Assembly: GCF_009834535.1 (NCBI RefSeq)
Contig: NC_045696.1
Span: 49,106,001 to 49,170,000, forward strand
Reading direction: 5' to 3'
DNA: 64,000 nucleotides
Origin: Camelus ferus
Taxonomy: Eukaryota
The position numbers and the translations under genes are program-made. Positions 1 through 64,000 of this stretch are shown piece by piece. Within the stretch, counting starts at the first letter, position 1. Each line of letters begins with the position of its first letter. The notes below the pieces were generated by a model. It was given only the letters and a program-made list of their open reading frames with translations. It did no database searches and was not told the origin of the DNA.

Positions 1-839
1 CTTTTACCATGTGGTAACTTGCTTGATAAAGTACTCTTGTTGGCCACCTTCCCTTCTCTGTCTCACTTCCTCACTTCCCTGCTGGTGCTTCCCACCATAT
101 TACCTGTCTAATTTTGAACATATGACTAAGCATTTCTGCACAATGGAGATGAAATGGATTGGAAGAGATTATGCATTTGAAAGAAACTTTTAAAAGGTCT
201 GGTATACAGTAGGTGTTCAATAAATGTTATTTAAAGTTTTATATCAGGTACTCTTCTCCTTCTTTAATACCAGATAATGTCATGAGATATGCTAAAGTCA
301 TTAAACTTTTTAATCTTATATTTGGCTTCAGAGTGCATTTAATTTTGTTTAAAAATTGATTCAACTTTATTGTCTATATTTTATTCCTCCTTCATTTTGG
401 TGACCTCTAGGAAGTGTAAAAATGCTAATTTTCCTTGATTTTTAAAAATATCTAGAGTTTTAAAAGTAAAGCAGACTATAATAGACTGTTACAGTGGTAA
501 TTCTAATGTTCAGTTTCCTGTATTTCCTTGTCATTTGATGTCAGATAAAAGTCCTAGCTAAATGTACCCTAAAATTTCTCAGTATAAAAAAATAGCTTCA
601 ACATTGACTAAGCCTTTCATCCAAGCACCTGAAATCCCTTTATAGGCATTAGCTAATTAAGTTTTAAAACACCTCCATCAGTAGAGTAAGAATTAGAACA
701 CATGGACTAGAACTACATATGCTAGCTAAGAAATAGGGGCTCATGCTAGATCTGTCAGGGTAAAACTGAAAAGATCACGGCACAATCTGTTCATTTCCAT
801 CATCTTAATGACTGCTGTGGAACTCCAATTTTAAAATAG

Positions 840-1725
840 TTTTTTAAAATTGTATTTACATAAAAGTAATGCATGCATATGCTTACAAAAATCAAATAGG
901 ACTGGAAAGGCTACAGGAATATCAACAATTTCCTTCTCCATATCTCCCCAACCCCAGGTCTTGTTTCCCAGAGACAACCTTGCTTTAACTATTAGCTTCT
1001 GTATTTATAAATAGTATGTTTATATTGCTATTCTTGATTTACCAATGTTAGATACTGTTTATGACCTTCTGTGATAAATGAGGATTTGGCTATTACAACA
1101 CAACCACCACCACCCCTCCTCCTTTCCTTCCACTAGAGATATATCACTTTTAATTAAATCACCTAACAGTGTTTAGAGTATTTTGAGTATATATAAATGT
1201 TCACTGTGGAGTCTAGTAGTTGTACTATCAGTCAAATAGTTGTACTATGGTTACATTTTCTTTCTTACACAGACTTTTAGTTTTGCTCCTAGAATTCCCA
1301 ATTATTTTACTTTGTTCTTGCAGTTCTTCTTATAACCATGCTTATTTTTTTCTGAAGTCCCATCATACGAGGTATTTATGAAATGAGTCCCCTCTCTCTC
1401 CCACCCCAACCACAAAAAGTTTCCATCTCAACTTTCTGCTTCCCCTGGGGCTGCTGCTCTCCAGACCTGTTGCATCACTATCCTGGGATGAATCTTGACT
1501 ACTCTCCTGGCTTGTAGCCGCTATTTCCTGGATTTCATGGCTTTCTGTTTCCTTATTATTCCCTATAGTACTAGAGGCAAATTTTATGAGTCTTTGCTGA
1601 TTGAAAATATTTTTCGTCTAGTTTCTACCCCACACTTGAAAGATATTTTATCTAGGTATAAAATTCTAGGTAGAAACTCATTTTCCATCAGAATTTTGAA
1701 AGGATTTTTATGTTGTCTTCTAAAG
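840..1725 (-). mobile_element. HAL1 (half-L1) relic
   Basis: Minus-strand L1 ORF1 C-terminal motif (FKILMENEFLPRILYLDKISFK, ~1620-1710) followed by a HAL1-type 3' region (960-1260) with no ORF2 between them. Confidence 0.75.
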
Positions 1726-1879
1726 ATAATAAATGATTTACTATGAATAAACTGAAAGGTAATAGATTCAACATACCATGGTCTAGCTTGATGGCCAGCC
1801 CCATACATAAGCATCTTCAGAATTCTTAGGGAACAAAAGAAGAGTATAGATTACACAGGAACAAGATTTTGGTTTAAGG

Positions 1880-2054
1880 CAGGAGTGGCTGCATAATTTG
1901 AGGGGCCCAATGCAAAATGGAAATGTGAGGCCCTTTGTTAATAAATTAAAATTTTCAAAGCCATGACAGTAGAGCATTAAACAAAGCACGAGGGCCTTTA
2001 AAGTGCAGGACCCTGTGCAGTTGCACAGATAGCACACCTGTGCAGCTGGCCCCA
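1880..2054 (-). mobile_element. MER45A-like hAT-Tip100 non-autonomous DNA transposon
   Basis: Matches the recalled MER45A consensus in reverse. Flanked by 8-bp TSD GTTTAAGG (1872-1879) / GTTTAAGA (2055-2062). Confidence 0.85.
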
Positions 2055-2727
2055 GTTTAAGATCTGGCTCTATAGACCATCTCCTTAGTCTCCAATTCCT
2101 CACTTAGCTTCACAGAGCCTTATAGTCCCATTTACAAAACAGGAATAATAATATCTGTCCTTCCAACCATCCAGGGTTGTGGGGAGTTATATATAACACA
2201 GTAAAAATAATATATGTGTAGTACCAGTACTATGTAAATCATAGTAGTGTAAAGAAGAGTAAGTATACGTTAAGTATTTTCCTGTATCATTGATAGAAAG
2301 TGTTAGGTTGGTGTGTGCTTCACTGTATCCTGGTTTATGGCTGGATGACTGACATATAGACATTCATAGCTTCAAATATATATTGTAGAGCCACTCCAAC
2401 ACTAGAGTTTTGCACCAGAGAAGCTACAACTCATTGATTATGACATCATAATCTGAAACCCTAAAATAATGGACTTTTTAATGGAACTTTTCTGCTAATT
2501 TCACCTTACAGTTAGAATTTTAGAGTCAGCACTTGTATCTGTCTTAAGTTGTGAAACACAGGTGGTAACTGAGAGTATGATTTACAGTTTTCTGTCCTGT
2601 GTTTTATCTGGTGTCCCTATTAAAACACTGTGCTTTTATCCAATTTCAAGCTGTACTCAATGGTAAGTGTGTACAGATTCTCTGTTTTGGTGTCCGAATC
2701 CTAAATTAGTTACTAATCAGCGTACAT

Positions 2728-2880
2728 GGTTTTATCATGACCCAGACGCGCCCATTCTTTTACATAATGTCTGTGGCCACCTTTGCACTATGTAGCAGCA
2801 GAGTAGTTGCAAGAGAGACCCTGTGGCCTGTAAAGCCTACATATTTACTATCTTGAACTTAAAAGTTTTCTGGCCCCCAT
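2728..2880 (+). mobile_element. MER58A-like hAT-Charlie fragment
   Basis: Contains gagtagttgcaagagagaccctgtggcctgtaaagcctacatatttactatc, typical of the MER58 3' half. Confidence 0.7.
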
Positions 2881-4074
2881 TAGACCAAATGTCCTCAGTT
2901 CTCACTACACAGCAACCACCCAAAGAAACCATGCTAGCACCCTCACATTGTTGCCGCCCTCTCTGGAAACAGATCACCCAGCAGCAGGCAGCATTCCTCC
3001 AGTCAGACCATCCTGACTCCCCACCTCGTGATGTCTCCCCCATCTCCTGATATCTGCTGCTGCTCTGGTGGGTCTGACCTCAGCTTCTTGTCATAACCAC
3101 AACCCACAGTTCCCTCGAACATAACATCTGCTCCTGTTAATCAGAGAGAAGAGACGTGCAGATCCCATTAAGATGCAACACCCCACCCCAGCAGCTAACT
3201 CAGAATCGTCAAGTGCTTTCTGGTGCAATTTTGGAAAATTTTGTGCATTTCTTCACAGTGTATATTTTCACTCTTAGCCACTATGGCTATTAAACATTTT
3301 ATTATATACCTAGCACTCTATTATCTAAGAGGGAGGGGGCTAGAAGATGGAGAGAAGGCTGATTTAGGGAAGAGGGAAGGGACAAAGGACGGTGGGTGAG
3401 AGAAAATAATCAAGAAAAATGAACCAGTTTAGTGACCGGCTGTAAGACACAGGGTGACTGACTGACTGACCAAATGCATAAGTGGATAAATATATGGGGG
3501 ATCAAGGGAGTGACAGTGAAACAGTTTGCTAAGAAGACGGAATCTGAACTTAGCTAGTCCTTCAAGGGTGGTGTGGATTTGGAGAGTGGTTATAAGGGGA
3601 GAGTATTTTATATTTATATTTATTTTTTAATAAATAGGTGAAATGAGTTCTGTGTCTAAACAACTGACAACAGAGGTCACAAATTGTGGAGCCAACTCCC
3701 TCCCCAGTCTCCCACCCACTATTACTGTTGACCTGCCGCCCAGTCTCTGCAGCAGTAAATTGCAAAAAGTCACCTCCAATCAGTCCACTAGAACATGGCA
3801 ACTGTCTCTGGCTGAACCAATCGGGTAAGGGCATCCTCTCCTCCAACAAGGCGGGCAGGCCTGCAGGAGGGCACAAACTTAGGTGGACAGGGATGGCTTT
3901 CAGTCTCTATTTGCATGCCCGGGGCCAGGCACCATCATGCATATGACAACCTGACCAATAATACATTGCAGATCTGAAATGAGTGAATCCTCAGCTGCAT
4001 CTCCTGTTTAGACATACCTGGTTGCAATCTCCCAGTGTGTTAAAATGACTTAAATTAGCATTTGACAGCAAGCT

Positions 4075-5000
4075 CTGTTGGTGAGACTGACTAACTGGTT
4101 ACACTTGTACACTGTTTTTGGGAAAAATAAATCACACAATTCCCACAGAGAGGAATTTGACAAACTCTAGGACAGTTACATGTGTATTTACCCTTTGACA
4201 CAGCAATTCCAATTCAAGGCATCTATTGTAAAGACATACTGGCAAAATACAAAATAACTTATGTCCAAGGCAATGCTTTATGAGTATATTTTAGAATAGC
4301 AGTCAGCTGGAAGCAACCAAAACTTCTATTAATAGCAGAGTAGCTGAATAAACAAGGGTTGACAAACTTTTTCTATAAAAGTAGTAAATATTTTAGGCTT
4401 TGTGGGCTTATGGTCTCTATTGCAATACTCAACTCCACCATCCTAGCACAAAAGCAGTCATAGATGATAATGTGGCTGTGTTTCAATAAAACTTTTTTAG
4501 TGGACACTGAAATTTGACTTCTGTATAGCTTTCACGTATTATTCTTCTTTTGATTTTGTTTTCATCCACTTAAAAACATAAAACTCATTCTAGACTGGAA
4601 GTCCATACAAAAGCAGATGGTAGACTAGATTTGGCCCTCAGGCTGTAGTTTGTCAATCCCTGGAAGAACTATGGTATACCCCCACAATGTTACCCTATAA
4701 AGTTAGATAAAGAAATGAGGATAATTTCTATATACTGATATGGATCCAAATTGGTAAATGAAAAAAACAAGGGCAGAACGGTGTTTACAGGATGCTATTG
4801 CTTGTGTAAGAAATTGAAAGAAATATGAGTACATATGCATAATATTTATATTTTCAAAAAGAAATGATGGAAGGATAAACCAAAAGTTAATTAAAGCAGT
4901 TACTTATAAGGGGAGGGACAAAACAGGGTGGCATGGGCAGAGATGGGAGCAATATAACTTGTCAATGTAACTTGTAATATTGCTTTGACTTTGAAGCATA
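4075..5000 (+). mobile_element. Old L1M 3' fragment interrupted by MER58B
   Basis: Degenerate ORF2-end motifs (ccctttgacacagcaattcc; ggaagcaaccaaa...gctgaataaa / ctatggtata) that resume after the insertion. Confidence 0.6.
4353..4662 (-). mobile_element. MER58B-like hAT-Charlie element
   Basis: Terminal inverted repeats caagggttgacaaact ... agtttgtcaatccctg with MER58B-type internal sequence. Confidence 0.85.
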
Positions 5001-5459
5001 GTTTTGACACAACACAAAATGAAGTCACAAAGAAAACAACTGATTTAGCTATACACATTTTAAAAAATGGAGATATTTTACAAAGAATCTAAATTTCCTT
5101 TCTCTTGAAATATTGAAAGGTCTGTCTGGCATCACTGAGTCTGCTTTCCCACGTGGCAGACGTCTGAGGAAGTCACGTTTTAGCAACTTCCTTTTCATTA
5201 AGATATATATTCTCTTGGCCTGTATAGGCATTTAAGTTTGCAACTTCTTCCCCAAGAGAAGCAAATGAATTATTATTTGATGCTTAGTATGGCAAAAATA
5301 GGAACCTATTCAGCATGGAGCACAAGCATGCAATGATAAAAGTAGTGTTTCAGGGAGATTAACCCGTCAGTGCTGTATGTAATGATTAGTAGAGGGGAAT
5401 GGCCTGACTGCAGAAAATCAGGGGATAGACAAGTTTCCGAAGGGGCTATCCACAAGGTC

Positions 5460-6180
5460 TGCCCCGCTCTCTGACGAGCTTGACGCTGCGCTGGGCATGG
5501 ATCCCACATGCCTGCGGCGTCCAATACATCACTGCCATTCAGGTGGGGCTCGGGCCTCAAGTCCTGGACCACCCTCACACTCACCTTCTGGGCCCTCAGG
5601 GCCTGCAGAAGCCGGCAGCTTGACCGCCTCCTCCGCCGGAGCCCGGTGCCGCTTGGGAAGGGGCCGCTTTTGAGACTGGGGAGCCGGGGGTGGTGGACGG
5701 CCAGCCACGCCGTGCTTGTTGGGACTTGTGCGTGACCACGTGGCTCCGCGCTGGCAATGTGCCGCGGCCGAGTTGGGGCTTCGGGGTGACCACCCTCAGG
5801 CACTGAGGCGGTCGGGAGGGGGACCATGCCTCACCTTTCCCCAGCATGCACAGAGTGCTTTGCAGAGATGAGAGGTGGGGTGCGAGGCAGGATGGCAACA
5901 GGAGACGTGGCTGACTAAGCCTTAGGGGGTGGAGCAGCCAGTGCATGGGTCCGCGAAGGGCACCCTGGTCCGGCGCTCTGGGGCCACTCCCACTACCCCG
6001 AAACCACAGCTCGGCCACTGGAGGTGACTGCGAGTCTCTCCTCAGAGCTGGAGGACAGGTCACCGTGCAGGGAGCAGCCTCAGGAAACCTCCACCAAGTG
6101 CTTCAAGCATGATGACCGCCCGCAGCTCCTCTGCCGAACTCGGGGTCAGCTGTTGAACTCAGGCCACGGAGTATGGATGG
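5460..6180. other. Isolated GC/CpG-rich segment (weak orphan CpG island), function unknown
   Basis: About 43 CpGs in 720 bp by hand count, against CpG-poor flanks. No repeat or protein recognised. Confidence 0.6.
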
Positions 6181-9069
6181 AATGTTTTGTTTTGCTTTGC
6201 TTTGCTTTGCTTATTAACCACCAGTAGTGTGTCTCTGGCGGGAGGTGGGAGAGCAGCACCAAGGTGCGTGCATCACACGGGAGCCCTATCAACCAGCCAC
6301 CACTGGGAATAAAAACAGTATTGCTTAAATAATAGGCGGGGGTGGGGGGTGGGGAGGAGATGAGAGAGAGAGAGACAGAGAGGGAGAGACCTGGACTTGA
6401 ATCCGTTTCTCCTGTTCTGTACAGACAGCATCCTTCCTCTCACAACATACTAACTTAGGTCAGTTGATTCAGTTCTATGTATTCTTGGCTTATGTCAACA
6501 AAAAAGCAAATATATTAAAATGGGATGATGTCTGCAGACCCTTCCAGCTCTAAGACTCTGTTAGGAAACTGTGTGTGGGTGGGTGGGAGTGGCTGTGGGG
6601 AAAAGGTAGTAGTATTCGGCTTCCATTCTTCCCCCTGCCTCCCACTTCGCTTTAACTGTAAAGCAAACAAGAAAACAGAATATATTTGATCCAACAAGCC
6701 TATGGAAATCAGACTGTAGCTGGTCCAAAAAATGACTTCCGGGGTCACCCTGTCTGTCACTGCAGGCACTGGGAGGCTCTCATAATGTCTCATCTTTTGC
6801 AGGTAGGTTACCTCCACCTTCACCTTCACCTTTCACCCAAATACTCCCCAAGAAGCACGAGTTTTAGTTAACAGAATATACACACTGGCATAAATGCTAG
6901 ATCTTAAAGTTGTGCTTGTTTCCAGAGCATTCAAAATGAAATAGCTATTAGAATGGTCATTCCGGCTTCATGTGAATATAGCTTTAGATAAATCCCTTTG
7001 TAAAAATTAAATAGCTTCTTTGTGGCCGTCTTACTTCTGTCAATTAGAATGATAAACTCATTTTCGTTTCAGCCTGGGAGAAAGATCCTGGAGAAGTGTT
7101 AGAAAGACTGGTAAATCATTCTTTCTTTTGCACTTCCTCAACTCTGTGGCCTGTATTTCCCTTGTACAAGGGAGACTCCTTTTCAATATAGTCTCTAATT
7201 TTGAGAAAAACAAACTGCCAGGAGCTGAATTGCTGTCCTGTGGCCAACAGGCAATTCCTAGCTTCTAACTTCTGGCTCTAACCTCTCTGTGTCCCTCTTT
7301 GAATTGTGAAGATAAGTGGCACAGTAGATCACTGTAGGCTGCCCTGCCTTGTGAGAAGACCTTTGGGTACATGTACTTTCCTATTTATTCCCTGAGCCAA
7401 AGACTACATACAGCAGAAATTCTTCAGAACAAAGATATGCCTGAAACATCAAGTATTATAATCTTTGTATAGAGTAACAGGAAATCCAGAATCCTAGGGA
7501 CAAAATAAAATTGGAGGCACCATTCTTAAATATCTAGAAACTATTCTTTAAAGAGGATTCCATTCATGATTAACATATCTGAGATTGTTTATTGTATAAA
7601 CCTAGGAAAGTAACTCAGAGTTATGGTTTCTACAATTAGAAATCACACTTGCAAAAAAATTACTAATTCTACTCACTCCACAATGTTCAATACACACATG
7701 CACACACACATGTACTTCAAGAGAAAAAAAAATCAAGAAAATACTGCTTCAAATACACTTATTTTTTTATATTTCAAGGTAATAACCACAGCTACCAGGA
7801 CAGGCTTCTTGGGAGCTTCAAAAGCATCAATCAGTTTCATAGTTAGCAGCACCACCTTTCTTTGGGGAACACTTTGTATGAGGTAGAATGTGCCCCTGTT
7901 CTCACTAGGGCAGACAAAGGGAGCTGGACAGAGAGGATGAGAGCAGAGTGAGCTAGTCTGCTCTCCATGGAAGGGCGGGAGGGGAGAGTTAGTCAGCACT
8001 TACTCTCCCACCTGCTTCCCAGATGCCTCTTACTATTTTTTTTTACCTTATTTGTCTTGTCCTTCTAAACTTGGACCATTTGCATAATTCAATAAAAAGA
8101 TGTCTCTAACCTTGCCATAAACACTGGACAATTAAGTTGGATATTCAGGAACTGCTTGACACCACTTTCTCTGGACCAGATTTTCAAGTTTGTGATCTGA
8201 AACTTGAAAGCATAGGAAAGGGAAATCTCCATACAAAGATGTTTTTTAAATTGTTTTTCCCACTCTTCTCTTTTTCTCTTCTCTCTCTACCTTTTTTCAG
8301 CCTCTCAATTTATAGAAGGGGGAAATATGTGAATAAATATAGAATATATTCATGAAAAGCATTCTGTTCCTTGCTTTTATTCATTTGTTCCTTTAAGAAA
8401 TATTCTTTGAACACATCTATATTTTAGCTAAGTGCTGGGTATGTATGTAGTAATCAACAAAATAGAGAAAGTCACAATGAAATGTATATTCTTCTGACAC
8501 TAAATCAAAATCCTTGAGCGTATCTACATATTTGCAAAATAAATGTAATGGAAAGCTGTAAACAATTTATTTGTAAGTAGAGGTCTACTCATTTTTCTCA
8601 TTTCTCTAGAGTTGAAATTGGTTTCATCCAGCAAACTTGCATTTTCTAGTACTATGAGAGAAGAGCTCAGATAAAAATAGTTCTTTATTTGATGTCAGTG
8701 GGGCTTACTAAATAAAGTGGTAGAGTAAAGGCAAAAGCAGTGAACCATATATACTTTCCTTTAGATGTGTAAGGAGAGAATTTATAATCTCAATATGAAT
8801 GGGGGAGTCTGCTTAATACTGTAAAGACTCAAACCTTTCTTGGGTTACACCTTTGTAATCCAAGCAATGTAAAGGAAACAGAGAACACACAAACAGAAAG
8901 GAGGAATTTTTCTAGGCACTATCTTGGTTAAACTTTAAAACTTTGTTATAAATCCATGAAATACAGTCTACCCCAGAGTAGGCCCACTTTGGAACCACCT
9001 TCAGTGGAACTACTGAATTAACCAAGATAATGCATTTATAACTTGTTTTCTCATTGATATAATGCTTTA

Positions 9070-9245
9070 TTAACATCCCCCCTGATTCTCAAAACAGATC
9101 TTTGAGGAAAGTATCATCACTATCCCCATTTAAAAGAACAAGGGTTTAGGTGATATACTCATAGCAAATTAGTGAGTAGGGAGAATGAGCTTCAGAACTT
9201 GGCTTTCTGAAACCAAAGCCTGTGGTCTTGCTGCTGAATCACACT
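9070..9245 (-). mobile_element. MIR SINE fragment
   Basis: Degenerate MIR core (tatccccattt...; ttctgaaaccaaagcctgtggtctt). Confidence 0.5.
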
Positions 9246-9783
9246 GCTAAGCCTTACTGTAAATCAGAGAGTCCCTGAGGCTGTCTGGAGAGGAGTGACA
9301 GACAGATTTCATACAGTAAAATGGCAACTGAACAATCAGATTCTGCCGTCTTTCTCCACTTCATGGAGAGCAAGGGGTCACAACCTCATTTCATCCTAGT
9401 TTCCTTCAGAGATCCATTAAAGGATCGCACACTCAAAAGCAAAAGGGCAGATAAATCCTAAATTTTAACATGCTTTTGAGGCACTTTATGATTGGCGCCT
9501 GTAGAAACAAACTTGGCTCAAGTAAGACCCACATTTCCTCCATGAGTGTCTTTCATAAAGAGGCAAAAGAAAGGGGACAGAAGTCTCTACATAAAGTGAG
9601 AACTTGCAAGCATGCTGAGAACATCTCCTCCCAGAACAATATTTAGAGGAGCGGGTTCTTCAGAAGCCTGATTTGCTTTTTAGAGACCTAAAATCCTGAA
9701 AAGAGGTGCGTATGTCCCAATAATTTCAAACTTTAAGGAAAAGGAAGTTCCTGCCCTCAAGAAAGATGGTAATAATTGCAGTA

Positions 9784-9787
<4 letters not shown>

Positions 9788-9820
<33 letters not shown>
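9788..9820. repeat. (TAA)11 microsatellite
   Basis: Read directly. Explains the poly-Ile in spurious ORF 9726-9956. Confidence 0.95.
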
Positions 9821-9822
<2 letters not shown>

Positions 9823-9990
9823 GCAGTATGGAAAATAGGACACCTTTTCCTTATTTTGTCTCCATTATTCTGAAATAATGCCACTTTAGGCAGCTGAAGT
9901 ATCCTTGAATTATTTTTCATCCTGGAGTATTTAGGTGGGATATAGCCAATTTCCAAGTATAAGAAAAACGGATTTCTAAAATCATAATAG

Positions 9991-10470
9991 TTGTGCTGGA
10001 CTGATATTGTTGGTTGGCCAACCCTACAATCATCTCTAAAATGATTCTTGCAGAAGGCTAGAAAGGCCCATCCTAGGCGCAGGCACGTGACCCAGTCCTA
10101 GCCAAAGAAACATGAGGGAGATCTCTTGGAAGGCTTTTGGGAGGAGTTTCAATATACTGTTGAAGAGATGTTGTTGACTTTGAATTCTCCCTTCTTCTTG
10201 CCTTTCACTTGGCTATAATGCCTGGAGCTGTTGTAATCTTTTCATGACCTTGAGCATTGAGGTTATGAGGGTGAAGAGCCAGAAATCTATGGAGACCATG
10301 GCAGAAAGACTGAAAGAGTCTAGGCCTTAGATGTTGTTCATTAGCTGAACTAACACCAGCAGTTGGCTACTTCCATCCTTTCCATTATAAGAGAAAGTAA
10401 ATCCCTTTGTTTAAACAAGTGTACCTGAGATTATCTGTAATGTGCAGCTGAAGATACTCAGCTGGTAACA
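9991..10470 (+). mobile_element. MLT1-class (MaLR) solo LTR, old subfamily
   Basis: Motifs cacgtgacccagtcctagccaa, atgcctggagctg and 3' end tgcagctgaa...aaca. Confidence 0.65.
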
Positions 10471-12113
10471 CTGTGTAGCTTTGAGCAGGTTACTTAAAGG
10501 GTTTGAACTAAGTTTCCTTGTGTATAAAATATAAGAAGGTTGAACCCTTTTAGATCTAAGAATTCTCTGATTCAAAAAGTACACTGGCCCTATCGTATTC
10601 AGAAACAAATTTTTACAAAAAAGTACTGTACTCATTTCAAGCTTCTGTTTTATTTTATAGATTAGCATTTTATAATTAGCGTTATCTCTGTAGAGCCATG
10701 GAGACATGGAACAGTATATATGTTAAACATATTTTGCTGTTGTTTACTGTTTCAATGGTTATATCACTTTAATGCAAAGTGTTTTGTGTCTTCATAATAC
10801 TTCATAAGTGGGGATCCTAGTCAATGCAATGGGAATACTCCACTGGACTCATAGGGAAAGCCAAAATGCACAATTTATACTTGCCCATACAAACACTTAT
10901 GTAACTATTGGCCTATCACTGAAGAGTATCTATTTTAAGGGGACTAAGACTTAACTACAAAATGCCTATCAATCCAGTCTTACTCTGAGCTCAGCACAAG
11001 GAAAATACCTTTTCCAATGACAATTTTGAAGAAAAAGTCTTTCTATTGTTGCTATTTAAAGATCACTATGGGAGGTAATGCTTGGTCACTGAAAAAATCT
11101 CCAAAGGCAAAAGAATGAAAGTAAGGGATTTCAAAAGCACTTTCTAAGTAGATTTGTAACAGCACACCTGCAAGTAATGAATGTTACCTTCATTTTCAAT
11201 AGACCATATTATCATAATAAAAACTATTGCGTCTTCTCACACATAATTTTGACTTTTAAATGACAGAAGGGTCTTAGCTCTGTCTGAAGATTAAATTCCT
11301 GAGAAATTACATTTATTTGCAGCCTTAAAAATTAGAATTTTTAAAAAGCAATTCTGGTGAGCAGAATCTTTCAGAGTATAACATTTGGGGTGAAAAACTC
11401 GATGTGTTATGACTTTTAGGTGCTTCAATTTTTTAACATGTTAATATGTCAAAAATAGCTAATACACACAGTCTTTCTGCTCTTAACATTTCAATAGTTA
11501 TAAATCAGCGTGATTCATGATATAGCTCTACTTCTAAGTTTGGCTTAAATGGTAAAATACTTTAAAGATTCAGTTTAGTATGCTACTCTTTTTTTAAGTT
11601 TCTTTTAAAAACTTTGAAACAGATTCATATTATACTGGATTTAACATGAGTAATAAATAAGTAAAAAAGAATTTACACTAAGCTGACAACTTGTTTATAG
11701 TTTTTATAGATGGAGCTTAAACTAGTCAGAATCTCACAAAATTTCTGAGAACTTAGGAAAATCAAATAGAATTTGTGTTGCTTCTGTGGAAGCAAATCCT
11801 TATAAATTTGTTCTTGTCTCTGTTTGACAGACGATGGTAAACAGTAAAATGGTACTTTTCCCTACTGAGGTGGCATTTCCAGGCAGCTTAATTACCCACC
11901 CTTAGGGTGTTCTCTAACCGACAGAGGTCATCTCTTCCTCAGTCTTCCTGATCAGCAAGAAACCAAAAGCAAAAAAGTAGACATTTCACTTTCATTAACC
12001 TCTCCCCGTTGGAGACAAATCGGACAACTGAGAGGATAGTTTGGAACTCTAGTAACTAACCTCTACTTGGCCATCAATAATACTGCTTTGCATTTTAACT
12101 ACATTCCTGTGAT

Positions 12114-12662
12114 TGTCACCGAATTGGTCAGGTCCCAGCCCAGCCAAGACCCCCTGTCCAATAACGAAACCAATGCTGAGACTAGAATAACACAGGCTTC
12201 ATTCAGTGGGCAAAGAATGGAAAAGCAGGAACCTAGTTCACAAGTCATTTTCTCAACCCAGTTCAGGTGGAGATACCAAATATACGGGAGGGTCGAGGTA
12301 AAAGGGGGAGAATTGGAAAGAATGGGAGGAATATTCATGATTTATCCGAGAACAGGGATGTTCCTTAGACTCAGAACTGATGCAACTCTCCTTTTCAGTC
12401 CTTGTACAGGCTTTTCGGGTTGTTGTCATGGCAGTTGTCAACTGTCATGGTAGGGGTGGGTGTGTCATTTAGCATGCTAATGGATTACAATGAGCGTATA
12501 ATGAGGCTCAAGTTCTACTGGAAGTCAAATTCTCCACCAGTTGGTTCTAGCCAGTTCTGGTTCTTCTCTCTCTGCAGCTTCCTCCTGAAACTTAGATAAG
12601 AGTAACTGGTTTCTATTCAAGGGAGGGGTAGAGTAAGATTCTGGGGCAGCAGCCCTGGTAAC
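12114..12662 (-). mobile_element. ERV1-class solo LTR, MER31-related
   Basis: gtcatggcagttgtcaactgtcatgg...gtgtcatttagcatgctaatggattacaatgagcgtataatgag resembles the reverse strand of MER31-group LTRs. Confidence 0.55.
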
Positions 12663-12989
12663 GCGATCAGCTTGCTTTCCTCTTAAACTCCACAACAGTT
12701 ATTTCCAACTCTACTCTTCTCAGGTTCCACCCTCTTCCATACGCCTTATACTCTCAGGGCCTTGCATTTTCCTCTAAAAAATAAATAAGTAAACATTGTT
12801 TTTAAGAGCTTCAAAAAAAAATTTCTTCAGCTTTCAATCTCGTGCCACCAAGTCAATGCTACTTCTCCCCTCTCTTCTTTTTGACCTGTAAAAATAAATG
12901 GGCTTTTTATTCAAGGCCAACCTCTCCACCTATTCTATGAATTATGTTCCCTTCTATATTTCCAAGAAACTCATAGGCATTTTGTTTTC

Positions 12990-14370
12990 AGATTTTAATT
13001 ATTTTGACTAGGCAATATATATAAATGGTTCAAAGTTCAAAAGTTACAAAAGAGAATATGGTGAATAGTCTCTTTTCCATCCCTAGCTTCAGTCACCTAT
13101 GTTCTCCTTGGGTCAATTATCCTGTCAGAGATATTCTGACAAGTAAATATATGCAAACATATTCTTTCCTAAGTCTTTTTTAAAAAAACAATACACTTTA
13201 TACACTGTTACATATCTTGTTTTTTTATTTACAAATATACCTTGGAGATAATATTAAATCATAAAATATTAGTTCATTCTTTTTTAAATAAGTAGCATTA
13301 ATTATGAATGTACCATAGATTATTTAATCTTACCTCACTGATGGACATTTAACTTGTCTCCAAACACTTAGCATCATGAACAACATTGCAAAAAATAATT
13401 TTGTATATTACTCCACATATCATATATAGAAATTTATATGAATCTATATAATCTACCTATAGATTAAATTCCTATCAATGGGATTTCAGAGTAAAAGAGT
13501 AAACACAATTGTAATTTTGATAGATATTACCAAATGAGCCTTCATAGATGACAAACCAAATTACAATCCCACCAAAAAGGTATGAGTCATAATATTTACC
13601 CAACACCAACAGAAGGGCATCACAAACTTTTTTTTTTGCTGATTTCGTAATGTAAGTTTAATTAGCATTTCACTTATCATAAGAAAGATTGACAATCTTT
13701 TCAAATATTTAAAAGCCATTTGTAAGTATTTTTCTAAGAGTTCTGTTCATATTCTTTTTCTACTTTCCCATGTTGTGTTTTTAAAATTGATTTGTATAAG
13801 TTATTTACATGTAAAGACAGCTTTTGTAATTCGAGTTGCAAGTTTTTCTTTTTGGTCATGTAGAAAATTTTTCTTAGTCAGATTTATTAAAGTTTTACTC
13901 TTAGGCCTCTGATTTTTGTAATATACTTTCCCTACTCCAAGTTTATTGGAAAGAAAATTCTTATGATTTTTCTCTACTACTTTTATGATTCCTATTTTAA
14001 AGTTTTCATCATACAAATTTTACATATTTCTTGTTAAGATCACTTCTAGATATTTTATCACTTTTAGTTATTTTAAGTGGATTCTGTTTTATTAGATCTC
14101 CTAACTGGTTTCAATATATAAAAGCTACTAATTTCTGTATATATTAATTTTGTTGTCAGTCACCTTAATGAATTCCCTAATTGTAACAGGCTTTAATTAA
14201 TTGTCTTGGGATTTTTAGGTGTATAATTATACTACCTGCAAATAACAATAATTCAACTTCTCTTTTTCTAATGTTTAAACCTTAAAATTCTCTTTTTCAT
14301 TTTCCCTGTTTAGTACCCCCAGAATAATGTTAGACAACAGTGTGATCACAGGCATTCTTGTCCTGTTACT
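12990..14370 (-). mobile_element. Old L1M fragments (3'UTR and ORF2 remnants)
   Basis: Degenerate antisense L1 motifs (tgatggacatttaacttgtctcc; ctaatttctgtatatattaattttg; ataatgttagacaacagtgtgatcacaggcattcttgtcc). Confidence 0.7.
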
Positions 14371-14716
14371 CAAGTAATCTCACTTTATAGATTATCTTTT
14401 AACTCCCTAATATCAGCCTTCTCCACATCTTCTAGGTCTTTCTAATCTTAAAAAACTGTCCGTGGATACCACATTGCCTTCCAGCTACCCCTCCTTCATT
14501 TTCTTTGCAGTTATCTATACTTGTTCAAATCTCAGATCTTCCTCTTCCATGCGTTCCTCCATCGATTCCAGCCTAGCTTGTGTTTCCACCACTAGACAGA
14601 TCAGATGCGCTGACCTATGAACCATGTGGTATTTGAAAAACTCTTTGATGATGATCATGGTTGTCAGAAGACTGAGTTTCTGACGTAACAGTGACAGCAG
14701 AGTAAGAGATGATGTC

Positions 14717-15220
14717 TGATGGGGTTTAGACCCATTGTGCCAAAATAAGGCACCTTGACATATTGAATATTTTAAGTCGACGGTGTTTGAGAAAATGGCA
14801 GAAACAGGAAGGTCTCTCTGACTTTTCCCCTACTCTTCTCCCCAAAGCACAAGTCCCTCTTGTGAGAGATGCCTTCCCTATACATGGAGGAGAGGAGCAT
14901 CCTTATTTCTGAAGACAAGGGGATGCCCAGAAGAATCAGACAGGCCTTGATAATTTTCCTCCAGTTTACTGCACTTACCACATACCCTTTGCCCTATCAT
15001 ATTTCTCTGTGACTGTCCACTCTGCCAAACTTGGGACAAAAATACTTAGGTTTAACAGTATCTTTGGGTTGCCAATTTCTTATAAAGCATCCTCTGTCAG
15101 GTAAAACCAGTATTAAATACATGCGTATACTTTTCTCCTGTTAATCTGTCTCTGTCAGTTTTTTTCCAGACCCAACCAGGGACTTTAATAGCAGTTAGGA
15201 AAACTTTTTCCTCTCTTACA
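14717..15220 (+). mobile_element. MER34-like ERV1 solo LTR
   Basis: TG...CA ends, MER34-type 5' end (ccaaaataaggcaccttgacatattgaatattttaag), ATTAAA signal. Flanks TGTC/CATC fit a CGTC 4-bp TSD after CpG decay. Confidence 0.75.
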
Positions 15221-15449
15221 CATCTAATGTATGGTCCAAACCTTGGTCACCCCTGCAGTGGGATTTTGGACATTGTTTCTGGCTGCTAGTCTCCAATTGG
15301 TTTACCAAGCCTCCCAGAGATTTAATGAACTACCCAATACCCTTGTAATAAATTCCATTATTATACTAATACAATATATTATATCATGTTATTATAGTAA
15401 CATAATAAATTCTGCTTCTATTAGCCACAACTGGTTTCTATTGCTTGTT

Positions 15450-16080
15450 CTTCCGGAGATTACCAACGTCTTCCTTTTAATTGTAGCATTCAACCTAACT
15501 GATGATTCCCTCTTTCTAGAAACATTTTGTCCCTTAGTTTCAATGATACCTCATTTGTAGTTGCCCTTTTTCCTCTCTGACAACTCCTCAGTGTCTTTTG
15601 CCAGAGCTGTCCTTTCTTCCAAATGTTATTTACATATCCCCATTTGTCAGGATTAGGCCTTATCTGCTCACACTATACTCATGTCCTAAGTGAACTCATA
15701 TATGTACCCAGGTTGAAATACAATCAGTTTGCTGCTTTCCTTTCATTTCTCCAGTACAGACCAATGGCTATGAGTTCTGTATCTGGTTATCTGTGTACTC
15801 ATCAAATCTGCTTGGATGTTTCATATGCACCTCAAATTTAAAGGTATAATATTTGCCCCTAAAATGTCTTATCTCAGTGATTGGCACCACTACCTACTCA
15901 GTAGTCATGTCAGAAACTCAGAATAATCCCTGACGTTTTTCCTCTTAACCTTCAAAATCCAACCCATCCCCGAGTCATATCAATTTCTTTTCAACTCAGT
16001 CAACTTCTCTATTTTTATCATTTTTTTCTCTATCATCAGTTCTTACTTAAATTCCTATAGCTATTTAACTGATCATTGAA
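15450..16080 (+). mobile_element. L2 fragments (further pieces at ~14400-14600, 16570-16760 and 17280-17520)
   Basis: L2 motifs such as ctgcttggatgtttcatatgcacctcaaatt, atctcagtgattggcaccac and gtcagaaactcagaataatccctgac. Confidence 0.6.
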
Positions 16081-16097
16081 TTTACTCTTGTTATTAC

Positions 16098-16562
16098 TGT
16101 TACTGAAGGCACGTTCACGTGCCTGACTCACCATGAGGCCAAACAAACTGAAAAGTAAGAGTTTGGAGCAGAGGAAGGTTTACTGCAGGGCTGAGCAAGG
16201 AGGACACGGTGGCTCATGCCCAGGAAAACCCTGAACTCCCCAGAGGGTTCCAACAAAGCATATTTAAAGGCCAGGTGAGGGAGAAGGGGTTGTAGGGTAC
16301 TGACCAGCTCATGCACGATTGTCTGATTGGTTGATGTTGAAGTAACATAGCAGTCAACACTGTCAACCCCTAGGCACCAGAAAGTCTGTGCTCTTGATCA
16401 TCAACTAGTTTCTTCCCTTTGGTGGTGGTTTTTAGCATCTGAAAGACTCACAAAATATGCCTGAAATACTATCATCTGCGTACATCAGAGAGGAGCTACA
16501 ACAGAGGAAATGGGCGAGAAGTCTGAGCCTGGAAGGCCCCACATGGTTCCTGCTCAGTTATG
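16098..16562 (-). mobile_element. Lineage-restricted ERV1-class solo LTR, copy 1 of 3 related
   Basis: Starts TGTTACTGAA. Shares long blocks with 18371-18855 (tttaaaggccaggtgagggag; cagctcatgcac..ctgattgg; tggtggtggttttagcatctg). Confidence 0.75.
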
Positions 16563-16764
16563 TACCAATCCAGTTTGTCTATGGTAGTCAAACTGCTCTT
16601 TTTAAAAATGGAAAGTTGATCATGTCATCTCCCTATTGAGAATCTTTCAATAGTTTCCCATTACCGTTAGAATGAAAGTCCAAAATACTTAACACAACTA
16701 AAAGAATCTCTTTAACCTGCACCCATTCTACCTCTCTAGGCCCTTATACCATTCTCCTATTCTT

Positions 16765-17226
16765 CATTAGTCAGTATACAGCCAGGAAAACAGAACACTA
16801 GGATCATTATAGTGATGAGACATCATCTGAAGATCAGGAAGCTGCTGCCTTTCCTGAGCTGGAGCCCACTAGCCTTCACTTCTCTTTGATGTGCTGGAAA
16901 TATGCCTGTTTCTACTATGCTTGGAACTAAACAGGTGCTTGTCTTTTTACAGATGCTGCTAAAAACTTTTACTGACTACTAGAGCCCAGAGTTTTCTACC
17001 ACTTCTGTTGCTGATACCTGAGGCTCCCAGAAGCAGAAAAAAAATGACTTCTTCATGTCTCCTGCTCTAAATGTCCTGCCACTGTTGCATAGTATCAGAA
17101 AGTAATAGAAATTAATGTGCTGACAAGGAGTCTGCAAAATGTAGTTTGCCAGCTTCCAGCCCTTGTGAATCAGAGAACACAGAAGGTCAGGAATGGAGTT
17201 AAGAGCTACACACAAATAATTGGCAC
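16765..17226 (-). mobile_element. Ancient LTR (LTR78/MamGyp-like)
   Basis: Start attagtcag...caggaaaacagaa and end aatgtagtttgccagcttccagccc...tggcaca, similar to the element at 25398-25972. Confidence 0.4.
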
Positions 17227-17522
17227 ATGTGGACTTTACATTGGATCCTTTCAAGACACACATATGAGCTCATGTGGTTTTTATAGGGTTTAACACCAGG
17301 TCATTTTCTGGGTCTTAGCTTAAACAGTAGTTCATCAATAAAGCTATTTTTCACTCCACATATTAATTTTGGTCCCTTGATATTTACTCTTGGGCACTCT
17401 GTGACTTTCCTCACAATATTAATAAAATTGTGACCAAAAATTTGCATAATTTTTCATTTAATATCTGTCCTCCCCTGCTAAACTGAAAAGTCATTAAAGA
17501 GAAGGACTTCTATGTCTTCTTT

Positions 17523-18329
17523 TTTTTAAAATTGAAGTATAGTCAGTTATAATGTGTCAGTTTCTGGTGTATAGCATAATGTCTCATTCACACATATACA
17601 TACATATATTCATTTTCATATTCTTTTTCATTAAAGGTTATTATAAGATATTGAATATAGTTCCCTGTGCTATGCTGAAAAAATCTGTTTTTTTTTATCT
17701 ATTCTTATATATAGTAAATATTTGCAAATATCAAACTCGCAAATTTACCCCCTCCCACCCCCTTTCCTCCTGGTAATCATAAGATTGTTTACTATGTCTA
17801 CGAGTCTATATCTGTTTTGTAGATGAGTTCATCAGTGTCTTCTTTTTTCTTTTTTTTTTTTAGATTCCACAGATATGAGTGATATCATATGTTATTTTTC
17901 TTTCTCTTCCTGGCTTACTTCACTTAGAATGATGACCTCCAGGTCCATCCATGTTGCTGCAAATGGCATTATTTTGTTCTTTTTTATGGCTGAGTAGTAT
18001 TCTATTGTCAATGGACATGTAAGTTGTTTCCATGTCTTGGCTATTGTAAGTAGGGCTGCTGTGAACATTGGGGTGCATGTGTCTTTTCCAATTGTAGTTT
18101 CTCTGGATGTATGCCCAGGAGTGTGATTGCTGGATCATATGGTAAGTGTATTTTTAATTTTTAAAGGAACATCCATACTGTCCTCCATAGTGGCTGCACC
18201 AATTAACATTCACATCAACAGTGTAGGAGGGTTCCTTTTCTCCACACCCTCTCCAGCATTTATCATTTGTGGACTTTTAAATGATGGCCATTCTGACTGG
18301 TGTGAGGTGATACCCCATTGTAGTTTTGA
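17523..18329 (-). mobile_element. 5'-truncated L1 (3'UTR plus end of ORF2) with 12-bp TSD
   Basis: Poly-T, then aattgaagtatagtc-type 3'UTR. TSD TATGTCTTCTTT at 17511-17522 and 18330-18341. Inserted into an L2 3' end. Confidence 0.92.
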
Positions 18330-18370
18330 TATGTCTTCTTTATTGCTACGTCTCCACTGCATGGAGTTTG

Positions 18371-18855
18371 TGCTACCAAACCAAACTTGGGTCTGCTCAC
18401 CTGCACACAGTAAAGCCAATCACTGGGTTGTGGTGAAGGAAAGTGCAGCATTTATTGTAAGACAGCAACACAAGGAAAACAGGTGGCTTGTGCTCAAAAA
18501 ATAGCCAGACTCCATGAAGGGTTTCAACAAAGGCTGAACCTTTTTTTTAAAGGCCAGGTGAGGGAGGAGGGTTGCAGGTTATATGATCAGCTCATGCACA
18601 GTTCTCTGACTGGTCGATGGTGAGGTAACAGGGCAGTGTCACAAGGGTTAACATTATCAACCTTAAGTGCCAGTAGGTCTGAGGGCTGCATGCTCATGAT
18701 CACCCAGTAGTTAATTTCTTCCATTTGGTGGTGGTTTTAGCATCTGTAAAACAACAAAAGTAATGTGCATCAGACATTATCATCTAGGTACTTCAGAGTG
18801 GAGCTACAGCAGAGGATATGTGGGAGGAGATTGTCCTGGGAAGGCCCCACAGGTT
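18371..18855 (-). mobile_element. ERV1-class solo LTR, copy 2
   Basis: Homologous to 16098-16562 and 22500-23109. Confidence 0.75.
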
Positions 18856-19342
18856 GATCTGAATAAATATTTACTGAATAAATGAAATATATATTCTATT
18901 ATAGCATTCAAAAGGGTAGTTCCTTCATTCATTGTCAATAATCCCTGTAAGAATAAAATATTTAATAGTTCTGAAAGGTTATTTTATCATTAGGCTACAG
19001 GGTCAGTTTCCCAGGGATTTCTCTCATGTTATAAATACAGAGACTGGCAGAAATGACACATTAGTTTCTCTGGCATAAGTTGTATTAGAAATATGAATAC
19101 CTAGGTCTTTTTCAATAATGTAGTATATTCCACAGTAATTTAAGTAACCCTGGAGATAGTTATGGAAATAGATAGGAAAATACAAAATAAGGAATTAAAA
19201 GATGAATTCTTATGAAATATATAAAGGGCAGAGTAAAAAAGACAAAGAAAGTTATAAAGCAAAAACTCCCCCATCCCCATAGATCCTGAGGTTCTAGCCA
19301 CCTAGTTACAGAATCACATATGAAAACAACCACAAAACTTTT

Positions 19343-19486
19343 TATTTTTTTTTAGATTCCACATATAAGCGATCTCATATGGTATTTTTCTTTCTCTTTC
19401 TGGCTTACTTCACTTAGAATCACATTCTCCAGCAACATCCAGGTTGCTGCAAATGGCGTTATGTTGTCAGTTTTTATGGCTGAATA
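19343..19486 (-). mobile_element. Short L1 insertion lacking the distal 3'UTR, with TSD
   Basis: T-tract then ttagattccacatataagcgatctcatatgg... Flanks CACAAAACTTTT (19331-19342) / CACAAAACATTT (19487-19498). Confidence 0.85.
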
Positions 19487-19740
19487 CACAAAACATTTAT
19501 ATACCCAAATATTCACATATATTTATACCAAAATGACATTTTCAAACAGTGAATGGCAACAGCTTAGCATTAAAATATTTGATCATGAGAAGGATAGAAA
19601 TGATTCTCATGACAAGCTGGCTTATAGCTTTCTAATTTAGTTCTTTTTATTAGGTCAACTCTTTTGTTTGGCATTTTATTCCTATAACAGAAAGACTGTA
19701 GGGTACAAGAGGGCAGCAGAACTACCATCAGTCTGTTTTC

Positions 19741-20142
19741 TTTTTTTTAATTATTGAAGTATAGTTGATTTACAATATTGTGTTAGTTTCAGTTGTACAA
19801 TAGAGTGATTCAGTTACATGTATTTTTTCAGATTATTTTTCATTATCTGTTATTACAAGATACTGAATATAATTCCCTGTGCATATAGTAAATCTTTGTT
19901 GCCTATCTATTTTATGCATAGTAGTTTGTATCTGTTAATCCCATACTTCTAATTTATCCTCCCCCTTCCTCTTTGCTAACCACAAGTTATTTTCTATAGC
20001 TGTGAGTCTGTTTCTGCTTTGTGTATAGATTCATTTGTATTATTTTTTAGATTCCACATATAAGTGGTATCATATAGTGTTTGTCTTTCTCTGTCTGATT
20101 TTCTTCATTTAGTATGATATTTTCTAGGTCCATTCATGTTGA
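19741..20142 (-). mobile_element. L1 3' end, 5'-truncated
   Basis: Poly-T plus ttgaagtatagttgatttacaatattg...ttagattccacatataagtg...catgttg. Confidence 0.88.
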
Positions 20143-21378
20143 GCTGCCTGCTGTCTTTAAAGCTGGTTTCCTGATTTGAAATTTGATTTTAAGAATTCTA
20201 ACATGTAACATGTCCTGGTCATTTTCTAAGAGGTGAGTAGTATCTATGTTCTGCAATCCTCAGGTGCTTAGAGTCTAACAATCTGACTGTTAGAAGGTAG
20301 GGGAGGGTAGAGATGATGTTTGTGTCAACAAACTTTTGAATTATTGCAAGAGAGAGGAAAGGGTGACAAGATAAGTTAAATTAGAAGGAGATTAATGCAA
20401 TTCATCTAGAAGAGCTACGATTTTTCCAGGGAGATAAGAAGCATTGTTATCCAAAGAGAATGCAAGGGCTAAGGAAGGGATGGAGGTCTGAGGAGGAAGG
20501 AAAAAATTTGGAGCCATCACTGTAAAGGTTTTAAGAAGGATGATTATAAGAACTGTTGAGCAGCTTTGAGAACCAAGGGGAATTTTGATACCATGAAATT
20601 TCAGGAATTGTAGCTGGTGCCCTGTTGAGATTTTATCAAGCAACTCCTGATCTACAGCAGGAATGCTGAGTGTTGTTAGTGAGGGTTAGCAAAGCAAACA
20701 AGGGCTGGCAAGTGTATTATTGAGATGTTTACCGTGGAGTCCAGTCTCGGTAGGAAGGCAAAAAAGCCAGAATGAGAATAATGGATTTGAAGATAAGTGT
20801 TAGAAGACAAAAATTAGAAGCTGAAGAATAAATTCAACAATGATGGTAAACTAGTAGGAAAACCAGAGGGTAGTTTAGAAAGAGCTCTTTAGTGAGAAAT
20901 TCCCACTGAGACCAGAGGTCCACAGGAGGTTACAAAGTATTGATGTTGTCAGGGACTTCAAGTAGCAGAATAAAAAAGTGTACACAGAAATTCAAAGAAG
21001 ACAGGTTGTTAAATGAAGTCTACAGAACAATGATCTAGAAGTAGATACACCCAGCCCTGCTCCAGGCAGCATGAATTGAAGAAGTAGAAAGAAACATAAG
21101 CTTTCTATATGAGATAATGCAACGAATCTTAAATTTTAGAGCAATATGCCTGTTTTATTTTGTTATAGAAGGTAGAAATATTAAAAGGATATGGGGATGT
21201 TTGTTCATGATGAAACAGGTGTCCTAGAGTCTCATGAAAAAAACAGACTGGCAAGGAATGGAGTGGGCCTAGGGTCTTAGTAGGGCAGGCTAGATAAGGT
21301 GCTTTGAAGTAATGCTGAGTTTCGTGTTAAGGTTCTTGAGTGTTGGTCAAAGGAATTAAGGTAAGAGGATAGGGAGGT

Positions 21379-22227
21379 ATATCAGTAAAAGAAAACTCTT
21401 GTTTCATTTCTGCTCTACTTGCGCCAGCTTCTGATACCGAGTATGGTGGGGAGGATTCCCACATCAAACAATTCTCCAGCTCTTCAGACCAATTTTCCTA
21501 CAGCTGGATTATGACACTAACTACCTGGAGTTAGCACAGGCTCCAAAGATTAAGGCCCCAGTCCCACAAGCCTGCCCCCATTTGGGATGCCAATCACAGG
21601 TTCCAGGTTGTCAGCTGGACTTCTGAACAATTGGCTATAAATTGAGAGTTTCCATGACCCCCTCCCGGGATTCAGTAAGTTGCTAGAAGGGCTCTCGGAA
21701 CTCAGGTGAAACACTTAATTAAATTTACTGGTTTATTATAAAGGATACAACTCAGGAATAGCAGAATGGAAGGGATGCACAGGGCAAGATCTGTGGGAAG
21801 GGGTGCAGAGCTGCCATGCCATCTCTGAGCGCATTAGCCTCCCAGCACCTTCATGTATTCACCAACCTGGAAGCTCTCAGGGTTTAGAGTTTTTAATAGA
21901 GGTTTCATTAAGTTCACGTGATTAATTATGCCTTTGGCCATTGATGGTGAAATCAATCTCCAGCTTCTCTCCCAACCCCTGGAGGTTGGGAGTTGGGTGG
22001 GGCTAAAAGTTTCAACCTTCTAATCACTTGGTTGGTTTCTCTGGCAACTAGTCCTTAACTTCCAAGAGTCATCTCATTAACATAAGCATATATGTGGTTG
22101 AAAGGGATTTATTATAAATAACAAAAGATGCTCCTCTCACCCCATCACTCAGAAAACTCCGAGAGTTATAGGAGCTCTCTGCCAGGAACTAGAGAAAGAT
22201 CAAATATATAGTTCTCATTTTGTCACA
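21379..22227 (-). mobile_element. MER21-class LTR
   Basis: gacactaactacctggagttagcacag...cagtcccacaag...ggtttattataaaggatacaactcaggaa match recalled MER21B/C. Confidence 0.8.
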
Positions 22228-22499
22228 ATTAGTTTTCTACTGTTGTTATAACAAATTACCACAGACAATGGTTTACAGGAACACAAATTTATTATCTGTC
22301 AGTTCTCTAGATCAGGAGTCTAACACAGGTCCTACCTAGCTAAAATCAAGGCATTGGCAGAGCTGAATTCCTTTCTGGAGGCTCTAGGGGAAAATCCATG
22401 TTTTTGCCTTTTCCATCTTCCAAACCCTGCCAAATTCCTTAGCTTATTGCTCCTTTCCTCTACCTACAAAGCTAATAACTTTGCACTCTCTGATCATTT
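22228..22499 (-). mobile_element. MLT1 (MaLR) LTR fragment
   Basis: taacaaattaccac...acacaaatttattatc...ctaaaatcaagg...cctttctggaggctctaggggaaaatcc. Confidence 0.75.
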
Positions 22500-23109
22500 T
22501 TGCCCACCAGGCAGCAAAGCCAATCTACTGACCCTGGGTTGTGTAGAAGGAAAGTACAGTGTTCGCTGCAGTGTGTCAAGCAAGGAGAATGGGCAGCTTA
22601 TGCACAAAAGACCTGAATTCCCCAATGGCTTTCAGGGAAGGGCTTTTAAAGGTAACATTGGGAGTAAGTGTTGCAGGATGTGTGATCTTCTGATTGGTTA
22701 GGTGGTGAGGTAATAGGGTGGGAATCTCAGTCATCAACCTGGTTCAACCAGTCTGGGGTCTAGTGCTTGTGACCAGCATGTAGTCACCATCCTTCACCTG
22801 GGGGGGAAAACGGGTCTAAGTTTTTACAGAACGACTCAAAGATATGTGTTAGATTGTTATATATATCCCCTGAGAAGGAACTAGGACTGTTTTATTGCTG
22901 AACTATTAAGCTAGCATTACTTTTCATGCCTGACTGCTTTTCCTTTATTTCTGCATTTCCTCACTTCCCTAGTTAGTAACTACTTGAGTCTGCTCTTTGG
23001 AACTCAGGGAAGGCATAGGAGACTAAAGCCTTTTTCTACAGACAAGAAATGGGGGACACAGAGGGGCTTTTGTACTCAGGAGGGCCCTGCAGGATCCTGT
23101 TGGATGTCA
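22500..23109 (-). mobile_element. ERV1-class LTR, copy 3 (related subfamily)
   Basis: agcaaagccaatctactgac...ggttgtgtagaaggaaagtacag shared with copy 2. Ends ...aggatcctgttggatgtca. Confidence 0.7.
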
Positions 23110-24029
23110 ATTTCCCCTTTTCTTTTTGATACCCTTCAGTTTTGAGCAGAACAGGGGTAGGACAAGAACGGGAATAAAATTCAAAAGCAACTGTACTGGA
23201 TATTGCAGGAATCTGAGATATACATATAAGAATCAAATGAATAATATACAGTGGAAGTAAATTATAAAATTTGTCCAATAATTTTAAAACCATCAATTAG
23301 AGTATTGCAGGCTTTACCATTTGATCTCCCTCCACCTATTTTCTTCTCCATGTTCTCTCTTTTAATATCCCTCTGCCTCTACTCATATTTTCATTACCTT
23401 CTTTTGAGTGCTTCTCTTTCCATCCTTTTTCATCCTTTTGTTCACGTGTCTTTTGCCTCCTACTTCCCTCAGCAACGTTTATGACTTTATGACTATTTGA
23501 ATGTACACATATTCAAACCACTGTGGGAATAAAGCATTTTGTGTTAAAATACTAAAATTCTCCTGCATTCATTTTCTCCTTTCTACTCGCTTGATCACTG
23601 CTCAAGTTCAGACCTTTATTCTCTCTTCTCCTTACAACAAATTCCTTACTAAATTTCTTATAATTCTCCCAAATCCCCTGACAGTCCTTCCATCCTCACT
23701 TCTACCAGTTATTTGACTTTTCTAGCAAACCCAATCTTGTCATCCCACTACTCAAAATTCTTCACTTGTTCACATTACCTACCAGATAAAATCCAAACTT
23801 CTTTATAAGGTTAAAAAAAAAAGATCCCTGCCTACTTATCTAACTTCATTTTTGCCTTTTCTCCTAATTCCCCTTTGCATGTTACCCTATGGCAGCACAG
23901 AAATACTTGTGGTTTCATCATACCTTGCCATGCCTCTGTAATCTTCCATCTGTCATTTTCATATTCCCTCTGTTGCTTTTATCCTATCCGTATGGCAAAA
24001 TCTTAGTCACTCTTTAGGGCTGTTCAAAT

Positions 24030-24410
24030 ACTATTCAGCCCTAGAAAAGAATGAAATCTTGTTATTCGTGACATGAATGGACCTTGAGGATGTTAGGCTA
24101 AGTGAAATAAGTCAGATGGAGAAAGACAAATACCATATGATTTCATTCATATATGGAATCTAAAAAAAAGAGACAAAACAAATAAACCAACAAAAAAACA
24201 AACTCATAAATACAGAGAACAGATTGGTGGTTACCAGAGGGAAGGAGGTTGAGGAATGGGCTAAGGGGGTCAATTGCATGGTGATGGATAATAACTAGAC
24301 CTTTGGCGGTGATCACTTTTTTGTGCATTCAGATGAATTATAATGTGATACACCTGAAACTCATAAATGTTCTATAACAATTTTACCTCAAAAAAAAAAA
24401 AAAAAAAAAA
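24030..24410 (+). mobile_element. L1 3' end with A21 tail
   Basis: End of ORF2 and 3'UTR, poly-A 24390-24410, TSD core CTGTTCAAAT at 24020-24029 and 24415-24424. Confidence 0.88.
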
Positions 24411-24867
24411 GAGACTGTTCAAATGTTACCTTTGCTGTTAGGCATTCCCAATCTCTTTTAGGCAAACCTGGGAATCATCCTCTGTTGTCTGCTATATTGT
24501 ACATCACTCCATTGTTTGCAATAATGTTTTTATTGGCATTTGGGGTCAGGACTTGAGTTTTTCCATTCCCAACACCTTACATAAATTTTAGCACATAGTA
24601 GCTCAATCATCTTTGCTCAGTTAACCTACCCTCTTATTTAACCTACCATAATGCTATGGCTTAGCTCTTCTTTCTGCCTGAGTATCAGTTCCTCAAACTA
24701 TGTTTTTGGAACCCTAGTGCCTCTTGCAAAATAGTTGTATATTATAAATAGAGTTAGCCTTTAGATAGCTGTGTGAAATGTATGTTTGTTTTCTTTTTAG
24801 GTTTATGAGAGAAGTCCAATTCTTTTTCCAAGTAATCCTCTTATCTTTCAGTTCCATAATGATTTTC

Positions 24868-25046
24868 TTTCTTTCTTTTTCTTTTTAATTAAAGTGTGGT
24901 TGATTTACAATATTGTATTAGTTTCTGATGTACAACATAGTGATTCAGTTATACATATATATTCTTTCTCATATTATGTTTCATTATAGGTTATTACAAG
25001 TTATCGAATATAGTTCCCTGTGCTTTACACAGGGACCTTGTTGTTT
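24868..25046 (-). mobile_element. 179-bp L1 3' tip with perfect 13-bp TSD
   Basis: TSD CATAATGATTTTC at 24855-24867 and 25047-25059, followed by AA (L1 endonuclease-type site). Confidence 0.9.
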
Positions 25047-25397
25047 CATAATGATTTTCAAGGGTAATTAAGGTCAGTAAAATAAAGAAATCTCCTAGAT
25101 TACCTAACATTAGAAAATTTTATTTGTTTTTCCATTATCTAGATTAGGAACATCAACCAAAAAAAACTATATATATATGACTAAGACACCAACATAATTA
25201 CCTCCAAATTTTCTTATTTCAAACCCATCTCTGCTTAACCTGGATTGCTGTCAATGAAATAGAACAAATTTTGCTCATTTGCTTTATTGCTTTTACTTAT
25301 ATTGAGATTGATGTTGACTCTGTGATTTTAAACAGTTTGACTTAAAGAAAAATAACTGTTACAAAGAAGGTTTTGGGAAATAGTCACTGAAAATAGA

Positions 25398-25972
25398 GCA
25401 TCAATCAAGGTCCAATCAAGGAAAAAGAAATCATACCATGTTACCTAGGGAACTTAATAATAGGGTATTGTTACACAGGGGTAGGAGGGGGGTCCACCCA
25501 AAAAAGAACTCTGAAGTGATTCAGAGATATGTAATGTGGGAAGCTATTACCGTCTTAAAGCTGGGGAAACAAAGGGAAAAGTTTGGATTTTTAGAACTGA
25601 GAAGCTCAGAGGAAAGTTCCTGCTGACTAGGGCCTGCAACTCTGAGAAGTGGGCACAGCCTAGCTGGTGCTGGTCACTCTGAGGTGTTGTGATGGGTCTA
25701 GTTCTTGGGGTATAAAGTGGGAGGTTGGAACCAACTGCTGACGATGGGGTGAAGGGCTTTTACTGCTGAAGTGATGCTGATAGAAGCAGGAAGCAAGGAG
25801 AAAGGAACAAGTGTCTTCTCCCCCACTTTTACCTTCTATCCTCTCTCCAAGGGCTCCTATTGATAGAACCTACTAGGAAGCCAGCTGGCAAAGGAGACAT
25901 GTTTGCAGAGCCCCAGCCCCAGTAGTATGTGTGAATATGGAGTAGAGAGACGACAGCTTAATAAGTAACACT
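25398..25972 (-). mobile_element. Ancient LTR (LTR78-like)
   Basis: tcaaggtccaatcaaggaaaaagaaatcatacca...acttaataatagggtattgttacacagg and agaacctactaggaagccagctggcaaaggaga. Confidence 0.5.
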
Positions 25973-26139
25973 AAAAGCAATTAAATTGAATGTTAAGCAA
26001 TGATCAGTTAGAGTAACCATCTTCCAGCTTCAAAAACTCAACAAGATCATATAATCAAGATCTTAAAAAATTAATATTATTCTCTTGGGTTTGTCTGTCA
26101 TTAGAGGTGCACTCAAGTATGCTATGTCACTGTAGTTAT

Positions 26140-26480
26140 CATTTAATCATCCAAACTGGGAGCTATATGGTAGATACTGTTTTAGGTGGTTGGGTTTCAA
26201 CAGTGAAAAAATAAATAGATCCCTGTCCAGCCTTGTGGAACTTTCATTCTAGTGAAGGGAAAACAGACAATAAATAAAGATATAGTGAGTGCAGTAGAGA
26301 TAATCAAGCAATCTGTGTGTCAGGGGAATAGGGATTGGGGTTGGGGGCAGCTCTTTCATCTGGGGGTGCCATAGAAGAGCTCAATGACAAAGTTGAATTT
26401 GAGCAAGGGCCCAAGGGAAATATGAGGGAAAAACACAGTATGAATATATGAGGGAAGATCTTTGCAGTCGGAAATAGCTG
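26140..26480 (-). mobile_element. L2 3' fragment
   Basis: tactgttttaggtg...acagtgaaaaaa...ccttgtggaactttcattctagtg. Confidence 0.6.
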
Positions 26481-29400
26481 CATTTGATAAAAGTGGGTGG
26501 ACTTTTTTGTTGGTTTGCAGTTTGTTTTAAACTATTTACATAGTTCTGCTTTAGAAGACTGTGATTCTAACTGGGTAACATCAACTTATTGTCAACTAGA
26601 GTACCAACTCAAACATACCACAAAGCATTGCTCATCTCTTCCAATAAGGGAAAAGCTATACTTCCTCACGCAGTGGGTTATAAAAAATTTGCTGATGGTA
26701 AAAAGAACTAGCTGAAGTATGTACATAATAGTCTACCTCTACTACAAAATAATTTTTGTTTCAGAATCAGCTATGAAATTCTAATAGTCTCAAACTTTTA
26801 ATCTGGATTATTTGAGTAAATATAAAATGCCGGGCACTGTACATAATCACTTTTTTATTAAGATGTCAACCTCTGTTTTTCAGTTAAGAGTTCATGAATC
26901 TCGGTAGTTGATCAACAGTCTTTGAGGCAAAAAGTGGGATGGACATCATCAGTACTCTTAACTCCAAACAATGAAATCATTATTGGCATTAGAATCATGT
27001 TGCTTTTTGTTCAGATAATTTTTTGCCTTGGAAAAAGCATGCCTACTTTGGATTCCATAGTGCCAGAAGTATTAATAAGTTAGCTATGATTAAGTATTCC
27101 TTCAACCAGTTTGTCACTCAAACAATAAAGACGAACTTATCTGTAAAGTTAGGCGACTGAAAATGGTGTAAAACCTGGTAATACTCTCATGTTAAAGGTT
27201 TTTTTTCTTCTTTTTTTTTAAATCGACAGTAATTCTGGTCCTTGAAAAAAATGAGTTGTACCACACTAATGTAAAATCTTTTTCTGTAGCTAGTAATAAT
27301 TTCCAATATGAAAGCTTAAGGTAGGTATGTATTCATTTGAGGAGAAAGTAGTTTGAGATTGGACACTTAGAAGGTAGACATTTGAGTTACCTCGGTCAAT
27401 TTGTTTTCTAACTTTAAAAGAAATCTTGAGAGGTCAGTGGTGTCTTCTGGAAGGTAAGAACTTGGTTCTGGCAGGGAAACCACCACACAGGCTTGTAGTA
27501 TTTGCACTTAACCTCTGTGCCTCTGTTCCTCCAGCTGTCAAGTAGGGATAATGGTAATTGCAAATTTCCCTGGGAAGTAAGCATGTGCTTTGACATCTCT
27601 GGCTGAAGAGGCTATATCTACACAAATTATTATTATTAAAACATAATGCATGTATGCACAAAAACACCAGCATGGTGCTCTTTTAATGCTTATATAACAT
27701 GTACAAATACTGCTCTTCCATGCTCTCCACTTTAGGTAAGAGAATATAATCATAGCTTGCAACTAATCCAATTCTCAGAATATGGAGGAAATGTATCCTT
27801 TAAGGCTCCATATCATCCTTTTGAGAAGCACTAAACCTGTTAATCCCTCATGGTCTCTGTAGCAATTGCATGAATGGCCCCCATATTAAGCTTTTGGCAC
27901 CTTTTCAAATATTGGCTAAATTACTTTTGTTTTTTTCCTGGAGATTAGAACCACCAGGGAAAGGCTAGGGGAATGAAACTGGCTAGCGATATTAAAATTT
28001 TGGTTGTTTAACATTTAACTGAGTCTCAACAACGTGTTAAAGTGCTACCTAAACAGATAATTAGCTATTCGTTGCACAGTGGGCTCTGTCTAAATTTAGC
28101 TGTGACATTAGGTTTAGAGAATGAGAAAATAGGAAAAGAAATTTTCTCAAGGGAAACGGTGGTGTCAGCACAGCTGAGGAATGTCACAATGGCTACATTT
28201 CGTCAATTATGATCATCATCAGGGCATCTCCCAGAGCGATACAGGACAAGGTTTATTCATAAGTGCATCCTGAGAATAGGTGATGGAAAGGAGTGTTGCA
28301 GGAGACAGGTTTACAGGGGACGACAGAGGCAGACAGGCAGAGAGGGGAGAGAAAAGTAGGTGGAGGGAAAGAGGTACTTAAACCGAGCACTGGACGACAG
28401 GCTGGGAGGCGGAAGTTAAGAAAAAAGAGCGGTGGGCAGGGGGTAGAATTGTGTGTAGTCTTGGAGGTGAGTAAAACCTTGTTAGCCAGTGGGTGGAGGC
28501 TGGGGAGACCTTAGCGATTGAAGGGGGAGGACAGCGTAATCTTGGCGGCAGACAAGCATTAGTTTAACGGCGGCTGGCTCCTTATTCGACTTTCTTCTTA
28601 TTGGAGCACATTTGTGGCTATCTGATGGAGATGGCAGAACCAACGTAAAATTAATGGATTGAGAACGTATGTCCTCTGCCTCCACTGGAGCCCCTCTCGG
28701 GACAGTCGAAACTGTCCACCACCCAGCAGAACCGCCGGTGATTGTAGCTCCAAGGTTAACCACCAGGACTGTGTGTGGCAGGCAAATGGAGAGGGCAGGG
28801 CGAGGGGACATCGGGGTGAGGGAAGGTTGTGGTGGATCACAGACTCTCCTCTTAGGGGCAAATGTTTACTACTTCCCGAGGTCGCTTTTCCGCGATCAGT
28901 TCACAAGAAAACAGGCAATGAAAATAAAATTACACGTGCGAACATGCAAATGAAACAAAACCAAAGGAAAACACCACCGCACTCTAGGCGATCCGATGGG
29001 GGAAATCCATGGCCTCCTGTTGCCGGTCGCCCAGCGGGGATAGCAGACAGCCCCGCGGCCAAAGAAGCAAGAGTGAGAAAGCAAATCTTTCGCGGCCCCT
29101 CTCCTCGCCCGGCTCTGTTGACCCTTTCACCAAACCGCCCTCCCAGAGAAAGGAGCAAGAAAAAAAAAACGCCTGTGCAAACGTGCCTCGGCGGGTTTGG
29201 GGGAAGTGGGGAGGGGAAAAAGGAGGGATTCGGAGATCACAGCTGTCCCGGGAAGCAGGAAGAAGGAGAAAGTCTCTCCTTTCAGCCCTCGGCGAGGAGG
29301 GAGATGCCTAGTCCATTAGGCTACGTCCAGCGTCCCACACAGGAACCTTTAGCATGGGCAACGGAAGGGCAGCCCCATCCTGCCTTCTCTTCCCCACCCC

Positions 29401-30058
29401 CTCTCCTCGGGTCCCAGCCAGAGGGAGAGCGCCGCTCGGGCGAGGCGAGCCGGGAGCACGAAACGTCCCGCCGCCCTCCGCCTCAGTCTGCGCCGGGGCC
29501 GCGGTGGACCCGCGAGGGGCGGAGTGGGCGAGACCATTAGAAAGGCTGGGAAGGGGGGGACGAGGCAGGAACGCAAGGGGCGGGGCCTACTAACCTATTC
29601 CAGATTTTCCAGTCCTCTTTAAAACCCTGCTTTGGAAGAAACCTGGCTATCAAAGAGGAGTGAAGAGTTTTTTGGGTTTTTTTTGGGGGGGGGGGGAAGG
29701 GGAGGAGCGTGTGTGGGAGGGCGGGGTGGGAGGAGCGCGGCTTGCACTCCGGGATCAGACGGGAGCGCGAGTTGCGCGGGCTGGGCGGGCGAGTCCCAGC
29801 TCCCGCTCTGAGGGTCGGCTTCCTTTCCCCCTCCCGTGCGGGGCGGGGTGGTGCGTTCCAAGTTCCCAGGAGTTCGAGGCGGGCGGGAGGCTGGCGGGTG
29901 CCGGGGGGAGGGGAGTGGCGGCGGCGGGCGGCTCCCGCCTCAGCCTCGGCAGTGGCGTCGGCGACGGCGGAGTCGAGGCAGCCGCGAGCGCTCGGCTGAG
30001 TGTCAGCCGGCGGCGACGGCTCAAGAACTGGGAGTTGGGGACGCGCGCACCGGACCTT

Positions 30059-30088
<30 letters not shown>
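30059..30088 (+). repeat. (CCG)10 trinucleotide repeat in the NECTIN3 5' leader
   Basis: Ten perfect CCG units ending 96 nt upstream of the ATG. Confidence 0.95.
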
Positions 30089-30089
<1 letters not shown>

Positions 30090-30184
30090 GCCGTGGCCGC
30101 TGCTGCCGCCGCCCAGAGCCTGAGGCTGCGGGGCCGGGGAAGCCAGGGGGCGGGCAAGCGAGCGGGCCGGGGGGAGGGTGGGGG

Positions 30185-30347
30185 ATGGCGCGGACCCCGG
30201 GGCTGGCTCCGCTGTGTCCCGGAGGCGGCAAAGCACAACTTTCCTCCGCTTCTCCCCCCGGGGCCGGGCTCCTGCTGTCGCCCCCGACGCCACCGCCACT
30301 GCTGCTGCTGCTGCTTTTCCCGCTGCTGTTCTTCTCCCGGCTCTGTG
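30185..30347 (+). CDS. NECTIN3: Nectin-3 coding exon 1 (signal peptide; 54 codons plus 1 nt, phase-1 intron follows)
   Basis: ATG at 30185 in strong Kozak context (gggATGg) gives MARTPGLAPLCPGGGKAQLSSASPPGAGLLLSPPTPPPLLLLLLFPLLFFSRLC(G), closely matching the recalled human nectin-3 N-terminus MARTLRPSPLCPGGGKAQLSSAS...FSRLCG. Donor G|GTAGGT at 30347/30348. Lies in a CpG island. Confidence 0.96.
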
Positions 30348-33344
30348 GTAGGTGAACCTCGGCGGCCGGCGCGGGCTGAGGGAGGCGCGACCGAGGGTCC
30401 CGGCGCCGCGGCCCGGTAGGCGCGGGCCGCTCTCCCTGGCGGGAGGCGGTTGTGTTCGGCGGTTGGCTGCGTGAGCGGGTGCCGCGGACTTTGGCTGGAA
30501 ACTTTTCGCCGCGCCCGGGGCGAGGCCGGGGAAGGGCCGGGGCCGGGGCCGGCCAGTGCGGCGCTGGCCGCCCGCTCCCCTCCCCCGGGGCCGCGCCGCT
30601 CTCCACGCTGCGGGCCGGGGTTCGGCGGAGGTGCTTTCCGCCCGGACGCCGAGTGCTTGGTGATCAGGGCTTCTCCGTGTTTGCTCCCGGGACCGTTACT
30701 TCCTCCCTCATTCACGGAGGAAGCTGAAAGCGCGGACCTCTGTGCTGGGGACTGAGGTGCCGGGATGCTCGTTTGCCGCCTTCTTTTTTTCCCGGGTGAA
30801 ACTTAAGTTGTGAGCCTGGATACCTTTAGGGACCAGACCCCGACGGAATGAAGCCCTCGGAATACCCACCCCTCATCACCTTACACGCTGGAGAAGACAC
30901 CATGTTAGCCCACCCTGTAGCATCCTTTCCAGTCAGTTTCCTTCTGTCCTCCGGCCCCTTTCTGCCCTGGCAGCCTCTGGATCTCTTTGCTTCGAGCCGG
31001 TCGCTGCCTTCTAGTTTGGGACATCTATCACACTGTCCATGTTTATTTTATCAAACCCTTTTTGTGCTCAGGACTTCGATATATTTATGTGTTAAATACC
31101 TGAATGCATTGACTGTGTCCCCGGCTGTTCTGATCAAAACAAGTCCCACGCCTCTTCCCTGTCTCTTTCTTCCTTCTTGTTGTGTTACAGACTTTTTGTT
31201 TGGGGCGGGGGCGTCGTCACATTTGGGAGATAGTCTCTTTGTAATCAGTTTCTAGGTATGGGAAGACTAGAAGCCTATTTGTTGGGGATCGTGTAAAAAA
31301 TATTGCATTCTCATGCAAGAGAAGTGGACGTAAGTGATCATTAATAGAAGGCCGTGGTTTGAGAAAATGAGGCCCCTAGTCTTTGGGGACTAGATCTGTC
31401 TTTTGGTAACAGCTAAACACTGCAGGACATTATTCATTCGATGACTCTCACTTGATGAGGAAAGTGGAGAAACAAAACTTAGGCTTGCTGAAAGAGTGGT
31501 TTACCTAAGTATTTTTACTGGTATACAAGTCTGCTGTAAGAGATCAGTGTTTAATGAAATCTTAAATGAAACCGTAAGTTTTACCAGTATTTATTACAAA
31601 GAGAGATGTGTGCAGATTTCTTGGATGGTTTGATTTAGAAGAAAGAGAATCCTGTACCCTGTAGGTGTGTCAGGGTTGTTGGTTATGAGGGAGGCAAAGT
31701 TTTCAAGAGATTGAGTGCCCCTTATAGGCTGACAGTTTCCACTACCAGATCACCATCACGTTTCAAGCACTGTAATGACATTTTCTAATTAATGGAGTAC
31801 AGTATGATAAATGGCATGTTATCTAATCTACATTGTTTCTATAGTCCCACTCCCCAGATGTTTGGTTCCACTGCACAGTTCCTAACGCTGTTACTTCTTT
31901 AAGTTGATGGAAGATTCTAGATTGAATTTGTGTACTGTTCTTTTTCATTAAAGAGGATTGTGGATTACAATTGGGTGAGAGGAAAATGGGAGGGGATGTT
32001 AATAGTTTACTATCCTGATTTAGATTGTGTTAAGGACTAAGAGAATATTACTTGTACCTCCAATAAAGTTTTATCTAGCTAGGCAAAGCCCCACAGAAGA
32101 CTAAGCCAAGGAATATGTGCAAGTAATAAAAGGAAATAGGATTTGAGTAATAATTTCACAGTGATTGTGTAAGTGAAATGTTGATTACTTTTTGAAGGAA
32201 CACATTGGTTTTCACATGGGAGGAGAAAAAAGTTTAAAAAAACCTCTTTAATAATGTGCTGTTGGAGGGACTTGATACTTTATTTTAGAATCCTAAAAAT
32301 TCAAGCAGTACAGGCAAATGGACTGTGATTTAGAAGAGGTGTAAATTAAAGTTTTTAGAGTTAACTCTGCTTGTAGTTGTAGAGACAGACGCTAGGTTTG
32401 TGTTGCTGTGCACTGCTCATTTAAAGAGCTTCCTTTTTTGGCTTATAGTGTTATAACACCCTAATTTGTGAACCCTATGACAAGTTTTTTCCATCAACCT
32501 TTATTTTAGAATTCAGTCTTTGAGTAGGGCACAGTTGTCCTGATTTATGGGTACTTCGTAAGTATGGAAGCAGAATTTTCTCTATGTAACCTGTTTTCTG
32601 ATCTAACAGTCATAGTACTGGTTACAAGGTTTGGCATGTACTGATGTTTGAGTTGTTAGTTTTAGAGTTGAGAAGAACTGTAGGCTTTAAAAAGGTGACT
32701 CTGATGATTTGTTAATCAGAATGCTTATCTTATAACATACAAATTATTTTTTCTTTTTGCTACTATTTTTGATATACTGCTTATGTTTAACATGGTTCTA
32801 ACTATGCTAAACTTTTACAGTATCTATTAACACAAAATAGTATTTTTGTCATGTTAAGTTTATTACTATTAAAAAAAAAACCCTCGTGTCAAATTAGATA
32901 TGAAATTCTGAGAGCTAAAACTTTTTTCATTTCAACAAGGTTTTATCTTAAATGGATATTTGGAGGATAATAGGAAAAAAGATCTAATAATTGAACCTTT
33001 AACAGCACTTTCAGAACTTCCTATATTCCTGACACTTGGGAACATAAAACATGAATAAGACAGAGTCCTGGCTTCAAGGAGCTTACAGCATTATGGTAGA
33101 CATAAAGTAAATAGATGATTATAAGGCAGCTCAGTGTTTATATGATAGAGGTCTGTATGAGGTGTACTATGTGTTACGCAGAAGAGGGATGCCTAACCTA
33201 CTAGGTAAAGATATGAGTGTAAACCGAGAAAAAAAGTTACTTTAAAAAAAGCAGTTGAGTCAGATTTTCTTATTGAGACTTAGACATTGTGGTAGGTGGT
33301 ATAAGTTTGTGTTCTCTCACCCAGTTTATGATTTAGGGCCTAAA

Positions 33345-33560
33345 TAGGGAATTTGATTCTGAAAAAAGACTGCCACTTACTAGCTGTGTGAATCATTGGT
33401 AAGTTATTTAACCTCAGTAAACTTAAGGCTTCTCATCTTTTTCAGAAAAGGATAGTATCAGTTTGCCTGTAGAGTTCTTGTGAGGATTAAATGAAAGAAT
33501 AAAACACTTAGCAGAGAGCGTGAAATATACCTTCAAATGTTTAGCGTGTATTATATTGCA
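33345..33560 (+). mobile_element. MIR SINE
   Basis: ctgccacttactagctgtgtga...ggtaagttatttaacctc...tgtgaggattaaatga. Confidence 0.75.
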
Positions 33561-35006
33561 TATTATAAACCAACTAACCTGATACTTGTTGTTCTTAAAT
33601 TCTACCTTGATGACCTGAATAGTTGAGTTTTCAAGTTGATTGACTTGTTGTATTTGCACTTTATGTCTTTGAATGTATATAGCCCAGTCAGTGCTTTTTA
33701 AATATTTTTAAAATTTACCTTGGGTAAATATACAGATGCCCGATTTTAAGAATGTTAGAATACGGTGAAATTACCTCAACTGTGTAATTGTATGGAACCT
33801 AGTTGAATCTTCCCTTAATGATGTAGAATACATTTTAGGACTTGGCAGTTGCATATGATCAGTTAGAATGTTAGTGGTTATATTTGAAAAATGTGGAGTT
33901 GAAAATGTGGGGTTGAAGAGGTATTCACAGTTTCACTTCTATTTTATCAAGTTACTAGCGGTATCAGGTCGGAGCCTATAATACTTACTGCCCATATGAA
34001 TCTTTCTGAATCCTAAACAGATACAAATGGAAAGTGAACCAAATTTAAAAGCAATCAGAAAAGACCCTTTTTTGCATTTAGCTATAGTGTCAGAAAAAGG
34101 AATTGGAAAAAGCTGAGCAATTACATACTTGTAGGTGTATGTATATTTACTGTTTTATCTTGTTTATGCCACTTATGCTTATATATATATTTAATGATTC
34201 AGCAGCTCTTATATACATTTTGCATCTGTATAGTTAAGGAATAAAACTTATGGCTTATGCCTATTATTTGAAAATCATTGAAGAGAACCTGTCAGTGATA
34301 CCCTTGTTAAAAAATAGAGTATTTTGACAGTTTATAATTTACTCCTTAAAAAATTAGCGAGTTAAAAATATATTGCTATAGCATATTCTGTAATCTATTA
34401 AAGTCCTTGTAAAGAGTGACAGTCTGGACTGTATGGTTTGTGAAAGATGTGATACTTAATTAATAATGGCTATTAATATGTAAATGTAGGATAAAGTCGA
34501 ATAACTTTTAAGTAAGTGATGGAATGATTTTGTGTGCCAGACACTCAGATCCAAAAATCTAAGCACCATTTATTTCATAACTTTTGATTACCTTTTATAT
34601 TTTTATGTAAAATTACCTTTCAAGCCTGAACCTGTATCCTTTCCTGAATTTCAGAAAGCTTATGATTTTTATTTTTACAATAGACTCTGATATAGTTTAA
34701 TCATTTATGTAAATAAAATTTGTTGTGAATCATTATCCAGGTTGAACTTTAAGTTTTTTCCTAAATGACAATTATAGGTCATGAATTCAAAATTTTAGTG
34801 AGACCTGTCTCCTGTAAGTCTATATACAGCTTTTCTTCTTCCTGAAGTAATTACTCTATATGTTCATTGTTTAGTATTTAATTAAAAGTTATTTTGTGAT
34901 GTGTTCTCTTTGCAGTAAAGACCTTGCCTCAGGCTTCACTGTATGTATCATAGCAAATACACAGAATCAACACATGTTAATTTTTTAAACTATATAGGTT
35001 TTAACA

Positions 35007-35564
35007 TGTCAGGGAGGAAGAAATTTTTTTCTACCTTTCTAGATTCTTTTGGCTGGTCTAAGAATTACATTGACATGAGACAGAGTAACAGGAGAAAATC
35101 AAGCAAAATTTAATAGCATGTATACGTGGAAGAGACCCAGGAAAATTAACGTGTCAAAATGGCCAAAACTCTCACCTTAAATACTATCTTCCCTTAAAGA
35201 CAAAAGAGAGTGTTGGGGGTAGTGATTTGGGACTTCAGAGGAGAGGAAGATAATTCACATGAAGGTGGAAAAGCAAATGTTTGGTAAACAAATGTTTTCT
35301 GGGCCTTGTAGAAACAATGGGACGCAGAGTGGACTCTGATCTCTAGGCCCTGCTGAGTTTCCCCCACCACAGTTAGCCTGTACTCTTTGCAGATATCTCT
35401 GATGATAGCTTAATTGTAGAACAGCCCTGCTATCTAAATTTTTTTAGGCAGTTAGAGGGAAGGTCACAGTTTCTTCCTGAGACTTTTGGGCCTTGATTGT
35501 TTTCAGCTTGAAATAATTGTGTACTAAAGATATGTTTTGGAGTGGCAGATTTTGCTCCCCTACA
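35007..35564 (-). mobile_element. ERV1-class (MER34/39-related) solo LTR with perfect 4-bp TSD
   Basis: TG...CA termini, TSD AACA at 35003-35006 and 35565-35568. Its reverse strand resembles the LTR at 14717-15220. Confidence 0.82.
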
Positions 35565-38443
35565 AACATTTGCTTTTTTCCCCCCTTAATAACTGTTTAA
35601 GGAATTTGCTATAGAACAAAATGAAATCAAGAGAATACTTGGTTTATGATTTCATCTTCCATGTTGAAATAAAATAATAAAACAGAATAATAGCTGTAAT
35701 AAATAACTACAAAAACTCTTCTAAGTTTGACTTCATTTCCTGTCTGATCCTAGGTATCTTTCAAATCCTTAGTCCCTGGAGCAAATTCTATTCATTTTTT
35801 CATGCTTTTAGATTTAGAGCAATGTTTGCCAAAGTGTTTAACAGAATGCTAGTCTCAGAAGATATGTTTTGGGAAGAAAATACCATAATTGAATACATTT
35901 AGGAGTGGGAAAAACTAACCATGTAACCCCCTCCCTCTTGGAAAGTCACGGTGTACATTAGTTAATTAATGGTCTAAGAAATTCTTGAGTAAACGATCCT
36001 TTTTTGCAGCCTAATTAAACAACCTGTTATGTTGCAGAAGCTATATTTATATTGTACAGAAGACACTATAGGAATTCTATCCTTAGAAAGGCTTGTATAC
36101 TTGATAATATTCCTATCTTGACATTGTTCCTATTCCTACCTTCCAAAATGGGTAGAGGGGAAGAGTATGGGTGTGTGTGGGGGGTGTGTATGTATATATA
36201 TATGTATATACATATATATATATAGTATTTATTTATTTAGTAAACTGGAAAAGGTTGATAAGTTTTAAAGATGTTGCTTGGTGAGGAAGTTTTTCATTGG
36301 TTTTTCCTTTTTCTAAAAGTTCTTTTCACTTTGTTTAGTTCTGTCTCATTATTCTCCATTGTCTTACCCATTTTGAATCTGAGGTTTTGCAGAATTGACC
36401 TTCTAGGAGAAATATGGTGGTTCTTCTTTGGTGTTGCAAAATCAGCAGTATATTATTTACCCTAGAATATATGTGGTTTAAGCAGCTTTGGTGGGACACC
36501 TCACTTTATACATAACATGTCTCAGTCTGGGCTTGAGTTTTGGGAATAAAGTGGTTTAATTTAAGAAAGCTGTTTTGTTTTGTAATGGAGCTATACCAGT
36601 GCTGTTACTGGGAAGAACATGAAAAAAATTGATGCAGATATGAAAAAGGTGCGTACAGCTAGGACTCCAACTCAGCGTTTGAGAACATTGTATGCAGTTA
36701 AAGAGTGTGCTTGACTCTTCTGTGGCTCCATTTCAGAGGAAAAACAAGAATATTAATCAAAAGTTAGTATTGGAAAACTATGGTAAGATGAATTGCATAT
36801 AGTGATTCTTCCTATGAGTTATCCATGATAGACATGATTGTCATTACTAAAATATCTGAGGTCATTGTTTTTGAAACTTCTTAATATTATATTTAATTTA
36901 GTCATAACTATTGTGGGCTATATTAAGATTTCCTTTCACAAGTGTCCTTGTCATTATGAATGCCAAAATCCCTTCTAATTTGATTTAGATTAGAGATAAT
37001 CATTCATGGTTATAATTTCAGTTTAAATTTGACTAAATTAGACAATAAACTATCTAGTATTTAAATTTCCTTAGAGATACCCTGGTTCCTTTATTGTAAA
37101 CGCAAAAATTTTTTAAAGCGTCTCAATTTGTTTAATTTTTTTTTCTTTAATTGAAGAGATTCAAATGGGAGACGGTACATAGCTAACAGTTCTGTGCTTA
37201 CTAAGGGCACTGGGCTAGAAAGTCATAACATTTTTCACTAAACCCATGAGTCTGCGTATGTTAATTGCTGTAGCAGTTACTTTAAATCCCTGATTTCTGT
37301 TTGTTGAATTTAAAAGAGGTAAAAAATTATCAAAAAAAGCTTTGGGAAACATGCAAATAATGCAGTTGTATTGAACATCAACTTTTATCGTAGCTACCTC
37401 ATCCCTATAAACAATTCTGAGATTATAAATATATGAATATTGTCATGATACAGTTTCATTTACCTAGTCCAAATTAAAACCAGAATGAACTTTAATATTG
37501 AAATAACAGTAAGATACTCCTCTTTCAAGTTGTTACCTTCTGTTTTTTATACACTAACTAGTACAGTGTCAAAGATTCATTATTTTTCTTTTAAAGCTGG
37601 TATAGCCCCTACAGTTGACTGATTTTGAATGACAAAAAGAAAGGCAAGTCAGGGCTAGAATTAGTAATACTAATGAAGACATCTTTCTTAGCAGGAAATA
37701 ACACTTTAGTTAGACTATTGACACTCTTTTCTGTATTTAAGAAAGATTATTTTTACACTTTTCAGTGTAAAACATTGTCAATTTTTAGATTCATAAGAGT
37801 TAGCAATTATGGTGGCTATTTTGAAACCATACATTGTTTATCAAACTTATTTTTCCATATATGTATGAAAGGATCTGGGCATTGATATATTTTTGTTATA
37901 TTTGTAACTGATAGTGAAAATATTTAAACATATATGTACTGGTGGAATTTTTATATAGCATGTCAAAAAGTCTCTTGTCTTGTAAAAGCTTTAATCCTAA
38001 CAGCATCTGTTAAAATATAAAAACAAATCTGAAGTTCCCTAAGAAAAATATATTATTTTTCTTTGAGAATACTACTGTTGCTTTGCTGCCCTCTACAGTC
38101 ATCTAAAATAGTCACTCTAGACTTTTCTTCCTTCAGATGATTAAAATACTTCCTTGACCTTTGTGTGAGCTTTAAATTTCAAGAGTGAGTTGAATAATAT
38201 TTACCCTTAAAATGTGATAACATTTTAATTAGTCACAACAGTTGATCTATACTGGTAATGCCAAAAATACAGTGCTTAGAAATTAAAGCAGGGGATGGAC
38301 TGTGGGCTACTGAGCATTAGTAAACAGATGATAGAGCACCAACCAAGTAGTAGGCAATATGGAGTATACCCCAGTGGAATAAGACGTGGTGACTGCTCCC
38401 AAGCTTATAAACCCATTGGTAAGACTAACTGCAAGTTAGATTT

Positions 38444-38477
<34 letters not shown>

Positions 38478-38769
38478 CATATGCACGAAAGTTATTTATA
38501 ATAACATACCAAGTAGTATGATACAGTCTAAAAAAAGATCGATAAGTCCTAGAAGAGTCAGGGAAAGCTAATTAGAGGAAATGATAATTCTGAGCTATGT
38601 CTTCAGGAATGGATGAGAGTTCAGACAGGTAAAACAGGGTTATTTCAGACAAGGAAGAGAATATTAAAACACAAAGCATTTTGTTCCACAGAAAGGACTG
38701 TTAGGTCCCTTGGAGTCTTTGCTCTTAAGAAATTTAAAATTTAACTGTTAGCAGATTTGGAATTAGAAA

Positions 38770-38771
<2 letters not shown>

Positions 38772-38807
<36 letters not shown>
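38772..38807. repeat. (TG)18 microsatellite
   Basis: Read directly. Confidence 0.95.
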
Positions 38808-38810
<3 letters not shown>

Positions 38811-38949
38811 TTTAAACCCAATTACTTAACTTTCTGCCTGTTTCATGCCCTATACACTTAGCTAAATGATACCTCCTTTGCAGCATTGCTGTGAAAATTA
38901 AATGAAATCCTTATGAATGGCAGTCAAGTGCTTTACAAATACAAATACC

Positions 38950-40080
38950 AATAATGCAAGGGAAAATGAATTGTCTTATATTGGAAGTACAAAGTGACTT
39001 GAGATTACAGAATAAAGAGTGGTTTAACTGGGAATGGAGGAAGACTTAACTGAAGAGCTAATTTTCTAGCTGAACCTTGAAGGAAGAGTTTTCCTTTTGT
39101 GAGGGAAGGTCAGTGAAAAAAGAGGGCATTCCAGGCTGAAAAGAGCAGTGGACTGAGGACTCTGTGGAAGGAATTAATGTTTTCATGTGGGTCAAGCATG
39201 AGCTTCATGGAGGGGAATTATAGATTTTTGAATTCTTTGCTGATGCCGAGGAGATGAGACTTTGTATGGCAGGCAGGGAGAAAGTTTTGGAAGCAGGTAA
39301 CTACTGAGTCTGTCTGTGATTTAAGAATATTAGATACCTCTGATAGCAGTGTAAAAGATGTATGGGAGATATGAGAAGCAAGTGAAAGGGAAAACCATTG
39401 TGATTGTCCATGGGAAGAGAGGATTGTGGAGGTAAATGGCAATCTGGCAGAAGAATTTGAAGGGAGGGATGATAGTGAGAAGTAGATTATGTGGTGTTTG
39501 GATAGCATCATGGGTGAGGAGCTAAGAGTTGGATATGAATTTAGGTTTCTCTCTTGAATGACTAGAAAAGGACGGTTAAAGAATTGATGAGTCAATCTAG
39601 TGACTTTTTGGAGGCATTTTAATTTTGATGTCTCTGGGGCATATTTTTTGGAGCTATAGTTGAAAATTTGTTATGAGAGGGTAGGATGTGGAATTGGGAA
39701 TGATCAGGATTGAAGTATTTGTAATACATGAGCTGTTTCAGAGAGAGAGGAGGCAGAGAGGGAGAAGGGAAGGGAAGAAGAAGAGAAAAGGGAGGAAGGG
39801 GTAGTTGGGGCAGAAGACTGGGAAAAATTTTAAAGACTGAGGTAATTTGATTGGATAAGAGGGAGGGAGAGGAGAAATAATCTAGGAACAAAATATTGAT
39901 AAATAGACGAATGCATTTGATAGTTAAGTGGAGTGCATTGATGACTCAGTAATTTAGTAAAAGTGGTTAGGAGAAAAGTCAGATTCCAAAAAGCTAACTA
40001 AGGGGATAGTGAAGAAGTAGTAGGGTGTAAGGGTCTGCTCTTGGGAAAGAGGAAGATGAGTGAATAATTTGAGGGGAAAG
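38950..40080 (-). mobile_element. Degenerate L2 fragments
   Basis: Purine-rich antisense L2 motifs (agctgaaccttgaagga; gggcattccaggc; gcatttgatagttaagtggag..ttgatgac). Confidence 0.5.
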
Positions 40081-40094
40081 AATAATGTATCAGT

Positions 40095-40456
40095 TGTTAT
40101 AGACTTACTGTGTTGTCCCAAAATTCCTGTGTTGAAGCCCTAACTCCCAATGTGATGGTATCAGGAAGAGTTCTTTGGGAGGCGATTAGATTTAGATGAG
40201 GTCTTGAGGTTGAAACGTCCATAATGGGATTAGTGCCCTTGTAAGAGGAGGAAGAGACACTAGAGCTTCCTTTTTCCGTGATGTTGAGGATACAGCAAGA
40301 AGGTATCCATCTGCAAGCCAGGAAGAGAGTTCTTCCCAGAACCCAGCCATGCTAACATCCTAACCTTGGACTTCCTATCCTCCAGAACTGTGAAAAATAA
40401 ATGTTATTTAAACACACAGACTGCGGTATTTAACTATAGCAGCCTGAGCTAAGAAA
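40095..40456 (+). mobile_element. MLT1A-like MaLR solo LTR
   Basis: ccaaaattcctgtgttgaagccctaactcccaatgtgatggta...atgggattagtgcccttgtaagag...tccagaactgtga..aataaa...tatagcagcctgagctaaga. Confidence 0.85.
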
Positions 40457-41691
40457 GAAATAAGAGTTCTTAATTACAAACATTTTAGATTTAACTTTGG
40501 CTAAAAGAAAATTTATTGAAGAATACTGAGTGGTTCAGGTATGGAAATGAAGAACCAAAGGAGGCTTGGCATCCAGAACCAATATCCAGAATCATAGCCA
40601 GGAGAATGTCTAGGGGCAGACTGTCAAGGTCATTGCTCGCTGCCCCTTGAGACACAGGGTATTATAGCTTTGTCTCTTAAATTGGCATTGCTGCTCTTAG
40701 AAAGTAGATACTGTTACTGCCATAGCCCAAGAGAATATATTTTCCATGGTGTCCACTACAGAATGTTGAAGAAAAGCTTTTTGCTTTTTATGATGAGGCT
40801 TCTCTGTCTTTGGGAGGTGGATAGATGGGAAAAGCACATTCATATGGCAAGGTATAGGAACAGAAAGTAATGGAAACATTACGAACACAGGTGAGAGTGG
40901 CTAGCCTTAGAAATGATGAGAGGCTCTTCCTTCTACTAGACAGGGAAAAAGAAAATAATACGTGCAAGTACAGAGACACTTTCAAGTAAAAGAGATAGAA
41001 GTTACGGACAAGTTTGATCTTTAGTGATTTAAATGATAAATTTTGAGAATAAATGAATGCAGGCTGATGCTGAGACTTAGTAGTAGAACCTTTGGGCAAA
41101 AATGGAATAAGACATCAACTGAGAATGAATAAAATGATGGATCAGTATTGAAGCCATGAGTTGGCATAACATGAACTTGTAAAATATGAATGATGATGTG
41201 GAGCTGGTAATAAGTTTATATTGGATGTTGTTAGTATTTAATTGACCACTGTGTCTACCAGAGATTATTCTAGTTACTCTGAAAAAAATAGCTGATAAAA
41301 GGATAAAATGTGTCTTAGGGGACCAATTATATTTATTTTTGAAAGAGGTAGACTAGAGCTAGGCTACTGAGTGGTTTTGAATATGTGATGTTACTGAAGT
41401 TTGAATATGATATAGGTAAAGTAGTATTTAAGGAATACTGATTTATCACAAGCAGGTTAATCTGAATGTAGAGTTAAGACCTGAATGAGGATGATAATGG
41501 TAGAAAAGAAAGGGAAGAGTTTGAAAACAGGAGATAATAAAAAGGCAAAATAATACTTCTTGATGATCCCAGGATATGAGTAATGGGGAAAAATTCATGC
41601 ATTTGGATATTTTGCATTAGACAGATAGAAGAATGCTGTAAGTATTGCTGAAAGGGAGGTTGAGGTAAGAATTAGATATTACATGGAAGGA

Positions 41692-42150
41692 TGTGTTAGT
41701 TTCCTAGGGCTGCCATAACAAAATACTACAAACTGGGTGGCTTACAATAACAGAACTTTATTCTCTCACAGTACTGGAGCCCAGATGTCTGAAATCAAGG
41801 TGTCAGCAGGGCCATGATCTGTCTAAGACGCTGGGTACAATCCTTCCTTGCCTCATCCCAACTTCCAGTGGTGGCCAGCATCTAGGTCTTTGAATTGCAG
41901 CTGCTTACTACAGTCACTGTCTTTGTCATCATGTGCCGTTCTCCCTGTCTGTTTCTGTCTAAGTGTGTTTCTCTTCTAGTAAGGACAGCAATCATATTGG
42001 ATTAAATCCACCTTAATCCAGTTTGACCTTATCTTAATTTGCATCTTAATTACGTCTACAAAGACCTTATTTCCAAATAAGGTCACATTCACAGGTACTC
42101 GGAGTTAGGGCGTCAGCATATTTTTAAAGGAGATGCAACACCTCATAACA
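41692..42150 (-). mobile_element. MLT1B/C-like MaLR solo LTR
   Basis: tgtgttagtttcctagggctgccataacaaa...ataaca, with 5-bp TSD AAGGA/AAGGG. Confidence 0.88.
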
Positions 42151-42339
42151 AAGGGGTAATAGTTTTGGTTTTGACCATGTTAATTGTGAGATTTGAGGCT
42201 TGATTCAAGTCAAAGTGCCAGGTAAATAATAGCATTTGAAGATGTGAAGTATGGGCTGGCTTGAACAAGACTTGAGACACAGATTTAGGAAATATTAAAA
42301 CTTTCTGTATCTATCTAGCTGGCTAGCTATACATATGTA

Positions 42340-45300
42340 TACATACACACAGAAAACTATAAATAGTAAATGTGCAGTTGGATGAATGTTACAAAGTGAG
42401 CATATCCATGAAACCATCACCCTAGTCAAGAAATAAATCTTTAACAGCACTCCAGAAGCCCCTCTCCCACTCCTTTCCAATCATGAATCCTCTCTTCCCC
42501 AGTAATAACCACAGTTCTGACTTCTAACATCATAAGTTAGCTTTACCTGTTTTCGAACTTTATATAGTATTTCTTTGCTGATATTGTGAGGTTCATCCAT
42601 GTTGTATGTATGTAGCAGAAGTTTTTTTTTTTTAGCACCACTGTACAGTATTCTGTTCCATAACTAATCCATAATTTATCAGCTTTAATGTTGGGCAGAC
42701 AGTTGATTTATTTTCACTTCGAGGCTTTTATGAATAGTACTGCTGTGAACATCATTGTACAAGTCTTTCTCAACTTACGAGGGGGTTATAGCCTGATAAG
42801 TTGAAAATATCTTAAGTCAAAATGAATTTAAGACACCTATCCTAACAACATCACACCTTAGCCTAGCCTATCTTAAACGTGCTCAGAACACTTACATTAG
42901 CCTATAATTGGACTAGTCATCTAGCACAAAGTTTGTTTTTAATATAGTGTTGAGTATCTCATGTAATTTACTGATTCCTGTACTGAAAGTGAAAAACAGA
43001 ATGATTGTATTGGTATAGAATGGTTGTAAGTGTATAGGTTGTTTACCCTTGTGATGGCTTGGCTAATTGGGGGCTGCAGCTTGCTGCCACTACTCAGCAT
43101 CATGAGAGTATCCTACTGCTTATTGGTAGCCCAGGAAAAGATCAAAATTCAAGATTTGAAGTACAGTTTCTGCTGAATGTATGTTGCTTTTACATCACCA
43201 TAAAGTCAAAAAATAAAGTTGAACCACTGTAAGTTGGGGACCATCTGTACTGCTCTTTTGCTGGTGAAATTGCTGGTTCATTTTATGTAAGTTTTTGTTG
43301 AAAAAGTTTTCCGAAGTGTTTATAACAACTTATAATTCCCACCAGTAACGTATAAGAGTTTCAGTTGCTCTGTTGCCTCACCAGCCCAATGTAATATCAG
43401 TATTTTTCCTTTATCCATTCTGATCATTATGTAATGGTATAAATAACATTGTGATTGTAATTTATATTTATATTTCTGATGGCTGAGATCTAAGGATTAT
43501 GGACTATTTGAATATCCTCCTGTGAAGTACCTGTTAATTCTCTTCCCTTTTTATTTAGTTGGATTGTCATTTATGGATTTCTAGTTGTTTTTGGCTGCTG
43601 GATGTGAACCACACATCAGTTGTTTGTATTGCAAATATCTTCTTCCATTCTGACCTTTTCACTGTTTTAATAGTGTTTGTAGACGAACACCTTAAAATCT
43701 ATCCATGTAGTCAAAAAACCAGTCTTTTTCTTTATGATTAATTCTTTGTGTCTTATTAACAAAATCTCTATTACACCATCATGAAAACATTTTTCCCTAG
43801 AAACTTTATTATTTTGCCTTTAATATGATAACATCTAGAATTTATTTTTGTAATTATGAAGTAAGGTCCAAATTTTTTTCATTTACTCTCTATTTATGGG
43901 AAAGACTCTGCTTTGCAATACTGCTTTTATAATAAATCAAGTAGCCATATATGTCTGGGTTTATTTTTGTATTCTCTTCTTTGTTTCATTGGTCCATTTT
44001 ACTATTTTTGCATAAATATCACAATGTCTCATTATAGCTGTATAATATATCCTGGTATTGGGTGCAGTGAAGTCCACCTACTTATTTAAGTTTATTGTAG
44101 CTAATCTTGGCCCTTTTCCTTTCCATGTAAATTTTAGTAGCAGTTTATCAATTTTCAAAAAAATCTGCAGGGGTTTTTAGTGCTACTGCATTAAATCCAT
44201 ATGAATTCATATGGGGCTAAATTGACATCTTTATAATACTAAATCTTGCAATCCATGACCTGGTTTATCTCTCCATTTCCTGAGATTCCCTTTACTATCT
44301 TTCCATTAAACTTTCTAGTTTTTTCTATATGTAGATGTCTTGCATAACTATACATTTTAGATTAAATTTAGTCTAAGTTAATTATACATTTCAAGTAATT
44401 TTTTATATTATAAATGATATTTTAAAATATTACTAGTTTTTCACAGGCATATAAAAATATAATTGATTTTTGATATTGTGACCTTATATCCAGAGACCTT
44501 GCTAAATAACTTCATTTATTTCTAATACTTTGTTGAATCTTTTGGATTTCCCATGTATACAGTCATGCCATCTGTGAATAATTAAAGCCTTATTTCTCTC
44601 CAGTCCTTATACTTTTTTTTTTCTTTTCCTTTGCTTGTTGTACTGGCTAGGACCTTCACTATGATATTGAATTAGAGTGGTGACTACAGGCATTGTTGTC
44701 TCATTCCTAATCTCAGAGGTAAAAAAGTGTTCAACATTTCAAAATTTAGTATGATGTTTGCTGTAGGTTTCTTGTTTTTAAATAGAACTCTTTTTATCAG
44801 ATTAGGAAAATTTGTTTCTGTTCTTAGATTGCTTCAGAATTTTTATCATAAATGGTGTTTAATTTATCAGATGCTTTATCTTAATTTTGAATTGATATTA
44901 TGAGCTTTTTTTTAAGTGGTGAATTACAGTAAAAACCACCTTTGTATTTTTGGAATAACTCCAGTTTAGTTTTGATGAATATATCTTTATTCTGTTACTG
45001 GATTCAACTGACTATTATTTTCTTTGTTTTTTCTTCCCCATCTACATTTATTAGTTAAATTGGCCTTCCTTTAATTTTCCTTTCTTATAATGCTCTTGCC
45101 AAGTTTTGGTATCAGGGTCATGCTAGATTCATTAAAAAATTGAGAATTAATGCATCTTTTTCTATTTTGTGTAAGAGTTTAAGATGGGTACGATTTTCTT
45201 TTTCCTTTAACTGGTGGAATTTGTTGGTAAAGCCATCTGGGCCTGAAGTATTTTTTATGGGAAGAATTTTTAGTTACAGTTCAATTTTTAAATAATTATG

Positions 45301-45730
45301 CTACTGTTTAGATTTTCTTTCTTCTTGTGCCATTGTGTTTTTATAGAATTTGTCAGTTTCATGCTTTCACATCAGTTGACATGAAGTGACATGAAGTTGT
45401 TCATGATGTTCATTTATTATCTTTTTAGTGCCTGGAGGATCTGTAGTGATGCCCCCATTCTCATTCCTCGTATTTGTATTTTGGGTATTATTTTCTATAT
45501 CAGTCTTGCCAGGAGTTTACCAATGTTATTAGACTTTTTGAAGAACCCATCTTTGACTCATGGTTGATACTCTTATTGTTTGTTTTCTTTTTCATTATTA
45601 CCTGTTTCGTAGTCTGCTTTTAGGGAGGGTTTATTTTCTATTCTTTTTCTTTTTCTAGAGAAGAACAGTTAGATTATTGATTTTTAGCATTTCTCTTTTT
45701 CTTATATATGCATTTGAGCCTATATATTTT
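42340..45730 (-). mobile_element. Old L1M (3'UTR plus much of ORF2), heavily decayed, interrupted by a Tigger element
   Basis: Collinear antisense ORF2 remnants (aattgacatcttta; catgccatctgtgaata; ggtaaagccatctgggcctg). Confidence 0.82.
42760..43247 (+). mobile_element. MER47/Tigger5-type TcMar DNA transposon
   Basis: TIR-like ends (ctcaacttacga / tgtaagttggggaccatctg), TA on both sides, internal cttagcctagcctatcttaaacgtgctcagaacacttacattagcc. Confidence 0.85.
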
Positions 45731-46165
45731 CCAAATAAGGTCACATTCACAGGTTCACACCTCCTAATTACTGTGTCTGCATCTGTGTTTTATTTTTTTT
45801 CCACTATAATATGTGAACTTTTGCTAGATGAATTTTCCTAGCTAATTTTTTGTCTTCCTGTATTCTCACTCTACAGTATTACTTATTTTTTTCCCCTCTT
45901 GCTTATTTACACTTTCCCTGACTAGCTTTTAAGCTCCTGAAGGATAAGCCCCTGGTCAATATAGGTAGGTGATAAATAAGTGTTAGTGAAAAAAATGGAT
46001 GTGCAAACAAAGTGAATTAAGAATTTGCCTTTCTGACTTCATCTCTGTTGTTACCAGTACTTGGATTTTTCTTACTTCTCCAAACTTTTCTTGCATTTTA
46101 TGTTTCTGTGAATCTTTTTACTTTTGTGCTTCTTCTACAGTTCACCTTGCCTAAGATTCAGCTTA

Positions 46166-46279
46166 TGAAAACAAATGTATGTAAATTCATGTATGACTGA
46201 AACTTTGTGCTATACACCAGAAATTGACACAACATTGTAAACTGACTATACTTCAATTTTAAAAAATAAAAACAAAAAA
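46166..46279 (+). mobile_element. 114-bp L1 3' tip with A-rich tail and TSD
   Basis: tgtgctatacaccagaaattgacacaacattgtaaactgactatacttcaatt plus A tail. TSD AAGATTCAGCTTA (46153-46165) / AAGATTCAGTTTA (46280-46292). Confidence 0.88.
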
Positions 46280-48538
46280 AAGATTCAGTTTAAATTCTGC
46301 TATCCCACAGATTTACCAAATAAAATTAGAATGGCTAGTTTAGGCTTAGCTGAAAGAAAATTTTACTTTCTAGATGCAGCTTTTTTCATTGTACACACTT
46401 CTCTCATTCCTTCTCCCAAATCTCTAAGTTTTCACCCTCAACTATGGTGGCTTTCATAAAGGTGATTTAACCTATTTTGCCTTAGAATGTCTAGGCTTAC
46501 AACTGTTATTCTGGCATATTTATCAATAATGCTCCTTCGCTTCCCTTTCACTCTAAAAGATGTTTTGGCTTAGGTAACAAATTATATGATCACTCTACCA
46601 TACATCCATTGCCTTGAATGTCTTATTTTCTCTTCTAGATCCTCAGCTCTTGGAAGTCTCAGGCTATACTATTTTCTACCTTGTAATACTTAGTACTTAA
46701 TATTCAGTGAATGAAATACAGTAAATATTACAATGAGCTCTTACTATGTGCCATGTATACTTATACTTTTATTTTGTTGATATTAACTCACTTATTTTTT
46801 CAACGTAGACTTATCTTGTAATTTCTAATCCTTTGCCCCGGTATTTTTCATTTATAGCAGCCTTGCAAAATCTTAACTCTCCATCAGTTCAGCTGTACAA
46901 ATTCTTTATGCTTACCTCTCAGCTACTAGAGGGACTTGAGGAGAAAAAATCATATAACCATGAAGATTGGCACCATTATAGAATCAGGGTTTAGCTTCAA
47001 CTGCATCTCAGGTTTTTTTTCAGTAATTTTCCTTTGGTTTAGTCAGTACATGCTCCCATGTTTGAATTTTTTCTTAAAAATTTTACTCTAACCTTGTTAA
47101 TTAGGTAATAGTAGCCCCATTTTGTAAGTGATAAAATAGGCTTTCAAGTACCCAGGGTCACTCTGGTAATAATGTAGAGATCGGTGTGTTCTTGAATCTA
47201 GATTAGTCTGGCTCCAAAGTTCTTGCTTTTTTATTCCATTCTGTTACCATTAACAATTTTAAGTCTCATTTTTAGGTCTGAGAAGTATTATACTGAAGAA
47301 CCATAAGCTCCATGTACTTGTTTAGAGATGCCTCTTTTAAAACAGAGATTTTTGGATTATTAATGTATGTTGTATAAATGTGTATATAAATTTTTAGGTG
47401 GAACATTCATTATAGGGGGCTATCATGAGAATTGATAATAGGTAAGTGTTTTCAAAGCACTAATTCTTTGCAGTGTCTACTTCATCTGAGAATATTTACA
47501 TGTTCGCAGACCTTTAGATTTTATGTGTCAGTTATAATAATAAGGTTAAAGTAAATTTAAGGATCAGAAATAAATACACTAGTATGGTTAAAAAACAATT
47601 CCATTGTTTGAAAGTTGCTTACTGTTGGGTATAAATTTTACTTCTGGAATAACAGTAAGGCCTAAGATAATATAGTTACTACAGTATTTTGGGGAATATG
47701 TTTTATTATGATTAAAACTCATAATTTCATTAGTGTTTAAAAATTGTTACAATTTCACAATTTGAAATAGGAATGGAGAGAGTGAAGTCTTGTAATTGTT
47801 ATGAATACCCATTCTCTACGCGTTTCACTTCTAGTGGAAGTAGTGCTGACTTAAGAACTACAGCCCCCCTCTGCTTTTTTATTTTGAAAATCATTGAGCT
47901 TTTGAATATCTCCATTAATAGACATTCTACGTTTTCTTTCTCTGAAATGTTTAGAATTTATTCATAACATTCTCAGCATGATGGAGTTGGAAAGTTTACT
48001 TCTCAAAGCCAAGAGGCTTCTTGTGTGTTTTGCCACTAGCCGTATGATAAGGGCAAATCACTTCACTGTCTCTGTAAAATGAGATTAAATCAGATGTACT
48101 GTAAATTCTCTTCCTACTCTAAGATTTTGTGCTTCTTTTCTGAAAATATGAAGTAATCTACTTATAAGCATGAAGCAGATTCAACTAAAGAGAAGCTTTT
48201 TTTATGTAGGTTGATTAAATCAAGATGTTTATTTGAAATTAAAAGGTAGTGATTGAGAATAGTGGGTGGAAACATTTTAAAAGGAACAATTTATAAAGAC
48301 TGAAATTCCTACTGAAGTAAAGATGATGTACAGTGGGATGAAATTTATATTTAGTATTAATATATATGAATATTCTAGTAGAAGTTTGTTATCTCTTGAA
48401 CCTGTTATTTCCTGTGCTGGTTATATGTAAATCATTATAGAAATCTAAACTTTAAAAAAATTAACTCTTTGAAGTTGATATATTTAAGCTTTCTCGAAAA
48501 CTCAGACCTGTAGTTAACGATTGAATTCCATTCTAGAA

Positions 48539-48738
48539 CTGTGCTGGCTAGAACTTTCTGCAGTGAAGCAGATGTTATAAAGCTGTACTCTTCCATACTG
48601 TAGTCACTAGCCACATGTAGCAATTGAGCACTTGAAATAGTGGCTAGTATAACTAAAAGCCTGAATTGTAACTTTTATTTAATTCTAATTAATTTAAATT
48701 TAAATAGCCATATGTGACTAGTGGCTGGGACAGTGCTG
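48539..48738. mobile_element. MER3-like hAT-Charlie element
   Basis: gtagtcactagccacatgtagcaattgagcacttgaaat...aatttaaatttaaatagcca; flanks TTCTAGAA / TTCTATGA. Confidence 0.8.
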
Positions 48739-49591
48739 TTCTATGAAAAAGCTAAGCACTGTGCCAGAAGGGAATTAGAAAACTTCAGTTCTAGTTCTCT
48801 ACTGTGTCGTTTCTGAAACTGGCTTTTACCCATTTTGGACCCAGCCTTCCCTCCAGTCTTATTTTATTTCTGTATTTTGTCCTCATACTGGATCTTTGCT
48901 TAGCCTGGAATGGTCTTCTGGCCAATGAAAGTCTTAGCCTTCAAGACATAGCTTATATGCCACCTCTTGGAAAGCTTTCCCTGATCCTCTGGACTATGGC
49001 AAATGGTACTGTCTCTTACTATTTATATGACCTGCAGTAAGTCTTTTAACCCTTTTGATTTTTGATCGCTCATATGGAAAAAAAATTATCTGTGCACCTC
49101 ACCATGTGGTTTTTTTGGAGGAAGAGCTGGGATATGGGGATCAGATGAATGGTGTATATGAAAGCTCTTTAACAGTTTTCAAGAACATAACAACTGTAAA
49201 GTAGTGAGATATTTTATAATTGTGAAAACTGAGTCTCAGAGAGATTGACTTTTCCATTGTCTCACATTTTCTGCCTCACTTTGCTTAGTACTTCAATTCC
49301 AGTAATTGTTTAGTTACATTTGTTTCTGTAATCCTTTAACCCTTATTTCCTTCTTGACTAAAGTCTGTAGTCTGCCATTGAAATTATTTCTTTGCCTGCA
49401 CATCAATCAACTGCTTGTTCATCTCTCTTTTAATTTTGCTAGCCTGGTTAATCTCTCACCCAATCTTTACTCCTTGCCTTCTCCATTTCTCCACTCAGGC
49501 AGCAGCCGAATGCTGCTTGTTGTTACTGTAATTCAAGATTAGTATGTACAAGTGGCTCTTGGTACTGTTCTGAAATCATATATTTTCCTAG

Positions 49592-49690
49592 TTAACAGTT
49601 CTCAAACTCTCTGGTCTTGGGACTTTTTAGTACTCTAAAAAATTATCGAGGACTGCAGTGAGCTTTTCTTAATGTGGATCTTATCTGTCG
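49592..49690. mobile_element. Charlie1(b)-like hAT element, left part (split by full-length L1)
   Basis: gttctcaaactctctggtcttgggac...aaaaattatcgaggac...gagcttttcttaatgtgg. The consensus continues at 55930. Confidence 0.8.
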
Positions 49691-49691
49691 G

Positions 49692-49743
49692 TATGTATGT
49701 ATGTATGTATGTATGTATGTATGTATGTATGTATTTATTTATT
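49692..49743. repeat. (TATG)10(TATT)3 microsatellite occupying the L1 tail position
   Basis: Read directly, at the 3' end of the minus-strand L1. Confidence 0.9.
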
Positions 49744-50059
49744 TAATTTTTTCCAGTTTTATTATGTAGAATTATTACAGTTCAACTGCACATGCACATT
49801 ATATTGCATGTAAGTATACATATAAATAGTACATTGCACATTTTTTAGTTTTCATGTATGTAGTAATTATTGTTTCTAAGAACAGATTAGATCTTTAGCT
49901 TTTTAAACTTACATAATTATCAAAGGAATAAAGCCAAGTATAAAATAAGAATCAACAGAATGTGGTAAGCCAATTATAAGGGACAGTCAGATGTGCTTAC
50001 ACATATTCAAGAAATCAAAATAATAATTAGTTCATTTGTGTCATTATTATTGTTATTTT

Positions 50060-53000
50060 TTAGATTCTTCATATAAATGATGTCATATGGCATTTTTCTT
50101 TCTCTTTCCAGCCCACTTCACTTTGAATGACAGTCTTCAGGTCCATCCGTATTGCTGCAAATGGAATTATTTTATTCTTTTTATGGCTAAGTAGTGTTCC
50201 ATTGTATATATGTACCACATCTTCTTTATCCAGTCATCTTTTGATGGACATTTGGGTTGTTTCCATGTCTTGGATATCGTAGATAGTGCTGCTAAGAACA
50301 TTAGGGTGCATGTGTCTTTTTGAATTTTATTTTTCTCTGGGTATATGCCCAGGAGTGGGATTGCTGTATCTCGTAAGTCTATTTTCAGATTTTTAAGGAA
50401 CCTCCGTACTGTCCTCCATAGTGGCTGCACCAATCTACATTCCCACCAACAGTGTAGGAGGGTTCCCTTTTCTCCACACCCTCTCCAGAATCTATCATTT
50501 GTAGACTTTTCAATTTTGGCCATTCTGGCTGGTATAAAGTGATATCTCATTGTAGTTTTGATCTGCATTTCTCTGACAATTAATGATGCTGAGCATTTTT
50601 TCATGTGCCTATTGGCCATTTGTATATCTTCATTGGAGAATTGCTTGTTTAGGTCTTCTGCCCATTTTTGGATTGGGTTGTTTGTTTGTTTGGTATTAAG
50701 GTGTATGAGCTGTTTGTGTATTTTGGAAATTAGTCCCTTGTTAGTCACATCATTTGCAAATATTTTCTCCCATTCTGTAAGCTGTCTTTTCGTTTTGTTG
50801 ATGGTATCCTTAGCTGTGCAAAAGCTTTTAAGTTTAATTAGATCCCATTTATTTATTTTTGCTTTTAATTCCAATACTCCAGGAGCTGGTTCAGAAAATA
50901 TATTGCTGTGATATATGTCTGTGAGTGTTCTGCCTATGTTTTCCTCTATGAGTTTTATAGTATCTGGTCTTACATTTAGGTCTTTAATCCATTTTGAGTT
51001 TATTTTTGTACATGGTGTTAGAGAATGTTCTAATTTTAGTCTTTTGCAGGTAGCTGTCCAGTTTTCCCAGCACCACTTATTGAAGAGGCTGTCTTTTCTC
51101 CATTGTATATTCTTGCCCTCTTTGTCATAGGTTAATTGACCATACGTGTGTTGGGTTATTTCTGGACTTTCTGTCCTGTTCCATTGATCTATGTGTCTGT
51201 TTTTGTGCCAGTATCATACTGTTTTGATTACTGTAGCTTTGTAGTATAGTCTGAAGTCAGGGAGCATGATTCCCTCAGCTCCATTGTTCTTTTTCAAGAT
51301 TGTTTTGGCTTTTCGAGGTCTTTTGTGTTTCCATACAAATTTTAACATTTTTTGTTCTAGCTCTGTGAAGAATGGCTTTAGTAACTTGATAGGGATTGCA
51401 TTGAATCGGTGAATTGCCTTGGGCAGTATGACCATTTTAACAGTATTGATTCTTTCAATCCAAGAACGTGGTATATCTTTCCATTTGTTTATGTTGTCTT
51501 CAGTTTCCTTCATCAGTGTCTTATAGTTTTCGACATTTAGATCTTTTGCATCCTTGGGTAGATTTATTCCCAGGTATTTTATTCTTTTTGGCATGATGGT
51601 AAATGATATCATTTCCTTAATTTCCCTTTCTCCTATTTCATTGTTAGTGTATAGAAATGCAACTGATTTCTGTATATTAATTTTGTATCCTGCAACTTTA
51701 CCATATTCATTGATGAGTTCTAGTAGTTTTCTGGTTGCTTCTTTAGGGTTTTCTATGTATAGTGTCATGTCATCTGCAAACAGTGACAGTTTTATTTCTT
51801 CGTTTTCCAATTTGAATTCCTTTTATTTATTTTTCTTCTCTGGTTGCTATGGCTAAGACTTCCAAAACTATGTTGAATGAAAGTGGTAAGAGTGGGCATC
51901 CTTGTCTTGTTCCTGATCTTAGAGGGAATGCTTTCAGGTTTCTCCCACTAAGTATGATGTTAGCTGTAGGTTTGTCATATATGTCCTTTATTATATTAAG
52001 ATATGTTTGTCTGTGCCCACTTTCTGAAGAGTTTTGATCATAAATGGGTGTTGAATTTTATCAAAAGCTTTTTCTGCATCTATTGAGAGTATCATATGGT
52101 TTTTATTCTTCAATTTGTTAATGTGGTGTATCACGTTGATTGATTTGTGTATATGGAAAAATCCCTGCTTCCCTGGGATAAATCTGACTTGATCATAGTG
52201 TATGATCCTTTTAATGCATTGTTGGAGTTGATTTGCTGGTATTTTCTTGAGGATTTTTGCATCTATATTCATAAATGATATTGGCCTATAATTTTCTTTT
52301 TTTATGATATCCTTGGCTGGTTTCGGTATCAGGGTGATTATGGCCTCATAGAATGAGTTTGGAAGTGTTCCTTCCTCTGCAGTTTTTTTTAGAATAGTTT
52401 CAGAAGGATAGGTGTTAACCCTTCCCTAAATATTTGGTAGAATTCACCTGTGAAGCCATCTGGTCCTGGACTTTTGTTTGTTGGGAGGTTTTTAATTACT
52501 GATTCAATTTCAGTACTGGTAATTGGTCTATTCATATTGTCTATTTCTTCCTGGTTTAGTCTTGGCAGATTGTACCTTTCTAAGAAATTGTCCATTTCTC
52601 TGCGTTGTCCTTTTTGTTGGAGTATAGTTGTTCATAGTATCCTCTTATGATTCTTTGCATTTCTGTGGTATCGGTTGTAACTTTTCCTTTTTAATTTCTG
52701 ATTTTGTTAATTTGGGCCCTCTCCCTTTTTTCTTGATGAGTCTGACTAAAGGCTTATCAATTTTGTTTATCTTTTCAAAGAACCAGCTTTTAGTTTCGTT
52801 GATCTTTTCTATTGTTTTTAAAGTCTCTATTTCATTTATTTCTGCTCTAATCTTTATGATTTCTTTTCTCCTGCTAACTTTGAGGTGTGTTTGTTCTTTC
52901 TCCAGCTGCCTAAAGTGTAAGGTTAGGTTGTTTACTTGAGATTTTCTCGTTTTCTGAGGTATGCTTGTGTTGCTATAAACTTCCTTCTGAGAACTGTTTT

Positions 53001-53879
53001 TGCTGCATCCCAGAGGTTATGGGTTGCTGTGTTTTCATTTTCATTTGTCTCAGAGTATGTTTTGACTTCCTCTTTGATTTCTTCCATGATCCACTGATTG
53101 TGTAGTAGCATATTGTTTAGCCTCCACGTGTTTGCAGTTTTTGCAGTTTTTTTCTTGTAGTTGATTATTTACCTAATAGCATTGTGGTCTGAAAAGTTGC
53201 TTGGTATGATTTCAGTTTTATTAAATCTGCTGAGGCTAGCTTTGTGGGCCAGCATGTAGTTGATTCTGGAGAATGTTACATGTGCACCTGAGAAGAATTT
53301 TGTTTTTTGAATTTTATTCTTTTGTTTTTTGGGGGAATGCTCTATAGATATCAATTAGGTCCGTCTGGTCTAATGTGTTATTCAGGGCCTGTATTTCCTT
53401 ACTGATTTTCTGTCTAAATGATCTGTCCATTGGTGTATGTGAGGTGTGAAGGTCCCCACTATTGTGTTATTGTCAATTTCTCCTTTTGTGTCTGTTAAAA
53501 GTTGCCATATATGTTGAGGTGCTCCTGTGTTGGGTGCATATATATTTACAGTTGTTATATCCTCTTCTTGGATTGATCCCTTAAGCATTATGTAGTGCCC
53601 TTCTTTGCCTCTTGTAACAGTCTTTGTTTTAAAACCTATTTTATCTGATATAAATATTGCTAATCCAGCTTTCTTCTGGTTTCCGTTTGCATGGAATATC
53701 TCTTTCCATCCCCTTACTTTCAACCTGCATGTGTCTCTAGCTCTGGAGTGGGTCTCTTGTAGACAGCATATATATGGGTCTTGTTTTTGTATCTATTCAG
53801 CCAGTCTGTGTCTTAAGGTTGGAGCATTTAATCCATTTACATTTAAGGTAATTATTGATAGGTATGTTCTTACTGCCAT
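50060..53879 (-). pseudogene. L1 ORF2p (endonuclease/reverse transcriptase), multiple stops and frameshifts
   Basis: [52 protein letters not shown] and HCWWEC motifs spread across separate ORF fragments. Confidence 0.95.
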
Positions 53880-53965
53880 TTTGTTAATTGTTTTGAGTTT
53901 GTTTTTGTAGGTCTTTCTCTCTCTCTCTCTCTTTCTTTTTGTTCTCTTTTCTTGTGCTTTAATGA

Positions 53966-54856
53966 CTAGAGAAGTTCCTTTAATATTTTTTGTAAAGCTG
54001 ATTTGGAGGTGCTGAATTTTTAGTTTTTGTTTACCTGTGAAATTTTTTATTTGTCCATCAAGTGTAAATGATAGCCTTGCTGGATAAAGTATTCTTGGCT
54101 GTAGGTTTTTCCCTTTCAGCACTTTAAATATATCATGCCACTCCCTTCTGGCCTGAAGGGTTTCTGCTGAAAAATCAGCTGTTAACCTAATGGGAGCTCC
54201 CTTGTATATTATTTGTTGCTTTTGTCTTGCTGATTTTAATATTCTCTCTTTATCCTTAATTTTGTGAATTTGATTAGTATGTGCCTTGGTGTATTCCTCT
54301 TTGGATTGATCCTTTGTGGGACTCTCTGAGCTTCCTGGACTTGGATGAGAGTTTCCTTTCCCAAGTTAAGGAAGTTTTCAGTTAGTATCTCTTCAAAAAT
54401 TTTCTCAGCTGTTTTCTCCCTTTCTTTGTTTTCTGGGACCCCTATAATGTGAATATTGTTGTACTGTGCATTGTGCCAGAGTTCTCTTAAATTATCTTCA
54501 TTTATTTTCATTCTTTTTTTTTTTTTTCTCTGTTCTGGAATGGTGATTTCCACTATTCTGTCTTCTAGCTCACTAATCCATTCTTCTGCCTCGTTTAGCT
54601 TATTCTTGGTTCCTTCTAATGTGTTACTCATTTCGGTAATTTTATTCTTCAACTCTGTTTGGGTATTCTTTATATTTTCCAGCTCTTTGCTAAAAACTTC
54701 ACTTTGTGCATCTATGCTTCTCTTGAGTTCTCTGAACATCTTCACCATCATCATTTCAAACTCTTTCTTGGATAAATTGCCTATTTTGTCATCACTTATT
54801 TCTTCTTTGATTTTATCTTGTGTCTTGTCCTGGAGGATATTCCTTTGCTGCCTCAT
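53966..54856 (-). pseudogene. L1 ORF1p, frameshifted
   Basis: MRQQRN...coiled coil...NIHIIGVPE...RNTPRHILIK, then LQPRILYPARLSF in another frame. TAG at 53966-53968. Confidence 0.9.
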
Positions 54857-55929
54857 TGTGTCTGTCTTTCTCTTTGTGTTTTTAGATAGACTAGTTATGA
54901 TTCTCAACCTTCAAAAAGTGGCCCTCTATGGAAGATGTCCTATGTGTCCCAACAGTACACTCTTCTCTTATCACCCAAGGGGCAGGGTCAAGCTGTTCCT
55001 AGTGTAGTCTGGCTTGTGTTTGTGGATTCCTTCCACAGGCTTGGGGCTATTGTTTTCTTATTTCTGTTATCTGCCCCCTGGTGGATGAGGCTGGGCTATA
55101 GGCTTATGTTGGTTTCCTGATAAGAGGGGTCGGTGTCTGCCCACTGCTGGGTGAAGCTTGGCCTGAAACTCTGGTGGGTAGGGCCCTGCCTAGAGGTGTT
55201 TTCGGCTCAGAAAGTGTGATGATGGATGAAGCTTTGTTTCCACCCAATATATTGTTTGGCCTGAGGGTTGCCAGCCCTTAAGCCTACAGGCTGTTTGGTG
55301 GGGCTGTGTCTTAGGTGTTATTAATCCAATCAAGATGTCAGCCTCCAGGGAAGTTCATGTAGATGAACATTCCCAGAATGTCTGTCACCAGCTTGTATGT
55401 CCCCTGGGTGACCTGCAGCAGTCCCCTAACTCCTCAGGAGAACTTCCAAAACCAGCAGGCTGGTCTGGCCCAGGTTCCTATGCAGCCCTTGGACCTGGTG
55501 CAGTCGAGATCCCGTGTGCACCTCCCAAGAGTGTTAAGTCTCTATCTCTCCCAGTCCTGTGGGGCTCCTGAAGTTAAGCCCCAAGAGCCTTCAAAACCAG
55601 ATGTTCTGGGGTCTCCTCCTCCCACTCCCGGAACCCTGGTCTGGGGGGCCTGATGTGGGGCTCAGAACTCTCACTCCTGTGGGAGCTCATCTGTGACTTG
55701 ATTGTTCTTCAGCTTGTGGGTTGCCCACCCAGAGGATATGGGGCCCAACTATATATCATGATCTCACCCCTCCTACCTTCCTGTTGTGGTTCCAGTTGAA
55801 GCAGATCCTTTTTGCTAGACTCCAGTCTTTTTCTCTATGGCTGTTGAGAAGATGGTTGTGGTTTTGTTGTAGTTACAAGGAGAGGCAAGTTCATGGTCCT
55901 GCTACTTCGCCATCTTGGTTCAATCTCTC

Positions 55930-56318
55930 TGTCAATATTTATTTGGTTAAAAATTAAAACTGAGAAATTTAAAATGTTTTAATTCCTTCAGAAATGATAA
56001 ACCCATTATAATTAACATATTTTTATGAAAACCAAGTATTTCCTATAAAAATTAGTGATAAGAATGGCATTGTATTTTTATTTTGCGTGTCTTTAATATC
56101 TGTCATAATAGATAATGACTGGATTTTCATGCCTACTTCAGCATTCAGTTTGCTAAGTATCATGTTTTGTAACCTCTGGAAATCCACTATATACTCATGA
56201 CACAATGAGAATGAAAAAGACAGATAACATCTTAGTATGACTGTGAAAATAGTTTTGACTTCATTAACCACCTGAAAAGGTCTTGAGTACTCTTAGGATC
56301 TCACTTTGAGTACTGGTG
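55930..56318. mobile_element. Charlie1(b)-like hAT element, right part
   Basis: aaattaaaactgagaaattt...taaacccatta...gaatggcattg...ctctggaaatccacta...gaaaatagttttgac...cactttgagtac continues the consensus started at 49592. Confidence 0.8.
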
Positions 56319-56399
56319 CTTCAGTCAATTTACTGTTTCCCCACAATTGTTTCACACCTTTCTTTTTAAGCCTCTGGAATCTTTTCTTCTCTTATTTTT

Positions 56400-56800
56400 G
56401 TATGAAATCCTTGCTTTCTATTTTAAAGAGCAAAAAGCAGTAGTCAGAAAAGAACTTTCACCACCATATCTATCAGCCTACCTATCTGTACTGGTAGACT
56501 CTGCCTACTATAGCTGATCTACAGTAAAGGACTAAGTTATCTCTTCTAGTTCTCACCCATACTGTCTTTTCTTAAAGATAACACTTCAACAGTTTTTCTT
56601 TCTCATGTCTCATACATTTTTCTTTTTTATCATTTAAGTCAACATAAAAATATATTATAACATCTCCCATTAAAAAAATACACTCCCTAATCTATCCTCT
56701 CTCTTGAGCTTCTTTCTGATCTCTTTGCCTGCCTTTATAGTAAAAATCCTTACAAAAGTTACCTATATATTGAATGTTCTCCAGTCCCTCTCCTAGTCTC
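56400..56800 (+). mobile_element. L2 internal fragment
   Basis: ccttgctttctatttt...agaaaagaac; gcctttatagtaaaaatccttacaaaagttacctata...ctccagtccctc. Confidence 0.55.
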
Positions 56801-58803
56801 ATTTTTTTAAATATAAAACAGCTTTTTGGGTATAAGGTGTACAATTTGATAAGTTTTCATATGGGTATATACCTATGAAATCATCACTACAATGTAGATA
56901 GTGAATGTTATCGATTACCCTGAAAAGTTTCCTTGTGTCCTCTATAAACCATCCATCGCATCTCTTCCTACTAACCCTCTTCCTCCAGGCAAGCACTGAT
57001 CTGCTTTCTGTCACTAAACAGTAGCTTATGTTTTCTAGAGTTTTATATAAATGGAATCATACTCTGGGTACTCTTTTTCTGTCTTCTTTCAACATAATTA
57101 TTTTGAAATTCATACACATTGTTGCATGTATCAGTTTATTTCCTTTTATTGCTGAGTGTATTTAAGAGTGTTCTCTTTAAATTTTTTAATAGACTTTAAT
57201 TTTTAGAGCAAAACTGGATAGAATGTACAGAGTTCCCATATAACCCCTGGTCTATGTGTGTATCACTCTCCCTGCCCCAACTTTTCCTACCAGAGTGGTA
57301 TATTTGTTACAATCATTGAACATGCATTGGTAACATCATAATCACCCAAAGACTGTAGTTAATATTAGGATTCACTCTTGATGTTGTACAGTCTGTGGGT
57401 TTTGACAAGTGTATAATGACATGTATCCACCATTAAAATATCATGCAGGGTAGTTTCACTGCCTTAAAAATTCTCTTTCAGTTATTCTTTTCTCTATCCC
57501 CTCTAACACTTAATAACCACTGATCTTTTTACTGTCTCCATAGTTTTGCCTTTTGCAGAATATCATATTAGTTGGAATCATTTAATATATAGCCTTTGCA
57601 TATTGGCTTTTAAAATTTAACAATATGCATTTAAGGTTTCTCCATGTCTTTTTGTGGCTTGATAGCACATTTCATTGTAGCACTGAGTGCTATTCCATTG
57701 TCTGGATGTACCACAATTTATTTATCCATTCACCTACTGAAGGACGCTTTGCTTCTCTGTTTTGGTAATTATGAATAAAGCTCCATGCAGGCTTCTGTGT
57801 AGGCATATGTTTTCTGCTCATTTGGGTAAACACCAAGGAACACAATTGCTGGATCAATAAGAGTATATTTCATTTTGTAACAAACCACCCAACTGTCTTT
57901 CAAAGTGGCTGAGTGGCTGTACCATTTGCCATTTCCCTCCAGCAGTGAATGGGAGTTTCTTTTGCTCCACATCCTTGTCAGGATTTGGTGGTGTCAGTGC
58001 TTGGATTTTGGCCTTTGTAATAATGTGTAATGATATCTTCTTGTTTCAATTTACAATTCCTTAATGATATGATGTTGAGCATCTTTTCATATGCTTATTT
58101 GCCATCTATATATCTTCTTTGATCAGGTGTTTAAGGTCTTTGGCCATTTTTTAATCGAGTTGTTTTCTTATTGTTGAGTTTTAAAAATTCTTTGTGTATT
58201 TTGGATAATGGTTTTTTATTAGATATTTCTTTTGCAAACATTTCCTGCCAGTCAGTGGCTTGTCTTCTCATTCTCTTGATATAATGTCTTTTGCAGGGCA
58301 GAAATGTTTAATTTTGATAATGGCCACCTTATCCATTATTTCTTTCATATATCATGTCTTTTGTGTTGTAATCTAAAAAGTCATCACCATACCAAGGTCA
58401 TCTAGATTTTTTTCCTGTGTTATCTCCTGGAAGTGTTATAGTTTTGTGTTTTACATTTAGGTTTGTGATCTGTTTTGAGTTAATTTTTGTGAAGGGTGTA
58501 AAGTCTTGTCTAGATTTATAGTTTTACATGTGGATATCCAGTTCAGCACCACTTGTTGACAAGACTATTTGCTCAGTTATATTACCTTTGTTTCTTTGTC
58601 AAAGATCAATTGGCTATAGTTAAAACATTCTGTTTCTGGATTCTCTGTTTTGTTCCATCAGTTTGTCTGATCTTTCATCAATGTCACACTGTCTTGATTA
58701 CTGTATCTTTATAGTAAGCCTTGAAGTAATATGGTGTCACTTCTCTGACTTTGTTCTCCTTCAGTAGTGTTGGCTATTCTGTGTCTTTTGTTTCTCCACA
58801 TAC
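56801..58803 (-). mobile_element. Nested old L1M 3' ends (56801-57170, and L1MC-like 57175-58803)
   Basis: Two successive antisense 3'UTRs. The second has gtacagagttcccata...ccagagtggtatatttgttacaatc and runs into ORF2. Confidence 0.8.
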
Positions 58804-60631
58804 TTTTTTTTTTTTTGGTTAACAAAACCTGGCATTTATTTTTCTCTTCTACTCACATATAATCTTTGTTTAATACATTCATGTGCCTGCCTTCGTAAAA
58901 ATAATCTTAGTCTCTCCCTAAAAATGGATATACAAAGTCCCATTTGTCTTTATATTCATCTTAGGTCCTGGATTCCCTGAGAATAAGAAATTTTAATGTG
59001 TCTCCTCGAGATTTTGTTAGGGTTCTTTAGATGTAGAATTACCCAGCATTCCTTTACGTATCTGCCATTACTGTTTTCCTGTAATTTTTTTTTTTAATTG
59101 AAGTATAGACAGTTACAATGTGTCAATTTCTGGTGTATAGCATAATGTTTCAGTCATACCTATACATATATTTATTTTCATATTCTTTTTCATTATAGTT
59201 TACTACAAAATATTGAATGTAGTTCCCTGTGCTATACAGAAGAAATCTGTTTTTTATCTGTTTTATATATAGTAGTTAATATTTGCAAATCTCACACTTC
59301 GAATTTATCCCTTCCCACCCCTTTTTCCCCTGTTGACCATAAGATTGTTTTCTATGTCCGTGAATCTGTTTCAGTTTTGTAGATGTGTTCATTTTTTTCT
59401 TTTTTCAGATTTCACATATGAGAGTTAGCATGTGGTATTTTGCTTTCTCTTTCTGGCTTATTTCACTTAGAATGACAGTCTCCGGGGATATCGATGTTGC
59501 TGCAAATGGCATAATTTTATTTTTTATGGCCGAATAGTATTCCATTGCATAAATATACCACAGCTTTTTTATCCAGTCATCTGTCGATGGACATGTAGGT
59601 TGTTTCCATGTCTTGGCTATTGTAAATAGTACTACTGTGAACATTAGGGTACATGTGTATTTTTGAATTACAGTTCCCTCTGGGTATATGCACAAGAGTG
59701 GGTTTGCTGGATCATATGGTAAGTCTAATTTTAGTTTGTTAAGGAATCTCCATACTGTTTTCCGAACAGCTGCACCAAACTACATTGCCATCAACAGTTA
59801 TAGGAGGATTCTCTTTTCTTCACACCCTCTCCAGCACTTACTGTTTGAGAACTTTTGAATAATGGCCATTCTGACTAGTGTGAGGTGATACCTCATTGTA
59901 GTTTTGACTTGCATTTTTCTGATAATTAGTGATATTGAGCATTTTTTTCATATGCTTATTGGCTTATTGCATGTCTTCATTGGAGAATTGCTTGTTTAGG
60001 TTTGCCCATTTTTGGATTGGGCTTTTTTTTGTTCGGTTTTGTTACTAAGTTGTCTGAGCTACTTACATATTCTGGAAATTAAACCATTGTCCATCACATC
60101 ATTTGCAAATATTTTCTCTCATTCTGTAGGTTGTCTTTTTGTTTTGCTTATGGTTTCCTTTGCTGTGCAAAAGGTTATAAGTTTAACTAGATCCCATTTG
60201 TTTATCTTTGCTTGTATTTCTATTGCCTGGGTAGACTTCCCTAGGAAAACATTAAGATTTATATCAGCAAATGTTTTGCCTATGTTTTTTTCTAAGAGGT
60301 TTATAGTATCTTGTCTTATGTTTAGGTCTTTAAGCCATTTTGAATTTATTTTTGTGTAATGGTGTAAGGGAGTATACTAACTTCATTGATTTACATACAG
60401 CTGTTGAGTTTTCCCAACACCGATTGCTGAAGAGGCTGTCTTTACTCCATTGTATATTCTTGCTTCCTTTGTCAAAGATGAATTGGCCAAAAGTCTGGGT
60501 TTATTTCTGGCCTGTCTAAAAGAATTGCCAAAGCGATACTGAAGAAAAAGAATAACCCTTCCAGACTTTAGACAATAGTACAGAACTGCAGTAATTAAAA
60601 CAACATGATATTGGTACAAAAACAGATATAT
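58804..60631 (-). mobile_element. L1 with 3' transduction (58817-59084) and 5' inversion (60518-60631)
   Basis: T13, unique 268 bp carrying AATAAA on the minus strand, T11, L1 3'UTR/ORF2 end, then a plus-strand ORF2 piece. Confidence 0.85.
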
Positions 60632-60649
60632 CTATCTGGTATCTTTTTG

Positions 60650-60780
60650 TTTTCTTGTCAATTCTGTCTTTCCAATTAGAATGTAAACCCCATAAGGACA
60701 GGGGCGTCTGTTCAATACTATTCCCAGTACCTGGTGCCTGGAACAAAGTACCTACTTGATACATAATGATAGAATGAATG
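60650..60780 (+). mobile_element. L2 3' terminus
   Basis: ttagaatgtaaaccccataaggacagggg...cccagtacctggtgcctggaaca...gaatgaatg. Confidence 0.7.
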
Positions 60781-62929
60781 TCCTGGATACTCTCAAACAT
60801 GTTTGATATGTGATCCAGTTTTTTCCTTAGAATATGTGATCTACTGTGATCCCAGAGTTAGAGATTCTTTCATACTTTATTAGTATTTGAGTTTTAAGTT
60901 CATAAATAGTTTTCGTATTTTATTAGTCACTTTGTACTCTTCTATGCTTATTTCTGTTTTGAGTATTGTTTGGGGTTATTGTTAAAAAGACTTTTTTGTT
61001 ACGTTTTGAAAGGTGTCATGGCAAACATCAGTTTAAAACAATTCAAACTCATTACTGAATGCACTGGGTGATAATTGATTCCTCTAAAATGTATTTAAGG
61101 GTACTGAAATTGTTGAGGATACCTATGCTCTGATTTTACTATATTCTTGTAAATGGATATTTATTTCAGTTGTTGCTTTAAAAATTATTCTAAATTCTGA
61201 GGAGTCTGAAATAATCCATACCTTAGAGATGTTTGGAGGTATTGTTTGTAGTTGGACACATAATACAATAAATATTTCATTTGTAGAATGTTTGTATGTA
61301 TCTATTTTGTAGATCCTGACATTTGAAAGATCCTGGGGCCTGAAATGTCCAAGATGCTTGCCATTTATAGGTTGAAAGTAAGATGTAAAAGATAGCATTA
61401 AAATATCAAAAAGGGTAGTATTAAAGATAGATTTGTAGTAACTTCTTTTACTTCTTGATTCATTGCTCAGAGTGGGAGAGGAAAGTGAACTATTGCCATT
61501 TTAGTCAAACTTCCATTTCAATCACTTTTCTTAAATATGATCTCTAATATGACTCTCATCTTTTATTTATTTTTGTTTTTTAAAAATCCATAGAAGTTAT
61601 ATGAGTCATTATGTTTCCTTTTGGGGGGTGGTCACAAGCTTCTTGTTCAATATATGTATTTCCTAATGTCTTCTATCCTCTGGGCACTCTTCACTGAATG
61701 GCTATTCAAATACACATGAAAATTCCAGAGTTGTTTTTTCATGGTTGCAGTGGTATTTCTGGGGGGGGGAGGGAACCACAAGTAGGGGAAAACAATCATT
61801 TCTGTCTCTTTTCTCTTTGAAAGGATAATAAGTTCAATTTAATTAACTAGCTATGAAACTTACTTGAAGATCCAATAGACACACAAGGCAGGAACAGAAC
61901 ATTGTATGTTATTGTGGTTTTCCTTGGCCCCTCAAGTGTGCAGGTGTCCAGATATGACTAAGTTGGGGTCTTGTCATATATGAAAGGTTCAGTTCTTTGC
62001 TGTTCTTAGCTTCTTTATATTGTAGGCTTATGTCACCATTATTGAAGAACTTCAAATAATTTAGGTCTTTAGTAACAAACAGTTGTTTCTCCAGCACACT
62101 TATGCTCTCCAGTCAAATTCAGCTTCATATGGGAAAGTAGGAGGAGAAAGTAGGCTCAATGTTAGGGAGATCTAGAGTGGTGAGACATTCTAGTATTGAT
62201 TGTGGTCCAAGAACCACAATGAAAAATCTGTTTCTCCATGATTTTAAAATTCTGTGGGGAAAATATTCAGAAGTGCTTTTTAAATTTGGGTTTAATCTAG
62301 GGTTGGGAAATGTATTAAACACTCCTGTTTGCAATTAACAGAAACCTGCTCTGGCTAACTGAAACACAAACAAGTAGATAGGTCATTAGAAGCTCATGGA
62401 ATCTAAGGGAGAGCCAAATATCAGTAATCAAGGGGTAGGATAAAACCATGATCAAATGTTTGGTAAGGGTTGAAACAAAAAAATTACACCAAAATTTCTT
62501 TTTTTCAGCAAGCAAAAACTACTTGGAATATTTCTGTAGAAAAATTATGAATTAAAAAAAATCACTCATAACCTCCTAAAAGTTAAAACAAATAAAGAAA
62601 AACCTGATAGGAACATTAATATTTGTTTACTAGTAAAATTGAACACATTAAAAATAGCCATTTATAGATTTTTTAAAAAATACCTGCTTAAGCTCTCATT
62701 AGGAGGTTAGTTTTTCTGGTCAAATCTATGAACCTTTTCCATGGTGGTTTTTCTGTCTTTGTTCTTAAACTGAGAGTGGCTTTCCCTATTTAAATAATGT
62801 AGAATATTTTAAATATATTTTTGATTCAGTGGAGATTTTTTTTTTTTCTATCTCCAAATACTCCCTTTACTAATGGTAGCCCACCAAGCCATGGTTCTTC
62901 TTTCTTTTTCTTTTTTTCAAAAAAACCCC

Positions 62930-63356
62930 CTCTTTTTTAAAAAAAATGAAGTATAGTTGAGTTACATTATATTAATTTTAGGTGCACTACATACTAATTA
63001 AATGTTTTTATAGGATATATTCCATACCGAGTTATTATACAATATTGATTATACTTCCTGTGCTTTACATTACATCCTTGTAACTTATTTTATACTTAAA
63101 ATCTGTTTGTATCTGTTAAACCCCTTCACCTATTGTGTCTCTCCTCACACCTCTCTCCTCTCTGGTAACCACTAATTTGTTCTCTCTGTCTGTGAGTCTT
63201 CTTCTGTCCTATTTTTAGATTTCATATGTAAGTGAAACCATAGAGTATTTGTCTTTCTCTGTCTTAACTTATTTCATTAAGCATAATACCCACCAGGTCC
63301 ATCCATGTTGTTGCAGATGGCAAAAATTTATTCTTTTTTATACCTGAGTAATATTT

Positions 63357-63393
<37 letters not shown>

Positions 63394-64000
63394 ACATCAT
63401 CTTTATCCATCTGTTGATGGATACTTACGCTGTTTCTGTGTCTTGGCTGTTGTAAATAATGCTGCTAAGAACATTTGGGGTGCATATCTTTTCAAATTAG
63501 TGTTTTTATGTTTTCAGATAATACCCAGGAATGGAATTGCTAAATCATATGGTGGTTATATTTTTAATATTTTGAGCAACCTCCATATTGTTTTCCATAA
63601 TGGCTGTACCATTATATTCCCACCAGCTGTGCATTAGGGTTCCTTTTTCTCTACATCCTCATCAACACTTATTCCTTGTTTTTTGGATGGTAGCCATTCT
63701 CACAGGTGTGAGGTGATATTTCATGTGGTTTTTATTTGCATTTGTATTTGATAGTGATGTTGAGCATCTTTTTATGTGCCTGTTAGCCATCTGTTTCTTC
63801 TTTGGAAAAATGCCTATTCAGGTTCTCTGCCCATTTTTTAATCGACGTGTTTGGTTTTTTGATATTGCATTGTATGAGTTCTTTATATAGTTTTTGTGTT
63901 AACCTCTTATTGGCCCTATCATCTGCAAGTATCTTCTCCCATTCAATAGGTTGTCTTTTAATTGTTCTTCTTCACTGTGACAAAAACTTTCAAGTTTGAT
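62930..64000 (-). mobile_element. L1 3' end running off the window, containing (GT)16 at 63359-63390
   Basis: tgaagtatagttga...ttagatttcatatgtaagtga...catccatgttgttgc...ORF2 C-terminal remnants. Confidence 0.9.

Follow-up and report, generated by a model that had tools for sequence, protein, structure and literature searches.

The L1 element on the minus strand of the Camelus ferus stretch analysed here (64,000 nucleotides of contig NC_045696.1, hereafter the window) ends in an AT-rich segment unlike the 3′ ends of other L1 copies nearby, which raises the question of whether this segment was joined to L1 in a single event at this locus or belongs to an L1 lineage with a 3′ end of its own. A preliminary description of the sequence had proposed both, namely a template-switch chimera or a lineage that had captured a new 3′ end. 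In this report, we describe the element, its relatives across the genome, and the probable history of its 3′ end, and we argue that positions 49753-50028 are very probably the ordinary 3′UTR of a distinct, middle-aged, and now inactive L1 lineage, which came about through an old replacement.

Structure of the element in the window

The element occupies approximately 55922-49753 on the minus strand, as do all features named below, and its extent is defined by alignment with another full-length copy (L033), by its start motif, and by Pfam domains; it is full length yet dead. L033 can be aligned to it over 6.2 kb, from 55921 to 49740, at 88%, with homology starting at 55921, where the 5′ end of the window copy reads ...CCAAGATGGCG; the start motif is present as well, and the earlier characterization of the element as a full-length L1 therefore holds. 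The 5′UTR (54908..55922, recognized by homology to L033, with an approximate 3′ boundary) opens with tgaaCCAAGATGGCG, a YY1-box-like start, and a motif of this type is given in the available text of PMC5381506 as the usual mammalian L1 start. It is followed by broken ORF1 remnants (53970..54907, boundaries approximate), in whose minus-strand ORF pieces Pfam recognizes the L1 ORF1 RNA-binding domains (Transposase_22, E 4.3e-16, in 54236-54907; Tnp_22_dsRBD, E 3.8e-10, in 53793-54122). The ORF2 remnants (50069..53950, start boundary approximate) contain several stops and frameshifts and are identified from ORF pieces and a match to RVT_1 in the broken frames (E 4.1e-09, 51214-51810); no endonuclease domain was found at E<=0.01 in the five broken-frame ORF pieces scanned.

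Behind ORF2 lies a proximal 3′UTR common with canonical L1 (50029..50068), consisting of an A-rich linker and then gacacaaatgaact, and delimited by a 40-row alignment and by BLAST end points. The lineage-specific AT-rich 3′UTR of 276 nt follows (49753..50028), a high-copy segment that always stands behind L1 ORF2, and its polyadenylation signal AATAAA (49758..49763), read both in the sequence and in other copies, is placed 5 nt ahead of the tail. The tail itself (49690..49752) comprises an A-run, (AAAT)3, and an (ACAT)n microsatellite, the last being peculiar to the window copy, as the corresponding tails elsewhere are short and simply A-rich. The window contains two such (TATG)n/(ACAT)n microsatellites (36183-36239 and 49690-49745), the second of which grew from the A-tail of this L1. 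Elsewhere in the window, positions 28001-32000 form a GC-rich island (55-57% GC, against 30-44% GC in the rest), which may be a CpG island or mark where a gene starts.

Directly upstream of the L1 start stands GACAGAGAGAT (55923..55933), and adjoining the tail is GACAGATAAGAT (49678..49689). These candidate target-site duplication (TSD) copies differ by one mismatch and one indel, with an exact core of only 6 nt, and an unanchored local alignment gave them no support, since 37% of random windows reach the same score. They look like a decayed TSD, the argument being their position at both ends of the element.

The point at which L1 homology ends

When 49600-51500 was compared with the window by BLAST, the matches to other L1 copies stopped at 50026, 50047, 50053, 50056, 50056, and 50057, and a (TATG)n repeat was all that matched 49600-50025. 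The 40-row alignment (14 carriers of the new 3′UTR and 26 canonical rows) places the loss of likeness precisely at the step from 50029 to 50028, where the shared ...ggacacaaatgaact ends, ~40 nt past the ORF2 stop of the window L1. When four 3′ ends were aligned, the three copies that terminate near 17528, 19750, and 59096 proved to have in common a distal 3′UTR of ~290 nt that carries a G-rich tract and ends ...ctatacttcaat(a)n, and this canonical distal 3′UTR is absent from the window copy. On the minus strand, the AT-rich segment and its AATAAA are read as the preliminary description had them, with no A-run between the L1 part and the new segment. Its three structural observations are accordingly reproduced: L1 homology that ends shortly behind the ORF2 stop, a distal 3′UTR that is present in sister copies and missing here, and an AT-rich segment with AATAAA and no poly(A) toward L1. 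The words "foreign" and "polyadenylated" that it applied to the segment are interpretation rather than observation.

Copies across the genome

In the genome (2.09 Gb, 2043 contigs), a 284-nt query covering the segment yielded at least 2101 first-look candidate copies. The best 40 candidates were scored per query, so that copy numbers are lower bounds and the samples lean to the least diverged copies; in this sample, all 39 copies other than the window's own were 90-92% identical over at least 272 of the 284 nt. Among 29 fetched loci, 25 run at least 30 nt into L1 ORF2 over the same junction, three stop 8-10 nt beyond it, and one begins 3 nt inside the segment. A 35-mer spanning the junction found 228 matches at up to three mismatches, 58 of them exact (the window included), and its reversed control found 0. 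Many matches joined to L1 at one and the same junction, in at least 228 places, are what the preliminary description had associated with a subfamily bearing a recruited 3′ end. In one locus (L090), a copy cut exactly at the junction immediately follows the A-rich tail of a SINE-like sequence derived from a tRNA, this neighbor lying ~110 nt upstream of the element.

The carriers bear the marks of an L1 subfamily spreading by the normal mechanism with this 3′ end, i.e., AATAAA with an A-rich tail, TSDs, variable 5′ truncation, and 5′ inversion. All 30 copies compared end ...aataaaactg(g) plus an A-run, after which the flanks are unrelated; the form ...aataaaactgg/actga stands exactly ahead of the A-run in 21 of them, and one or two bases are changed in the other nine. 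The shortest fetched copies have a few dozen bases and the longest are full length, and several have a clear TSD of 13-20 nt starting right behind the tail; a crude TSD test was passed at p<=0.05 by 7 of 23 copies, the A-rich flanks making the null of this test harsh. Two long copies contain inverted 5′ segments (L034:5220-5694 and L035:3648-4201), as expected from twin priming.

Public sequencing data give a similar picture of abundance. Twenty runs from four organisms contain at least two thirds of the sampled words, and in assembled runs, 2414-2986 contigs per run match the stretch at 88% or more. The 180-nt flank of the window insertion was identical in four assembled runs or differed by one 3-nt gap; no contig in these four runs bridged the microsatellite, so that they do not show the insertion itself to be shared, and these organisms are too closely related to that of the window to give the insertion a date.

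Older, younger, and third forms of the 3′UTR

Loose ends in the run contigs, together with locus L010, pointed to an older form of the junction, of which six examples were fetched (L077-L082, e.g., L081:690-1000). This form has the same 3′UTR with 15 additional nt just past the junction (...aactacttattatttataacttagatga|ttgatttc...), and its 35-mer found at least 292 matches, against 0 for the reversed control. In the six older-type copies, ORF2 ends as in canonical L1, and their identity to the window copy is only 74-88%; the older type shows lower pairwise likeness among its copies (89.7%) than the window's type does (93.2%). In the younger subfamily, to which the window copy belongs, ORF2 ends in a TGA (50071-50069) three codons ahead of the canonical TAA, the 40-row alignment giving "tga aga atc taa" where canonical copies read "tgt gga atc taa".

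A pattern requiring non-L1 bases upstream of the junction gave 29 matches, 11 of which were fetched. Seven of these odd-junction loci are ordinary L1 copies with small linker variants, three are cut at the junction or within 10 nt of it, and one (L087) is rearranged, with an inverted piece of the 3′UTR just upstream. Three of the 11 (L083, L090, and L093) revealed a third form, in which the new 3′UTR is kept as far as ...acagtacatatatgtaaa and its last ~95 nt are replaced with a different ~60 nt containing an AATAAA of their own. A 37-mer for this form found 90 matches (control 0), several of them ~200 nt downstream of older-type junctions. A single event does not account for the third form as well; this 3′ end had a more involved history, and its forms can be placed in more than one order.

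A few loci combine features of different groups. The full-length copy L010/L033 carries a local duplication of ~40 nt of the A-rich linker together with an older-type junction, although the end of its ORF2 groups with the younger type; this junction state may represent a mosaic or a parallel change. In L084, the ORF2 stop is followed by a (CAAA)n-like linker resembling that of the young canonical lineage and then by the new 3′UTR, and the far end of the element is divergent; this may be a recombinant or an independent expansion. Descent of L084 from recombination with the young canonical lineage was considered and dropped as unproven, as A-rich linkers can expand alone.

Phylogenetic position of the carriers

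A tree was built from the last ~500 nt of ORF2 (503 columns), using fetched loci that cover at least 400 nt of it, with duplicates of the window or of other loci dropped. Its 40 rows, picked from the best matches, comprise 14 carriers of the new 3′UTR and 26 canonical copies of various ages. The 14 carriers all group in a single clade (100/100) that lies within the older canonical copies, the stem leading to them measures only 0.025 changes per site, and the youngest L1s form a separate clade (100/100). When three older-type copies are added, the 17 carriers again make a single clade (100/97) in which the older copies are basal. Since all 17 fall together with the older copies at the base, the new 3′UTR appears to have been acquired once, by a lineage that then went through at least two subfamilies. 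The preliminary proposal of an L1 lineage with a new 3′ end is thus upheld: all 17 carriers form one clade within canonical L1, and their distal 3′UTR has no detectable homology to the canonical one.

Age of the lineage and the surviving canonical L1

In a sample biased toward the least decayed copies, window-type copies differ from their majority sequence by 3.5-6.7% (median 4.6%; the window copy itself by 6.7%), and in a sample with the same bias, members of the canonical copy D family differ from theirs by 8.6-10.7%. A near-majority copy used as a query retrieved nothing above 93%, its best matches being 92-93%, whereas the end branches of the youngest canonical copies in the tree measure 0-0.015 changes per site; the new-UTR lineage therefore looks long extinct, the lack of young copies being a statement from this one query. 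The available text of PMC5872511 uses 0.13% per million years for horse and rhinoceros, and at this borrowed perissodactyl rate, the lineage would be tens of millions of years old; a decay of 4-8% would put it ahead of the divergence of the two camelid tribes.

The youngest L1s were located through the ORF1 family PF02994, for which the best 150 matches were scored; many of these have the same score and open frames of up to 330 aa or more. In the 3′ ends of eight high-scoring elements with open ORF1, six show the ORF2 end followed by the canonical G-rich 3′UTR, one shows the canonical terminus only, and one has no L1 at the expected place; the new 3′UTR was found in none of the eight. A very young canonical family is represented here by nearly identical 3′ ends (L067-L073) and by a 5′UTR of ~1.6-1.9 kb (L075-L076) unrelated in sequence to the one in the window copy.

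The new and the canonical 3′UTR compared

Profiles of the new and the canonical 3′UTR, each built from 30 copies, produced no mutual match (best E 0.52, ~2 bits). The two also differ in composition. GC content is 26% in the new 3′UTR of the window's type and 24-29% in the older type, compared with 31% in the canonical copy D family and 34% in the youngest canonical copies. A G4 motif is present in 0/30 and 0/6 copies of the two new types, respectively, and in 24/30 and 4/4 of the two canonical ones. The longest G-run in the carriers is 2, and none of the 36 carriers scanned has a G-rich tract. The predicted fold of the new 3′UTR was no better than those of shuffled sequences (z = 0.06). According to the available text of PMC5381506, which cites Howell and Usdin 1997 for the tract, a G-rich tract occurs in all mammalian L1 3′UTRs studied, rabbit excepted, and mammalian L1 3′UTRs end in AATAAA and a poly(A) tail; the same text describes L1 3′UTRs as poorly conserved among species.

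That description lends some plausibility to the idea that nothing was replaced and that the segment is the canonical 3′UTR diverged beyond recognition, as does a weak, non-significant, roughly collinear profile match (172-203 of the new 3′UTR against 218-250 of the youngest canonical one). The ORF2 end adjoining the new 3′UTR, however, still matches canonical copies at 78-83% identity, the carriers' stem amounts to 0.025 changes per site, and likeness is lost within a few bases; moreover, canonical 3′UTRs of very different ages can still be aligned with each other. So sharp a break beside so well preserved an ORF2 end and so short a stem is not what gradual divergence produces; replacement is the better reading, and we regard divergence in place as very improbable.

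Alternative origins of the 3′ end

The preliminary suggestion of a chimera made at this locus, in which a cellular mRNA would have been the first template of reverse transcription and L1 RNA the second within this one insertion, would account for the lack of an A-run at the junction, for the segment's own AATAAA, and for the position of the whole unit between candidate TSDs. It does not survive the genome-wide comparison, in which the identical junction recurs in at least 228 places and the form longer by 15 nt in at least 292 more, all 39 scored copies are 90-92% identical, and the carriers constitute a clade with ORF2 substitutions of its own; the copies' unrelated flanks exclude their being segmental duplicates of this locus, and a one-off chimera is therefore extremely improbable. 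We attach equally little probability to a change after insertion, either a deletion of the L1 3′ end here or the later insertion of a sequence with its own TSD, the latter having been raised in the preliminary description: the abrupt loss of homology is all that speaks for such a change, and it is countered by a junction that is the same genome-wide and by a segment that always ends in AATAAA and an A-tail followed by unrelated flank. That description had also allowed that the segment could prove to be the 3′UTR of a known L1 subfamily. In substance this is the case, as it is the regular 3′UTR of an L1 subfamily. No description of this camelid L1 3′ end was found in the full-text literature, a scope outside of which repeat-library reports fall, and the subfamily may already be in repeat libraries.

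Classical 3′ transduction, in which read-through of the L1 poly(A) signal takes flanking DNA along, is common for L1 according to the available text of PMC5381506, and would likewise place an unrelated sequence with its own poly(A) signal ahead of the tail. In its plain form, however, it keeps the whole L1 3′UTR, whereas the distal ~260 nt, including the G-rich tract, are absent in every carrier examined. A full canonical 3′UTR followed by the segment was not seen among the 29 odd-junction matches, 11 of them fetched, in a search that was not sensitive. Transduction could have given the founder no more than an initial step, with a second one still required, and as a sufficient explanation it is hardly credible.

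How the replacement may have occurred

Replacement in an old founder is thus the reading that we develop here. An ancestor with a canonical L1 would have lost everything beyond ~40 nt past the ORF2 stop, and in its place would have come ~290 nt of AT-rich sequence, unrelated to the lost part and bearing an AATAAA; the founder would have stayed mobile, and its descendants would have spread by ordinary target-primed reverse transcription. The older subfamily would have had the junction longer by 15 nt and the canonical ORF2 end, and the younger one would have arisen with the 15-nt deletion and the ORF2 stop three codons earlier, the window copy presumably being one full-length, decayed insertion of this younger subfamily.

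The L1 enzyme primes on a poly(A) tail and does not require a particular 3′UTR sequence, which would explain why an exchange of the 3′UTR was tolerated. The segment is found directly ahead of the tail, with a poly(A) signal, in every copy, and its bearers have transposed many times. It would thus function as the 3′ end of the element, its poly(A) signal providing for the tail that the L1 reverse transcriptase uses in priming, and no specific 3′ sequence or structure seems to be needed.

The founder may have originated in more than one way. We give about an even chance to a route at the DNA level, with a master copy becoming joined, through a deletion or read-through, to neighboring DNA that contained a poly(A) signal. 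A template switch between RNAs, with reverse transcription starting on a polyadenylated RNA of the cell and moving to L1 RNA just behind ORF2, is a close contender that we consider somewhat less probable, and some other process is improbable. When the donor was sought with a profile of the segment, the 64-kb window gave no other match on either strand, the L1 body included, and the fetched loci gave only further L1 copies, namely position 2-244 of L044 and a 42-nt piece in L049; no donor was present among the 11 fetched odd-junction loci either, by a search that is insensitive. If the donor were truly the end of a host mRNA, the founder would be a template-switch chimera that became a master element.

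Implications for annotation and L1 biology

For genome annotation, the segment is to be masked as L1 and should not be mistaken for a gene end picked up by L1 or for a rearrangement at this locus. To L1 biology, it contributes a well-populated example of 3′-end exchange, set against the 5′UTR turnover and the near-universal G-rich tract that are stressed in the available parts of PMC5872511 and PMC5381506. With tract-bearing and tract-less lineages present in one host, the two can be compared directly for copy number, insertion sites, and lifespan, and such a comparison bears on whether the G-rich tract helps retrotransposition. It is conceivable, though we hold it to be rather doubtful, that the lineage amounts to a natural experiment in which a G-rich 3′UTR was dropped for an unrelated AT-rich one, the end was remodelled at least two more times (the 15-nt deletion and the alternative ~60 nt), thousands of copies were produced, and only the lineage with the G-rich tract survived. 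The gain is modest, as the segment behaves like any L1 3′ end: it is an ordinary repeat for annotation and of modest interest for L1 evolution.

Comparison with known L1 lineages and chimeras

The lineage resembles canonical L1 of the same genome in the common ~40 nt past the stop, in the CAAGATGGCG start motif, and in its insertion marks, and differs from it in an unrelated distal 3′UTR, the canonical one ending ...ctatacttcaat(a)n and that of the youngest copies ...gattataaatcaataaaaaatg. The 5′UTRs of the window copy and L033 show no likeness to that of the youngest canonical L1, the only canonical age class compared. Coexisting L1 lineages with non-homologous 5′UTRs are described in horse and rhinoceros in the available text of PMC5872511, which also cites cases in primates and mouse. 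As in the horse and rhinoceros, a side lineage was long amplified beside the main one, with differing 5′UTRs as the "rule" of that paper expects; in contrast to those cases of 5′UTR turnover, the 3′UTR was exchanged here as well, and what is less usual is that it was exchanged for one without a G-rich tract. The camelid transposable element survey PMC8605555, in its available text, does not treat L1 subfamilies and UTRs.

The rabbit L1 is, in the portion of PMC5381506 available, the single exception among sampled mammalian L1s in lacking the G-rich polypurine tract, and from this description it is comparable to the present lineage in that a low-GC 3′UTR lacking the tract was nevertheless amplified. 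Unlike the rabbit L1, the tract-less lineage found here lived beside a tract-bearing one and then died out.

The junction itself also has counterparts in individual insertions. Template switching by L1 generates chimeric retrocopies, such as U6/L1 and mRNA/L1, which are single dead insertions. The carriers share with these chimeras the joining of unrelated sequences inside one insertion with no poly(A) between them, and differ from them in that the L1 part remained complete and the resulting element gave rise to thousands of copies.
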